DNA from: Verrucomicrobiia bacterium | GTDB lineage: Bacteria; Verrucomicrobiota; Verrucomicrobiia; Palsa-1439 | Direction: 5' to 3' | Length of the DNA stretch: 54,852 nucleotides | Assembly (NCBI GenBank): GCA_050013395.1 | Contig: JBEKFI010000008.1 | Location: 1 to 54,852 of the forward strand | Shown here: positions 1 to 54,852 of the stretch, in pieces | Layout of the letters: each line of letters opens with the position of its first letter | Position numbering within the stretch: position 1 is the first letter of the stretch | Notes under the pieces: model-generated | What the model saw: only the letters and a program-made list of their open reading frames with translations | The model's database searches: none | Told to the model about the DNA's origin: nothing | Translations under genes and position numbers: made by a program

Positions 1-110
1 CAAGCGGGGCGAGGAGATCTCCCCTCTCCCTTCCCAAGGGAGAGGGTCAGGGTGAGGGTTCGAGCAGTGACACACTGTGGGTTGTTTAAGCGCATCGTGA
101 ATAATCCGGG
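1..110 (-). mobile_element. MITE copy A (partial, runs off window start)
   Basis: Reverse complement is near-identical to the copy starting at 13753; terminus CCCGGATTATTCAC, flanked by CTAA (111-114 read on the minus strand). Confidence 0.85.
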
Positions 111-122
111 TTAGAATGTCCG

Positions 123-1118
123 ATGAAGGCAATGCTGTTGCAGAAACCGCTGCCGGCAGAAGAGTCGCCACTGGAGCTGGTCGAACTTCGCCCACCCGAA
201 CCTGCCGCTGATCAAGTTCTGCTCCGCGTGCGGGCCTGCGGCATCTGCCATACCGATTTGCACACCGTCGAAGGTGAGATCGCCGCCAAATTGCCCATTG
301 TGCCTGGGCACCAAATCGTCGGTGTCGTGGAGAAGCTCGGTGCCGACGTGCACGACTTCGCGATCGGCGAATGCGTTGGCGTGCCGTGGCTGTATCGCGC
401 CTGTGGTGAATGCGAGTTCTGTCGGAGCGACCGCGAGAATCTTTGCGAGCGAGCGCAGTTCACAGGATTCCATGTGAACGGTGGCTACGCAGAGTTCGCT
501 GTTGCGCCGGCTGCGTTCGCGGTGAGATTGCCCGATCATCCTGCTGACGCTCAAATCGCGCCGCTGCTGTGCGCGGGCATTGTCGGCTATCGCGCCTTAC
601 GTTTCAGCAACGTGCGCCCGCAGCAGCGGCTGGGCTTGTACGGGTTCGGCGCGTCGGCGCACATTGTGATCCAAATTGCGCTCCACTGGAATTGCGAAGT
701 GTTTGTGGCCACGCGCGGCGAGGGACATCAGCAACTCGCGAAAAAGTTGGGCGCGGCCTGGGTGGGGCGTGCGGAAGAAGTTCCCGATGCCGCCCTTGAC
801 TCCGCGGTGATGTTCGCGCCGACCGGGGCACTCGTGCCCGAGGCGCTGCGTGCGCTGCGGAAAGGCGGCACGCTGGTCTTGGCGGGCATCTACATGACGC
901 CGATTCCCGAGATGAAGCACGAGTTGCTTTACCACGAGCGCATCGTGCGCTCCGTCGCGAACGCGACACGTGATGACGCGCGTCAACTGATGCGACTCGC
1001 GGGCGAGATTCCGTTGCGGACGGAAGTCGAAACATTTCCGCTGGGAGACGCCAATCGGGCACTGGCCGCGCTGAAGCACAGCCAGATTCGTGGGGCCGGG
1101 GTGCTCGTGGTAAGCTGA
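123..1118 (+). CDS. Zinc-dependent alcohol dehydrogenase family protein
   Basis: GICHTDLH, GHQ, CGECEFC...C zinc ligands; GLYGFGASA Rossmann motif. Confidence 0.92.
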   Translation: MKAMLLQKPLPAEESPLELVELRPPEPAADQVLLRVRACGICHTDLHTVEGEIAAKLPIVPGHQIVGVVEKLGADVHDFAIGECVGVPWLYRACGECEFCRSDRENLCERAQFTGFHVNGGYAEFAVAPAAFAVRLPDHPADAQIAPLLCAGIVGYRALRFSNVRPQQRLGLYGFGASAHIVIQIALHWNCEVFVATRGEGHQQLAKKLGAAWVGRAEEVPDAALDSAVMFAPTGALVPEALRALRKGGTLVLAGIYMTPIPEMKHELLYHERIVRSVANATRDDARQLMRLAGEIPLRTEVETFPLGDANRALAALKHSQIRGAGVLVVS

Positions 1119-1123
1119 CATCC

Positions 1124-1858
1124 ATGAAACCGGTCATTGCCATCACACCGGAAGCAATCAAGCTTTCTCGTGCAGACGGGCGCGGCGCATTTTGCGGCGT
1201 GCCCTACTCGCAGGCGGTCGAGGCGGCGGGCGGCGTGCCGTTCATCCTGCCGCTCACGCGCGACACGAAAGCGATCGAACGCTTTTTGACATTGTGCGAC
1301 GGCTTCCTGTTGACGGGCGGAGGCGACATGGCGGAGGCGTCGGGCGCGTACGGTCGGAAGTTGACGGCGCGCGAACGCCAGACGCTGTCGAGTGTGGACG
1401 CGGAGCGCGATGAGTTGGAGTTGTGTCTGGTGCGCCGGCTCATGGAGGAAGACATACCGGTCCTCGGGATTTGCCGGGGCATTCAGGTGATGAACGTGGC
1501 GCTTGGCGGAACGTTGCTCGCCGATATCGCTCTTCGCCAGCCCGATGCGCTGCCGCATCGAAATCCGAAACCGGATGCGTTGGCCCATCGCGTCGAGTGG
1601 GAATCAGATTCGCGCCTGAAGAAGGCTCTCGCCAACGGGTGCGAACGGGTGAATACGAGCCATCATCAGGCACTGGACGTCGTGGCTTCCGCGTTCAAAG
1701 TGGTGGCACGGACGAGCGACGGGATTGTCGAGGCCGTGGAAAATTCTCAAGTGCGATTGATGTGGGGCGTGCAGTTTCATCCCGAGCGACTGCTGCAGGT
1801 TGCGCCGCAATTCCTGCGGCTTTTTGAGGCACTCGTGAACGAGGCGCGACGCCGCTAA
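1124..1858 (+). CDS. Gamma-glutamyl-GABA hydrolase-like class I glutamine amidotransferase (peptidase C26)
   Basis: LLTGGGD, PVLGICRGIQ, SHHQA, GVQFHPE motifs. Confidence 0.9.
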   Translation: MKPVIAITPEAIKLSRADGRGAFCGVPYSQAVEAAGGVPFILPLTRDTKAIERFLTLCDGFLLTGGGDMAEASGAYGRKLTARERQTLSSVDAERDELELCLVRRLMEEDIPVLGICRGIQVMNVALGGTLLADIALRQPDALPHRNPKPDALAHRVEWESDSRLKKALANGCERVNTSHHQALDVVASAFKVVARTSDGIVEAVENSQVRLMWGVQFHPERLLQVAPQFLRLFEALVNEARRR

Positions 1859-3570
1859 CTTTTGGCGGGCGCAGGCGCGGGCACCGGCGCCGGCGTGGGC
1901 TCAGCTTCTGGTGCTTCCACAGGCTCAGGCTGTTGCTCGCGACTGCGGAGGCGGCCAAAGTTGACCCGCTCGCTGCGGATCAGCGCAGAAACCCAGCTTT
2001 GATACATCGCTTGGCGATCGCGCTGGAGAACCTGCTGCGCGAAATCCGCCTTATCCTTCTCAAACTCCGCAGGCTCGGGCGGCTTGCGATCCTTGAGATG
2101 GAAAAACAATCCGCCGTTCTCAGTGGCAATGAATTCGCTGACGGTGTTGGTCGCCATGCCGAGTGCGGTTTGCTGGATTCGACTTGCGGCTGGAGAATCG
2201 AGTTTTTCGTCGGAGAGGGTGAACGGCCCGGGCGACTCGATTTTCAGTTTCAGTTCCGCGCACGCCTGGTCGAAGGTCTTGCCTTCCGCAATCAGTTTCT
2301 TCACCTGTGCAAGTGCGTCCTCGCCCTGCTTGACAGTGGCCTCGTAAGTTTTCTGCCGCTCAAGCTGGTCGATCACCTCTCCCTTGACCTGCTCGAACGG
2401 CGGGATCTCGCTCGGTTTTGCCGCCAAATACTCCAGAACGTAATAGCCATCTTCGCCCGGCACGGGATCGCTGAACGCGATTTCAGGCGTCAACGCGAAG
2501 GCCGCCTGGTTAAACTGCGGCCCTGCCTGAATCCCCGGCACTTTGCCGCGCAGGCTGAAAAACTCCGTCTCCTGCGGCGTGATGCCGGACGCGGAGCACA
2601 GCTTCGCAAAATCCGGTTTCGCAGCGCCGGGCTCTTGAACAAGCTTGACGGTCAACTCGGTGGCGCGGTCCTGCGCCAGCCGATCGGCGCGCAGCTTGAG
2701 CAGATCTTCCCTGACTTTATCTTTGACGGCGTCGAGCGGCTTCGCGACGTTGTTGGTGTCCGCGTACCCCGTCTTGTTGCGCTCGTAGAACTCCGCGATG
2801 TCCGAGTCGGTGATCTTCACGGACTTCTTTTCTTCCGTGATCGCGAAATAGGCGTAGCGCACTTTGACTTGCTTCGGAACGCGGTACGCCTCTTTGTTCT
2901 TCTCGAAGAACGCCTTGGCTTCGTCCTCCGCCACGGTGACGGGCACGGCATTGCTGGCCGCATTGAATGCCACCAGTTCAATCCAGAGCTTCTCATGCAG
3001 GGGCGCGTACGCCAAGATCACTTCCTGAGGTGTGACCTTCACTGCGGCGACGATCAGCATCTCAAGCTGTGCCAGCATCAGTTGTTCGCGCATGATCTGC
3101 TCAAATTGCGCCTCGCTGATCCCGCGTGTATTCAGGAAGATCATGAACCGCCGGTACCGATCGGGATCAAATTGCCTGGCTTCGTTCAGGAAAAACGGCT
3201 GGCTGCGAATCTGCTGGATCACATCGCTGTCGGGCACACGAACGCCCAACTCCCGTGCCTTGCGGAACTCCAGCATTCGTACGACGGCCTGCTGTTTCAC
3301 GGCGTCCTCGAACTCCGCCGTGTGCGGCAACTCGCGGCCGGTGTTGATGGTGTTGACGATGTACCAAGCCACCACCGCACTGCGAGCCTGCTGGTACTCC
3401 ACGGCATTCACCGGCTTGCCCTGCACCGTCGGCAAATCCGCCTCCTGACGCGCCGACGTGCCGCTCGTCGTCGTGAACAACGCGATGAAGCTCGGAATCA
3501 GGATGAGCATCAAGATGGCCAAAATCCAGCGCGAATTCTTTCGAAACCATTCACCGTGAGCAATAAACAT
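1855..3570 (-). CDS. PpiD/SurA-like membrane-anchored periplasmic chaperone
   Basis: N-terminal TM helix, SurA N-domain pattern (ARELGVRVPDSDV...F...FD..RY), rotamase-like region; ATG at 3570. Confidence 0.8.
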   Translation of the reverse strand: MFIAHGEWFRKNSRWILAILMLILIPSFIALFTTTSGTSARQEADLPTVQGKPVNAVEYQQARSAVVAWYIVNTINTGRELPHTAEFEDAVKQQAVVRMLEFRKARELGVRVPDSDVIQQIRSQPFFLNEARQFDPDRYRRFMIFLNTRGISEAQFEQIMREQLMLAQLEMLIVAAVKVTPQEVILAYAPLHEKLWIELVAFNAASNAVPVTVAEDEAKAFFEKNKEAYRVPKQVKVRYAYFAITEEKKSVKITDSDIAEFYERNKTGYADTNNVAKPLDAVKDKVREDLLKLRADRLAQDRATELTVKLVQEPGAAKPDFAKLCSASGITPQETEFFSLRGKVPGIQAGPQFNQAAFALTPEIAFSDPVPGEDGYYVLEYLAAKPSEIPPFEQVKGEVIDQLERQKTYEATVKQGEDALAQVKKLIAEGKTFDQACAELKLKIESPGPFTLSDEKLDSPAASRIQQTALGMATNTVSEFIATENGGLFFHLKDRKPPEPAEFEKDKADFAQQVLQRDRQAMYQSWVSALIRSERVNFGRLRSREQQPEPVEAPEAEPTPAPVPAPAPAKS

Positions 3571-3596
3571 TGTGTAGTTCCCTGTAAAGCATCGGG

Positions 3597-3625
3597 AGGA
3601 TACCCGCCACACGCAGCATCGTCAA
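3597..3625 (-). promoter_or_regulatory. Putative sigma70 promoter of the ppiD-like gene
   Basis: TTGACG-N17-TATCCT on the minus strand. Confidence 0.5.
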
Positions 3626-3660
3626 ATGCCAAAATCGCTGGTAGGATCATTGCGAAAAGC

Positions 3661-4887
3661 ATGAAAACTGTAGCTGATCCGAACATCCCGTTCGTTCGCG
3701 AAGCGTTTTCCGCGCTGGGTGAAATCCAGTTTGTGGCCGGCCGCCAGATCAACGCGTCCGCAGTTCGCGACGCCGACATGCTGCTGGTGCGCTCGGTCAC
3801 GTCTGTGAACGCGGCGTTGCTGGACAACAGCAAAGTGAGATTCGTCGCCACCGCCACTATCGGGACGGATCACGTTGACCAGGCATACCTTTACGAACGC
3901 GGCATCGGCTTCGCCAGCGCCGACGGCAGCAACGCCAATTCGGTTGCCGAGTACGTCGTCACCGCGATGCTGGAAATCGCGCATCGAAACCAATTTCGCC
4001 TGCGTGACAAAGCGCTCGGCGTCGTCGGCGTCGGCAACGTCGGCCGGCGCGTTGTTCGCTACGCCGAAGCGCTCGGGATGCGCGTTCTGCAAAACGATCC
4101 GCCGCGTGAACGTGCCGAGGTAGGGCGCGACCGCCGGGCGCGCCGCGAGGGGGACGGACAGCCCGGCGGTCTGTCCCTACCACAATTCGCTTCTCTGGAA
4201 CGTCTCCTCGCCGAAGCAGACATCATCACGCTCCATGTTCCGCTGACGCGCGTAGGGCAAGCCTCCAGCTTGCCCAACTTCCTTCCCGAGGACGCCACGT
4301 TTCATTTGTTCGACAAGGACATCCTCGCGGCTCTGGAGCTGCGCAAGCCCATCCTCATCAACACCGCGCGTGGCGCCGTCGTGGACAATCAGGCGCTACT
4401 GGAAGCCATCGTGACGAAGAAGCTGAGCGGCGTCGTGCTGGACGTTTGGGAGAACGAGCCGAACATTAGGGCCGATTTGCTTGCCGCCGTTGACCTCGGC
4501 ACAGCGCACATCGCGGGTTACAGCTTCGATGGCAAGCTCAACGGCACGCAGATGATTTATCGGGCCGTGTGCGGCTTTTTCGGGATGAAACCGACATGGG
4601 AACCGGCTCTGCCGCCGCCGCCAGTCCCGCATCTGGAAGCGACCGCTGGCGCAGGCGAGGACGACGAAGACGTGTTGCGGCGCGTCATCAAGCACGTTTA
4701 CGACATCACTGCCGATGACGCCGCGTTGCGGAAGAGCGTCCGCGCCCCCGATGAAATCGGGGCAAGCTTCGACAAATCGCGTGCCGAGTATCCCGTCCGG
4801 CGCGAGTTCTTCAACACGGAGTTGACGCTGCGCGGCGCAGGCGAGTCGCTGAGACAGAAAACTGCGGCTTTGGGGTTCCGGTTATAG
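3661..4887 (+). CDS. pdxB: 4-phosphoerythronate dehydrogenase carrying two in-frame palindromic insertions
   Basis: MKTVADPNIP, LLVRSVT, TATIGTDHVD, GVGNVG, HIAGYS.DGK, R..YP.RREF; the real start is 3661, not 1933. Confidence 0.93.
   Translation: MKTVADPNIPFVREAFSALGEIQFVAGRQINASAVRDADMLLVRSVTSVNAALLDNSKVRFVATATIGTDHVDQAYLYERGIGFASADGSNANSVAEYVVTAMLEIAHRNQFRLRDKALGVVGVGNVGRRVVRYAEALGMRVLQNDPPRERAEVGRDRRARREGDGQPGGLSLPQFASLERLLAEADIITLHVPLTRVGQASSLPNFLPEDATFHLFDKDILAALELRKPILINTARGAVVDNQALLEAIVTKKLSGVVLDVWENEPNIRADLLAAVDLGTAHIAGYSFDGKLNGTQMIYRAVCGFFGMKPTWEPALPPPPVPHLEATAGAGEDDEDVLRRVIKHVYDITADDAALRKSVRAPDEIGASFDKSRAEYPVRREFFNTELTLRGAGESLRQKTAALGFRL
4120..4181 (+). repeat. GTAG-type REP doublet inserted in-frame in pdxB
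   Basis: GTAGGGCGCGACCGCCGGGCGCGCCG...CGGACAGCCCGGCGGTCTGTCCCTAC; similar copy at 11817-11879. Confidence 0.8.
4252..4275 (+). repeat. Second GTAG-type palindrome in-frame in pdxB
   Basis: GTAGGGCAAGC-CTCCA-GCTTGCCC hairpin encoding VGQASSLP. Confidence 0.7.
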
Positions 4888-4931
4888 CCACGACGACGGG
4901 TGCGCACGGATATTCACGGATTCTGTCGTGG

Positions 4932-4962
4932 GCTTGCCCGCCGCAGCCTCGGCGAAAGCAGG
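4932..4962. repeat. Short hairpin unit (same family as the unit nested in MITE copies C-E)
   Basis: GCTTGCCCGCCGCAGCCTCGGCGAAAGCAGG vs GCTGCCCGCCGAAGCCTCGGCGCAGG at 38334. Confidence 0.65.
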
Positions 4963-4989
4963 TAGGGACGGATCCCATATAATAATTGT

Positions 4990-5388
4990 CGCCGTTCAAA
5001 GGCTCTATTAAAGGCGGAAATCAACGCAGCAGGTATCTTGTTCCCTTCGTACAGCAACATTAGTTCGTATATTTTCACATAACACATCTCAATGAGAGAT
5101 GGATTGTCCACTGTCGCCACAAAACTCTCAAACAGGGACGCATAGCTTGGCAGCCTCAAATCTGCATACAGGCAATGCAGAAGAAACTGCTTGAATGCGT
5201 TGTTGGTAGTCATCGGCGCTACCGGAGTAGGCGATGTCTCCAGTGACAAAGACGACGTCGGGCTTAATAGCGAGCTGCTCCACGTCCTGAAAAAAACACT
5301 TAGCCCGCAGCTCAAATTCCTTCACTGTTTTCCGGCGAGCGTGAAGATCGGCAATGTGGGCAATTTGGATTGCATGCACGTTGTTCAC
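4990..5388 (-). pseudogene. Calcineurin-like metallophosphoesterase N-terminal stub joined to an out-of-frame AT-richer fragment
   Basis: AHIADLH and VTGDIA motifs present, later GNHD motif missing; frame breaks after about 62 aa. Confidence 0.7.
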
Positions 5389-5417
5389 CTCTGTTTCCGA
5401 CCGTATTTAACGAAATG

Positions 5418-5660
5418 CTAAAACTCCACGACGACATCCTTACCGAACTGTTTTCCCGCGACTTCGGTCGCAAGCCTTACGGTTGTCTTCTTCAGCACGT
5501 TGTTAAGGTTGGTATAGACGAGCCAACAACCCGGTAAGGCTTCGCGGAACTCGCGCAGGTCCGGGCGGTCGGGATAAAGTTCTTCTGGTGTGCGGGCGAA
5601 GCCGAGTCGAACGAGACGCCGCTGTCGTCTGTGGCCTTGGTAGATGCGGTTCATTGCCAT
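5418..5660 (-). pseudogene. Small chimeric ORF beginning MAMNRIYQG (possible Cas12b N-terminal stub fused to an unrelated C-terminus)
   Basis: NRIYQG resembles the start of PVC-clade Cas12b proteins as I recall them; similarity stops after 9 codons. Confidence 0.4.
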
Positions 5661-5948
5661 TGCCTACGTTTGCCTCACTCCCGATAGCTCTGCATTTGAA
5701 CTGCGCACATAAAATGTGTAGCCGATAAGGGCGCAGAACTCAAGGATGACATCTTCCGTGCAGCCGCGCCGTTTCATGCGCCAAAACCCTCTGTGTTTCC
5801 TTTGTGGGCAGGTGGGACACGTTGGCGCGGGTGGCACAGTCAGTGGGTTCTCATGAGACGTTGGACTGAGACATGGCACACTGACCGAAATCGGTGCGAA
5901 AACCTTAACCCTCTGTTGCCGCGAATGTTGCAGAATGTGTCCAACACG

Positions 5949-5964
5949 TGGCACGGGCGTAGCT
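5949..5964 (+). promoter_or_regulatory. Putative sigma54 (-24/-12) promoter of dnaK-groES-groEL
   Basis: TGGCAC-GGGCG-TAGCT; GG (5950-51) and GC (5962-63) exactly 12 nt apart; about 45 nt upstream of the ATG. Confidence 0.6.
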
Positions 5965-6008
5965 AAACAACAGGCGGCGTTCTGCGCTCAAAAGGAGCTT
6001 TGATTCAA

Positions 6009-7940
6009 ATGGCTAAAGTCCTCGGTATCGATTTAGGCACAACCAACTCATGCATGGCGGTGATGGAAGGCGGCGAGCCGGTGGTTGTCCCGAACGCGGA
6101 AGGCGGACGAACTACTCCATCAATCGTCGCGTTCACAAAGTCCGGCGAAAGACTTGTCGGCCAAGCGGCCAAGCGGCAGGCCGTGGTCAATCCGAAGAAC
6201 ACGGTTTATTCCATCAAGCGGTTCATGGGCCGAAAGTATGACGAGGTCGAGCTGGAACGCAAGCGCGTGCCGTTCGAAGTAGTGCGCGCCTCCAACGGCG
6301 ATGCACACGTCCGTGTGAAGGTCGGCGACGAGGACAAGACGCTGACGCCACCGGAAATTTCCGCGATGATTCTAGCGAAGATGAAGGCCGACGCCGAAGC
6401 GTATCTCGGCGAGAAGATTGAGAAGGCCGTCGTCACCGTCCCCGCTTACTTCAACGACTCGCAGCGGCAAGCCACCAAGGACGCAGGACGCATCGCGGGC
6501 CTCGATGTTTTGCGCATTATCAACGAACCCACCGCTTCCTCGCTGGCCTATGGTCTCGACAAAAAGAAGGACGAGCACATCGCCGTGTACGACTTGGGTG
6601 GTGGCACGTTCGATATCTCGCTGTTGAGCATCGGCGATGGCGTCTTCGAAGTGCTGGCCACCAACGGCGATACGCATCTCGGTGGTGATGATTTCGACGA
6701 GCGTGTGATGAACTGGATCATTGACGATTTCAAGAAAGAGACCGGGGTCGATCTCAAGAAGCAAGCCGACGCCCTTCAGCGGATCAAGGAGGAAAGCGAG
6801 AAGGCCAAAATCGCGTTGTCCAGCGCGATGGAATACGAAATCAATCTGCCGTTCATCACCGCTGACGCGACGGGGCCGAAGCACATCGTCAAGAAACTTA
6901 CACGCGCCAAACTCGAACAGCTTTGCGACGAACTGATCGAGCGGACGATCGGACCAGTTCAAGCCTGTCTGCGTGACGGCAAGCTGGACATTTCCAAAGT
7001 GAATGAACTGGTGCTCGTCGGCGGCATGACGCGCATGCCGAAGGTCATCGAGACCGCGGGCAAGCTCATCGGCAAAGCGCCGCATCAGGGCGTCAACCCC
7101 GACGAAGTTGTTGCGGTCGGCGCGGCCATCCAAGGCGGCGTCCTCACGGGCCAGGTCAAACAGGACATTGTGCTGCTCGACGTGACGCCATTGTCGCTTG
7201 GCATCGAGACGCTGGGCAACGTGTTCACCGTGCTGATCCCGCGCAACACGACGATTCCGACCCGTAAGAGCGAGATCTTCTCCACGGCGGCGGACAGTCA
7301 GACAAGCGTCGAGGTGCACGTGTTGCAGGGCGAACGCTCGATGGCGCGAGACAATAAGACGATTGGCCGCTTCCATCTCACGGACATTCCGCCTGCGCCG
7401 CGCGGTGTGCCGCAGATCGAGGTGACTTTCGACACCGATGCCAACGGCATCCTGCACGTCAGCGCCAAAGACCTCGGCACAGGCAAGTCGCAGAACATCA
7501 CCATCACCGCGTCGAGCGGCTTGAACAAGGACGAAGTCGAGAAAATGCGCCATGAGGCGGAATCGCATGCCGAGGAGGACAAGAAGCTGCGCGAGAAGGT
7601 GGAGTTGCGCAATCGGTGCGATGCGCGGGTGTACGAGACGGAAAAACTGATGAAGGAACACAAGGACATCATCAGCGGCGACCAGAAGCCGAAACTGGAT
7701 GCGGCGATTGAGAAGGTCAAGGATGCCTTGAAGCGCGAAGATTTCGACGCGATGAAGGACGCTGAGGAGAAGCTGACCGAAGTATGGCACGGCGTGTCGT
7801 CGGAGATTTACTCGAAGGTCCGCGACAAGGCCGGCGCGACGCCGTCGGGCGGCGAGGGCAAGACGGAAGAGCCGACCAAGAAGTCCAGCAAGGAAGGCGA
7901 GGTCGTGGACGCTGACTTCGAGATGGTGGACGAAGACTAG
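6009..7940 (+). CDS. dnaK: Chaperone DnaK (Hsp70)
   Basis: [33 protein letters not shown] tail; AGGAG RBS. Confidence 0.99.
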
Positions 7941-7954
7941 AAGAAGTGAAGTTT

Positions 7955-8045
7955 GTAGCGGCGCTCCCTGCCCCGAAGGCTTTCGGGGTGAACGAGCGCC
8001 GATTGTCGGGAACGGAGAGAAGCGACGGTCATAGACCGCCGGTAC
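7955..8045 (+). repeat. GTAG-type REP doublet with a nested hairpin
   Basis: GTAGCGGCGCTC...GAGCGCCG...CGGTCATAGACCGCCGGTAC; nested CCCCGAAGGCTTTCGGGG at 7971-7988. Confidence 0.65.
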
Positions 8046-8076
8046 AATAACTCAAAAAGAAGGAGTCAGAAGAACC

Positions 8077-8367
8077 ATGAACGTGAAACCATTGGGCGAT
8101 CGGGTGCTGGTGCAACTGATCGAGAAGGAAGAAGCGAAGAAGGGCGGGATCATCATCCCTGATAGCGCAAAAGAGAAGCCACAAGTCGGAAGGGTGATTG
8201 CCTTGGGAACGGGCAAGCGGGACGAGGACGGCAAGCTCATTCCGTTTGAAGTCAAGAAGGGCGATCGCGTGTTTGTCAGTAAGTACCTGAGTAATCCTAT
8301 CGACCTCGAAAGCAAAGAGTACTATCTCGTGCCCCAAGACGACATCCTCGGCATCATTGAAGGCTAA
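8077..8367 (+). CDS. groES: Co-chaperonin GroES
   Basis: [28 protein letters not shown]. Confidence 0.97.
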
Positions 8368-8378
8368 CCCAGAAATAG

Positions 8379-10025
<1,647 letters not shown>

Positions 10026-10046
10026 GTCGTACCAGAAGTTCGTCGT

Positions 10047-10079
10047 CGGTAGGGGCAGCGGGAGAAGCTGCCCCTACCG
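10047..10079. terminator. Strong hairpin after groEL (GTAG REP-like or terminator)
   Basis: CGGTAGGGGCAGC-N7-GCTGCCCCTACCG; no clear U-tract. Confidence 0.55.
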
Positions 10080-10142
10080 TGCCGTGCAAAATAGGGCTTG
10101 TAATCGCAGCCCATTTGGTCAAAATTACCCGCTCTTTACCAG

Positions 10143-10376
10143 ATGAAAAGCAAATACCTTGATCCTGCCATGCAACAAGTCCCCAACCCTGAGCTATTAA
10201 TCAATCTTGTTTCCAGACGAGTCCGCCAATTGACGCAGGGACACCAGCCCCTCACTCAGACCGATGCGAAAATGGATTTTGCCGACATAGCCTTGAAGGA
10301 AATCAGCGAAGGCAAGATCGCGTACGAAATTCATTCCAGCCCGGACGGCACCGATAGCGAGAGCAAAGAAATCTGA
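10143..10376 (+). CDS. rpoZ: RNA polymerase omega subunit
   Basis: LINLVSRRVRQL...PL...DIALKEI.EGKI pattern; upstream of smpB. Confidence 0.85.
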   Translation: MKSKYLDPAMQQVPNPELLINLVSRRVRQLTQGHQPLTQTDAKMDFADIALKEISEGKIAYEIHSSPDGTDSESKEI

Positions 10377-10378
10377 TG

Positions 10379-10436
10379 GTAGGACGGGCGTCTCGCCCGC
10401 GTCTTGCGACAAGTAGGGCGAGCGTTACGCTTGTCT
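10379..10436 (+). repeat. Degenerate GTAG REP-like palindromes
   Basis: GTAGGACGGGCGTCTCGCCCG and GTAGGGCGAGCGTTACGCTTGTCT. Confidence 0.5.
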
Positions 10437-10517
10437 GACGTGTTTTGTGACGGGCCTGACGCGCTGCGGCCGAGTTTCTCCTAGGAACGCGCCGCGCCGG
10501 CCGATATAGTAGCGGCG

Positions 10518-10976
10518 ATGGTGCCGACAATTCACAACCACAAAGCCCGCCGCGACTATTTTGTCACCGAGACGTACGAGGCGGGCATCGAGTTGAAAGG
10601 CACCGAGGTCAAGTCGCTGCGGAACGCGCGCGCTTCCATCGACGACGCCTTCGCCCGCGTCGAGCGCGGCCAGGTCTGGCTCTACAACGCGCACATCGCT
10701 CCCTACGAATTCGGCAACCGCTACAACGTCGATCCGCTGCGTCCGCGTCGGCTGCTGCTTCACAAGAAGGAAATTCATCGACTGGCGAGCCAGCTCAACG
10801 CCAAAGGCATGGCGCTGGTGCCGCTGAAGATTTACTTCACAAAGAGTTTTGCCAAAGTCCAACTCGGCCTCGGCAAAGGCAAGACCCAGATTGACAAACG
10901 CGAGGTGCTCAAACGCAAGACCGCCGAGCGCGAGATCGACCGCGCCCTGCGCGACCGCACCAAACGAAGAGGATGA
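10518..10976 (+). CDS. smpB: SsrA-binding protein SmpB
   Basis: [34 protein letters not shown]. Confidence 0.98.
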
Positions 10977-11031
10977 CGATGCCAACGAAGTGACCCGACC
11001 AGTTAAAACAAAACTTCGCCCAACAAAAACC

Positions 11032-11766
11032 ATGAAACACAACCTCTACATTGTTCTCGCTTTGCTCGCCGGCTTGGTCATCGGCAACTTCAGCGTGAAG
11101 CCAGATCTCCGCAGAGCCCGCGAAGAAAACAAATCCCTCAAGGATCAACTCAGTTTGCGCAGCCGCCGCGACGACAACCTGCGCAGCGTTACCTCGATGC
11201 TTCGCGTGCCGCAGCCCGGGCCGGCCCCCGCGACCAACGCGCCGCCCGTGCAGAAACCGCCGGAACCGGAGGCCGTCGTCACCAATGTAACCATCGTGGT
11301 CACTGACGACTTTCGCACAGCCCGTGCGCGCGCCGAGGATGCGCGCCGCTCTTTCGAGGAGCAGATCAAGACCGCAGTGGAACTATGGAAGACCCGATCG
11401 GAACTGGCGCGCAACAGCCTCCTGTCGAATCTCTCCGCCACGCCCGAGCAGACACAGATGTTTGACCAGACCATCACCAACATGAACGCGCAGTTGGCTG
11501 AGAAGATCCGGCAATGGACCGACTACTTGAAGCAACAGCAGGAAGTCACGCCCGAGACCGGCGTGCGCATGATGAACGATCTCAGTTCCACCATCGTCGC
11601 AAGCTACGACGAACTCGACAAAACGCTCCCGGCCGACTGGCGCGACAAGGCGGGACCGGAGTTCCAGTTGTTCGACTTCATCAACCCGGAGGTCGTGCTG
11701 CCGTTCGCCGAGGTGCAGGGGGCGCTGGGCGACCGGCCGTTCCGTCGGGGGCGACCAGCGCCATGA
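11032..11766 (+). CDS. Membrane-anchored hypothetical protein, first gene of the ABC operon
   Basis: N-terminal hydrophobic helix, coiled coil, Pro-rich linker; ATG at 11032. Confidence 0.7.
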   Translation: MKHNLYIVLALLAGLVIGNFSVKPDLRRAREENKSLKDQLSLRSRRDDNLRSVTSMLRVPQPGPAPATNAPPVQKPPEPEAVVTNVTIVVTDDFRTARARAEDARRSFEEQIKTAVELWKTRSELARNSLLSNLSATPEQTQMFDQTITNMNAQLAEKIRQWTDYLKQQQEVTPETGVRMMNDLSSTIVASYDELDKTLPADWRDKAGPEFQLFDFINPEVVLPFAEVQGALGDRPFRRGRPAP

Positions 11767-11816
11767 AAAGGCTCCTCACCCGTAATGATAGAGCTGGTTT
11801 CTCTTGTGGCGCCGTG

Positions 11817-11879
11817 GTAGGGCGCGACCGCTGCGCGCGCCGCATTCGGACCACGGGCAGCCCGGCGGTCTGCCCCTAC
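11817..11879 (+). repeat. GTAG-type REP doublet
   Basis: Similar to 4120-4181. Confidence 0.8.
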
Positions 11880-11908
11880 CAAGCCAATCAAGCTCGACAG
11901 CCCCACCC

Positions 11909-12814
11909 ATGATTAAGTCCTACCGCACCTTCTGGATTGTGGCGCGCAATGAGTTGGGCGATTCGGCGCGTAGCCGGCGCGTCATCGTGATGGTGTTGCT
12001 GTACCTAGTCGGCGCGATTGCTGCCACGGCGTTGTTCATCACTTTCCTTCAGAGTGTCGAGAGCCAGCTCGTGCGCAGCCTTGGTCTCCCCGTGCCAAAA
12101 GGCGCGGGCGGTGTGACCGCCACGTTGTGGAAGTCCAGAATGTTCCGCGAAATGCTCACGAATCTCATTGGCGACCGCGCGCTGGCGGAGAACCTGCTGG
12201 CCGTGCCGCCGCTGGCGCTGTTCTACGCTTGGTTGTCCGTTGCGTTCACACCGGCATTGGTGATGCTCACGTCCTCGACGCGCATCGCTGAGGAAATCGC
12301 AAGCGGTTCGGTCCGGTTCGTAATGTTTCGCGCAGGCCGTGGACCGTGGTGCGCAGGCAAGTTTGCCGGTCAGGCGGTGCAGGTGCTCGGCGCGCTGTTG
12401 CTGAGTGCGGTCGGCGCGTGGGTCGTCGGCTTCTTTCGCATGAAATCGTTCGAGCCGCTGCCGACGGCACAGTACATGGTGTGGTTTGCGTTCAAGGCGT
12501 GGATCTACGCGATGCCGTTCCTCGGGCTGGCGCTCGCCATCTCGCAGTTGTGCGCCGTGCCCAACATCGCGCTCGTGTTCGGTTTTGTCTCGCTCGTTGC
12601 CGCATCGGTGCTGAGTCGGGTCTCGGCTTGGCGCGCTGGCGACGGATGGCGACGCATCTGGGACATCGTCAATATCCTCACGCCCGGCGGTCATCGGTTG
12701 GACCTCTGGTGGAACGACGCGGCCCATTTGTTGCCGGCGGCTGTTTTTCTGCTGACTTTGGCGGTGGCGTATTTGTTGGCCGGTTATGCGCGGTTTGCGA
12801 AGAGGGACCTGTGA
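11909..12814 (+). CDS. ABC-2 type transporter permease
   Basis: Multiple TM helices, IAEEIASGS motif, VARNEL start; overlaps the ATPase start. Confidence 0.85.
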   Translation: MIKSYRTFWIVARNELGDSARSRRVIVMVLLYLVGAIAATALFITFLQSVESQLVRSLGLPVPKGAGGVTATLWKSRMFREMLTNLIGDRALAENLLAVPPLALFYAWLSVAFTPALVMLTSSTRIAEEIASGSVRFVMFRAGRGPWCAGKFAGQAVQVLGALLLSAVGAWVVGFFRMKSFEPLPTAQYMVWFAFKAWIYAMPFLGLALAISQLCAVPNIALVFGFVSLVAASVLSRVSAWRAGDGWRRIWDIVNILTPGGHRLDLWWNDAAHLLPAAVFLLTLAVAYLLAGYARFAKRDL

Positions 12815-13740
12815 ACGCCGCGCTGGAAATGCAGGGCGTCGTGAAACTTTACGGGCGATTGCGCGCGCTCGACGGGCTTGACCTGTGCGTGCCGCACGGC
12901 TCGATCTTTGGCCTCGTCGGCAGCAACGGCGCCGGCAAGACCACCGCGATGGCGGTCGCGCTTGGTCTGTTGCGTTCCGGCGGCGGACAGATCAACCTGC
13001 TCGGCGACGGCCCGTTCCGGACGGAGAAACACGCGGGACGCGTCGCGTTGTTGCCCCAAGATTCCCGGTTTCCGCCGCACGCGCGCGTGGAAGAGTTGCT
13101 GCGGTTCTATGGGCGAGTACAGGGATTGCCTGCAGAAACGCTCGAAACCGCGATTAATGAATTGCTGGGCTGGGTGCATTTGGAGGACCGCCGCCGGTCA
13201 GCGGTGCGCACCTTGTCGCACGGGATGAACCGCCGATTGGCAATCGCGCAGGCGTTCCTCGGCTCACCGGAACTGGTGCTGCTCGACGAACCATTGAACG
13301 GACTCGACCCGAAAGAGGCGGCGCGCGTGCGCGAGATGATTCGCCGACGCCGCGGCCGGCAGGCCATCGTCATCAGTTCGCACAACCTGACCGACATCGA
13401 AGCGCTCTGCGACCACGTCGCGTTCATCGAGAAGGGTAAACTGGTCCGGCAGGACACGCTGGAGAAAATCATCCGACGCGCCCATCGGATCACCTACGTG
13501 CTTCGCGGCGGCAACGTCCCAATGGCTAGACTTTCTGCCGAATTGCCCGAGGTCACGTGGGAGCGGCTACCGGAGTCCCTGACCGCCACGTTCACGGAGC
13601 GGTACACGACCGAAGAACTTAACGCCGCCGTGCTGCGCGCGTTGCTCGAAGCCAGTGTCGGCATCCTCGAAATCCAGCGCGGTTCCGACCTCGAAAGCGA
13701 ATACCTGCGCATGGCCTCCGACCAACCGCCCAAGTCGTAG
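12811..13740 (+). CDS. ABC transporter ATP-binding protein
   Basis: GSNGAGKTT, LSHGM, LLDEPLNGLDP, SSH; GTG start in GTGA overlap. Confidence 0.95.
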   Translation: MNAALEMQGVVKLYGRLRALDGLDLCVPHGSIFGLVGSNGAGKTTAMAVALGLLRSGGGQINLLGDGPFRTEKHAGRVALLPQDSRFPPHARVEELLRFYGRVQGLPAETLETAINELLGWVHLEDRRRSAVRTLSHGMNRRLAIAQAFLGSPELVLLDEPLNGLDPKEAARVREMIRRRRGRQAIVISSHNLTDIEALCDHVAFIEKGKLVRQDTLEKIIRRAHRITYVLRGGNVPMARLSAELPEVTWERLPESLTATFTERYTTEELNAAVLRALLEASVGILEIQRGSDLESEYLRMASDQPPKS

Positions 13741-13752
13741 CCGCGGCGCTAG

Positions 13753-13923
13753 CCCGGATTATTCACAATGCGCTTAAACAACCCACAGTGTGTCACTGCT
13801 CGAACCCTCACCCTGACCCTCTCCCTTGGGAAGGGAGAGGGGAGATCTCCTCGCCCCGCTTGCGGGGAGAGGATTGAGGTGAGGGGTTGCCGGACGTTTC
13901 AGGTGGTTCATGAATAGGTCAGG
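13753..13923 (+). mobile_element. MITE copy B (171 bp)
   Basis: Imperfect TIRs CCCGGATTATTCAC / CCTGACCTATTCAT; CTAG direct repeat on both sides; internal CCCTCACCC...GGGAGAGGG palindromes. Confidence 0.88.
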
Positions 13924-14382
13924 CTAGACCGTTGCGTCATAGCGCATCCCGTAATGAGACAGGATAGCGCGTGCGGTGCGTACGAGCAGCGGGTCGTTCC
14001 GGTAACGTTCGAGGAAATGCACCTCGCTCATTTCGGAAGGCCAACGCTTTCGATCGACGCGAAACTGAAGCGTGATCTCCGCCTCAAGCGCGCGTCGAAA
14101 GTGATTGTCCGAAAACCTAGCGTCTTCCAGCGCGAAATAATCGACGTTTAGTGCCTGATTCAGATACTTGCGGCGCCAATCGTAAGCGATGTAATTCTTC
14201 CGGTCTTTGCCGCGAAGCTTACGCCGAAAGGGGGGCCGGAACCCTTTCGACAAGCGAGACTCTCCAGATCCGCTATCGCCAACCCGAAGAACCTCTTGGC
14301 CCTTCGAGATGATGTAGATGCCAAATCGCCGAAGGGACGGAAAATCGTCCGAGGACGGTCTGGCTTGCTGATCCAGCGTCAC
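13924..14382 (-). CDS. Putative GIY-YIG nuclease-like protein (start uncertain)
   Basis: GIYII-x5-VLRVGDS, downstream R and a late ALEAE glutamate; stop codon lies in the MITE target duplication. Confidence 0.5.
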   Translation of the reverse strand: MTLDQQARPSSDDFPSLRRFGIYIISKGQEVLRVGDSGSGESRLSKGFRPPFRRKLRGKDRKNYIAYDWRRKYLNQALNVDYFALEDARFSDNHFRRALEAEITLQFRVDRKRWPSEMSEVHFLERYRNDPLLVRTARAILSHYGMRYDATV

Positions 14383-14527
14383 GGTGAAGGAGATGGGCTT
14401 AATTGGCTCGTGTGGTTCAACCCGTTACTACCACAAACTCACTTTGTCATATCACCCGATTCTCTGGAGAAAGACAAACCCAAAACCGTGGCGGAGCGCC
14501 TGGAAACATCCCGAAACTCCCCTCGGT

Positions 14528-14620
14528 TGTCACCCTGAGCGCGGCAAAGGGTCTCAGTCGTTCGGGAAACTGTGGAAACACTAGAGATTCTTCTCCTGCC
14601 TCGGCGGGATCAGAATGACA
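14528..14620. repeat. TGTCA...TGACA palindromic repeat element with a nested hairpin
   Basis: TGTCACCCTGAGCGCGGCAAAGGGTCTC...GAGATTCTTC[TCCTGCCTCGGCGGGA]TCAGAATGACA. Confidence 0.7.
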
Positions 14621-15504
14621 AACCTTGGGGGAACGGGTTTGCGGATAGGTTCCCTTGTCTCGGGGCGCCGCGGCTGGTGGTTTGTCAACCTCCATCTGGA
14701 GGGCCATCCCGCCACGGCGGGATCGTGGCCGCCGACCGGCAACGGACGCGACGGTCGCCGACGCGCAATAGCGCTTTGGCGACGGCGCGAGCGCGTCCCT
14801 CCAACGACCATCAGCCGCAGGACGATTTCCTTGCCTTGCGCGTCCACCAGCGTGACGCGGTCGCGCTCGATCTTTTTCACCGTGGCGCCATCCACGTAAC
14901 TCGATTCGTAAACAGCGTGACCGTTGAGCACCGCGTACCTGCTATCGGGAAGGATCATGATGCCGGTGAGTCGGAAACCGTCCTCGGCGGATCCAGCGGG
15001 TGGAGCGGGACGCTGTTGCGCCGACACCCTCACGGGTTCACTGGCCCCGAACCCGTGTGCGGGGCTGGCGACAACCGGCTGCGGCGCGGGTTCATTCGGC
15101 TTTGGCTCGGTGGCCGCCGTCGGGGGCTGGGTTTCGCCGCCTGCGTGGACGGTTTGTCTCGATTCCCGGATCATCGGGGCGGCCAAGCTGACCAAAAACA
15201 CAATGGCGACGATGGCCACGAGGCTGACACACACGATCAGCACGGGCAACAACGCCGACTGCTTCTTCTGCGGGTAAACAGCCGCCGCTTGATCGACCGA
15301 TTGACCCGACGCGAACGTGCTGGCCACGCTCACAGCGTGGCTGGCCACAGGCATCGTGGCGACCGTTTCCACAGGCCTGGACTCCGCCGGGCCAAACGGT
15401 GGCGCGGGCCTTGGTGCAGGTTTCAGCGCGGGTGCAGGCTGAACGCCTGTCTTGCGCAGTTTCTCCCGCCCGGCTTTCTGCAATGCCTCATGAACCAGGC
15501 TCAT
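14581..15504 (-). CDS. ExeB/GspB-like protein with a repeat-derived C-terminal extension
   Basis: MSLVHEALQKA start coupled (ATGA) to exeA, TM helix, C-terminal LTGIM...YAVLNG...VKKIERDRVTL domain. Confidence 0.75.
   Translation of the reverse strand: MSLVHEALQKAGREKLRKTGVQPAPALKPAPRPAPPFGPAESRPVETVATMPVASHAVSVASTFASGQSVDQAAAVYPQKKQSALLPVLIVCVSLVAIVAIVFLVSLAAPMIRESRQTVHAGGETQPPTAATEPKPNEPAPQPVVASPAHGFGASEPVRVSAQQRPAPPAGSAEDGFRLTGIMILPDSRYAVLNGHAVYESSYVDGATVKKIERDRVTLVDAQGKEIVLRLMVVGGTRSRRRQSAIARRRPSRPLPVGGHDPAVAGWPSRWRLTNHQPRRPETREPIRKPVPPRFVILIPPRQEKNL
14697..14803. repeat. TGGAGGG...CCCTCCA REP-like doublet with two nested hairpins
   Basis: Inverted ends; nested ATCCCGCCACGGCGGGAT (14706-14723) and GTCGCCGACGCGCAATAGCGCTTTGGCGAC (14754-14783). 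Confidence 0.7.
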
Positions 15505-16331
15505 CCGACCACCGCCTCGGCTGTCTGCCGGCATTCCGTATCGTCGATCGCGCGCTGGATCATCAGGCCGCCGATCACAAATGCCTCGGCGACATAGCCT
15601 GCCAGCAACGCTTTGTCGCAAAGCACATTGATGAGGCGCGGCACGCCGTGCGAGTATTCGTAAATCAACGCCAGCGCTTCGGGACTCCACTGGATACGCC
15701 CGTCGTCGCCGGCAACGCGCAACCGGTGTTGGATGTATTCGCCGACCTCTTCCGCCGCCAGCGGCGCAACGTGATGCCGCAACGCGATGCGCTGCTTGAG
15801 TTGCCGCAAGTTGTCTTGCGCCAACAATTCACCCAGCTCCGGCTGGCCGACCAGCACAATCTGTAGAAGTTTTTCTTTTTCTGTCTCGAGATTCGAGAGA
15901 AGGCGAATTTGTTCGAGAACGCTCGGCCGAAGATTCTGCGCTTCATCGATGATCAGCGCAACGTTGTGATTGGCGGCCAGTTCGCGCAGCAGGAACGAGT
16001 TGATCGTGTCGTACAGATCCTTCTTGGTGGTCTTCGCGGGCTGCAGACGAAACTCGTCGCAGATGGCCCGCAAAATCTGGGAGTCGGACAAACATGGATT
16101 CAAAATCAAGGCCGTCTTGGTGGTGGCATCCAGCGAACCCAGCAGCGCGCGACACAGCGTCGTCTTGCCCGCACCGATCTCCCCGGTGATTGCAATGAAC
16201 CCTTTTCGCTCTTGGATTCCGTACAGCAACACGTCCAGCGCGACGCGATGATTGCGGCTGAGAAACAGGAACTGCGGGTCGGGCGTCATGTTGAAAGGAT
16301 ATTCGCGCAGCCTGTAGAATTCTTTATACAT
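15501..16331 (-). CDS. ExeA/GspA-like AAA ATPase
   Basis: PFNMTPDP, GEIGAGKTT, IIDEAQNL, LVGQPEL, GVPRLINVLCD. Confidence 0.92.
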   Translation of the reverse strand: MYKEFYRLREYPFNMTPDPQFLFLSRNHRVALDVLLYGIQERKGFIAITGEIGAGKTTLCRALLGSLDATTKTALILNPCLSDSQILRAICDEFRLQPAKTTKKDLYDTINSFLLRELAANHNVALIIDEAQNLRPSVLEQIRLLSNLETEKEKLLQIVLVGQPELGELLAQDNLRQLKQRIALRHHVAPLAAEEVGEYIQHRLRVAGDDGRIQWSPEALALIYEYSHGVPRLINVLCDKALLAGYVAEAFVIGGLMIQRAIDDTECRQTAEAVVG

Positions 16332-16510
16332 CGCCCATGACTCCGATTGGCGCGGATGCTAGCACGGCGCGGCGCGGCGCGCAAGTCTGCAGGCGCCGCG
16401 GGCCGCAACCCCTGCCGCCCTGCCGCCGATGCCAGCACGGGCGCGTGATGCGGCAACAAGCCCGCATCGGTTGGATTGCCACTCTCCGTTCGCGTGGTTA
16501 TCATGCCGCG

Positions 16511-17494
16511 GTGCGATTTGTCGATCGAAAGGCCGTGGTAAGAATCGCCATCGCGCTGGTTGTAGCAGGCTCGGTCATGCTGTTCATGTGCCGATGCTGG
16601 GGCAAAGGAAAACGAATCATGGAGCCGCCGAAAATCTCCGCTGACGCGTTGCGGGCGCACGTGGAGAAGCTTGCAGGCGAGATTGGCGAACGCAACGTGT
16701 TCACGACGGCGATGCTCGCGCGGGCCGCCGACTACATCGAACGGACGTGGCGGACACAGGGTTATCAGGTCATGCGCCGTCCGTACAAGGTTTACAACGT
16801 CACCTGTTCAAACCTCGAAATCACTTGTCGCGGGAAAGACGAACCTAATGAGATCATTCTCGTGGGCGCTCATTACGACTCCGTCGCGGGAAGCCCCGGC
16901 GCGAATGACAACGGCAGTGGTGTGGCGGCAATGCTGGAGATGTCGCGTGTTTTCGCGACGTTGGCGCCACGCCGAACGGTCCGGTTTGTCGCGTTCGTCA
17001 ACGAAGAGCCGCCGTTCTTCGAGACCGAGCAGATGGGCAGCCGCGTGTACGCGAAGACGGCGAAGACGCATGGGGACGACATCCGCGGCATGATCTGCCT
17101 CGAAACCATGGGGTACTACAGCAATCAGCGCGGCAGCCAGCGTTATCCGTTTCCATTCAACCTCTTCTACCCCAATCGTGGCAATTTCATCGGGTTTGTC
17201 TCCAACCTGCGTTCGCGGTCAGTCATGCATTGCGCCGTGCGGGCCTTTCGAGCGCACTCGGATTTCCCCATCGAATGCTGCGCGACTTGGGCGAGAATCC
17301 CCGGCGTCGACTGGAGCGATCATGCTTCGTTCTGGCGCGAAGGTTACCGTGCATTCATGGTGACTGACACAGCCCCGTTTCGATATCGCCACTATCACAC
17401 AGATCAAGATACACCCGACAAAATTGACTATGATTCGCTGGCACGAGTGACGAGAGGCCTGTGCGGGACGATTGCCTCTTTGGCGGCGGAGTGA
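16511..17494 (+). CDS. M28 family metallopeptidase
   Basis: GAHYDS, GANDNGSG, NEEPPFF, SDHASF, YHT..DT; likely GTG start at 16511. Confidence 0.9.
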   Translation: MRFVDRKAVVRIAIALVVAGSVMLFMCRCWGKGKRIMEPPKISADALRAHVEKLAGEIGERNVFTTAMLARAADYIERTWRTQGYQVMRRPYKVYNVTCSNLEITCRGKDEPNEIILVGAHYDSVAGSPGANDNGSGVAAMLEMSRVFATLAPRRTVRFVAFVNEEPPFFETEQMGSRVYAKTAKTHGDDIRGMICLETMGYYSNQRGSQRYPFPFNLFYPNRGNFIGFVSNLRSRSVMHCAVRAFRAHSDFPIECCATWARIPGVDWSDHASFWREGYRAFMVTDTAPFRYRHYHTDQDTPDKIDYDSLARVTRGLCGTIASLAAE

Positions 17495-17606
17495 GCGGCG
17501 CTCGGCCCGTTTCCATGGTACATCTTTTTTCTGTTTGACGGGTTGAACGAATTATCGTACACCCCAGCCGAACGCAAAACTCGAACCTAGTTCAAGGAGG
17601 ACTATT

Positions 17607-17972
17607 ATGAGCAAGTATCTGATGCGCGCTGTGGCGGCATCCAGTCTCATCGCTGTGGCTCTCGCTTTCACGCTTCCCGTGCAGGCTCAGGAAGGCGCAG
17701 CAGCGGCCAAGCCCAAGAAGCAACAGTTCACCGGTGCCATCGAATCCATTGATACCAAGGCGAACACCGTCAAGGTGAAGCAGAAGGAAGAAAGCAAGAC
17801 TTTCAAGGTTAGCGACCAAACCAAGTACAGCACCGCCGAGAAGAAGACAGCGGCACTCAGCGACCTCAAAGTCGGCGACAAGGTAACGGTCGCCTACACG
17901 GAGGAAAGCGGAGCCTTGATCGCGCAGAAGATAGCGCCGCCCGCAGAGAAGAAAGCCAAGGAGAAGAAGTAG
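17607..17972 (+). CDS. Secreted Lys-rich small beta-barrel (OB-fold-like) protein
   Basis: Signal peptide ending VQA; LSDLKVGDKVTVAY pattern; AGGAGG RBS. Confidence 0.75.
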   Translation: MSKYLMRAVAASSLIAVALAFTLPVQAQEGAAAAKPKKQQFTGAIESIDTKANTVKVKQKEESKTFKVSDQTKYSTAEKKTAALSDLKVGDKVTVAYTEESGALIAQKIAPPAEKKAKEKK

Positions 17973-18007
17973 TAGTCACCAGCAGCGATTCTGCTGATAG
18001 ATCGCTG

Positions 18008-18047
18008 GGGCAGGGAATCTGTACCGGATTCCCTGCCCTTCTTGTTT
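18008..18047 (+). terminator. Rho-independent terminator between convergent genes
   Basis: GGGCAGGGAATC-N7-GATTCCCTGCCC followed by TTCTTGTTT. Confidence 0.75.
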
Positions 18048-18942
18048 AAGCTTCACGCTTCAGATAGCGAGTGACCCCGGCCTCGAAACTTTCCTGCTCC
18101 AGTAGAAAATCGCGTTCCGCCGGCTTCGGATCGCCGACATTGTCTTCTTCGGTCATGATGAGCTGGTCGCGCGTGAACGGCGGGTTGGCCAACAGTTTTT
18201 CAAAGACGGCTGCCTGCAGACGCGCGATGGGCAGAGGCAGATGCACTTTCCGTTTGCGGATGGCATACAACTTCATCAGCTTGTCGTACAGTTCGTTCCA
18301 AGTGAACGCATCGGGGCCACACAGGTCGTACGTCTTGCCGATCGTCTCATCGTTTTTAATCGCTGCCACAAAACATTTCGCCACGTTTTCCACAGAGATC
18401 GGTTGAATCTTCGAATTGCCGTCGCCCAACACAGGCACGAAAGGCGACAGGCGGACCACCTTTGCCAGCACGTTAATCGACTTGTCCTGTGGGCCGTAAA
18501 TCACCGAAGGGCGAAAAATCGTCCAAGCGGGGCCGCTCTTGCGGACACACTCCTCGGCAGCCCATTTGGTCTGGTGATACCGACTCCGGGCATCCGGGCG
18601 CGTGCCCAAGGCGCTCATGTGAAGGAATCGTTTCACGCCGCCTTTCTTGGCCTCGTCCACCACGTTCATGGTGGCCTCGGCGTGAACCCGCTGAAAGGTA
18701 TTCTCCCTCCATTCATGGATAATTCCCACCAGGTGGATGACGCACTTTACGCCCTGCATCGCGCCGTCCAGCGACGGCGCAAACAGGACATTGCCGTGGA
18801 ACAATTCCACGCCATATTTGTCCGCGAGCCATTGCGCCCGCTTCGGGTCACGCACAATCGCACGCACCGCATGACCCTCGGCGCGCGCGCGCCTGACGAT
18901 CTCTTGTCCGACAAATCCAGTCGCTCCAGTAATGGCAATCAT
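18046..18942 (-). CDS. NDUFA9-like atypical SDR, NAD(P)-binding
   Basis: TGATGFVG, HMSALG, YHQTKW.AE, FRPSVIYG. Confidence 0.9.
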   Translation of the reverse strand: MIAITGATGFVGQEIVRRARAEGHAVRAIVRDPKRAQWLADKYGVELFHGNVLFAPSLDGAMQGVKCVIHLVGIIHEWRENTFQRVHAEATMNVVDEAKKGGVKRFLHMSALGTRPDARSRYHQTKWAAEECVRKSGPAWTIFRPSVIYGPQDKSINVLAKVVRLSPFVPVLGDGNSKIQPISVENVAKCFVAAIKNDETIGKTYDLCGPDAFTWNELYDKLMKLYAIRKRKVHLPLPIARLQAAVFEKLLANPPFTRDQLIMTEEDNVGDPKPAERDFLLEQESFEAGVTRYLKREA

Positions 18943-18960
18943 CGGTTCCTCACGGCCTTC

Positions 18961-20166
18961 TCAACGTTCGAATTCAATCCGCCCGCCCACCAATGTCTTC
19001 TTCACTTCAAAGGCAGATGAAAATATCACAACATCCGCGTCCTTGCGCGGCTCCAAGCTTCCTTTGCGCCCGCTCAGACTGAGTGCGCGCGCCGGACTCA
19101 GGCTCGCCATTTGCACCGCATCGACCAACGGGACGCCGGCCATCTCGACCATGCTTTTGACCGTCATCATCATCGTCGACACGCTGCCTGCGATTGCTGA
19201 ACCATCAGCCAGCAGGCCAACACCGTCGCGCACAACCGCCCGCGTCTCGCCGATTCGAAATTCCGTGCCTTCCGCCAGTCCGGCCCCCGCCGTCGCGTCG
19301 GTCACCAGACAAACCTTATCGACTCCCTTGGCGCACACAGCGAGTTTCATCAGTTCGGGGTGAACGTGTTTCCCGTCGGCGATCAATTCGACCAGCACGC
19401 GATCGTCGGCCAGAAACGTTTCCAACGCGCCTGGCGCTCGAAACACGCCTGTCTTTGTCGTCGCCGACATGCAGTTGAAGAGGTGCGTCGCTTGGCACAG
19501 CCCTCTCTCAATCGCTGCGCGCACTTGTTCGTAATCGGCCGCCGTGTGGCCGCCGCTGGGAATAATCTCGTGTTCCAGCAACGCGTCAATCAGCTCCAGC
19601 GCCCCCGGCAACTCGGGCGCCAACGTCATCTGCGTGACCAGCCCCTCGCGATTCAACCAAGCGCTGTACTCGCTCGGCTCGGGATTGCGGATAAAACGCG
19701 CGGGTTGAGCGCCGCATTTGTCCCGCGAAATGTAAGGCCCTTCAAGATGTACCCCTAAAATCTGAGCCCCGCCAAAGTCGTGTCCCATCGCCTGCGCGAT
19801 CAAATCCAGCGCCGCGCCGATTCTCTCTGTTGAATCGGTCACAATGGTGGGAGTCATCGCTGTCGTGCCGCCGCTGGCGTGGAACTTTGCGATCTGCGCC
19901 AGCGCCTCCACGCTCGCTTCCATGGTGTCATGTCCCAGCGCGCCGTGCACATGCAGATCGACAAATCCGGGCGCAACGAAATCCCCGTGCGCGTCGATCA
20001 CCGTGGCATCGTCTGACCAGAGCACCTGCGCGGTCGGCGCGACCTGCTGGATCGTGCTGCCGTGGATCACCACGCAATGCTCCTTGAGGACGGCACACGG
20101 TCCGATTACCCGTCCGTTAATGATCACCAACATGCTCAGAGTATGGCCGTCGGTGAGAAGCGACAC
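18961..20166 (-). CDS. nagA: N-acetylglucosamine-6-phosphate deacetylase
   Basis: PGFVDLHVHG, HLEGPY, TLAPE, THLFNCM, IADGKHV, LVTDA; start uncertain. Confidence 0.93.
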   Translation of the reverse strand: MSLLTDGHTLSMLVIINGRVIGPCAVLKEHCVVIHGSTIQQVAPTAQVLWSDDATVIDAHGDFVAPGFVDLHVHGALGHDTMEASVEALAQIAKFHASGGTTAMTPTIVTDSTERIGAALDLIAQAMGHDFGGAQILGVHLEGPYISRDKCGAQPARFIRNPEPSEYSAWLNREGLVTQMTLAPELPGALELIDALLEHEIIPSGGHTAADYEQVRAAIERGLCQATHLFNCMSATTKTGVFRAPGALETFLADDRVLVELIADGKHVHPELMKLAVCAKGVDKVCLVTDATAGAGLAEGTEFRIGETRAVVRDGVGLLADGSAIAGSVSTMMMTVKSMVEMAGVPLVDAVQMASLSPARALSLSGRKGSLEPRKDADVVIFSSAFEVKKTLVGGRIEFER

Positions 20167-20175
20167 AAGTCTGAA

Positions 20176-22674
20176 TCATTTCAGCCAGGTGCGGACCATG
20201 TAGCCCTGGCGCGTGAGGTGGATCGTCACGGCGCCCGTTTCGTCCGTGCGGTACAATTTCACACCGCGACGCTGCAGCCGCTCCCGCAATTCAGGCTGGA
20301 AGTAGCGAGCGCTCGGACGCGCGCTCACTGTTTGCACGACCATTTCCGGCCGCACGGCGTCCAGAAAATCGTCCGTGCACGATGGCTCTCTACCGTGGCG
20401 ACCTTTGATAATGATCTGCGCTCGCAAATCCTCGACGGCTCGGAGCAGACGGCTCTCAACCGTCTCGCCGGCATCCGACATCAGGAGCAGGCGCGTCGGG
20501 CCGAACTCCAACATCAACACCAATGCATTGTCATCACTGCGGTCCAAACGGGCGATGGACGGCGGATTCAGGACAAGCACCTTGAGTTTGTTCGCCACGA
20601 GCATCTCGGCGCCCCCACGAACGCTATGGGTGGCACTCCGCCATTTCTGCACCGTTTGCCGCCACTGTGCGTAAAACCTCGATCGCGACGGCACCCCGCT
20701 CTCGATTACCTGAGTGATCGGAATTTCCTGCGCGACGGCGCTCAGCCCGGCAGCGTGCGCCTCGTCGCCGCGCGTCAACACCAGCGCTCCCAACCGATCC
20801 ACTCCTTGCGCCCGCAGAAAGGGCACTACAACGTGCCGCCCGCTCCACTCACCTCCGCCGTCGATCAACCAATCGTCGTGTTCGCCGGGCAAGTTTACGA
20901 ACATTGACGAGCCATCGTTCAAATCCAGCACTGTAATTTCTGCAGTATCTCCCGGCCACGTCACAAAAACTGCCAGCGCGCAAATGGCGGGCGTCGCAAT
21001 CGCGACCGTCAGTCGCGGCCGCGGCCATGAGATGCGCCGGCTCAGCAACACAATTCCGACACCGTAGTACACGCACACCAGCCACCGTGGCGGCTCTTGC
21101 ACAAACAAATGCCCCCACGGCACGCGCCCCAGCCAGTCCACGCCGCGCATCATCACACCCAACAAACAGAAGTTTGCGTTGTTTAGCGTCAACGTCAGCC
21201 ACGGCCACAACGGATGCGCCATCACCGCCAGTAAACCGAGCGCAATGATGCCGCCCAGCATCGGAATCACCAGCAGATTCGCCACAATGCTGATCGGCGT
21301 AAATAGATGAAAGTACAGCGCCAGCAACGGCACCAACCCGACCCACGCCGCCAACGAGCAACTGAAGAGCTTGACGCCCCAGCGCGCCAGAGAACCCAAA
21401 GCGACTCGCCACTTCGGCACAAACTGGCGTGCCAACAACGGATCGGGTGCAACCAGCGCTTTCAACTTCGATTCAATCCGCGGCGACAACACGACGATGG
21501 CCGTGACCACAGTGAATGAGAGAATAAAACCGCCGTCGAACAACTGCGTCGGATCCCACACCAAGATGATTAGCGCCGCTACTGCCAGATTATTCAACGA
21601 ATCAGTTGGGCGAACCAACATCCAGCCGATCAGCCACACGCCCGCCATTACCAGCGCGCGCACCGCCCCGGGATGGGCACCAGTCGCGAAGACGTACAGC
21701 ACCAAAAGCGGAATCGCCGCCAGCCCGCACCAGCGTCGCGGAATCCGCATCGTGCACAGGAAAACCAATACAATGGCTGTCACGAGACCCACATGCAGTC
21801 CGTTGATGGCGAACACGTGGAAAACGCCCGTTCGCTGAAAATCCTCGTACGTATCGGCCGGAATCTCCGAGCGTTGTCCGATCACCATCCCCGCCAGCAC
21901 ACCTGCCAGTCTCGGTTCGTTCTCCAAGCCGAGCCGTAGCGCCCGCTCGAATCGCTCACGCAAGCGCAGCGACAGCGCGATCAGACGATTGCCTCGATCG
22001 CGCGCGACGATGCGACAAAAATCGGATACGCGAATCGTTGCTGTAAATGGAATGTTCTGACGCGTGAGCCAGTCGCGCCAGTCGAACGTCCCGGGGTTTC
22101 TCGCTGGCTGTGGCACGCGCAAGATCGCCGAGCACTCGATCACATCGCCGTAGCGCAACGGCTCTTGATTGCGTGCTTCACCGACAAACGCCAGCAGCTT
22201 TCCGTCGACCGGTTGCCATTCGCCGTCTTGCTCCAGCGCCTCCAACTGCAGCTTGAAACTGTGGCGATTGGTGGCCGTCAGGTTGTCGCCGGCAAATTCA
22301 TTGGCACTCGCGCTCGCCGGCCAGTTTGAGGACCGCAATGCTGTGGCCGTCTGGTCGGTGTTGACATTGGTACGGTAGCCGGGATCACTGACAATGGTGC
22401 CCCGGAACACCGCGTTCTGGTCGTGGAGTCCGAGAATCTGGCTGAGGTGATCGGGTGAAGAAACCGTGGTTGCGTACCGGTAGGCGAGAACTCCACCCGA
22501 AAAAATGAGCGCGAGCAGAGCAACCAAGGCAAACCGGTTTTGATGCAAAAGAACAAGCGCGGCAAGCAATCCAAGGACGCAGTAACACACCAGCCGCGGC
22601 GGCCATTGAAACAGCGAGCCGACCCAAATTCCTGAGGCGTAGACGATCACCAGCCCCGTGAGCGGCCGTTTCAT
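20176..22674 (-). CDS. comEC: ComEC/Rec2 competence protein
   Basis: RNPGTFD, GVFHVFAINGLHVG, many TM helices, degenerate C-terminal MBL domain, YRTDETGAV. Confidence 0.92.
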   Translation of the reverse strand: MKRPLTGLVIVYASGIWVGSLFQWPPRLVCYCVLGLLAALVLLHQNRFALVALLALIFSGGVLAYRYATTVSSPDHLSQILGLHDQNAVFRGTIVSDPGYRTNVNTDQTATALRSSNWPASASANEFAGDNLTATNRHSFKLQLEALEQDGEWQPVDGKLLAFVGEARNQEPLRYGDVIECSAILRVPQPARNPGTFDWRDWLTRQNIPFTATIRVSDFCRIVARDRGNRLIALSLRLRERFERALRLGLENEPRLAGVLAGMVIGQRSEIPADTYEDFQRTGVFHVFAINGLHVGLVTAIVLVFLCTMRIPRRWCGLAAIPLLVLYVFATGAHPGAVRALVMAGVWLIGWMLVRPTDSLNNLAVAALIILVWDPTQLFDGGFILSFTVVTAIVVLSPRIESKLKALVAPDPLLARQFVPKWRVALGSLARWGVKLFSCSLAAWVGLVPLLALYFHLFTPISIVANLLVIPMLGGIIALGLLAVMAHPLWPWLTLTLNNANFCLLGVMMRGVDWLGRVPWGHLFVQEPPRWLVCVYYGVGIVLLSRRISWPRPRLTVAIATPAICALAVFVTWPGDTAEITVLDLNDGSSMFVNLPGEHDDWLIDGGGEWSGRHVVVPFLRAQGVDRLGALVLTRGDEAHAAGLSAVAQEIPITQVIESGVPSRSRFYAQWRQTVQKWRSATHSVRGGAEMLVANKLKVLVLNPPSIARLDRSDDNALVLMLEFGPTRLLLMSDAGETVESRLLRAVEDLRAQIIIKGRHGREPSCTDDFLDAVRPEMVVQTVSARPSARYFQPELRERLQRRGVKLYRTDETGAVTIHLTRQGYMVRTWLK

Positions 22675-23459
22675 ATTCTCAGCGCACGATAGCGTCCTAT
22701 TCGAATGGCATCACGAATGGCTTTGGTAATGAATCTCTTCGCCCGTCCGATCGACTCCAGCAGACTGTGCCCGAGCGCCAGGTTGGCGGCAATGGCAGCG
22801 GAGAACGTGCATCCCGTGCCGTGAGGTTTGGTGTTCGGCACGACTGGGGCGCTGAACTCGTGGAAATCCTTCCCGTCAAACAACACGTCCACAGCGTGCT
22901 TTGCCTGCGGAAAATGCCCGCCCTTCGTGAGGAAAGGGGCTTCAAATTTCTCTGCTAAGGCGCGTGCTGATTCGCGCAACTCATCCACCGTACGAATCTT
23001 CTGCTGCCAGAGAACTTCCGCCTCCGCAAGGTTCGGTGTCACAACAGCCGCCCGAGGCAGCAGTTTGGTTTTCAGCGCAGAAAGGGCGTCTTTTTTCAGC
23101 AGCAGAGCGCCACTGCTTGCCAGCATCACAGGATCGACGACGAGGGATTTGAATGCGTGCTTGCGAAACACGGAAGCGACTGTCTCGATGATCTCTGCGT
23201 CGTAAAGCATGCCGGTCTTTGCGCCCCCGACCCGGAACGCGGCAAACACGCAATCCATCTGCTCGCCAACGACGCCCGCGTCGACCGCCTGCACAGCTGT
23301 GATTCGATCAGGATTCTGCGCAGTGATGCAGGTGATGGCGCACGTACCAAACACGCCAAACGCACGAAACGTGTTCAAGTCGGCCTGGATGCCCGCTCCG
23401 CCGCCGCTGTCCGAACCGGCCACGGTCAACGCCACGCACCCTGAGTTGTCAGCCTTCAT
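22671..23459 (-). CDS. thiD: Hydroxymethylpyrimidine/phosphomethylpyrimidine kinase
   Basis: [37 protein letters not shown]. Confidence 0.96.
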
Positions 23460-23526
23460 AGGGCTCCTAAGTTCATCCTACCATGCCGCGAGTGAATTGG
23501 AAGCTGAAAACCCGGACGCGGCAAGT

Positions 23527-23928
23527 TCACTTGGGCGCTTCGGGCTGACGAGCGGAGTTGGTCATCGGCTCGGGCTGATCGACTTTAATGCGCTTCACGA
23601 GCGCCTGTCCAAGTTCGTTCGTGTAGTAGCTGAGTTTAATGCTCTCGCCAATCTTGAGTTTGTCCAAGGCGATCTTTTCTTTTCCCCGGAAGATGTACGT
23701 GCGAATCGTCACATCAAAACTCCGTGCTCCCTTTGGAGTCTTGATGTTGAGCCGCTTGCTGCCGAGATCCAGCCTTTCGATCGTTCCGCTGGCAAACGGA
23801 TACTGCTCGGAAGGAGGCGGAAGGTTCGTCTGCTGTGATCGCAAGGGCGGCGTGACGTGGCCAAAGCCCAAAGCAATGACGACGACAAGCGCAATTCGAG
23901 ATGCTGGTTTGATCAAAGGAACCTCCAA
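23527..23928 (-). CDS. Secreted small beta-barrel protein (similar pattern to 17607-17972)
   Basis: Hydrophobic N-terminus; SGTIERLD...[14 protein letters not shown]. Confidence 0.65.
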
Positions 23929-23954
23929 TTTCTCCAGCGCGCCGCAACGCCTGA

Positions 23955-24383
23955 CTACGACGGCAGAGTTTTGCCTGGAGGTTTGACTTCAGCAGTATGG
24001 TCTGTCTGACTCGGCCGCGGAAGCACAAGCGCGACGACCGCGCGCGGCGGCGCGGCCATTTGGGGAATCTGCCGGAGGATACCATTGCCATTGGCGGAAT
24101 CAATTTCGAAAATCAGGGTGGTGTTGCCGACCTGAATCTTGTCGCCCGATGACAGGTTACCTTCGAACACCCGCGCTCCGTTTCGGTACGTGCCGTTGGT
24201 CGAGCCCAAGTCCTTCAGGGTGAATTGATTGTTGGCGTAACCGATCCCACAATGAATGCGCGAAATGAATGCGTCGTACACTTGGATATCGGATCCCGGC
24301 AAGCGGCCGACAATGAGCGGCTTGCTCCCGAATTCGAGAATCTTCTCCGTCCCGTCCGGTCGTTTATGGATGAGCGAGGGCAT
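23955..24383 (-). CDS. FHA domain protein
   Basis: VGR, ISRIH, DLGSTNGT, GDKIQVG; ATG at 24383. Confidence 0.9.
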   Translation of the reverse strand: MPSLIHKRPDGTEKILEFGSKPLIVGRLPGSDIQVYDAFISRIHCGIGYANNQFTLKDLGSTNGTYRNGARVFEGNLSSGDKIQVGNTTLIFEIDSANGNGILRQIPQMAAPPRAVVALVLPRPSQTDHTAEVKPPGKTLPS

Positions 24384-24948
24384 GACCTGAAATAAGTTCG
24401 CAAATCTCTTCGCGTTGCGCTGCGAATTCGGCATCCGTCAGCACGGGTGTGACGTCAGCGGTAATCGTCCGCTCCAACTCGATCCAGCTCTTGCACCCGC
24501 CATAGTTCTCATGCATGGCAACTTGCTGCGGAGCGGGAAGCCGATACACACGCGCGATCAGCGCATGCAGTCCCGGTTCGCGGCCGGACTCGAAACGCTG
24601 CTGCAGAATCTGCTCGTTCCAGATGTGCCGTCCCTGCAATCGCTTGAGAGGATGAACGTCAGATATTCTCAGCACAGGGTCGGCCACCACGAAAAATTCG
24701 ATGTCCACAGCGTCCTTTACCATGCGGGCAGCTATCTCACGGAGAGCAGGCCGCTTGGACGGAATGATGGAGCGTTCCGCCTCGTGAAATTGGGTTGGGA
24801 AAAGCCAAAACTCGCGGTGATCGACGAGGAACTCGCCGCGGTTTTCCCGGATGCCGCCTTTGCGCAAAATGATGATTTGCTCGCCTCGCCCCAGCGCGTC
24901 AACGACTGGGGCCCATTCCCTAAACGCAATTTCGGAACTCACCTGCAT
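24364..24948 (-). CDS. DUF1802 family protein
   Basis: AFREW...ALGRGEQIIILRKGGIRE, FWLFPT.FHE, YGGCKSW. Confidence 0.88.
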   Translation of the reverse strand: MQVSSEIAFREWAPVVDALGRGEQIIILRKGGIRENRGEFLVDHREFWLFPTQFHEAERSIIPSKRPALREIAARMVKDAVDIEFFVVADPVLRISDVHPLKRLQGRHIWNEQILQQRFESGREPGLHALIARVYRLPAPQQVAMHENYGGCKSWIELERTITADVTPVLTDAEFAAQREEICELISGHALAHP

Positions 24949-25005
24949 GATGCCAAAGCTATTTAGCGCATTTGCTTGGCCCTGTCCACAATCAAATCGC
25001 ACTGC

Positions 25006-25034
25006 TTGACAGCACGGTCGTCGGCTGTTACAAA
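25006..25034 (+). promoter_or_regulatory. Putative sigma70 promoter
   Basis: TTGACA-N17-TACAAA upstream of the lipoprotein gene. Confidence 0.45.
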
Positions 25035-25090
25035 ACAGCAATGCGCGGCGACTCGGTAACTACAATCGCAACGAACCAAAGGACTACACG

Positions 25091-25483
25091 ATGAAGAATA
25101 GTTTATCTGCATTCAGGTTGGGCATCTTAGTGACTCTCGCAACGGGCATGGCGCTGGCAGTTTCCTGCTCTCAACCGGCGCCGGTGGCAACGCCGCCACT
25201 GCCTCCTGCTCCTGAAGTCGGGCGCTTCCAAATCGTCGTGACGGCGGAAGGTGAACGTGGGTCGGTGCTGTTTTTGGTGGATACCAAGGAGGGTGCCACA
25301 TGGATTTATCGTCCGCCGCAAGGCCCTGCGGTGAACGGTTTTTGGAGCGACATTCCACGGGTGACTTACGGGGGCGACTTCTGGCAACGGGCGTTTTCTC
25401 AGATTGCACAGCAACCAGCCCCGCCGAGCAGCACGCCCAGCAGAGCAACCAACGCGCCTGCACCGTCGGTGACAAACCGTTAA
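25091..25483 (+). CDS. Putative lipoprotein
   Basis: Lipobox-like LAVSC; GRFQIV...FLVDTKEGATW. Confidence 0.7.
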   Translation: MKNSLSAFRLGILVTLATGMALAVSCSQPAPVATPPLPPAPEVGRFQIVVTAEGERGSVLFLVDTKEGATWIYRPPQGPAVNGFWSDIPRVTYGGDFWQRAFSQIAQQPAPPSSTPSRATNAPAPSVTNR

Positions 25484-25572
25484 ACCTGCTCATGTCCAGT
25501 CCGACTTAACGCACGAAGAAATGGCGCGGATTGATGAATTGTGCCGGACGAACTTCGGGTGGGGCGCCTTGA

Positions 25573-26226
25573 TCAAGCCTCAGACGGCGTCGACTTGATG
25601 ATCCGGTAGTGGGTCGCCTTCTTCAAGAATCCTGTAATTTCCTTCTTTGCGTCCTTGACGAGCGGATCGCCGTGGGCAAACGTGGCGACCTTAAAATTCA
25701 GGTCGAGCAGTTGGCGCAACGACTGGAGGGCCTGCTTTTTGTCTTCGAGGTACTGCGCGGGCAAGAGCGCAAGACCCTTCCCCGGTATGTTCAGCAGCGA
25801 GTCGCCGATCAGAACGATGCCACCGCTTTGCCTAGTGTAGAATGCGACACTGCCTGCTGCCGATCCCGGCAATGGGATCACTCTTACGCCGCCAGGCAGT
25901 TTCTCGCCATCGAGCACCAGCACGTTGATCTTCGTGTCACAATCCGCCTTCGCTTTTTCGTGCGCGTAAACTTGTATCTCGTATCGCTTGCGAAACCAAT
26001 CGGCGTCGCGGTCGTGGTCCGCGTTGGTCAGGAAAACAGCGAGGGGCTCGCCCAAGGCTTCCAGTTTCTCGATCACCTCGGGAGCGGGTTTCATGGGATC
26101 GATGAACACGACGCCATCAGGCGTCTTCAGCGCGTAACTGTCGAAATCGATTTTCCACTGGGCGTGGAAGCTGGACCAACCGTACAAGGTTTTGGTGATT
26201 TCCTTTAGGTTCGTCGCCGGCGTCAT
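25573..26226 (-). CDS. MBL-fold metallo-hydrolase (degenerate)
   Basis: FIDP, LTNADHDRD, IGDSL, FAHG. Confidence 0.8.
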   Translation of the reverse strand: MTPATNLKEITKTLYGWSSFHAQWKIDFDSYALKTPDGVVFIDPMKPAPEVIEKLEALGEPLAVFLTNADHDRDADWFRKRYEIQVYAHEKAKADCDTKINVLVLDGEKLPGGVRVIPLPGSAAGSVAFYTRQSGGIVLIGDSLLNIPGKGLALLPAQYLEDKKQALQSLRQLLDLNFKVATFAHGDPLVKDAKKEITGFLKKATHYRIIKSTPSEA

Positions 26227-26344
26227 GGCTGAAAATATCCGCGATGGTTTGCTGAAACCGTGCCGAGTCTAACTCCAGAGAGGGTCCAATGGCAAGTCAG
26301 GTGTTTATTGCGCTGCACGCTGAAGGGAGCTGATGACCGGCTTT

Positions 26345-26650
26345 TCATCCAAGGCTGGGCGCCGTGATACAGACAATGTCACCCAATATCTGGCACTGAC
26401 AGCTCAACCGATGGCTGGCAGGTTTGCCTTTCAGTTTGAAATGTTCCCGCAAAGTCTTGGGAGATAGATTTTCAAGGCCCTCGACAATTTCCATGACGCA
26501 GGTGCCGCACAGGCCGTTCCCGCGACAGTTGGCAATCTGGTTGATACCTTTGTACACCTCAACGTCATTGAGCAGCGCCACCTTGCGCAGGTTGGCGTAC
26601 TGGCCACAACTGACTTTTTTACCCGCGTTTAAGAATTCAACCGTTGGCAT
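26345..26650 (-). CDS. 2Fe-2S ferredoxin
   Basis: CRGNGLCGTC...RLSCQ. Confidence 0.92.
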   Translation of the reverse strand: MPTVEFLNAGKKVSCGQYANLRKVALLNDVEVYKGINQIANCRGNGLCGTCVMEIVEGLENLSPKTLREHFKLKGKPASHRLSCQCQILGDIVCITAPSLG

Positions 26651-26727
26651 AACTCTCCTTCTCTGTCACGGTTTCACAACCTGTATACGAAAAACTCAAA
26701 ATCACTGCAATGGTTTGCACTCGGTAA

Positions 26728-27267
26728 TCAGCGGACGGATGGAAACAGCCCTCGCTCCAGAAACTCGTGGAAGACGCGACGAAATGAGGGAGCGCAACAC
26801 TCGCGATGCTGAGCGATCAATGCTCTCACAGAACTCACGGGGAAGAGGCGGCCTGCTTCGATCTCCGCTGGGTTGACGGTCGGCGTAAAATCACCCTGAA
26901 TGCTGTAAACCCAGACGAACTCCCGGCCCGTTTCCGGACAGGCCGCAATTTTGAAATGCTTGCGCAGAAGCTGTGGGGATACTTCCAGTCCCAGTTCTTC
27001 CTGCAACTCGCGGACGGCACAGGCGTCGTATTCCTCGCCGCTACCCAGATGGCCAGAGGCGCTGGAATCGTAACAACCGGGGAACGTGTCTTTCGTCGCG
27101 CTGCGCTTTTGAACAAAAAGCTCACCCGCCGGGTTGAAGACAAAAACGTGAACCGCACGGTGTTTGAGCCCGCGGGCATGGACTTCCTCGCGTGAAGCAC
27201 TCCCGATTACTTGGTCATGATCATTGACAACGTCAAGGATCTCCTCGCGCACATCGTCCTGATGCAT
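26728..27267 (-). CDS. NUDIX hydrolase (IPP-isomerase/YfcD-like)
   Basis: HRAVHVFVFN, QKRS..KD.FPG, GH..SGE....AVRELQEELG. Confidence 0.9.
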   Translation of the reverse strand: MHQDDVREEILDVVNDHDQVIGSASREEVHARGLKHRAVHVFVFNPAGELFVQKRSATKDTFPGCYDSSASGHLGSGEEYDACAVRELQEELGLEVSPQLLRKHFKIAACPETGREFVWVYSIQGDFTPTVNPAEIEAGRLFPVSSVRALIAQHRECCAPSFRRVFHEFLERGLFPSVR

Positions 27268-27306
27268 GCTGTAATGAAAGCACAAGCGTCCGCAACTTAC
27301 ACTGGC

Positions 27307-27338
27307 AAAAAGAAAAGCCCCCCGAATTCTCGGGGGGC
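27307..27338 (-). terminator. Rho-independent terminator of the porin gene
   Basis: GCCCCCCGA-N4-TCGGGGGGC with U-tract on the minus strand. Confidence 0.85.
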
Positions 27339-27366
27339 TCTTCGGTAAGTCTGTTCTAATGCGTGA

Positions 27367-28755
27367 TCAGAACTTGACGTTGAGTTCGCCACGAACTTCT
27401 TGCACGGCCGCGTCCGCGTTGCCTTTGTTGAAGGCACCGTCAGGAATGAACGCGGCGTACACCAACTGGACCCGGACGTCTTTGCTATAGTCGTAGCCAA
27501 GAATCGTGTCGATTTCCCAACCCAGTCCGCCGCCGTCGCCTTGGGCCGCAAAGGCCAAACCGCCGAAGTCCACGTTGGCACCGCTTGGGCAGGCGCCCAC
27601 ACCGGTGTCGGAGTCAGCCCTCATGTAGTAGTAACCCTGCAGAGACAGAGTTGTGTTCTCATAAGGCTTGACTGAAGCGCCCAGGTTGAAGATGTGGATG
27701 TTCGACAGCGCAGGAGCAAACACGTAGCCATTGTAGCCATCCGCGTAGTCAAACCACGGGACGAAGTTGCCGGACGCGTAGATGTAATTCGCATTAATGG
27801 CCGGCGTCCACTGTGTGTTCTTCATCGTAAAACGACCGCCAACGTTTACCAAGAACGCATCGATATTCACAGGATCATTAATGCCATTCGCTCCGCCTTC
27901 ATAGGCGCCTTCAAGCCAAACTTGAAAGCCGTCAGCAGGTTGCACATCGCTGCGCGCTCCGATGATCCACGGCGAAGCACCGTTGACTGACGGCGGGACC
28001 CGCGAGGAAGCGAACCCGGCCGCGCCACTCGAACCCTGTGCGAGCCAACCAAAGTAAGCTTCAACGTTCTTGATGATCGAATCCGTCAGCTCATACCGTG
28101 CGTTGACGAACAGCAAGTCAGCGCTTCCGCAAGTGGCGCCGGCAATCTTATTCGGTGTGGCAGCAAAGGCTTGGTTGTTTACCACCTCAGCGGCCACCAA
28201 GTCGATCGTCAGCGGGTAATAATCCAACACCAGCCGACCCGCATCGAAGTTGTACTCCTGCTCCGCACTGCTGAGGATCAACCCGTGACCATAGTTCAAA
28301 TACTGACGGCCAATCTTCAACGTGGCGGGTGTGTAGAACACCTCGTTCAGTTGAACATAAGCCTCGTCGATACCAACGCCCCAGCCTCTGTTAATGCGTG
28401 AACCTCCCGGGCGACCTAGACCTGCTCCTGCGGTACCCCCGTTCGCCGTGTCTCCGTTTGAATCAGTGATCTGCTGCTCGTCATTGGCACCCCAAAGCCC
28501 TTCGGCTTTGAGCGTGACCACCACCAGCACGTGATCCTCGAGATCCGCTTCCACGGACACGCGAGTCCGCTGGCTAATGAACGACGTGTTCGCTATTGCT
28601 TGGTCGGTAGTAACCGGGTCTGCACCTGCATTGTCCAAGAAATACGCGCGAAGCCGGATATCACCGCTCAGGCGGATATTCTGAACGTCCGCGTAGGTTC
28701 TACTGGCTAACCCCCCCAGGGCCACCAGCGCAACTACTAGCCATAGTTTCTTCAC
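27367..28755 (-). CDS. Outer-membrane beta-barrel (alginate-export-family-like porin)
   Basis: Signal peptide, LKIGRQ, GWEID, C-terminal F (ELNVKF); AGGAGG RBS. Confidence 0.82.
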   Translation of the reverse strand: MKKLWLVVALVALGGLASRTYADVQNIRLSGDIRLRAYFLDNAGADPVTTDQAIANTSFISQRTRVSVEADLEDHVLVVVTLKAEGLWGANDEQQITDSNGDTANGGTAGAGLGRPGGSRINRGWGVGIDEAYVQLNEVFYTPATLKIGRQYLNYGHGLILSSAEQEYNFDAGRLVLDYYPLTIDLVAAEVVNNQAFAATPNKIAGATCGSADLLFVNARYELTDSIIKNVEAYFGWLAQGSSGAAGFASSRVPPSVNGASPWIIGARSDVQPADGFQVWLEGAYEGGANGINDPVNIDAFLVNVGGRFTMKNTQWTPAINANYIYASGNFVPWFDYADGYNGYVFAPALSNIHIFNLGASVKPYENTTLSLQGYYYMRADSDTGVGACPSGANVDFGGLAFAAQGDGGGLGWEIDTILGYDYSKDVRVQLVYAAFIPDGAFNKGNADAAVQEVRGELNVKF

Positions 28756-29026
28756 TTGTGTCCTCCTTTGTTTGCGTTTGCTGATTTAGCACTGCTTTCT
28801 TGGAGCAACTCCTCACGCGCTCCAAGATTGGCCTGACTTCTGTTGCCCAAGCGTGTGGGCAATTCTTATTTCGCTTGCCTGCCAATACGAAACGTCGGCT
28901 AACTGGACAATCTGAATATGCTTAGGGCCACCCCCTTTCATTGTCCGTCACAGCCACCGTTCTGCCATGCTGGGGAAAACCATTTTTCCCACCCCCTTGG
29001 CGGCAGACTTCCTCCAAATTGCGGCG

Positions 29027-29055
29027 AGTATTAAACCTGAGACAAGAACTGTCAA
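29027..29055 (-). promoter_or_regulatory. Putative sigma70 promoter of the porin gene
   Basis: TTGACA-N17-AATACT preceded by an A-tract; implies a leader of about 265 nt. Confidence 0.55.
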
Positions 29056-29105
29056 GCACGAAAACGCCCTTTTTTTTGCCTCACAACCGCCTAAAGGCCA
29101 AACCC

Positions 29106-29819
29106 TTACGGCTGGCGTCCCGTAACTGGGGCGGGTGCACTGGCGGGGTTGAAAGGCAAGTTCAACTCTTGTTGAGTCGTTGACAAAGTCTCCCGCTGTT
29201 GTTCTCTCGATAAAACCGTCCACCTTCTGAAAGCCTCCGATTGCCACGGCGATCCCTGTGCCGCGGCGAGCAGTTCTTCGTACATCTGGCGGGCCTCTTT
29301 CGTCTGCCCCAAAGCCTCCGCACACTGCGCTGCGCCCATTCGAGCAGCTAGTGAGACGTATCCACTGGGATCGGATGAAGCCAACTGAAGATATTGCTCT
29401 TTCGCCGCCTGAAGATTCCCCTGCGCTTCCTGCACGGCTGCCAGCCCGAGCCGTGCGGCCTGTACGAGAGGATGACGGGGATATTCGGTCAGAAACTTCT
29501 GATCAACGGCCACCACTTCATTGTATTTTCCGTCGCGGAAATAGATGTCTCCAAGGCGTATCATGGCGGCGGCGGCCACTTCTTTGCCTGGGTAGTCCTG
29601 GATGATTCTTTGCAACGAGACAGCGTCTCTCGCCTCCGCCAGTCTTGCCGCCGCATTTTCTTCTTCCTGAGCCGCGCGCTTCTGCCAAAGGAACGCGGCA
29701 ACGCCAAGCCCCAAGACCGCTACAGTGATTGATACAACCTTCCGCCCATGTTTCTCCCAGAAGATGTCGGGCTCAAACTGCTCAAGAAAGCCAACGCCCG
29801 ATTTCGTAATGTTTGTCAC
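29106..29819 (-). CDS. YfgM-like membrane-anchored TPR protein
   Basis: FWEKHG plus TM helix, followed by TPR-like helices. Confidence 0.8.
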   Translation of the reverse strand: MTNITKSGVGFLEQFEPDIFWEKHGRKVVSITVAVLGLGVAAFLWQKRAAQEEENAAARLAEARDAVSLQRIIQDYPGKEVAAAAMIRLGDIYFRDGKYNEVVAVDQKFLTEYPRHPLVQAARLGLAAVQEAQGNLQAAKEQYLQLASSDPSGYVSLAARMGAAQCAEALGQTKEARQMYEELLAAAQGSPWQSEAFRRWTVLSREQQRETLSTTQQELNLPFNPASAPAPVTGRQP

Positions 29820-29892
29820 GGATTATCCCTCAAAAAGAGGGAACATTTTCAATGAAATCTCCAAAAAGGCAAGCCTATAAACGATCATTCTC

Positions 29893-30076
29893 TCACTTCC
29901 TTCGGTGCAGCGCCCACCACTCACGGAAAAACAATCGAAAGAAAGCTACATCCTCTACCAGATAGCGGCGCCAGAGCCTGCGCGGCTCCTGTCCCAGACG
30001 GTAAACCATTCCAATCCGCAGCGCTGCATCCACACAGGCGCACTCCGAACAGAACAACCCGCTTCGGCTGATCCAG
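29893..30076 (-). pseudogene. WecB/TagA/CpsF (WecG-like) glycosyltransferase remnant
   Basis: APVWMQRCGLEWF, 1-nt frameshift, then RLGQEPRRLWRRYL; preceded by N-terminal-like RVVLFGV; absent from the ORF track in this form. Confidence 0.85.
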
Positions 30077-30078
30077 CT

Positions 30079-31185
30079 TTACTTCTTCGGTGGATGTTCG
30101 ATCAGACATTGGACGATTCGTTCCGCAGCCTTTCCGTCCCAAAGTCTCGGCACGCGACCGCGCTTTCCATGACCGTCGAGAATCTTCCGCGCCTCCGCTA
30201 CGATCTTTGCATGGCTCGTCCCGACCAACGTGTTCGTCCCCTCGGTGATCGTGACGGGCCGCTCGGTGTTGTTGCGGATTGTCAGACAGGGAACGCCCAG
30301 GACCGTGGTCTCCTCCTGCACGCCGCCAGAATCCGTGAGCACCAAGGTCGCGCCCGCCATCAGGCAGAGCGAATCCAGATAGCCGAGAGGCTCGACCAGC
30401 TTCAGATTCTTCCAGCCACGCAACTCATCCCAAAACCCAAACTCCTTCATCCGATTGGCGGTGCGGGGATGGACGGGAAACACCAACGCGCAGTCCTTAT
30501 GGATCACTTCCAGTGCGGACAGAATTTCCGCCAGGACTTCTTTCGAATCCACGTTGCTTGGGCGGTGCAGCGTGACAAAGCCGTATTTTCCATCCAACCC
30601 CAAGCTTTGCCGGATATTCGATTTCAAGCTTTCCTGCTTCAGCCGCAGCAACGTGTCGATCATCACGTTGCCCACAAAAAAGATTTTCTCCGACGCAACG
30701 CCCTCCCGTCGCAGATTCTCTTCCGCATCCTCGCTCGTGATGAAGCAGTAGCCGCTGAGCACGTCGGTCACCAACCGGTTGATTTCCTCGGGCATCGTCC
30801 GGTCAAAACTCCTCAACCCCGCTTCCACGTGAGCCACGGGGATGCACAACTTGGCGGCGACGACTGCGGTTGCCATGGTCGAGTTGACGTCCCCGACGAC
30901 CACGACCAAGTCGGCAGGATCGGCAACCAGAAGCTTTTCCATCTCCACCATGATTCTCGCCGTCTGTTCAGCATGCGAACCGGAACCAACCCCGAAATAG
31001 ACGTCTGGCTGCGGCAACTGCAACTCCTCGAAGAACAACTTCGACATGTTGTCGTCGTAGTGCTGGCCCGTATGCACCAGTACCGGGTCGAAATGATCCG
31101 GGTACTTTTGATACTCCACCATCAACGGCGCGATCTTCATAAAGTTGGGCCGTGCTCCGGCGACGTTAACGATTCGCAGTTTCAT
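30079..31185 (-). CDS. wecB: UDP-N-acetylglucosamine 2-epimerase (non-hydrolysing)
   Basis: GARPNFMK, HTGQHYD, HVEAGLRS, TDSGGVQEE, TERP. Confidence 0.96.
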   Translation of the reverse strand: MKLRIVNVAGARPNFMKIAPLMVEYQKYPDHFDPVLVHTGQHYDDNMSKLFFEELQLPQPDVYFGVGSGSHAEQTARIMVEMEKLLVADPADLVVVVGDVNSTMATAVVAAKLCIPVAHVEAGLRSFDRTMPEEINRLVTDVLSGYCFITSEDAEENLRREGVASEKIFFVGNVMIDTLLRLKQESLKSNIRQSLGLDGKYGFVTLHRPSNVDSKEVLAEILSALEVIHKDCALVFPVHPRTANRMKEFGFWDELRGWKNLKLVEPLGYLDSLCLMAGATLVLTDSGGVQEETTVLGVPCLTIRNNTERPVTITEGTNTLVGTSHAKIVAEARKILDGHGKRGRVPRLWDGKAAERIVQCLIEHPPKK

Positions 31186-32197
31186 TCGCTTTGATCAATT
31201 TGGCCAGCGCACAATACATCCACGCCTGTGTCCAGCGCATATAACAAATGCGATTGGCAGACCGACGCCCGCGTTGATACCAGAAGAATCCTCGTTCATC
31301 CCACATATTCTGAAGCGCCCATCGTGCCACGCAATTGGCCTTGTCCAGATTTCCAAAGGCCAGGTACGTCAGAATGCCCTGTGCGGTGCAGTGAACGTCA
31401 AATGGGTAGTCGCTGTTGTGGTAATGGCGCGGCGCAAACTCCGCCGTCCAAAATGTCCGATCCCAAAACCCGAATCCGCGCCGCGCCGCGTCCGCAAAAT
31501 CCGTGTCGCCCGTCGCCGTTTCGTATTCTTTCAGCGCGACAAGATTGAAGCCCGTGTGGTAATTATCAATCCAGTGCTGGTTGCTCGCCTCGCCGTACCA
31601 CCACGAACCGTCGGGCCGTTGCCGCCGGACCGAAAACTCCATGCAATCGCGTCGGCCCAGCAGCGCCGCGCCGATCATATTGACGTTGTGCACCTGTGTG
31701 TCCGAGCTGCCGATGTAGGTGATCCACCGTTCCCCGTCGCGCTCCAGCAGCAAATGCTTTTCGATAAAGCTGACGTCGCACGCTCGACCAAGTTCCCGAA
31801 ACGCTCGCGCGGCGAACGCCGTGCAAATCAGATTCGGTGTGCCGCGCGGCGCAAAGAACGCCCGCGACTGCCAGTCAAACGGATATCCCCAGCCACCGTC
31901 CTTCGTGCGCAACTGCTCCAGCAAATCCAGCAGTTTCAAGTCGCCGCTGCCGATTGCGAACAGTGCCAGCCCCTTCGGGTTCAACGTCGGCTTGATGCCG
32001 CAAAGCGGACGAAAGTTGATGGGGCTGCGCCGATGAAACTGTGTCCACGCCTGCCGAAAGAACTTGCTGTCTGCGAGGGGCGTTGCCTGAAACAAGCGGG
32101 AATTTAGTCCGTCGTAGGGGTCGCAGCCTCTCCAATCGCGCGCGGAGCAAAATTCGTGCAACCGCTGCCAGACTTCGCGCAACCGGGTCGTGTCCAT
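31166..32197 (-). CDS. Conserved polysaccharide-locus protein (helical-barrel-like, function unknown)
   Basis: DPYDGLNS, WGYPFDWQSR, WIDNYHTGF, YMRWTQAW. Confidence 0.75.
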   Translation of the reverse strand: MDTTRLREVWQRLHEFCSARDWRGCDPYDGLNSRLFQATPLADSKFFRQAWTQFHRRSPINFRPLCGIKPTLNPKGLALFAIGSGDLKLLDLLEQLRTKDGGWGYPFDWQSRAFFAPRGTPNLICTAFAARAFRELGRACDVSFIEKHLLLERDGERWITYIGSSDTQVHNVNMIGAALLGRRDCMEFSVRRQRPDGSWWYGEASNQHWIDNYHTGFNLVALKEYETATGDTDFADAARRGFGFWDRTFWTAEFAPRHYHNSDYPFDVHCTAQGILTYLAFGNLDKANCVARWALQNMWDERGFFWYQRGRRSANRICYMRWTQAWMYCALAKLIKANETANR

Positions 32198-32203
32198 GCG
32201 CGC

Positions 32204-34285
32204 TTACAACTCGACGGCTTGCCCCGTCCGGAGCGAACGCACGATGGCAAACGTCGCCCGCGTACTGGCGATGATCTCCTCCAGCGGGATCGGCATCGGG
32301 CCGCCGCTCTTCGCCGCCTCAACGAATCGCCGCACCTCCTCGGCTTGGCCTTTGTCGCGGAAATCCTCCACGATCAGATTCTTTCCGCCGCCAAACGCCT
32401 CAAAGTACTCTTTGACCAGCGATGGGTCAGCGACGTCGAAATAATCAATCGCGCCGACCGACCCGTCCGTAAAGCGCAGCGAGACTTGCACGTTGTCGCC
32501 GCCGAACCCTTGCGCGAACACCCGCGCGGGTTTCGCCCGCGCAGCGAACTGCAGGAAATCAACGAAGTGGCATACCTCGCCGACAATCCGACCGCCGCCG
32601 ACGTCAGGATCATTGACCCAATGATCGCGCGGCAGCGGTACGACGCTGACGCGGTAGCGCATCACCAGCGGCGTGAGAAGCTCGCGCGTCTTCGCCGCGA
32701 AGGGCGCAAACCGACGGTTGAATCCGACCATCAAGCGCGCGTTCTTCGTCTCCTCAATGGTGCGGATGATCTCTTCGATCCCGCCGTGGCGGGACTCGTG
32801 CAAGCAGAGCGGCTTCTCGCAGAAGACCGTCTTGCCCGCCTTCAACGCTTCGCAAACGATCAGCGCGTGCAAATCGTGGCGCGTGGCAATCAGCACCGAG
32901 TTGACCGACTTGTCCGCAATCACCTCGCGCCAATCGGTCGTGCACGTCCCAAACCCAAATTTCTCTCCGGCTTTCTGCGCTTTGACGCCTGTGGCCGTGC
33001 AGACGGCGCGGAGCGTCACGTCGGAATTCGCCCTGAACTGCGGCAGCAAAACTCCCTGCGCATAATTCCCCGCGCCGATCACACCGAGGACAACCGAGGA
33101 GCGTGGGAGCGTCGGAGCGTGAATCGCAGAGCGTCCTTCCGCCTTCCGCCCTCCGCCCTCATCCCTGTATTTAATAAGCACGCCGACAAACCGCTCGCCG
33201 GTTTTGCCCGTGATCAACTCATAAGCTTTCGGCGCATCATCGATGGGAAACGTGTGGGTGATCAGCGGCGCAACATCGATGCGCTGCGACGCCAGCAACT
33301 GCAGGAACGCTTCCATGTTTCGTTGCTCCGTCCAGCGCACGTAGCCGATGGGATAATCCAGCCCCTTTTCCTCGTAAAGCGGATCGTAGCGACCGGGCCC
33401 ATAGCTGCGGGAGAATCGGAAATCGAGTTCCTTGTGATAAAACAGATCGCGCGGCACTTCCATGCCTGTCACGCCAACCATGACAACGCGCCCGCGGTCG
33501 CGGCAAATTTTTGCAGCCAGCACGATCGGTTCGTTCGTTTCCGTCGAAGCCGCGATGATGACCGCGTCCACGCCGAAACCGTTCGTCAGCCCCGCCGCGA
33601 TTCGCTCCACGTCATCGCGCGGGACAACGGCGACTTCGTCGCAGCCGCAACGCTTGGCCAGTTCGCACGCCGCCTCACTCACGTCGATGCCAAGCACGCG
33701 GCAGCCCGCCGCTTTCGCAATCTGCATCGTCAACTGCCCGACCAATCCCAGACCGATGACCGCGATAGCTTCGCCGAGGCGCGCCTCCGCCTGGCGGACA
33801 CCCTGCATGGCGATTGAGCTGAGCGTCGTGAACGCGGCGTGGGCCAATTCCACTCCCTCAGGCACTTTGGCACTTAGGTTCTGAGGCACTGCCACAACTT
33901 CCGCGTGGCTCGCGTAATCCTGTCCCGCGCACGCCACCCGGTCGCCGACAGAAAATCCAGCGACACCTTCGCCGACCTCCAGCACTGTGCCAGCGGTGGA
34001 GTAGCCGAGCATTTTCCACTGATCGAGACGGGACTGCACCCTGCGCATCGTCGCCGCGATTCCCTCGCGCTTGACGGTGTTCAGGACCTGCCTGACCAGA
34101 TCCGGCCGGGAGCGGGCCTTGCCGACCAGCGATTGCTGGGCGAGGCTGACCGTCGCACGTTCCGTCCCTGCGCTGACCAGCGAAAATGCGTTGCGGACGA
34201 GCAGCAAGCCCGGCGCCGCAACCGGTGTCGGCACGTCCACCAACTTGATATCCCCTGTTTTGAAGTCCTGCACGAGCTGTTTCAT
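32204..34285 (-). CDS. Bi-domain oxidoreductase (MDR alcohol dehydrogenase-like plus Gfo/Idh/MocA)
   Basis: SLVSAGTE, SRSYGPGRYD, GYVRWTEQRN, EKPL, GFNRRF. Confidence 0.92.
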   Translation of the reverse strand: MKQLVQDFKTGDIKLVDVPTPVAAPGLLLVRNAFSLVSAGTERATVSLAQQSLVGKARSRPDLVRQVLNTVKREGIAATMRRVQSRLDQWKMLGYSTAGTVLEVGEGVAGFSVGDRVACAGQDYASHAEVVAVPQNLSAKVPEGVELAHAAFTTLSSIAMQGVRQAEARLGEAIAVIGLGLVGQLTMQIAKAAGCRVLGIDVSEAACELAKRCGCDEVAVVPRDDVERIAAGLTNGFGVDAVIIAASTETNEPIVLAAKICRDRGRVVMVGVTGMEVPRDLFYHKELDFRFSRSYGPGRYDPLYEEKGLDYPIGYVRWTEQRNMEAFLQLLASQRIDVAPLITHTFPIDDAPKAYELITGKTGERFVGVLIKYRDEGGGRKAEGRSAIHAPTLPRSSVVLGVIGAGNYAQGVLLPQFRANSDVTLRAVCTATGVKAQKAGEKFGFGTCTTDWREVIADKSVNSVLIATRHDLHALIVCEALKAGKTVFCEKPLCLHESRHGGIEEIIRTIEETKNARLMVGFNRRFAPFAAKTRELLTPLVMRYRVSVVPLPRDHWVNDPDVGGGRIVGEVCHFVDFLQFAARAKPARVFAQGFGGDNVQVSLRFTDGSVGAIDYFDVADPSLVKEYFEAFGGGKNLIVEDFRDKGQAEEVRRFVEAAKSGGPMPIPLEEIIASTRATFAIVRSLRTGQAVEL
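33098..33166. repeat. 8-mer and 7-mer tandem repeats in the interdomain linker
   Basis: GGAGCGTG/C x3, then CCTTCCG-CCTTCCG-CCCTCCG-CCCTCAT. Confidence 0.7.
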
Positions 34286-35628
34286 GGCTTCGCAAATTCT
34301 AGTTGCTCGCGGGTCAATTGCGAAACAATAAAACGAAACTTGCCGCCCGCCGTCCGCTCGATGGCGTCCACGTACTCGAACCGCACCCGCATCGTGTTGC
34401 CGAGCCGTTGACGAGCTTCCGTGAGAACGATTTGTTCATCCAGCGGCGAGTAGCCGTCGGCGCACACAATGCGCAACACAATCTCATCGAGTTGGCTCTG
34501 CACGATCTGCGCCTCGCGCACGTGCTGAACGTCTTTAAACAGGTGATCAAGCCTGCCGATCAGGCGTCCGTCCGGCGTGCGCACGTAATCTTCGATCCGG
34601 CCTTCGATCCGTTCGATCAAAGGAAATGCACAGCCGCAAGCGCAGACGCCGGCCCGCGGTGCAGCTACGTCGCCGACGCGATAGCGAATCAATGGCATCG
34701 CCCGATTGTTCAGTCCCGTGCAAATCATCGTGCCGTCGTCGAGCAACTCCAGCACGCCGTAGTCGGTGCGGTAATGCAAGCCGCCCGCGGCGCACTGGAC
34801 GATGTTGCAGGTCATCTCGCTGTTGCCGTACCAGTTAAAGACCTTTGTGCCGAACGCCTGCTCGATGGCCGCACGTTGAAACTCCAGCAGCATCTCGCTG
34901 GCCGTGAACACCGCGCGCGGTCGAACACGCTTCGCGTCCTTCCCGATCATGTACTGCGCCAGCACGTAAAGCGATGAGGGATAACCGTGCACGAAATCGG
35001 GTGCGAATTTTGCCAGCGCTTCGATGTAGTACGGCAGATTCTGTGGCGCAAGGTGATAGGACGAGCAGAGTAGACGTTTTTCAACGCGATCGACGCGCCA
35101 GAATGGGGGACGTTGCTGATCAGCGGGCACAACCGGATGACCAGACACGTACGCGCTGCTGCTGAGGAACGGCACATCCGCCCAAGCTTTGTGCCGCCAG
35201 CGAAACGCCATTTCCGTCTGGTGGTAATCTTTGCTGAATCTCACGACCAATGGCGTGCCCGTCGTGCCGCTCGTGTGCAACTCCATCAAGTCGCGCGGCG
35301 AGAACTCGTCCGACAGAAACTTCTCTGGTGCCGCAGCGACGGTTTTCTTTTCCAGAATCGGCCAGTCGCTGAGATTGTCGGGTGAAAACTTCTGCTCGCG
35401 GTGATACGGAACGTGCTGCAAGGCATAGACGAGAAGCCGCCTGATGGTTTGCCGCTGGTCGTGCATCAGTTCGTCGCGCGATTTTTTCTCGTTCTGCGCC
35501 AGTCTCTCCAGCATTTCATGGAATACTGGACCGTACTTATGGCGAAAGTTGCGGGAGCTGACGGCGTTGGCCGCCAGTGTTTGTACCCAAACGGGCAGTG
35601 AATCGTAGAGTTTTTTACCGCGAATCAT
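34282..35628 (-). CDS. CapK/phenylacetate-CoA ligase family protein
   Basis: TSGTTGTP, GYPSS, YGNSE, MPLIRYRVGD, IEGR. Confidence 0.9.
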   Translation of the reverse strand: MIRGKKLYDSLPVWVQTLAANAVSSRNFRHKYGPVFHEMLERLAQNEKKSRDELMHDQRQTIRRLLVYALQHVPYHREQKFSPDNLSDWPILEKKTVAAAPEKFLSDEFSPRDLMELHTSGTTGTPLVVRFSKDYHQTEMAFRWRHKAWADVPFLSSSAYVSGHPVVPADQQRPPFWRVDRVEKRLLCSSYHLAPQNLPYYIEALAKFAPDFVHGYPSSLYVLAQYMIGKDAKRVRPRAVFTASEMLLEFQRAAIEQAFGTKVFNWYGNSEMTCNIVQCAAGGLHYRTDYGVLELLDDGTMICTGLNNRAMPLIRYRVGDVAAPRAGVCACGCAFPLIERIEGRIEDYVRTPDGRLIGRLDHLFKDVQHVREAQIVQSQLDEIVLRIVCADGYSPLDEQIVLTEARQRLGNTMRVRFEYVDAIERTAGGKFRFIVSQLTREQLEFAKP

Positions 35629-36962
35629 CGCGTTGACGCTTCGATATGATCCTTCCAGCCGAAATGCGGCTTGAAGTGAAACACTTCGCCGAGTTCAGGC
35701 AGCACTTCGATTTCATTAGGAGAGAAGTCAGCCAATTTGAGGTCGGTAACCTCAAAGGCCTCGCGCAGCATCGGAATCTTCTGCCAGTCGAATCCCATGA
35801 TTCTTGCTCCCACGAAATCAACTGCAACAGGATTCGTGCCCGCAATGAGCACGCCGCACGGCTTGGCGTCAGCTTCCATCGGGCCGTTGCCCTCGCCCGC
35901 GATGATGCCGTCGATGATCGACAAATATCGCAGCGGCTGTTTGCGCGGTTTGCCTTCGCCATCGAAATGAAACAACGCTTTGTTGAGATCGAGCACCATC
36001 CGCCAAGTCGTGTCGTTGCCGTACCAGTTGCCGCTGCGCACGACGGTATTGGTCCCACCGAAGATTCTTGAGCCGACGCGCTTCGCAACCGGCGCCCAGA
36101 GCTTCGCGGCTGCGCCCGTGCGTTTGGCTATCGCCTTGAACGCGCTGATGGCGCGGCTCTGTAGCTTTGTCGCCGCGTCGCTATTAGGAAACTCGTCACC
36201 GCCGTCGTCGGGCGTGCCGATGCAGAAGTGCGGCAGGTAATTCTTGTCACCGTTGATGCCGACAAGATTCTTCAGGCTGAGCGTGACGCCGACCTTCTTG
36301 TGCGTTTTCAGCTTCGGCAGGTTGATGAACACGTCGGCGTCCATCACGCCGCGCGACAGTAAATACTCGTGGGTGCCATTGGAATGATGCGACGCGGTGA
36401 ACGCTGTGTCATAGTCGGCTCCGTAGAACCGCCCGCTCTTGCCGTGGAAGCAGCTTTTGTCGGCGAGATTCACCAGCGTGTAGCCACGCGGGTCTTCGGG
36501 CAGTTTGCGGCGCTCGACAATCACGCCGCGCACGGTGCGCCAAGCCTCGCGCCGTAAATCCAGAACCTCAAATCTCAAATCGGGACACTCACGGGCGAGT
36601 TTGTCGCGGAGCTTCGGAATCTCTGCGCGCTCGCAGATTTTCTCGAAATCGCTGTCGGTCTGCGGAGCGTCGGCGATGGTAATCGTGCCCCGACCTTCCA
36701 ACGCGCTTGCCGCTTCCATCGCGACGGCGGCAATCACCGAGCCGTGCGTAATGATCTGCTCCCATTCATTGGGGCGTTGGGTATGCGCCTGCCGGATGAG
36801 ATTCGGCTTCAGCAGCACGCGCTCACCGGGCTGAACAAACTCAGGCCACGAAACGCCGAGCGTTCCCAAGGCTTGACGGACTGCAGCGCGCAGCAACACT
36901 TCATCATATCGCGACGGCTGGCGAATGACAACGACACGTTTCTGCGTTTTCACTGTTTGCAT
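35625..36962 (-). CDS. DUF362 family protein
   Basis: VLLKPN, INLPKLKTHKKVGVTLSLKNLVG, DGIIAGEGNGP, PVAVD. Confidence 0.9.
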   Translation of the reverse strand: MQTVKTQKRVVVIRQPSRYDEVLLRAAVRQALGTLGVSWPEFVQPGERVLLKPNLIRQAHTQRPNEWEQIITHGSVIAAVAMEAASALEGRGTITIADAPQTDSDFEKICERAEIPKLRDKLARECPDLRFEVLDLRREAWRTVRGVIVERRKLPEDPRGYTLVNLADKSCFHGKSGRFYGADYDTAFTASHHSNGTHEYLLSRGVMDADVFINLPKLKTHKKVGVTLSLKNLVGINGDKNYLPHFCIGTPDDGGDEFPNSDAATKLQSRAISAFKAIAKRTGAAAKLWAPVAKRVGSRIFGGTNTVVRSGNWYGNDTTWRMVLDLNKALFHFDGEGKPRKQPLRYLSIIDGIIAGEGNGPMEADAKPCGVLIAGTNPVAVDFVGARIMGFDWQKIPMLREAFEVTDLKLADFSPNEIEVLPELGEVFHFKPHFGWKDHIEASTR

Positions 36963-37063
36963 TCTAACACATCTCGGGCTTTCGCGACATATCAGCGCCG
37001 CGGCCGCAACAAATCGACAACGGGGAACCGATCAGACCCGCTCGGCGAGTGACTCTAATACCC

Positions 37064-38176
37064 TCATCTTTCTACTACGATTTCCGCCAGGGCCTTTGCC
37101 GCATATTCGACTTGCTCCATTTTCATTTCCGGGAACAACGGCATGCTGAACACCCGGTCGCAGGCGCGTTCGGTGTGGGGGAAAGCGCCGCGCTGGTGGC
37201 CGAGCGCCGCGTAGGCTTTTTGCAGGTGTACCGGCACCGGATAGTGGATCGCGCTTTGCACTCCGCGCGCATCCAGCGCTGTGCGGACGGTATCACGGTT
37301 GTCCACGTACACCACAAAGAGGTGATACACGCACTCATTGCGCGGATCGTCCACGGGGAGTTCCACCCGGTCGTTGGCCAGCAGTTTCCGGTAGAGCTGC
37401 GAATATTCTTGCCGCTTGGCGGTCCATTCGTTGAGGTGTTTCAACTTCACCCGCAAGACCGCCCCTTGGAATCCGTCCATCCGGTAGTTGTAGCCCACAC
37501 GATCATGGAAATACCGCTTGGCTTGGCCGTGATCGCGCATGGCGCGGGCAAATTGCGCTACCCGCTCGTCGTTGGTGGTCAGTGCCCCGCCTTCACCGTA
37601 CGCGCCGAGGTTCTTGCCGGGGTAAAAGCTGAACGCGGCGGACTGGCCGGAACCGCCGACGCGTTTGCCGTGGTACCGCGCGCCGTGGGCTTGGCACGCG
37701 TCTTCGATGACGGTCAAGTTGTGCCGCTTGGCGATATCCATGATCGCGTCGAGATCGGCGGGCCGGCCATACAGGTGCACCGGCAGAATGACCTTCGTGC
37801 GCGGTGTGATCATCTTCTCAATCTGCGCGGGGTCAATGTTGGCGATGGCCGGGTCGATATCGGCAAACACCGGTTTTGCGCCCGTGTAGGAAATCGCTTC
37901 CGCCGTGGCGATGAACGTGTTGGGCGTGGTGATTGCTTCATCGCCCGCCTGGACGCCGGCGGCCAGCAGACCGAGGTGCAAGGCGCTGGTGCCGCTATTC
38001 AAGGCCACGCAGTATTTCGTTTCGCAGTACGCGGCGAACTCCTTTTCAAACTGCACGACCTCTTCGCCGAGGATGAACGCGGCATTGCGACAGACCCGGT
38101 CCAGCGCGGCGCGAATCTCCTCGCGCAACTCGGCGTACTGCGTTTTCAAGTCAAAATAGGGAACATTCATGCTCAT
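37064..38176 (-). CDS. DegT/DnrJ/EryC1/StrS aminotransferase
   Basis: NSGTSAL, PVHLYG, EDACQAHG, SFYPGKNLGAYGEGG. Confidence 0.95.
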   Translation of the reverse strand: MSMNVPYFDLKTQYAELREEIRAALDRVCRNAAFILGEEVVQFEKEFAAYCETKYCVALNSGTSALHLGLLAAGVQAGDEAITTPNTFIATAEAISYTGAKPVFADIDPAIANIDPAQIEKMITPRTKVILPVHLYGRPADLDAIMDIAKRHNLTVIEDACQAHGARYHGKRVGGSGQSAAFSFYPGKNLGAYGEGGALTTNDERVAQFARAMRDHGQAKRYFHDRVGYNYRMDGFQGAVLRVKLKHLNEWTAKRQEYSQLYRKLLANDRVELPVDDPRNECVYHLFVVYVDNRDTVRTALDARGVQSAIHYPVPVHLQKAYAALGHQRGAFPHTERACDRVFSMPLFPEMKMEQVEYAAKALAEIVVER

Positions 38177-38228
38177 AGCCCGTTTCGTTTAGCGAATCTT
38201 ACCTTTCTCCTTGAGGACTTGCCTATAG

Positions 38229-38427
38229 CCTGACTTATTCATGAACTTTTGCGCAACGAACTGCCCCTCACCTTGATCCTCTCCCCGCACGCAGGGCGAG
38301 GAGATTTCCCCTCTCCCTTTCCAAGGGAGAGGGGCTGCCCGCCGAAGCCTCGGCGCAGGCGGGTCAGGGTGAGGGTTCGAGCTGTGACAGACTGTCGAGC
38401 TTTCAAGCGTCTCGTGAATAATCCGGG
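38229..38427 (-). mobile_element. MITE copy C (199 bp)
   Basis: Same termini; ATAG on both sides (CTAT in element orientation). Confidence 0.9.
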
Positions 38428-38985
38428 ATAGAGCACCTCCATCTGCTCCGCGATCAACTGTGTGAGGATCGAAAGATCGTGTGGCGCCAGGTCCCACAGC
38501 ACGTTGGTGTCGTGCTGGAACAGGCCAAGGTTGATGCGGACCGAATCAAAGTAATACAGGTCACCCAGTTCGCCGCTGCTGACGGTCTCCTTCATTCTGC
38601 GCACCGCTCCGGTGTAGATGAAGGTGTGGTCCACCATCAGTACCAGACCCTGGTTTTTCGCCAGGGCCACCAGTTCTTCGCCCTCGGCTACCGACCGGGT
38701 CATGGGCTTCTCGACGAGAACGTGTTTGCCTTTCTCCAAGGCGCGTTTGGCGAGCGAGAAATGGCTGGAGACGGGCGTGGCCACCACGACGGCATCCACA
38801 TCGTCGGCGTTGAACATGTCGTCCACGTTGTCAGTGACTTTGATCGATGGGTAACGCCTCTGCGCCAACGCGCGGCGGTCAGTGCGCTGATCGGCCCACC
38901 GCGTAACTTCGGCACATCGCATTTCGGCAAAGTTCCGCAACAGATTCGGCCCCCAATAGCCGTATCCGATGATGGCAATTCTCAT
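38428..38985 (-). pseudogene. Truncated Gfo/Idh/MocA oxidoreductase
   Basis: GYGYWGPN, EKPM, WDLAPHD, then loss of the C-terminal half and MITE insertion. Confidence 0.85.
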
Positions 38986-39041
38986 TGGCGTGGCAAAATA
39001 TCAGACCGCAAGCTCCGAATTAAAGCAAAAAACGCGCTACC

Positions 39042-39200
39042 TTACTGCAACGCCTCAAACACGGCGGATCATCCGCCGGCCGTAGTGTTAGTGGGTGTAG
39101 TAGGCGGCGGAGCGCTCGCGGTTGGCCTTTCCCATGCGCTCTCGTAGACCGGGGTCATCGGCGATGGTGATCGTGCCGTGTCCTTCGAGCGCGGCGGCGA
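39042..39200 (-). pseudogene. Chimeric remnant: DUF362 stub joined to a GT4 C-terminal stub
   Basis: AAALEGHGTITIAD (cf. ASALEGRGTITIAD in DUF362) joined to DPGLRERMGKANR...YYTH (cf. 46700-46780). Confidence 0.8.
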
Positions 39201-39265
39201 TATCAACAATTGATACTTCACTGGCTTGCAAACTGCGTTCCCACCCCTCATAATATGGCCTTCCA

Positions 39266-39964
39266 ATGAAGGCTGTCATCTTAGCCGGGGGTTTGGGCAC
39301 GCGATTGCGGCCGTTTACAGAGATCATTCCGAAGCCGTTGCTGCCGATTGGTGAGAAATCGGTGCTGGAAATCCAGATCGGACACCTCAAGAAGTACGGG
39401 TTTGACGACATCTTCCTGGCAACGAACTACAAAGCTGACTACCTCGAACGCTTTGTCGGGGACGGCTCCCAGTATGGGGTGCGCCTCACCGTTAGCCGGG
39501 AGACGGAACCCTTGGGCACCGCCGGGCCGCTGACGTTGTTGCAGGACAAGCTGACCGAGCCGTTCGTCGTGATGAACGGCGATATTCTCAGCCTGCTCGA
39601 CTTTGCGGCGTTCTACCAGTTCGCGCTGCAGCAGCAGGCGTGGCTGACCATTGCCATCCACCGGCACATTACTCCGTACGCGTTCGGCGACATTTTCTTC
39701 GACGGGGATCGGGTCACGGGAATCGAGGAGAAGCCGAACATTGTGAAGTTCATTCTCGCCGGCATCTACGTGATGCGGCCGGAGATTTTCACCGTCATTC
39801 CACCCAACACCTACGTTGGCATGGATCTGCTGATCAAGGAGATGTTACGACGGAATCTTCCGGTCGTAAAACACGAGATGAAAGAATACTGGCTGGATAT
39901 CGGGCAGCCTGGCGATTACGCGCAAGCTCAGGAAGATGCCAAGAAAGGGGCGTTCGCATTCTGA
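39266..39964 (+). CDS. Sugar-phosphate nucleotidyltransferase
   Basis: LAGGLGTRLRP, PKPLL, EPLGTAG, NGD, WLDIG. Confidence 0.93.
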   Translation: MKAVILAGGLGTRLRPFTEIIPKPLLPIGEKSVLEIQIGHLKKYGFDDIFLATNYKADYLERFVGDGSQYGVRLTVSRETEPLGTAGPLTLLQDKLTEPFVVMNGDILSLLDFAAFYQFALQQQAWLTIAIHRHITPYAFGDIFFDGDRVTGIEEKPNIVKFILAGIYVMRPEIFTVIPPNTYVGMDLLIKEMLRRNLPVVKHEMKEYWLDIGQPGDYAQAQEDAKKGAFAF

Positions 39965-40944
39965 ACTGGAAAGGCAAAAAAGTGCTGGTGACCGGTGCAG
40001 GGGGCTTCATCGGGAGCCACCTCGTGGAGCGATTGGTCAGTTTGGGCGCGGACGTCCGCGGGTTGGTGCACTACAACTCGCTTGGGTCATGGGGATGGCT
40101 GGATCACCTGCCTGTTCGTAACGAGATCGAAGTGATTGCCAGCGACATCTGTGATCGGGATGGTTTGCGGCAGGCCATGAAGGATCGGGAGATCATCTTT
40201 CACTTGGCTGCGTTGATTGCCATTCCCTATTCCTACCATGCTCCCGCTTCGTATGTCCGCACGAATGTTGAAGGAACGCTGAATGTGTTGCAGACGGCGC
40301 GGGATCTGGGTATGGAACGCGTCGTGCATACTTCCACCAGTGAAGTGTATGGCACCGCACGGTATGTCCCAATCGATGAGAACCATCCCCTTCAGGGTCA
40401 GTCGCCGTATTCTGCAAGCAAGATTGGCGCAGATAAGATGGCGGAGGCTTTTCACCTTTCTTTCGGTTTGCCGGTGGTAACCGTGCGACCTTTCAACACG
40501 TTTGGCCCTCGCCAATCGGCCCGCGCTGTGATTCCTACTATTATCACCCAGTGCTTGTCTGGCGAGAAAGTGCAACTGGGCAACCTGCACCCAACGCGGG
40601 ATCTGAACTTCGTGGCGAACATAGTGGACGGCTTCGTTCTCGCCGCCACCGCCGATGGCGCAGTTGGCAAAACGATCAACCTCGGCTCCGGTAAAGAAAT
40701 CAGCGTGGGTGACTTGGCGGAGCGAATCGCGAAGTTGCTGGGTTGTACCCTGAATCTGGCGTCTGATGAGGCGCGCATCCGGCCAAAAGACAGCGAGGTG
40801 GAACGTCTGTTGGCTGACAACACCAAAGCCCGCCAGATTCTGGGCTGGGGGCCGGCGGTCAGTCTCGACGACGGGTTGCAGCAAACGATCGAGTGGATGC
40901 GGGCAAATTTGGAGCGATATCGCCCCGGCGTTTATGTCATCTAG
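39961..40944 (+). CDS. NAD-dependent 4,6-dehydratase (LegB-like)
   Basis: TGAGGFIG, HLAALIAIPYSY, TSTSEVYG, QSPYSASK; likely CTG start in CTGA overlap. Confidence 0.88.
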   Translation: MNWKGKKVLVTGAGGFIGSHLVERLVSLGADVRGLVHYNSLGSWGWLDHLPVRNEIEVIASDICDRDGLRQAMKDREIIFHLAALIAIPYSYHAPASYVRTNVEGTLNVLQTARDLGMERVVHTSTSEVYGTARYVPIDENHPLQGQSPYSASKIGADKMAEAFHLSFGLPVVTVRPFNTFGPRQSARAVIPTIITQCLSGEKVQLGNLHPTRDLNFVANIVDGFVLAATADGAVGKTINLGSGKEISVGDLAERIAKLLGCTLNLASDEARIRPKDSEVERLLADNTKARQILGWGPAVSLDDGLQQTIEWMRANLERYRPGVYVI

Positions 40945-40954
40945 AACCCTTGAC

Positions 40955-42127
40955 ATGTCCTCACCCGTCGCAATTCCCCTATCCGTGCCCTTCCTCTGTG
41001 GGAACGAGTGGACGTACGTCAAGGAGTGCCTGGACACGGGGTGGGTTTCGTCGGCCGGTACGTTTGTTGATCGCTTTGAGCAGGAGATGGCGGGCTACAC
41101 CGGCGCAAAGTACGCCGTGGCCTGCGTCAATGGCACGGCGGCGTTGCATGTGGCCTTGCGCATTGCTGGCGTTGTGCCTGGCGATGAAGTGATTGTGCCC
41201 ACGGTCACGTTCATTGCGACGGTGAACGCCGTGCAGTACGTGGACGCTCATCCGGTCTTCATGGATTGCGACGAGTTCTACAACATTGATATCGAGAAAA
41301 CTCGTGAGTTCATCCTGGACGAAACCGTTTTCAGAGACGGTCGCACTTACAGCAACCGGACCAATCGGCGGATTGCCGCCATTGTGCCCGTCCATGTCTT
41401 TGGGAATGCCGCCCGCCTGGAAGACCTGCTGTCTGTGTGCCGCGAGCGGAATATCCGAGTCATCGAGGACGCAGCCGAGAGTCTTGGAACTGTGTATCGC
41501 GATGGCGAGTGGAAAGGCAGGCACACAGGAACCATTGGCGACATCGGCTGCCTGTCGTTCAATGGGAACAAGATCATCACCACCGGCGGCGGCGGCATGA
41601 TTCTGACCGACAACCCAGCGCACGCCGCGCGTGCCAAGTACCTCACCACCCAGGCGAAGGACGACGACGCGCGGTTCATTCACCACGAGATCGGGTACAA
41701 CTACCGGTTGACCAACGTGCAGGCGGCGATCGGAGTTGCCCAGTTGGAGCTACTTCCACGATTTTTAGAAGTGAAGCGGCGGAATTTCAACGCGTACGAG
41801 AAACGGCTGAAACCGGTGGCCGGGCTCCATCTGGCCGAGACACCCGGGTACGCCAGGAACAACCATTGGATGTATCCACTACAGATCGACGCCGGCGTGT
41901 TTGGTCGTGACCGGGAGCGCGTGATGGCGGATCTGGCCCGGCAGGGGATCCAGACGCGGCCTTTGTGGTATTTGAATCATCGGCAACGCCCGTATCAGAA
42001 CTGTCAGCACTACCAAATCGCACGTGCGGACGAGCTGTGGCAGAAGACCCTCTGTCTTCCCTGCTCGACGAATCTGAGCGAGGCGGACGTCGAACGCGTC
42101 GTGCAGACGTTGGTGAATCCATCATGA
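40955..42127 (+). CDS. LegC-like aminotransferase
   Basis: ECLDTGWVSS.G, EDAAESLG, SFNGNKIITTGGGG, YLTTQAK. Confidence 0.9.
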   Translation: MSSPVAIPLSVPFLCGNEWTYVKECLDTGWVSSAGTFVDRFEQEMAGYTGAKYAVACVNGTAALHVALRIAGVVPGDEVIVPTVTFIATVNAVQYVDAHPVFMDCDEFYNIDIEKTREFILDETVFRDGRTYSNRTNRRIAAIVPVHVFGNAARLEDLLSVCRERNIRVIEDAAESLGTVYRDGEWKGRHTGTIGDIGCLSFNGNKIITTGGGGMILTDNPAHAARAKYLTTQAKDDDARFIHHEIGYNYRLTNVQAAIGVAQLELLPRFLEVKRRNFNAYEKRLKPVAGLHLAETPGYARNNHWMYPLQIDAGVFGRDRERVMADLARQGIQTRPLWYLNHRQRPYQNCQHYQIARADELWQKTLCLPCSTNLSEADVERVVQTLVNPS

Positions 42128-42765
42128 AGGACCTTGTCATCGTTGGCAACGGCGGTTTGGCCAAAGAAGTCGCATTCCTGGTCGAGGAAGTGAATCGGGC
42201 CGCGCCAGTGTGGCGGCTGCGGGGATTTGTTGCCAGTCAATCGGAACTGGTTGGGAAACAACATCTCGATTACCCGATCCTCGGAACAGATGAATGGCTC
42301 GAACAACAGCAGGAGGATCTCGCGGTTGTGGTAGCCATCGGCAAGCCTGCCGTGCTACGCACAATCCACGAGCGCATGAGGCGTAATCGTCACCTTCTTT
42401 TTCCCAATCTGATTCACCCCCAAGTGGTCGGCGATTGGCGGCGGATTCAGCTTGGCGAAGGGAACATCATTCTGAATGCGGCGTCCATGACCACGGCGAT
42501 CCGTATGCAATCATTGAACGTCATCAACCCCGGCTGCACCGTAGCGCACGATTGCATGTTGGGCAGCTACAACCTCATTAGTCCCGGCGCCAACCTGTCC
42601 GGCAACGTGACGCTCGGCGACCGAGTGTTGGTCGGCACCGGCGCACAGGTATTGCAGGGGCTGCGCATCGGCGACGACGTAGTGATCGGTGCCGGAGCAG
42701 TCGTCACGAAGGATTTGCCCGAGCCGGGCGTGTACATGGGCGCGCCGGCGCGCCGGCGGGAATGA
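42124..42765 (+). CDS. NeuD/PglD-like sugar acetyltransferase
   Basis: VAIG, PNLIHP, AHDC, hexapeptide repeats. Confidence 0.92.
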   Translation: MKDLVIVGNGGLAKEVAFLVEEVNRAAPVWRLRGFVASQSELVGKQHLDYPILGTDEWLEQQQEDLAVVVAIGKPAVLRTIHERMRRNRHLLFPNLIHPQVVGDWRRIQLGEGNIILNAASMTTAIRMQSLNVINPGCTVAHDCMLGSYNLISPGANLSGNVTLGDRVLVGTGAQVLQGLRIGDDVVIGAGAVVTKDLPEPGVYMGAPARRRE

Positions 42766-42769
42766 GAGT

Positions 42770-43486
42770 ATGAAAACGTTGGTCGCGGTCATCGCCTACA
42801 ACGAGGAGCAGAACATCCGCGCGACACTCGCGGATTTACAGGCGCACAACTGCGGGTTCGACATCGTGGCGATTGACAACGGCTCGTCCGATGCAACGAC
42901 GCGTCTCTGCCGCGAGATGGGCGTGCCTGTCGTGGCGCATTGCATCAACACCGGCGGCTCGATGGGGACCGTCACCAGCTACTTCAACTACGCCCATCGA
43001 CGGGGCTATGATTGCCTCTGCCAGTTCGACGGCGACGGCCAGCACATCGCGGCGGAGCTGCCGAAGATCATCGAGCCGGTCCGCCGGGGCGAGGCTGATT
43101 ACGTCATCGGCTCGCGCTTCCTCACCGGCGAGGGCTTCCAGTCGACGGCGGTACGGCGGTTGGGCATCCGGTTGTTCGCGTGGATGGACTCACAGATCAT
43201 GGGCCGGAAGGTGATGGATGTAACGTCGGGGCTCCGAGCGTACAGCCGACGGGTGATTGAGTTTTTCGGGCACTCCTATCGGGGGGAGTTGCACGATACC
43301 AACCAGTTGTTGTTGGTGAGCCACTTCACCGGCGCGCGGGTGCTGGAGGTGGCGGTGCAGATGCGACTGCGCGAGCACGGAGCGTCCGAATATGATTTCA
43401 TCAACGCGGTGGCGTATCCGTTCCTGGGCGCGGTGAACATTCTTGGCGTTTGGCTGCAAAAGCAGCGAATCCAGAAAATGAGGTGA
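42770..43486 (+). CDS. GT2 glycosyltransferase (polyprenol-phosphate glycosyltransferase-like)
   Basis: AYNEE, DNGSSD, FDGDGQH, IGSRF, DVTSGLR. Confidence 0.9.
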   Translation: MKTLVAVIAYNEEQNIRATLADLQAHNCGFDIVAIDNGSSDATTRLCREMGVPVVAHCINTGGSMGTVTSYFNYAHRRGYDCLCQFDGDGQHIAAELPKIIEPVRRGEADYVIGSRFLTGEGFQSTAVRRLGIRLFAWMDSQIMGRKVMDVTSGLRAYSRRVIEFFGHSYRGELHDTNQLLLVSHFTGARVLEVAVQMRLREHGASEYDFINAVAYPFLGAVNILGVWLQKQRIQKMR

Positions 43487-43490
43487 CTGT

Positions 43491-43892
43491 ATGGGATTAC
43501 GCATTAAGCTGATCACCTTCGTGCTGGGTGTGCTGTTCCTAGGCGTGGTGTTGCGCAACGTGCGGCAAAACACGTTTCGGCCCGTCTATGCGGTCTTGTG
43601 GTTGTTCATTTCAGCGTTCCTGCTCTCTGTCGCGTTGCTGGAACCGCTGTATCGGTGGATTGCCACCTCGCTCATCGGCATCAACGATGCGCGGCACATC
43701 ATCTACATCGCGCTCATCGGTTTCCTGCTGGTGTACAACCTGTATCTCACGGCCATGGTCAGCCGTATGTCAAACCAGATACGGGAACTGATCACGCAAA
43801 CAGCCATTCTCGAGAACAAAGCGGCAAAATCCGAGCGCATAAACCTCAACGACCGGAACACCACTCCGAGCCAGCCAAGCGCGATGCCATGA
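43491..43892 (+). CDS. DUF2304 family membrane protein
   Basis: Three TM helices, YAVLW, LIGI, C-terminal IRELITQTAI; follows GT2. Confidence 0.8.
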   Translation: MGLRIKLITFVLGVLFLGVVLRNVRQNTFRPVYAVLWLFISAFLLSVALLEPLYRWIATSLIGINDARHIIYIALIGFLLVYNLYLTAMVSRMSNQIRELITQTAILENKAAKSERINLNDRNTTPSQPSAMP

Positions 43893-43936
43893 TCGAGTCC
43901 GCCACCCTTCGTGCCGCCTTGCCGGCTCTTGGTCTG

Positions 43937-44461
43937 TCAGGCCGCTCCACGGCCGATCTCGGCCACTGGCTTAATGGCGCGGGCGGGATTGCCCGCCACG
44001 AAAGTCCAGTCGGGCACATCCTTCGTGACCACAGCGCCCGCCCCAACGATGGCTCCTTCGCCCACTGTGACACCAGGCAAAAGGATCGCGTTGACGCCGA
44101 TGTGTGCGCCCCGCTTGATCCAGACGGGCTTAACATGAATGCCCTTGACCACAGCACACTGCGGTACAGTAGGCGAGAAATGGGTCAGGATCACCGCACC
44201 TCGGGTCAGGTACACGTAGTCTTCGACATGGACCAGTTTGGGGAACCGCGAATCGATAAGCACGCCGCCGGCAATGAAGACAGTGCGACGATTTGTGAAA
44301 TCTACTCCACGCAACTGGTGCAGCCAACTGAGCAAACTCGACGGCCCCGGCAGGTAGGACGCGATTACGCCAGCAATCACTCTGAGCCACGTCCGCCACG
44401 TCAGTGGCGGCAGCCCTTCAACGACCCGCCGCTCTTCGGTAACTGCCTTTACTACTTGCAT
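43937..44461 (-). CDS. Hexapeptide-repeat acyltransferase
   Basis: ILTH, IGVNAILLPGVTVGEGAIVGAGAVVTKDVP..VAGNPAR. Confidence 0.9.
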   Translation of the reverse strand: MQVVKAVTEERRVVEGLPPLTWRTWLRVIAGVIASYLPGPSSLLSWLHQLRGVDFTNRRTVFIAGGVLIDSRFPKLVHVEDYVYLTRGAVILTHFSPTVPQCAVVKGIHVKPVWIKRGAHIGVNAILLPGVTVGEGAIVGAGAVVTKDVPDWTFVAGNPARAIKPVAEIGRGAA

Positions 44462-44483
44462 CGGTATTACCCTTAGCCTATCC

Positions 44484-45075
44484 ATGAGCGCTATGGCAAC
44501 CCAAATGAAAGCGCTCCAGGAACAGTGAACGCAAGGACTATCGAGGTTTCTTGGATGCCCGGTTTCATGACCGTGGCGATTTACCTGTGCCGGGGGACCT
44601 TTTTCTGGACAAAGGCTCCCAACAATGAGCTCAAGACCAACTTGAAACTGACGGGCGAAGCTTTTTTGGCTGGCTAACCAAGATGGAACACCGAGAACGA
44701 GCGCGATGCATCGGCTTACAACCGTGCGGCGTACGCAGCCGGGACGGAGTTTTCTTTGACCACGCTCCGGTGTATGCATATTTCCTGGCTGCCTGCTACA
44801 GGATTGGCGGGGTTAGGATGTTATCCATCGCGATCCCTCAAGCGATTCTGTCTGGCCTAATCGGTGTTATGCTCGCCTTGGCAGCTTGGTATTTGGCCTC
44901 GCGAAATAAAGGAATTGCTGCCGTGGTCGCCTCCGTGTTGATTCTTATCAGCGTACGAATAGCTACGTTTGTCGGCTACATCAACCCCGCCCGCCTGTTG
45001 CTGTGTTTGTCCTGCGTGGCCTTCCTCGTGAGTCTGCTGGAACAGCAGAAGGCTTCGAAGAAGCGAGTCGAGTAA
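44484..45075 (+). pseudogene. Frameshifted, truncated GT-C membrane glycosyltransferase paralogue
   Basis: DASAYNRAAY (cf. DSYAYNRLAY in the next gene) in one frame, HAPVYAYFLA in another; ends early. Confidence 0.65.
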
Positions 45076-45105
45076 AAGACTTGACGGCTCACTGCTGGCT
45101 GGGGC

Positions 45106-46485
45106 ATGAGTACGGCTATGACTGAAACAGCCCCAACGATGACAAACCCGTGCCGTCCGAGAAGGCCGGTGATGGTGGGGATCTTCTGCTTGGTTTTCCT
45201 GTTCGAAGCGGGCTTCGGCCTGTATTACGCTCAGTCGGAGTTCTCCAAGAAAGGCTGGACGTCTGCCATTGACCCATTCGCCCGTGGTTTGACCTATATC
45301 TTTCCCCCAGGGCGGGAGTATCGGTTTGACGATTCTTACGCCTACAACCGGTTGGCCTATTCACTTTTGGAAAAGGGCGGTTTCTATAACCCGCTCGGCC
45401 AGGTTTCGGCCTGGGTCACGCCCGGTTATCCGCTGGCGTTGGCCGTGGTGTACGGGGCATTTGGGTACTCATTCTTGGCGGCGCTCTTGCTCAACGCACT
45501 GTGTGTCACGCTGGCTTATTACTTCCTTTTTCGGCTGAGTCGGGAACAATTCGGGCCGTCGGTTGCTTGGATTGTGTTGGGCTTGCTGGCGCTTAACCTC
45601 CGGATCAGTTACCACGTGGGGTACGCATACAGCGACCTGTTGTTTGTCTGTCTGTTAAGCGTGACGGTGTACCTCGCACATCGGGTATTGTCGGAACCCA
45701 ATCTTGGGTGGCGCTGGTTTTTCTGGCTGGGCGTAATCGCGGGGTACGGCACCTTGGTGCGTCCGGTGATGGCGCCGGTCTTGGCAGTGCTGGTGGTCGT
45801 TTCCCTAATGCAGCGTGTGCCTTGGCCGAAACTGCTGCTGGCTTGCGCCTTAGCCGCACTGGTTTTCTGTCCATGGGTGATTCGGAATTACATTCGCTTC
45901 GGGCGGTTCGTGATCTCCACCGCCAGCGAGCAGAGTTGGGCGTTCGTGGATTACGAGGCGTACCGCAACTTCTCTTTTTGGGATTCGTATCGGGTGATCC
46001 ACCCGGCGAAGATGGTGCCACAGCGGGTGGTGCAGAAGGCGCAGCAACTCGGGGAGACGGGCACCTTGTCCATGGAACGAACCTCCTATCTATTGGAACG
46101 AACCTCCTATCTATTCCGCGAAGACTTCCAACAGTGGCGCCGTCAGAACCTTGGCCTCTACCTCTGGGTGTGCGCTTGGCGGTTCAAGAGTATGTTGATG
46201 CCGTACACGGCGGACATGTCCGTGCGCAATCAGCACATCAGCTTGGCAGTCTGGTGTCTGACATTTCCACCGGCGGTCGCGGCTGGGTTCTGGCTGTGGC
46301 GGAACAAATTCTACTGGATTACATGGGCGCTCGTGGGCGCGCTATCAGTGCTGCCAGCGTTGCTGGGGGTGGATATGTACTTGCGCTACCAGCTTCCTGG
46401 GCAGTTGCTGTTATCCGTACCGGCGGGGTTCTTTTTTCACAGTGTGTATGAGCAAGCTCGCCGACGAGCGGCAACGGAGGTGTGA
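45106..46485 (+). CDS. GT-C fold (ArnT/PMT-like) membrane glycosyltransferase
   Basis: DD..Y..LA, PGYP, LVRP, PWVIRNY, RY.LP; many TM helices. Confidence 0.8.
   Translation: MSTAMTETAPTMTNPCRPRRPVMVGIFCLVFLFEAGFGLYYAQSEFSKKGWTSAIDPFARGLTYIFPPGREYRFDDSYAYNRLAYSLLEKGGFYNPLGQVSAWVTPGYPLALAVVYGAFGYSFLAALLLNALCVTLAYYFLFRLSREQFGPSVAWIVLGLLALNLRISYHVGYAYSDLLFVCLLSVTVYLAHRVLSEPNLGWRWFFWLGVIAGYGTLVRPVMAPVLAVLVVVSLMQRVPWPKLLLACALAALVFCPWVIRNYIRFGRFVISTASEQSWAFVDYEAYRNFSFWDSYRVIHPAKMVPQRVVQKAQQLGETGTLSMERTSYLLERTSYLFREDFQQWRRQNLGLYLWVCAWRFKSMLMPYTADMSVRNQHISLAVWCLTFPPAVAAGFWLWRNKFYWITWALVGALSVLPALLGVDMYLRYQLPGQLLLSVPAGFFFHSVYEQARRRAATEV
46073..46114 (+). repeat. Perfect 21-bp in-frame tandem duplication
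   Basis: TGGAACGAACCTCCTATCTAT x2 (ERTSYL repeated). Confidence 0.95.
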
Positions 46486-46491
46486 GTGTTT

Positions 46492-48891
46492 TCACGATCG
46501 GCGTTGCTGGTGTTTGTGGCTCTGACTGCCTCTAAGAACTTGGTAATCACCGATTGGTATCTGTGCTATCGGCTGCCCATGAAACTGCTGCTTGCGGCCT
46601 ACGCGGGCGTCGCGTACTCGGGGTGGCTGCGGCGAGCCTGCGCTTGATCGACGATGCCGCGCGGATAGCTGCTCGAACACCTCGATCATTCGCTGCCCGT
46701 ACTGCTCGTGGGTGTAATAGCTCGCGAACTTCTTGCGGTTGGCCTCGCCCATGCGCTCTCGGAGACCGGGGTCGTCGGCAAGTTGGAGAATCTTTTCCGC
46801 CAGATCGGACGGATTCTGCTCTTCCACGAGCAGCCCGTTAACGCCATCCTGAATGATTTCAGGAATGGAGGCGCGTCGTGTGGTCACCACGGGCAGCCCA
46901 GCCCACATCGCCTCCAGCAGCACGAAGCCAAAGGTCTCGAAATAGTAGAACGTGGGGAAGGCCAGTACGTCGGCCTCCGCAAGCGCGCGCCATTTGGGTT
47001 CACCGGTCACCAACCCGATGAACTCCACCTTCGGCGCGAGGCCGTGGGCACGGATGAATTGCTCCGCCTCGATGCGTTCCTGCTCGCGCCACCACGCGCC
47101 GGCAAACACAAAGCGCGCGTTTGGCTGGCGAGCCAACACAAGCAGCGCGGCTTCCAGCAGCACGAACACCCCCTTTTCATGGATCAAGTTGCCGAGGTAC
47201 AGAACGGTGAACGCATCGGCGCGCTTGTTTGCGTTCGCCAGTGGTTGTGGTGGTTCGATGCCGAGCGGCACAACGAAGATCCGCTCGGGCGGAAGCCACG
47301 GCTCGAAGTTGAACCGCAGTCGTTCGCCGAGCACGATGGCGGCAGCGGCTCGGCTGACTGTGCGGTCGATCAGTCGTCGCACCCAGTGCGGCGAACGCTC
47401 GCGGAAATCGGGTAAGTTGTTTCCGTGCGCCCACAGCACCGTCGGCACGCGGAAACCCAACGCGAGCAGCAGTGCGTCCTTGAGAAATGCGTTGCGATTG
47501 AACGCGACGGGGTAGCAGATGAAGTCAAAACGGCATGTCAGCAGATGCTGAAGTTCGAGCACGAAGAACTTCGCGAGCTTCAGAAGTTTGCCGGGGCGAA
47601 ATTGTTCGAGTTCCCGAATCTCGGTGACGACGCTGAGGTTGATGAATGTCACGTCGAAGTGTCGGGGAAATTCCGAGTGCAGCAGCGCCCTGTAGGCCGT
47701 GGACGGGCCGAAGTACGGCGGCGGTAGGTAGCCGAACAGCAGGATTCTTGGCCTCGACGATGTCTCCATCAACTTGATCGTCGACCCAACAGCTTGAGAC
47801 CAAGAAAACGACTTGGCGCGTTCCCTCCCTGCCTCGATGAGCCGGGTACGCAGATGAACGTCGGTCATCACGTCCTGCATCGCTCGGCAAAAACCATCGG
47901 TGTCGTCGGGATCGACAATCAAAGCTGCGTCGCCCACGGTCTCGGGCGTCGCGTGCCGATTCGAGGCGACGATCGGAGTGCCCGCAGCCATGGCTTCAAT
48001 CAGGGGATTGCCAAAACTCTCGTAGTACGAGGGAAACACTAGCGCCTCCGCGCCCCAGTACAGATAGGCCAGTTCATCGTGAGGACGATGACCGACCAGC
48101 CGCACTTCGTCTTGCATCTGGAGTTCTTGAATCTGGCGCCGCAATAACCGTCTGTACCGGTCGGACCCGATCCCTTTGCCAGCCATCACCGCGGTGAGGT
48201 CGGCACGGCGCGTGTGCTGGCGCAGCGCGTGCACCGATTCGACAAATTGCAGCGCACCCTTGTAGTGCCACAGCGCGGACACGAACAGGAAATACGGCCG
48301 CCGCACGCCCATGGCCTCCAAGCGGCGATCGATTTCCGCCTGCTCCGGGCGTGGCGCGAACTTGTTGATGTCCACGCCGTGGGGTATGACCGTGATTTTG
48401 TCGGGCCGCGCGCCCATGAAATTCACGATGTCGCGGGCAATGCTCTGCGAAGGCACGAGGATGCGACGCGCCAACCGCACGGTGACCCAAGACAGGGCCT
48501 TGCGGTGGAGTCGCTGCAGCAGCGGCACCTCTTTGGGAAAGTGGTAGTACAGCGTGCTCCGGATCGCCACGACCATGGGTTTCAGCACGAATGGCGAAAG
48601 GAAATTGCCAGGGAAGTACACCACATCCAGCTTCTTGCCGATCAGCCGCAACGGCAGCAGAAACTGCTCGCCGAGCACCTTTGCCCAGGACGAGCCGCTG
48701 GTGCCGGGAATGACGATCTTGTGAAAGTTCGGAGGCAGCCCCCCCCACAAGTCCTCGGTCGGCCCGCTGTAGAAAATGTAGAACTCATGCGGCAGGTCCA
48801 ATTCTGCGCAGGCGCGCACGAAATTCACCAGGTACGTGCGCCCTCCGGTGTCCTGCGAAATTGGCCCCAGCGCGTTGATCCCGATTCTCAT
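46492..48891 (-). CDS. Two-domain GT4-GT4 fusion glycosyltransferase
   Basis: Two GT4 motifs: ESFGNPLIEAMAAG and ETFGFVLLEAMWAG. Confidence 0.9.
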   Translation of the reverse strand: MRIGINALGPISQDTGGRTYLVNFVRACAELDLPHEFYIFYSGPTEDLWGGLPPNFHKIVIPGTSGSSWAKVLGEQFLLPLRLIGKKLDVVYFPGNFLSPFVLKPMVVAIRSTLYYHFPKEVPLLQRLHRKALSWVTVRLARRILVPSQSIARDIVNFMGARPDKITVIPHGVDINKFAPRPEQAEIDRRLEAMGVRRPYFLFVSALWHYKGALQFVESVHALRQHTRRADLTAVMAGKGIGSDRYRRLLRRQIQELQMQDEVRLVGHRPHDELAYLYWGAEALVFPSYYESFGNPLIEAMAAGTPIVASNRHATPETVGDAALIVDPDDTDGFCRAMQDVMTDVHLRTRLIEAGRERAKSFSWSQAVGSTIKLMETSSRPRILLFGYLPPPYFGPSTAYRALLHSEFPRHFDVTFINLSVVTEIRELEQFRPGKLLKLAKFFVLELQHLLTCRFDFICYPVAFNRNAFLKDALLLALGFRVPTVLWAHGNNLPDFRERSPHWVRRLIDRTVSRAAAAIVLGERLRFNFEPWLPPERIFVVPLGIEPPQPLANANKRADAFTVLYLGNLIHEKGVFVLLEAALLVLARQPNARFVFAGAWWREQERIEAEQFIRAHGLAPKVEFIGLVTGEPKWRALAEADVLAFPTFYYFETFGFVLLEAMWAGLPVVTTRRASIPEIIQDGVNGLLVEEQNPSDLAEKILQLADDPGLRERMGEANRKKFASYYTHEQYGQRMIEVFEQLSARHRRSSAGSPQPPRVRDARVGRKQQFHGQPIAQIPIGDYQVLRGSQSHKHQQRRS

Positions 48892-49098
48892 GGTGTGAAC
48901 CGCAACGTATCCTCAGTGCGACTCTAATCTGCCCAACGTTCCGTAACATGTCGAGGAGTTTTGCTCGCGGTGTCTCATCGCGTCGTCGGTGGTCGCCATG
49001 GGAACAGCGTTGATCATGCGTTGTCCAACCATCCTAATCACACGCGGTGCTTCGCCTTCCCTTGACAAAACGGTCAGAACCGAGCATAAAACCACTAG

Positions 49099-49297
49099 CC
49101 CGGATTATTCACGATGCGCTTGAAAGCTCGATAGTCTGTCACAGCTCGACCCCTCACCCTGACCCGCCTGCGCCGAGGCTTCGGCGGGCAGGCCCTCTCC
49201 CTTGGAAAGGGAGAGGAGAAATCTCCTCGCCCCGCATGCGGGGAGAGGATCAAGGTGAGGGGCAGTTAGTTGCGCAAAACTTCATGAATAAGTCAGG
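49099..49297 (+). mobile_element. MITE copy D (199 bp)
   Basis: Same termini; flanks CTAG / CTGG. Confidence 0.88.
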
Positions 49298-49451
49298 CTG
49301 GGTGCCTTCGGATAGAATCAGGGCAAAATGGACAAGACCCACCGTTGGCTTTACAGCCAAATGACTGGAAGGTAGATTTGAGAGAGAAGTGATCCGTATC
49401 TTAACACGATCTCCTGCCGAGGGAGGCCAATAGACGGACAGGTCAAACGCC

Positions 49452-50357
49452 ATGTTAATCTCAATTGTCACGCCAAGCTTCGGCAACTCGAACTGGCTCA
49501 AGTTGTGCGTTGCTTCCGTCGCTGATCAGGAGGGGGTTCAAGTCGAGCACATCGTGCAGGACGCGGGTTCTGACGATGGGACGCTGGATTGGCTGCCACA
49601 CGACCGGCGCGTGCAAGCTTATGTTGAGAAAGACGCTGGCATGTACGACGCCGTCAACCGAGGCCTGCGCAGGTCCACCGGCGAGATCCTCGCGTATCTG
49701 AACTGCGACGAGCAGTACCTGCCCGGCGCGCTCAAGGCGGTGTATGATTTTTTCATGGTGCACCCGGAGGTCGAGGTGGTGTTTGCCCATGCCGTTGTCG
49801 TGGACGCCCGTGGCGAGTTCATTTGTTATCGCAAAGTCGTCTTGCCGCACAAGCATCATGTGATGGTCTGCCATTTGCCGGTGCTCACCTGCGCCACGTT
49901 TTTCCGCCGACGCGTGATTGACCAGTATGGTCTGTTGTTCGACACTCGCTGGCGGATTACGGGGGATGCCGACTGGATGATCCGTCTGCTGGAGCGGGGC
50001 GTCCAGATGCGGATCCTGTCCCGGTTTACCTCAGCGTTTACGAACACTGGTGCGAACCTGGATAGGACGCCTCGCGCGGATTACGAACGACAGGAAATGT
50101 TCAACGCGGCCCCCTTTTGGGCAAGGAAAATGGCCCTCGGTCTGCATGCCGTTCATTGGTTGCGCCGCGGCCTGCACGGCAATTACTGCCAGCGGCCGTT
50201 CGACTACGCGATCTACACGCTTGACAGTCCGACGCGACGTGGCGCCTTTCACGTCGCCCACCCAACGTTCCTGTGGAAGGAACGCTTTCGAATGGGCGTT
50301 GCCAGTACCGTCCGCCTGTCCGTGCGCGGAACCAAGGCGAACCGAAGAGCTTCGTGA
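49452..50357 (+). CDS. GT2 glycosyltransferase
   Basis: ISIVTPSF, DAGSDDGT, GMYDAVNRG, YLNCDE. Confidence 0.92.
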   Translation: MLISIVTPSFGNSNWLKLCVASVADQEGVQVEHIVQDAGSDDGTLDWLPHDRRVQAYVEKDAGMYDAVNRGLRRSTGEILAYLNCDEQYLPGALKAVYDFFMVHPEVEVVFAHAVVVDARGEFICYRKVVLPHKHHVMVCHLPVLTCATFFRRRVIDQYGLLFDTRWRITGDADWMIRLLERGVQMRILSRFTSAFTNTGANLDRTPRADYERQEMFNAAPFWARKMALGLHAVHWLRRGLHGNYCQRPFDYAIYTLDSPTRRGAFHVAHPTFLWKERFRMGVASTVRLSVRGTKANRRAS

Positions 50358-50689
50358 ACGACGGGCGGAGGCAAAGCCTCGGTGGTTTGCCGGCATGCAT
50401 GCTAATGTCAAGCTTGGGCCACGACGCCGAGCAAACCGAAACGGGGGTGTCGGTCTGCCGGGACAGCCCGGCAGCGGACAGACTTCGCACTTGTAGTCAG
50501 TGCAGTGATTGCGTTACAAGCGGCGGCGTGAAGATTCTGATGCTTGGCGATGGCACCGGGCGCATCCGCAAGGTTATGTCGATTCGCCCGCCGCGACGAG
50601 AAAACCACATGGCCGGCGGTTGCCAACGCCGAGTTGCAGTTGTATGGTATCAGGAAATCGTCTGGAACATCTTGTCGAGATGACCATCA

Positions 50690-52243
50690 GTGAAACTGGA
50701 ACGAGTCCATGACCATCGCCTCTCCGAGCGCGAGCTGCTGAGCCGGTGGGGACCACTCGGCTTGGGCCTCCTGATCGCGATCGTGTTCGGCTACTGGATT
50801 GGCGCCGGGCAACAGCCGTTGCTGATTCTGAGCGGGGCGGTCTGCGTGGCAGCGTTCGTCATGATCGCCATGCAGAAACGGGCCTGGGTACTGATTATGT
50901 TCGGCTGGTTGTTCACGGGAAACCTGCTGGTGTTGCGGTTGCCCTTTGCGGTGCGCGACTTGATGGTCATGCTGGCCCTCGGCGCGTACATCGGCTACCG
51001 CGTGATATCGCAGAGAACCGTGCGCGCGGGCGGGAACCTGATCGACATGCTGCTGGCCGTGCATCTTGTTTATTTGGTATTCGGGTGGGCGTTGCATCCC
51101 GTCGGTTTCCGCGTGATGGGCGCTGAAACCATCGGTGCGCGAGCGTACGTGAACATCGCATTGGCAGTGATGGGTTATTGGGTGCTTGTGCACTTGCCTG
51201 ATTCGGTCAGGGCGGTATCACGCATCCCCTACTACTGGTTTGCCGCTGCCGCTGTCCTCGGCATCATGGCATTGCTGGCGCGCGTTTTCCCGTCGCTGGT
51301 ACCCTATATATACGCGTGGTACTCAGAAGTGGAGTTGAGCGGGTTTATCGAGTCGATCCGGGGTGCGCCTGAGGTTTCGCGGATCGGAGGGCTTGCCAAT
51401 ACCGGAATGTACGTGATCTTGGTGCTCTGCTCCTACTATTCGCCTGCGACGCTGATCGACCCGCGCCGGGGCAGGTTCTACGGGATGGTGATCGGCGGCG
51501 CGTGCATCTTGGCATCGGGTTTTCGTAGTTCGCTACTCCAAGCCTTGGCTGCGATCGGCATTGGCGGCTGGTTGCATCGGTGCTGGCGCGATTTGGTCGT
51601 AGGCGTGGTAGTGGGCGGCATGTTGTTGGCAGCCTTGGTGATTGGACAAGGACGGTTATACGATCTTCCCCGACCAGCGCAGCGAGCACTGTCGTTTCTA
51701 CCAGGGCAGTGGGCGCCTGAGGTGGTAGCTGATGTAACGTCGAGTTCCCAGGGCCGCTTCGAGATGTGGCGGAGGATCATTGATGAAAACCTCATTAGAG
51801 ACTGGTGGTTCGGCGAAGGTTTTGCCATCAGCGCGGCCGAACTTGCTCTGGCGGCCCGACACGGCTTTGTCGAAGCTACTTACGTGACCGGGGTATACCA
51901 CAACGGTCCGCTCTCAACGATCCGGTATGTGGGCATCATCGGGCTGATCCTGCTTTATTTTCTGACGATTACCGCAGCGATCTACTCTTACAAAACTGTG
52001 CAACGCTGTCGTGGCACGCCATTGTTTCCCGCCGCTGTATTCGTGGCGATTCACCTCATCTGGGGCCCGATTCACTATGTGTTTGTGTTCGGCAGCTACT
52101 TCAATTATCTCCCGGACCTCATCATTCAACTCGGCATCTTGCGGCTCCTGATGCGCCTCTGCGACCAGGGACTAGTGGCACCTGCGCCCGCTCCGGGCAC
52201 TGCGCCTGTAGCCGCTCGCGCAACGGAGGCCGCCTCCGCATGA
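50690..52243 (+). CDS. O-antigen ligase / Wzy polymerase-like membrane protein
   Basis: Many TM helices, SGFRS, R..MW, WWFGEG, HNGPL..GIIG. Confidence 0.82.
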   Translation: MKLERVHDHRLSERELLSRWGPLGLGLLIAIVFGYWIGAGQQPLLILSGAVCVAAFVMIAMQKRAWVLIMFGWLFTGNLLVLRLPFAVRDLMVMLALGAYIGYRVISQRTVRAGGNLIDMLLAVHLVYLVFGWALHPVGFRVMGAETIGARAYVNIALAVMGYWVLVHLPDSVRAVSRIPYYWFAAAAVLGIMALLARVFPSLVPYIYAWYSEVELSGFIESIRGAPEVSRIGGLANTGMYVILVLCSYYSPATLIDPRRGRFYGMVIGGACILASGFRSSLLQALAAIGIGGWLHRCWRDLVVGVVVGGMLLAALVIGQGRLYDLPRPAQRALSFLPGQWAPEVVADVTSSSQGRFEMWRRIIDENLIRDWWFGEGFAISAAELALAARHGFVEATYVTGVYHNGPLSTIRYVGIIGLILLYFLTITAAIYSYKTVQRCRGTPLFPAAVFVAIHLIWGPIHYVFVFGSYFNYLPDLIIQLGILRLLMRLCDQGLVAPAPAPGTAPVAARATEAASA

Positions 52244-52352
52244 ACATCCTAGTGTGGAGCAGTCGGGTGGCGAGTTTGCGGATGGGAAAATTGTATCGGG
52301 GCGCGCAACGGGAGTACGCATTGGCGGCGGTCGCCCCGCCGTCAGCCCAGCC

Positions 52353-53573
52353 ATGAGGGTGGCATGGCTAGCGCCGTATCCTGTTCAGTTGCTGGAGCCG
52401 TCGGTGCGACTGGCGAGAAGGCAGGACGCTTTTCAGTCCTGTAGCTGGATTGTCCATCTCTCCTCCGCCTTGGCTGGGCGGCAGGACATCGAACTGCATC
52501 TTGTGACGGAGAGCACGTTGGTGCCGTGTGATCAGGTGGTCGAGTCCGGCGGAATTGTGTTCCACGTGCTCAAGGCGAGTCTGCCGTTGGTCAACCGGGG
52601 GTTCCCGCCTTGGCTCCCGTTGGATGTGGTCAGCGGGTTCCGTTACAATGTGAAGCGTCAAGTGCGGGAAATCGAACGCATTGATCCGGATGTGGTGCAC
52701 CCTCATGGAACAGAGAGGGCCTATGCGATGGCTGGTGTAGCGTCCGGCTGGCCATGCGTGATCTCCATACAAGGCATTATCTCCGAGTACGTCAAGATTT
52801 ATCGCAATTGGGCGCTCGGTAGGATCGCGCGTTTGGAGGAACGCACGGTGCAAGAGGGCCGCTACTTCATCGCCCAATCGAAAGATGTCCGGAGATTCTT
52901 GGAGTCGGTGAATCCGGCGGCGCGGATCTTCGACATCGAGCTTCCAGTCGACCCTTTGTACTTCCGCGTGCGCAGGCATGAGCAATCTCAGAGGAGGATT
53001 CTGTTCGTCGGGAGTATCGAGCCTCGGAAAGGGGTTCCGGAGTTGATTAGTGGGTTTGCGGATTTCTGCCGTGATCACAAGGGCTACCGACTCATCGTGA
53101 TCGGGAATGGCAACAAGGGGTTTGTGGCGGCTATGAAGGAACTGGCAGAGTGCTGCGGAGTTGGATCGCAGGTTGAATGGCGCGGATTCCAAGTGGCCTC
53201 TCAGATTGCCCGTGAATGTGAGACTGCTGCGCTGCTGGTGGCACCTTCTCGGGCCGAGACATTCTGCTGTGTCGTCGCCGAAGGCATGGCTGCTGGTTTG
53301 CCAATTGTGGCCACGAATGTGGCCGGGATCCGTTCTGTACTGCAAGACCGTCGCACGGGTTTGCTCGTGGAATCGCAGGCCCCGGAGGCCTTGGCCTCTG
53401 CGATGCGGGAGTTGGTTGACAACCCTCTGCTTTCAGAAACCCTGGGACAGCAAGCTCGGGCAACTGCAAAACAACGATTTGACAGAGACGTTTTGGCAGC
53501 AAGAATCTATGAGGTGTATCAGGAAGTGCTCGCAAAAGAAGCGCCTAGCCCGGATTATTCACGATGCGCTTGA
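52353..53573 (+). CDS. GT4 glycosyltransferase
   Basis: HGTE, FVGSIEPRKG, ETF..VVAEGMAAG; last codons come from MITE copy E. Confidence 0.92.
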   Translation: MRVAWLAPYPVQLLEPSVRLARRQDAFQSCSWIVHLSSALAGRQDIELHLVTESTLVPCDQVVESGGIVFHVLKASLPLVNRGFPPWLPLDVVSGFRYNVKRQVREIERIDPDVVHPHGTERAYAMAGVASGWPCVISIQGIISEYVKIYRNWALGRIARLEERTVQEGRYFIAQSKDVRRFLESVNPAARIFDIELPVDPLYFRVRRHEQSQRRILFVGSIEPRKGVPELISGFADFCRDHKGYRLIVIGNGNKGFVAAMKELAECCGVGSQVEWRGFQVASQIARECETAALLVAPSRAETFCCVVAEGMAAGLPIVATNVAGIRSVLQDRRTGLLVESQAPEALASAMRELVDNPLLSETLGQQARATAKQRFDRDVLAARIYEVYQEVLAKEAPSPDYSRCA

Positions 53574-53768
53574 AAGCTCGACAGTCTGTCATAGCTCGAA
53601 CCCTCACCCTGATCCGCCTGCGCCGAGGCTTCGGCGGGCAGGCCCTCTCCCTTGGAAAGGGAGAGGGGAAATTTCCTCGCCCCGCATGCGGGGAGAGGAT
53701 CAATCCCGCTCTGAGCGGGATCAAGGTGAGGGGCAGTTCGTTGCGCAAAACTTCATGAACAAGTCCGG
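53549..53768 (+). mobile_element. MITE copy E (220 bp, with an extra 21-bp hairpin insertion)
   Basis: CTAG on both sides; extra TCCCGCTCTGAGCGGGA+TCAA relative to copy D. Confidence 0.9.
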
Positions 53769-53775
53769 CTAGGAG

Positions 53776-54083
53776 ATGAGCCTATTGGGCATTCACATTG
53801 GTCATGACAGCAGCACGTGTCTGGCGCGGGACGGGCAGATCGTTGCCGATGTGGCGGAGGGATTCCTTCAATGGTCGCCGATGGTGAAACGGGTCTGCTG
53901 GTTCCACCACGCAATCCGGAGGCGATTCTCCACTTGCTGGAGCACCCTGCCGAGCGAGTGGCGTTGGGGAAGAACGCGCGACAAGTCGCCCGCGAGCGAT
54001 ATGACCCGGAACAAGTGGCGACGGAAACACTCAAAGCCTACCGTGAAATCTTGAATTCATCCGGTTCTCCAGCAGGGATCTGA
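53776..54083 (+). pseudogene. Chimeric remnant: carbamoyltransferase N-stub plus out-of-frame GT4 C-terminus
   Basis: LGIHIGHDSSTCLARDGQIVADVAE, then GGIPSMVADGETGLLVPP...AYREIL. Confidence 0.82.
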
Positions 54084-54136
54084 CGGACGGTCGTTTGGTG
54101 GTTGAACTCCATTATTTGCTATGCTACAAGGTCGCA

Positions 54137-54852
54137 GTGAAGCAACTCGCACGCAGAATTCTTCGAAAGTTTGGCGTCGATATTGTCCGCTTCAATTCGG
54201 ACACCCACCCACTCGCACGCCGGGCACAGCTTCTCGCGACGAACGGAATCAACCTTGTGCTTGATGTGGGGGCGAATGTCGGACAGTACAGCCACGGACT
54301 GCGGGAAATTGGCTACCGTGGCCGGATCGTATCCTTTGAGCCGCTCTCGACCACTTATCAGCAGTTGACCTGTCGGGCTCGTGCTGATCGCCTTTCTTGG
54401 AAAGCATTGAATCTGGCCCTCGGCGCGACGGACACCACCAGCGAGATCAATATCGCGGGCAACTCCGAAAGCAGTTCGTTCCTCGACATGCTACCGGCGC
54501 ACCTGCACGCGGCACCAACTTCAAAGTACGTCGGCAAAGAGCGAGTCACGGTGCGGCGACTCGACTCGGTATTCTCAGAAATCTGTTCACCGAATGACAG
54601 AATCCTGCTCAAAATCGACACCCAAGGTTATGAAAAAAACGTCTTGGACGGAGCGAACGGATGTCTGCGGCACATCCAGATGGTTCAACTCGAAATGTCT
54701 CTGACGCCCTTGTACCGAAATGAATTGCTCTTTGATGAAATGCACGCTTTCCTGAAGGACAAAAGTTTGATGCTGGTCTCGTTAGAGTCTGGTTTTGTTG
54801 ACTGTAGGAGTGGACAACTGCTTCAGGTGGATGGAATCTACCAGCGCACATC
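54137..54852 (+). CDS. FkbM family methyltransferase (runs off window end)
   Basis: Manual translation from GTG 54137: VLDVGANVGQY, SFEP, LKIDTQGYE; missing from the ORF track. Confidence 0.92.
   Translation, partial: MKQLARRILRKFGVDIVRFNSDTHPLARRAQLLATNGINLVLDVGANVGQYSHGLREIGYRGRIVSFEPLSTTYQQLTCRARADRLSWKALNLALGATDTTSEINIAGNSESSSFLDMLPAHLHAAPTSKYVGKERVTVRRLDSVFSEICSPNDRILLKIDTQGYEKNVLDGANGCLRHIQMVQLEMSLTPLYRNELLFDEMHAFLKDKSLMLVSLESGFVDCRSGQLLQVDGIYQRT

Follow-up and report, generated by a model that had tools for sequence, protein, structure and literature searches.

A 17-nt perfect palindrome and the 4-nt tail that follows it form a discrete unit of 21 nt, which is very probably gained and lost as such in this bacterium and its relatives. 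The unit consists of the palindrome (T/C)CC-CGCTC-N-GAGCG-GG(A/G) and a YNRR tail, and it lands directly 3' of a 4-nt YYNR word (TCAA, CCAG/CTGG, TTCA, CTTG, and others). At these words the unit is gained, and it is probably also lost or replaced. Herein, the window is the whole stretch of 54,852 nt, and G000 is the genome that holds it (3.52 Mb, 59% G+C).

In the window, the unit is seen in MITE copy E (53545-53773, plus strand), a mosaic of hairpin modules with the end GGAGAGGA-TCAA-GGTGAGGGG. MITE copy D (49095-49302, plus strand) is empty and contains one TCAA at 49250-49253. The letters at 53700-53724 are TCAA TCCCGCTC T GAGCGGGA TCAA. They comprise the target word TCAA (53700-53703), which is single in the empty copies, the 17-nt perfect palindrome TCCCGCTC-T-GAGCGGGA as the hairpin of the inserted unit (53704-53720), and a 4-nt TCAA tail (53721-53724), which arrives with the hairpin (17 + 4 = 21 nt) as judged from the length difference between the copies. 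Copy E minus copy D is exactly 21 nt, TCCCGCTCTGAGCGGGA plus TCAA at 53704-53724. The repeat finder paired 49095-49253 with 53545-53703 at 96% and 49247-49302 with 53718-53773 at 93%. The start-to-start spacing from D to E is 4450 before the insertion and 4471 after it, a shift of 21 nt. When the five MITE copies were aligned, the 21-nt extra block was present in E alone; a 30-nt module was shared by D, E, and B but missing in A and C.

The preliminary description had stated that copy E is 21 bp longer than copy D by a hairpin between TCAA words, and that the window therefore holds both an empty and a filled site. Sequence and alignment confirm both points, and two further empty junctions are found in copy B (38264-38283, minus strand, with TTGA on the plus strand at 38273-38276) and copy C (13867-13886, plus strand, with the word TTGA at 13874-13877). 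When single-stranded, the 21-nt unit adopts an 8-bp stem closed by a 3-nt loop (-8.6 kcal/mol, z = -4.0), and no fold forms at the empty site. An Rfam search of 53400-53900 returned no match near the gathering score.

The hairpins are far more abundant than expected by chance. The window holds 3 occurrences of TCCCGC-N1-7-GCGGGA, where 0.09 would be expected. The genome-wide count of TCCCGC-N2-5-GCGGGA against a shuffled background, which had been suggested as a check, gave 95 occurrences against a mean of 3.35 and a maximum of 7 in 20 shuffles, and this stem ranks second among 384 stems with equal composition. The core CGCTCNGAGCG occurs 53 times genome-wide against a background of 13, and the exact 17-mer 31 times against 0 in the shuffles. 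This abundance and the empty/filled pairs given below support the earlier proposal that a sequence-specific unit far below MITE size enters unrelated hosts.

The anatomy of the family was analyzed in 52 occurrences of the core CGCTCNGAGCG, with 7 flanking bases required on each side. Perfect 8-bp/1-nt palindromes, with the outer three base pairs all complementary, make up 36 of the 52 copies, and the outer triplets co-vary among them (TCC/GGA, CCC/GGG, TCA/TGA, CCA/TGG, and TGG/CCA). The two flank words of these 36 copies are identical at 4 of 4 positions in 25, at 3 of 4 in 8, at 2 of 4 in 2, and at none in 1. The genome contains 210 perfect 8-bp/1-nt-loop palindromes, and 28 of them lie between direct 4-nt repeats, where chance would give about 0.8; the core is borne by 25 of these 28 and a CGCCC variant by one. 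A wider scan for direct-repeat-flanked palindromes gave 28 family matches and 49 others against about 37 expected, and no second hairpin family of comparable size was found in this genome scan, only a small CCAG-flanked group.

The flank rule was derived from 81 distinct copies in G000, G001, G008, and G009, providing 162 outward flanks. Position +1 is Y in 160/162, position +3 is R in 148/162, and position +4 is R in 156/162; positions +1 and +4 are paired as T..A or C..G in 151/162. The flanks thus read YNRR outward, and therefore the left flank is YYNR and the right flank is YNRR. The top 11 flank words are TTGA, TCAA, TGAA, CAAG, CCAG, CTGG, CGAG, TAAA, TTCA, CAGG, and TTAA. Neither GTAG nor CGTC is among them, and CGTC occurs once in the 162 flanks.

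A target word that meets both YYNR and YNRR (TCAA, TTGA, CCAG, or CTGG) gives an apparent 4-nt direct repeat. The duplicated TCAA reported earlier is indeed present at copy E, but it does not stand as a general target-site duplication, since in one relative the tail is CGAG and the target word is CTTG. The dominant form in G008 is CTTG[17]CGAG-CCGG, and at the empty G000 site CTTG is followed directly by CCGG. This indicates that the tail comes with the hairpin and does not derive from the target. A simple duplication of 4 bp at the target fits neither the G008 subfamily nor three young G001 insertions with imperfect repeats (CTGG/CAGG, TTTA/TTGA, and CGCG/CAAG, with 1-3 nt of 3'-terminal identity). 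Ten filled/empty pairs tabulated by hand can be read as a target word followed by 17 nt plus tail, and two-sided microhomology fits those ten junctions equally well.

The search for further empty/filled pairs, also suggested earlier, returned many, at dtd, at the epimerase gene, and in the G001/G000 and G008/G009 comparisons. In dtd (C29:11473), ATPL-HPAPSGI-KVAEG is encoded by G000 as well as by its congener G001, and ten other relatives read ATPLKVAEG or an equivalent that is exactly 7 residues shorter. In the epimerase (C77:13446), where the G000 site is GACATCAA[TCCCGCTCTGAGCGGGATCAA]GCCA, the residues NPALSGI are absent from 5/5 homologues found. Among public assembled-contig runs, one run only, which may be the source itself, covers the epimerase hairpin, and it is identical there. 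On one relative's contig, 127 other letters replace a 139-nt stretch. In homoserine dehydrogenase (hom), the 17-mer lies between two CCAG words in G000, and a different 20-nt hairpin lies there in G001; G005 and G011 have one continuous short linker and look empty, and G015 and G007 have linkers of other lengths.

Differences of exactly 21 nt between orthologous sites were found in 13 pairs, both MITE and non-MITE (4 G001/G000 and 9 G008-G009/G000). Among the 22 sites at which G001 was compared with G000, G001 is filled and G000 is empty by exactly 21 nt at 4, both are filled at 7 (one with a non-family stem), a different hairpin occupies the G000 site at 1, the outcome is complex at 3, and no paired match exists at 7. 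Similarly, 20 of 40 G008/G009 sites have a paired match in G000; 9 of these 20 are exactly 21 nt apart, and 1 is filled on both sides. Gains are single 21-nt units (the 13 pairs) or two in tandem (42 nt), with no inverted doublet.

Some sites are used repeatedly. Site C51:20653 is empty in 16/18 genomes, G001 carries 21 additional nt and G009 carries 42 (two 17+4 units), and the insertions in these two genera begin at the identical nucleotide. Three MITE subfamilies contribute at least 12 copies in which the TCAA junction is filled (loop T or A), and one orthologous MITE copy is filled with loop C in G001 and empty in G000. At two sites (hom and C70), sister genomes carry different hairpins between the same CCAG words, and the feet are identical (CCAG..CCCCG / CGGGG..CCAG).

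Many copies are located inside genes. The longest open frame was taken for 19 copies, giving 20 frames, two of them for one copy. Pfam matches were obtained in 14 of these frames, which places 14 of the 19 copies in supported reading frames, where the unit adds 7 codons. It lies within the matched domain of D-Tyr-tRNA deacylase (dtd), LpxB, an NAD-dependent epimerase, and an MFS transporter, and in homoserine dehydrogenase at residue 248, just past the ACT match (208-245). In an Eco57I-like methylase, a NirDL/AsnC-type regulator, a phosphodiesterase, a DUF362 protein, ParB, MalQ, a YfhO-like protein, and TPR proteins, the unit lies between or beside domains. Judged by eye, another copy interrupts a small membrane protein between ...SPYW and LWFT.... 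Depending on the frame, the unit is translated as PRSERG, PA(L/P/R/Q)SG, or PL(R/G)AG. On each strand, a single frame of the palindrome can contain a stop codon, and it does so only if the loop base is T (A for the other strand). Seven codons and a stop limited to one frame and one loop base explain how the unit survives inside genes. The G.T-pairing strand showed no significant bias with respect to local GC skew (p = 0.11 and 0.42). In a hand tally of nine genic copies, about 5 had one orientation to the sense strand and 4 the other.

The core is patchy among relatives, and most of the 41 relatives are at background. The numbers of the core, of its reversed control, and of the 13-mer CCGCTCNGAGCGG are 53, 7, and 33 in G000; 42, 2, and 22 in G001; 51, 4, and 29 in G008; 20, 1, and 13 in G009; 30, 5, and 1 in G025; and 15, 3, and 7 in G005. 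Every other genome among 47 of the order has at most 5 copies of the 13-mer. In public genomes outside the clade, only 5 of 118 sampled 17-mer occurrences have direct flanks, and 4 of these 5 are in records titled Verrucomicrobia, Verrucomicrobiia, or Planctomycetota.

Our preferred explanation, held tentatively and at a little under an even chance, is that the units may be moved by an enzyme acting in trans and specific for the hairpin foot. Such an enzyme would recognize the foot of the extruded hairpin and cut 3' of the 4-nt word on either side of it. The left word would remain in the target and the right word would travel with the element, formally like the "peel and paste" of IS200/IS605. 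Word-specific cut and paste of this type would explain why units come and go precisely and why hot sites are used more than once. An enzyme is favored by the structure in the flank rule, by the existence of hot sites, and by expansions that are restricted to certain lineages. Candidates would be a Vsr-like DUF559 nuclease and Y1/RAYT. Against an enzyme stands the fact that none is linked directly to the 21-nt unit.

An enzyme-free copy-choice process is possible, though we consider it the lesser probability. Templated repair, the other route named in the preliminary description, is kept as a rival to the enzyme. Replication would stall at or near a hairpin, and the nascent end, bearing a 1-4 nt word, would switch to another hairpin copy, where hairpin and tail would be copied before it returns by microhomology. 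The same process would convert hairpins at occupied sites, and intra-hairpin templating would keep stems perfect. It is consistent with the 36/52 perfect palindromes with compensatory outer pairs and with the lack of a cognate mobilizer at the Y1 loci, in the Y1 counts, and in the Y2 search. The young insertions with imperfect repeats and only 1-3 nt of 3'-terminal identity also fit it, as do the subfamily-specific flank words that match on both sides. In G008, the CCGG after the tail is conserved as well as CTTG, and CTTG[17]CGAG-CCGG compared with the empty G000 site is more simply explained by two-sided microhomology. The different hairpins between identical feet at hom and C70 could likewise reflect conversion instead of transposition. 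The two-sided G008 matches, the imperfect repeats, and the hairpin-for-hairpin replacements thus favor copy-choice. However, ectopic template switching on 4 nt of homology is not known to reach dozens of unlinked loci. The degenerate but structured Y-N-R-R rule (151/162) resembles recognition or a structural constraint and not simple descent, and one nucleotide re-used in two genera, together with expansions in three genera only, suggests a lineage-specific factor.

DUF559 cassettes share the junction of the unit. G000 contains four DUF559 cassettes, one of them frameshifted, and a fragment; one DUF559 ORF lies at C1:60178-60501. At 14 loci in 8 genomes the cassette reads hairpin-GGGGAGAGGA-T(C/T)AA-GGTGAGGGG-ORF-CCCTCACC-CTGA-hairpin. 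This layout indicates that the MITE junction taking the 21-nt unit is the 5' junction of the DUF559 cassette. The cassette 5' junction itself is filled at C1:31867 in G000 (1/4 cassettes) and at C51:60135 in G001 (1/2). The DUF559 protein matches PDB 3hrl (E = 2e-22), and a survey of PD-(D/E)XK enzymes places DUF559 with Vsr and a homing endonuclease (PMC3424549). The Vsr-like DUF559 nuclease is a weak candidate mobilizer because the preferred TCAA target coincides with the cassette 5' junction. DUF559 is present in 6/6 hairpin-rich genomes versus 13/35 others, a comparison in which 6/6 overstates the association as the genomes are kin. It also occurs without hairpin expansion in G018 (4 matches), G007, and G021.

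It is unlikely, in our estimate, that the 21-nt hairpins and the YCCCG-foot sister modules are satellites of these nuclease cassettes that move by nicking. On extrusion, the flank words would pair as CTGG/CTGG or TTGA/TTGA, leaving T.G and G.T mismatches between two Watson-Crick pairs, which would be near the CTWGG T/G substrate of Vsr. The nuclease would nick on both sides, and the 17+4 unit would be lifted out or pasted in. If true, this would be a nuclease-driven hairpin movement unlike HUH or DDE transposition, and it would place 7-residue loops in housekeeping proteins.

The preliminary description had suggested an HUH/RAYT-type enzyme as the mobilizer, and this suggestion found no support. 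That the unit is a classical REP mobilized by one of the RAYT (Y1 HUH) transposases of the genome is quite improbable. G000 does have 10 matches to Y1_Tnp (PF01797). Target-word plus tail-word insertion is the chemistry of IS608 and ISDra2, and the geometry as read here would fit this IS200/IS605 chemistry. Intragenic REPs are known in Verrucomicrobia, as PMC3733652 reports. However, the hairpin has no GTAG or CGTC tag, and the gained unit is a single hairpin and not a doublet. When Y1 genes flanked by the hairpin of the 21-nt unit were sought, as had been proposed, none was found at 10/10 loci in G000, 2/2 in G008, and 4/6 in G001. The flanking repeats that were seen are the gene's own different REPs, tagged GTAG or GGAGT, at most G000 genes and both G008 genes; at the four inspected G001 loci no flanking repeats were seen. 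A single member of the hairpin family comes within 2.5 kb of a Y1 gene (C29); it lies inside the neighboring dtd, but this dtd-Y1 gene pair is kept in relatives without the hairpin, and the RAYT beside the dtd copy belongs to the pair.

The Y1 counts did not correlate with hairpin copy number across 41 genomes. G009 has 20 hairpin copies and 0 Y1 matches at 91% completeness, G017 has 15 Y1 matches and hairpins at background, and G008 has 51 hairpin copies and 2 weak Y1 matches with REPs of their own. RAYT/Y1 was therefore rejected as mobilizer on three grounds, namely no hairpin-flanked Y1 gene among the inspected loci, no correlation of counts, and a dtd neighbor that is a conserved pair. The earlier statement that no mobilizer is visible holds true for the window. 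An IS91-type Y2 transposase was also considered, the IS91-type target being CTTG/GTTC; PF04986 is absent from G000, G008, G009, and G025, with one marginal match in G001, and this candidate was rejected.

That the hairpin is not mobile at all, and is one old insertion spread by the MITE, with empty sites left by slippage deletion and genic copies that are due to chance or selection, is hardly credible: 10/36 perfect copies do sit at the same MITE junction and hairpins are known to stimulate deletion between short direct repeats, but outgroups polarize dtd and epimerase as gains (for hom, 2/4 outgroups read as empty), the 13 pairs exactly 21 nt apart include non-MITE sites, the filled MITE copies belong to three subfamilies and differ in their loop bases, and neither the 17-mer count (31 versus 0 in shuffles) nor the direct flanks (28/210 versus about 0.8 expected) fits it.

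We class the 21-nt unit as a REP-like module that lacks both a GTAG tag and a cognate RAYT. Like REPs, it is a short, GC-rich, over-represented palindrome in tens of copies (52 of the core, 31 exact 17-mers against 0). In three properties that define RAYT-type REPs, namely the tag, the cognate RAYT, and the doublet, it differs from them. Nor is it a MITE, as the unit is 21 nt long and its two 8-nt arms are the whole element, whereas a MITE is 50-500 bp with terminal inverted repeats that derive from an IS. Di Nocera et al. 2013 (PMC3733652), on intragenic GTAG- and CGTC-tagged REPs, and Bertels and Rainey 2011 (PMC3116915), on REP/REPIN with RAYT, describe short GC-rich palindromes in tens of copies and in lineage-specific families, copies in ORFs that encode extra residues, and G-T pairing in extended stems, all of which resemble the present family. 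Intragenic REPs in this phylum are thus already in print (PMC3733652). Unlike REPs and REPINs, the 21-nt unit has no GTAG/CGTC tag and no flanked RAYT and is gained as a single hairpin, and its size is near the lower limit for REPs (20-40 bp). Literature searches, which were not aimed by sequence, found no account of the hairpin of the 21-nt unit or of its junction rule.

Several other systems are comparable. The small dispersed repeats (SDR) of Nostocaceae, reportedly described by Elhai et al. 2008 (Genome Res 18:1484), are said to be hairpin-forming and 21-27 nt long, and we know of no mobilizer for them. By that description, SDRs resemble the 21-nt unit in being very small and hairpin-forming, inserted in other repeats, and directed to a short preferred target; they differ in that sequence and phylum are unrelated, and that here a 17+4 unit and a YNRR rule are defined, many genic copies are in frame, and more than 12 orthologous filled/empty pairs exist. 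IS200/IS605 elements and their miniature derivatives insert 3' of a specific tetra- or pentanucleotide, carry a right-end word along, recognize hairpins, and excise seamlessly, features that the 21-nt unit may share. They possess two distinct subterminal hairpins as well as internal guide sequences. In the present family, by contrast, one 17-nt palindrome is the whole element, and no Y1 linkage was found. The mobile GC clusters of yeast mitochondria are tiny GC-rich palindromes in genes and spacers with short flanking repeats, and their mechanism is unsettled; they differ in being organellar, in AT-rich hosts, and unrelated in sequence. Rickettsia palindromic elements (RPE) are several times longer than the 21-nt unit and belong to a different phylum, and some have a CGTC tag. 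They resemble it as palindromic repeats in frame in functional protein genes. RPEs are mentioned in PMC3733652. For SDR5, the insertion site is HIP1 according to PMC5861425.

The movement of very small hairpin repeats (SDRs, RPEs, GC clusters, and untagged REPs) has been an open question since they were first described. The present family offers unusually clean material for it, with a unit of constant length (21 nt), a simple flank rule, more than 12 orthologous filled/empty pairs, hot sites used in two genera, sites of hairpin-for-hairpin replacement, and a short list of candidate enzymes. The units also steadily supply core enzymes with 7-residue insertions (Dtd, LpxB, homoserine dehydrogenase, epimerase, and the MFS transporter), and they can mislead gene calling and strain comparison in metagenome-assembled genomes.

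The window also contains sister hairpins. The same hairpin family had been reported at 14594, 14706, and 32778, but all three sites belong to a 16-nt sister family. The copies at 14707-14722 and 32779-32794 are TCCCGCC-NN-GGCGGGA, with the TCCCGC foot kept and no CGCTC-N-GAGCG core. The first lies inside a GGCCA..TGGCC palindrome in an intergenic repeat cluster. The second, TCCCGCC-GT-GGCGGGA on the minus strand, falls in frame within an ADH plus Gfo/Idh/MocA fusion gene (32204-34285, minus strand). At this position G000 reads LHESRHGGIEE, versus LREEQ---LDE in the five relatives G001, G005, G015, G007, and G008. Of the three sister sites, only this one could be shown to be a lineage-specific gain; the net gain is 9 nt, and since its neighbors are replaced, it is not a clean unit. 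The third, at 14594-14609, differs from the 16-mer by one mismatch and serves as the central module in a repeat of the TGTCA type, and other copies of this repeat have GCGAAGC or other hairpins at the central position. No clean empty site for the copies at 14594 and 14707 was found in G001, where 135 nt replace the whole 315-nt cluster.

The grammar YYNR, YCCCG...CGGGR, YNRR is common to other hairpins that build the MITEs and flank the DUF559 cassettes, and the MITEs here are mosaics of such hairpin modules joined by 4-nt linkers. Among 313 perfect G000 hairpins with a YCCCG...CGGGR foot, 98 fit the flank rule on both sides, and many of these are in repeated MITE contexts and hence not independent. 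In the control for this two-sided rule, 10 or 30 of 3232 control palindromes fit, depending on the register. The window provides two more examples of hairpins between 4-nt words, a YCCCG-foot module CCTG-CCCCGAAGGCTTTCGGGG-TGAA at 7971-7988 that fits the flank rule, and CTGG-CCCCGAACCCGTGTGCGGGG-CTGG at 15041-15068, an imperfect hairpin between direct CTGG words.

Different hairpins occupy the same site in the genome under study (G000) and its congener (G001). At two CCAG..CCAG sites, a 17-nt hairpin of the CGCTC type was found in one genome versus a 20-nt hairpin of the CCCCGAC type in the other (contig C70:10774 of G000 against locus L063 of G001, and C49:751 against L300), with a flank identity of 85-97%. 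Hairpins were also found in tandem. At C192:1339-1401 of G000, three 17-nt hairpins are arranged with a period of 21 nt, with a 4-nt word after each hairpin (ccag, taaa, and tgaa). The centre of the TGTCA-type repeat, which is present genome-wide and in the window at 14527-14560 and 14594-14625, is exchangeable. The layout of this repeat is TTGTCAYYCTGA-centre-GAAGRRTCTC, and the centre is GCGAAGC, GCTTGTC, a 16-nt TCCCGCC hairpin, or a hairpin of the CCCCGAA type, the last being placed after CTTG with CGGG as the tail.

A 30-nt hairpin module with CAGG at its end was identified in MITE copies D (49166-49195), E (53616-53645), and B (the corresponding part), and is absent from copies A and C. 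The module is a second empty/filled contrast within the same MITE as the 21-nt unit. Cassettes of the DUF559 (Vsr-like) nuclease were found in G000 at C1:60178-60501, C11:8366-8689, and C116:9264-9575, and also at C1:31514-31835, where the cassette is split into two frames. Their layout is fixed as hairpin-TYAA-GGTGAGGGG-ORF-CCCTCACC-CTGA-hairpin. The MITEs of the window look like rearranged derivatives of the ends of this cassette, without the ORF.

A single open frame of 570 codons at C29:10640-12349 of G000 covers dtd and a gene with a RAYT-like Y1_Tnp domain, and GTAG REPs are present between the two genes and also after them. From contig positions, the dtd-Y1 neighbourhood is also present in G001 and in four other relatives (G016, G020, G023, and G024). 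Beyond the 7-residue hairpin insert, the Dtd of G000 (C29:11380-11950) carries about 29 additional residues close to the N-terminus. When this Dtd was used as the query, the matches in G001 and the relative G005 were split into residues 1-23 and 53-190, and residues 24-52 had no match in either genome.

The 693-residue ORF on the minus strand of the window (32204-34285) reads, from its translation as judged by eye, as a putative fusion of an alcohol-dehydrogenase-like N-terminal half and a Gfo/Idh/MocA-type oxidoreductase half. The length of this ORF is kept in five relatives, with open frames of 695-746 aa.
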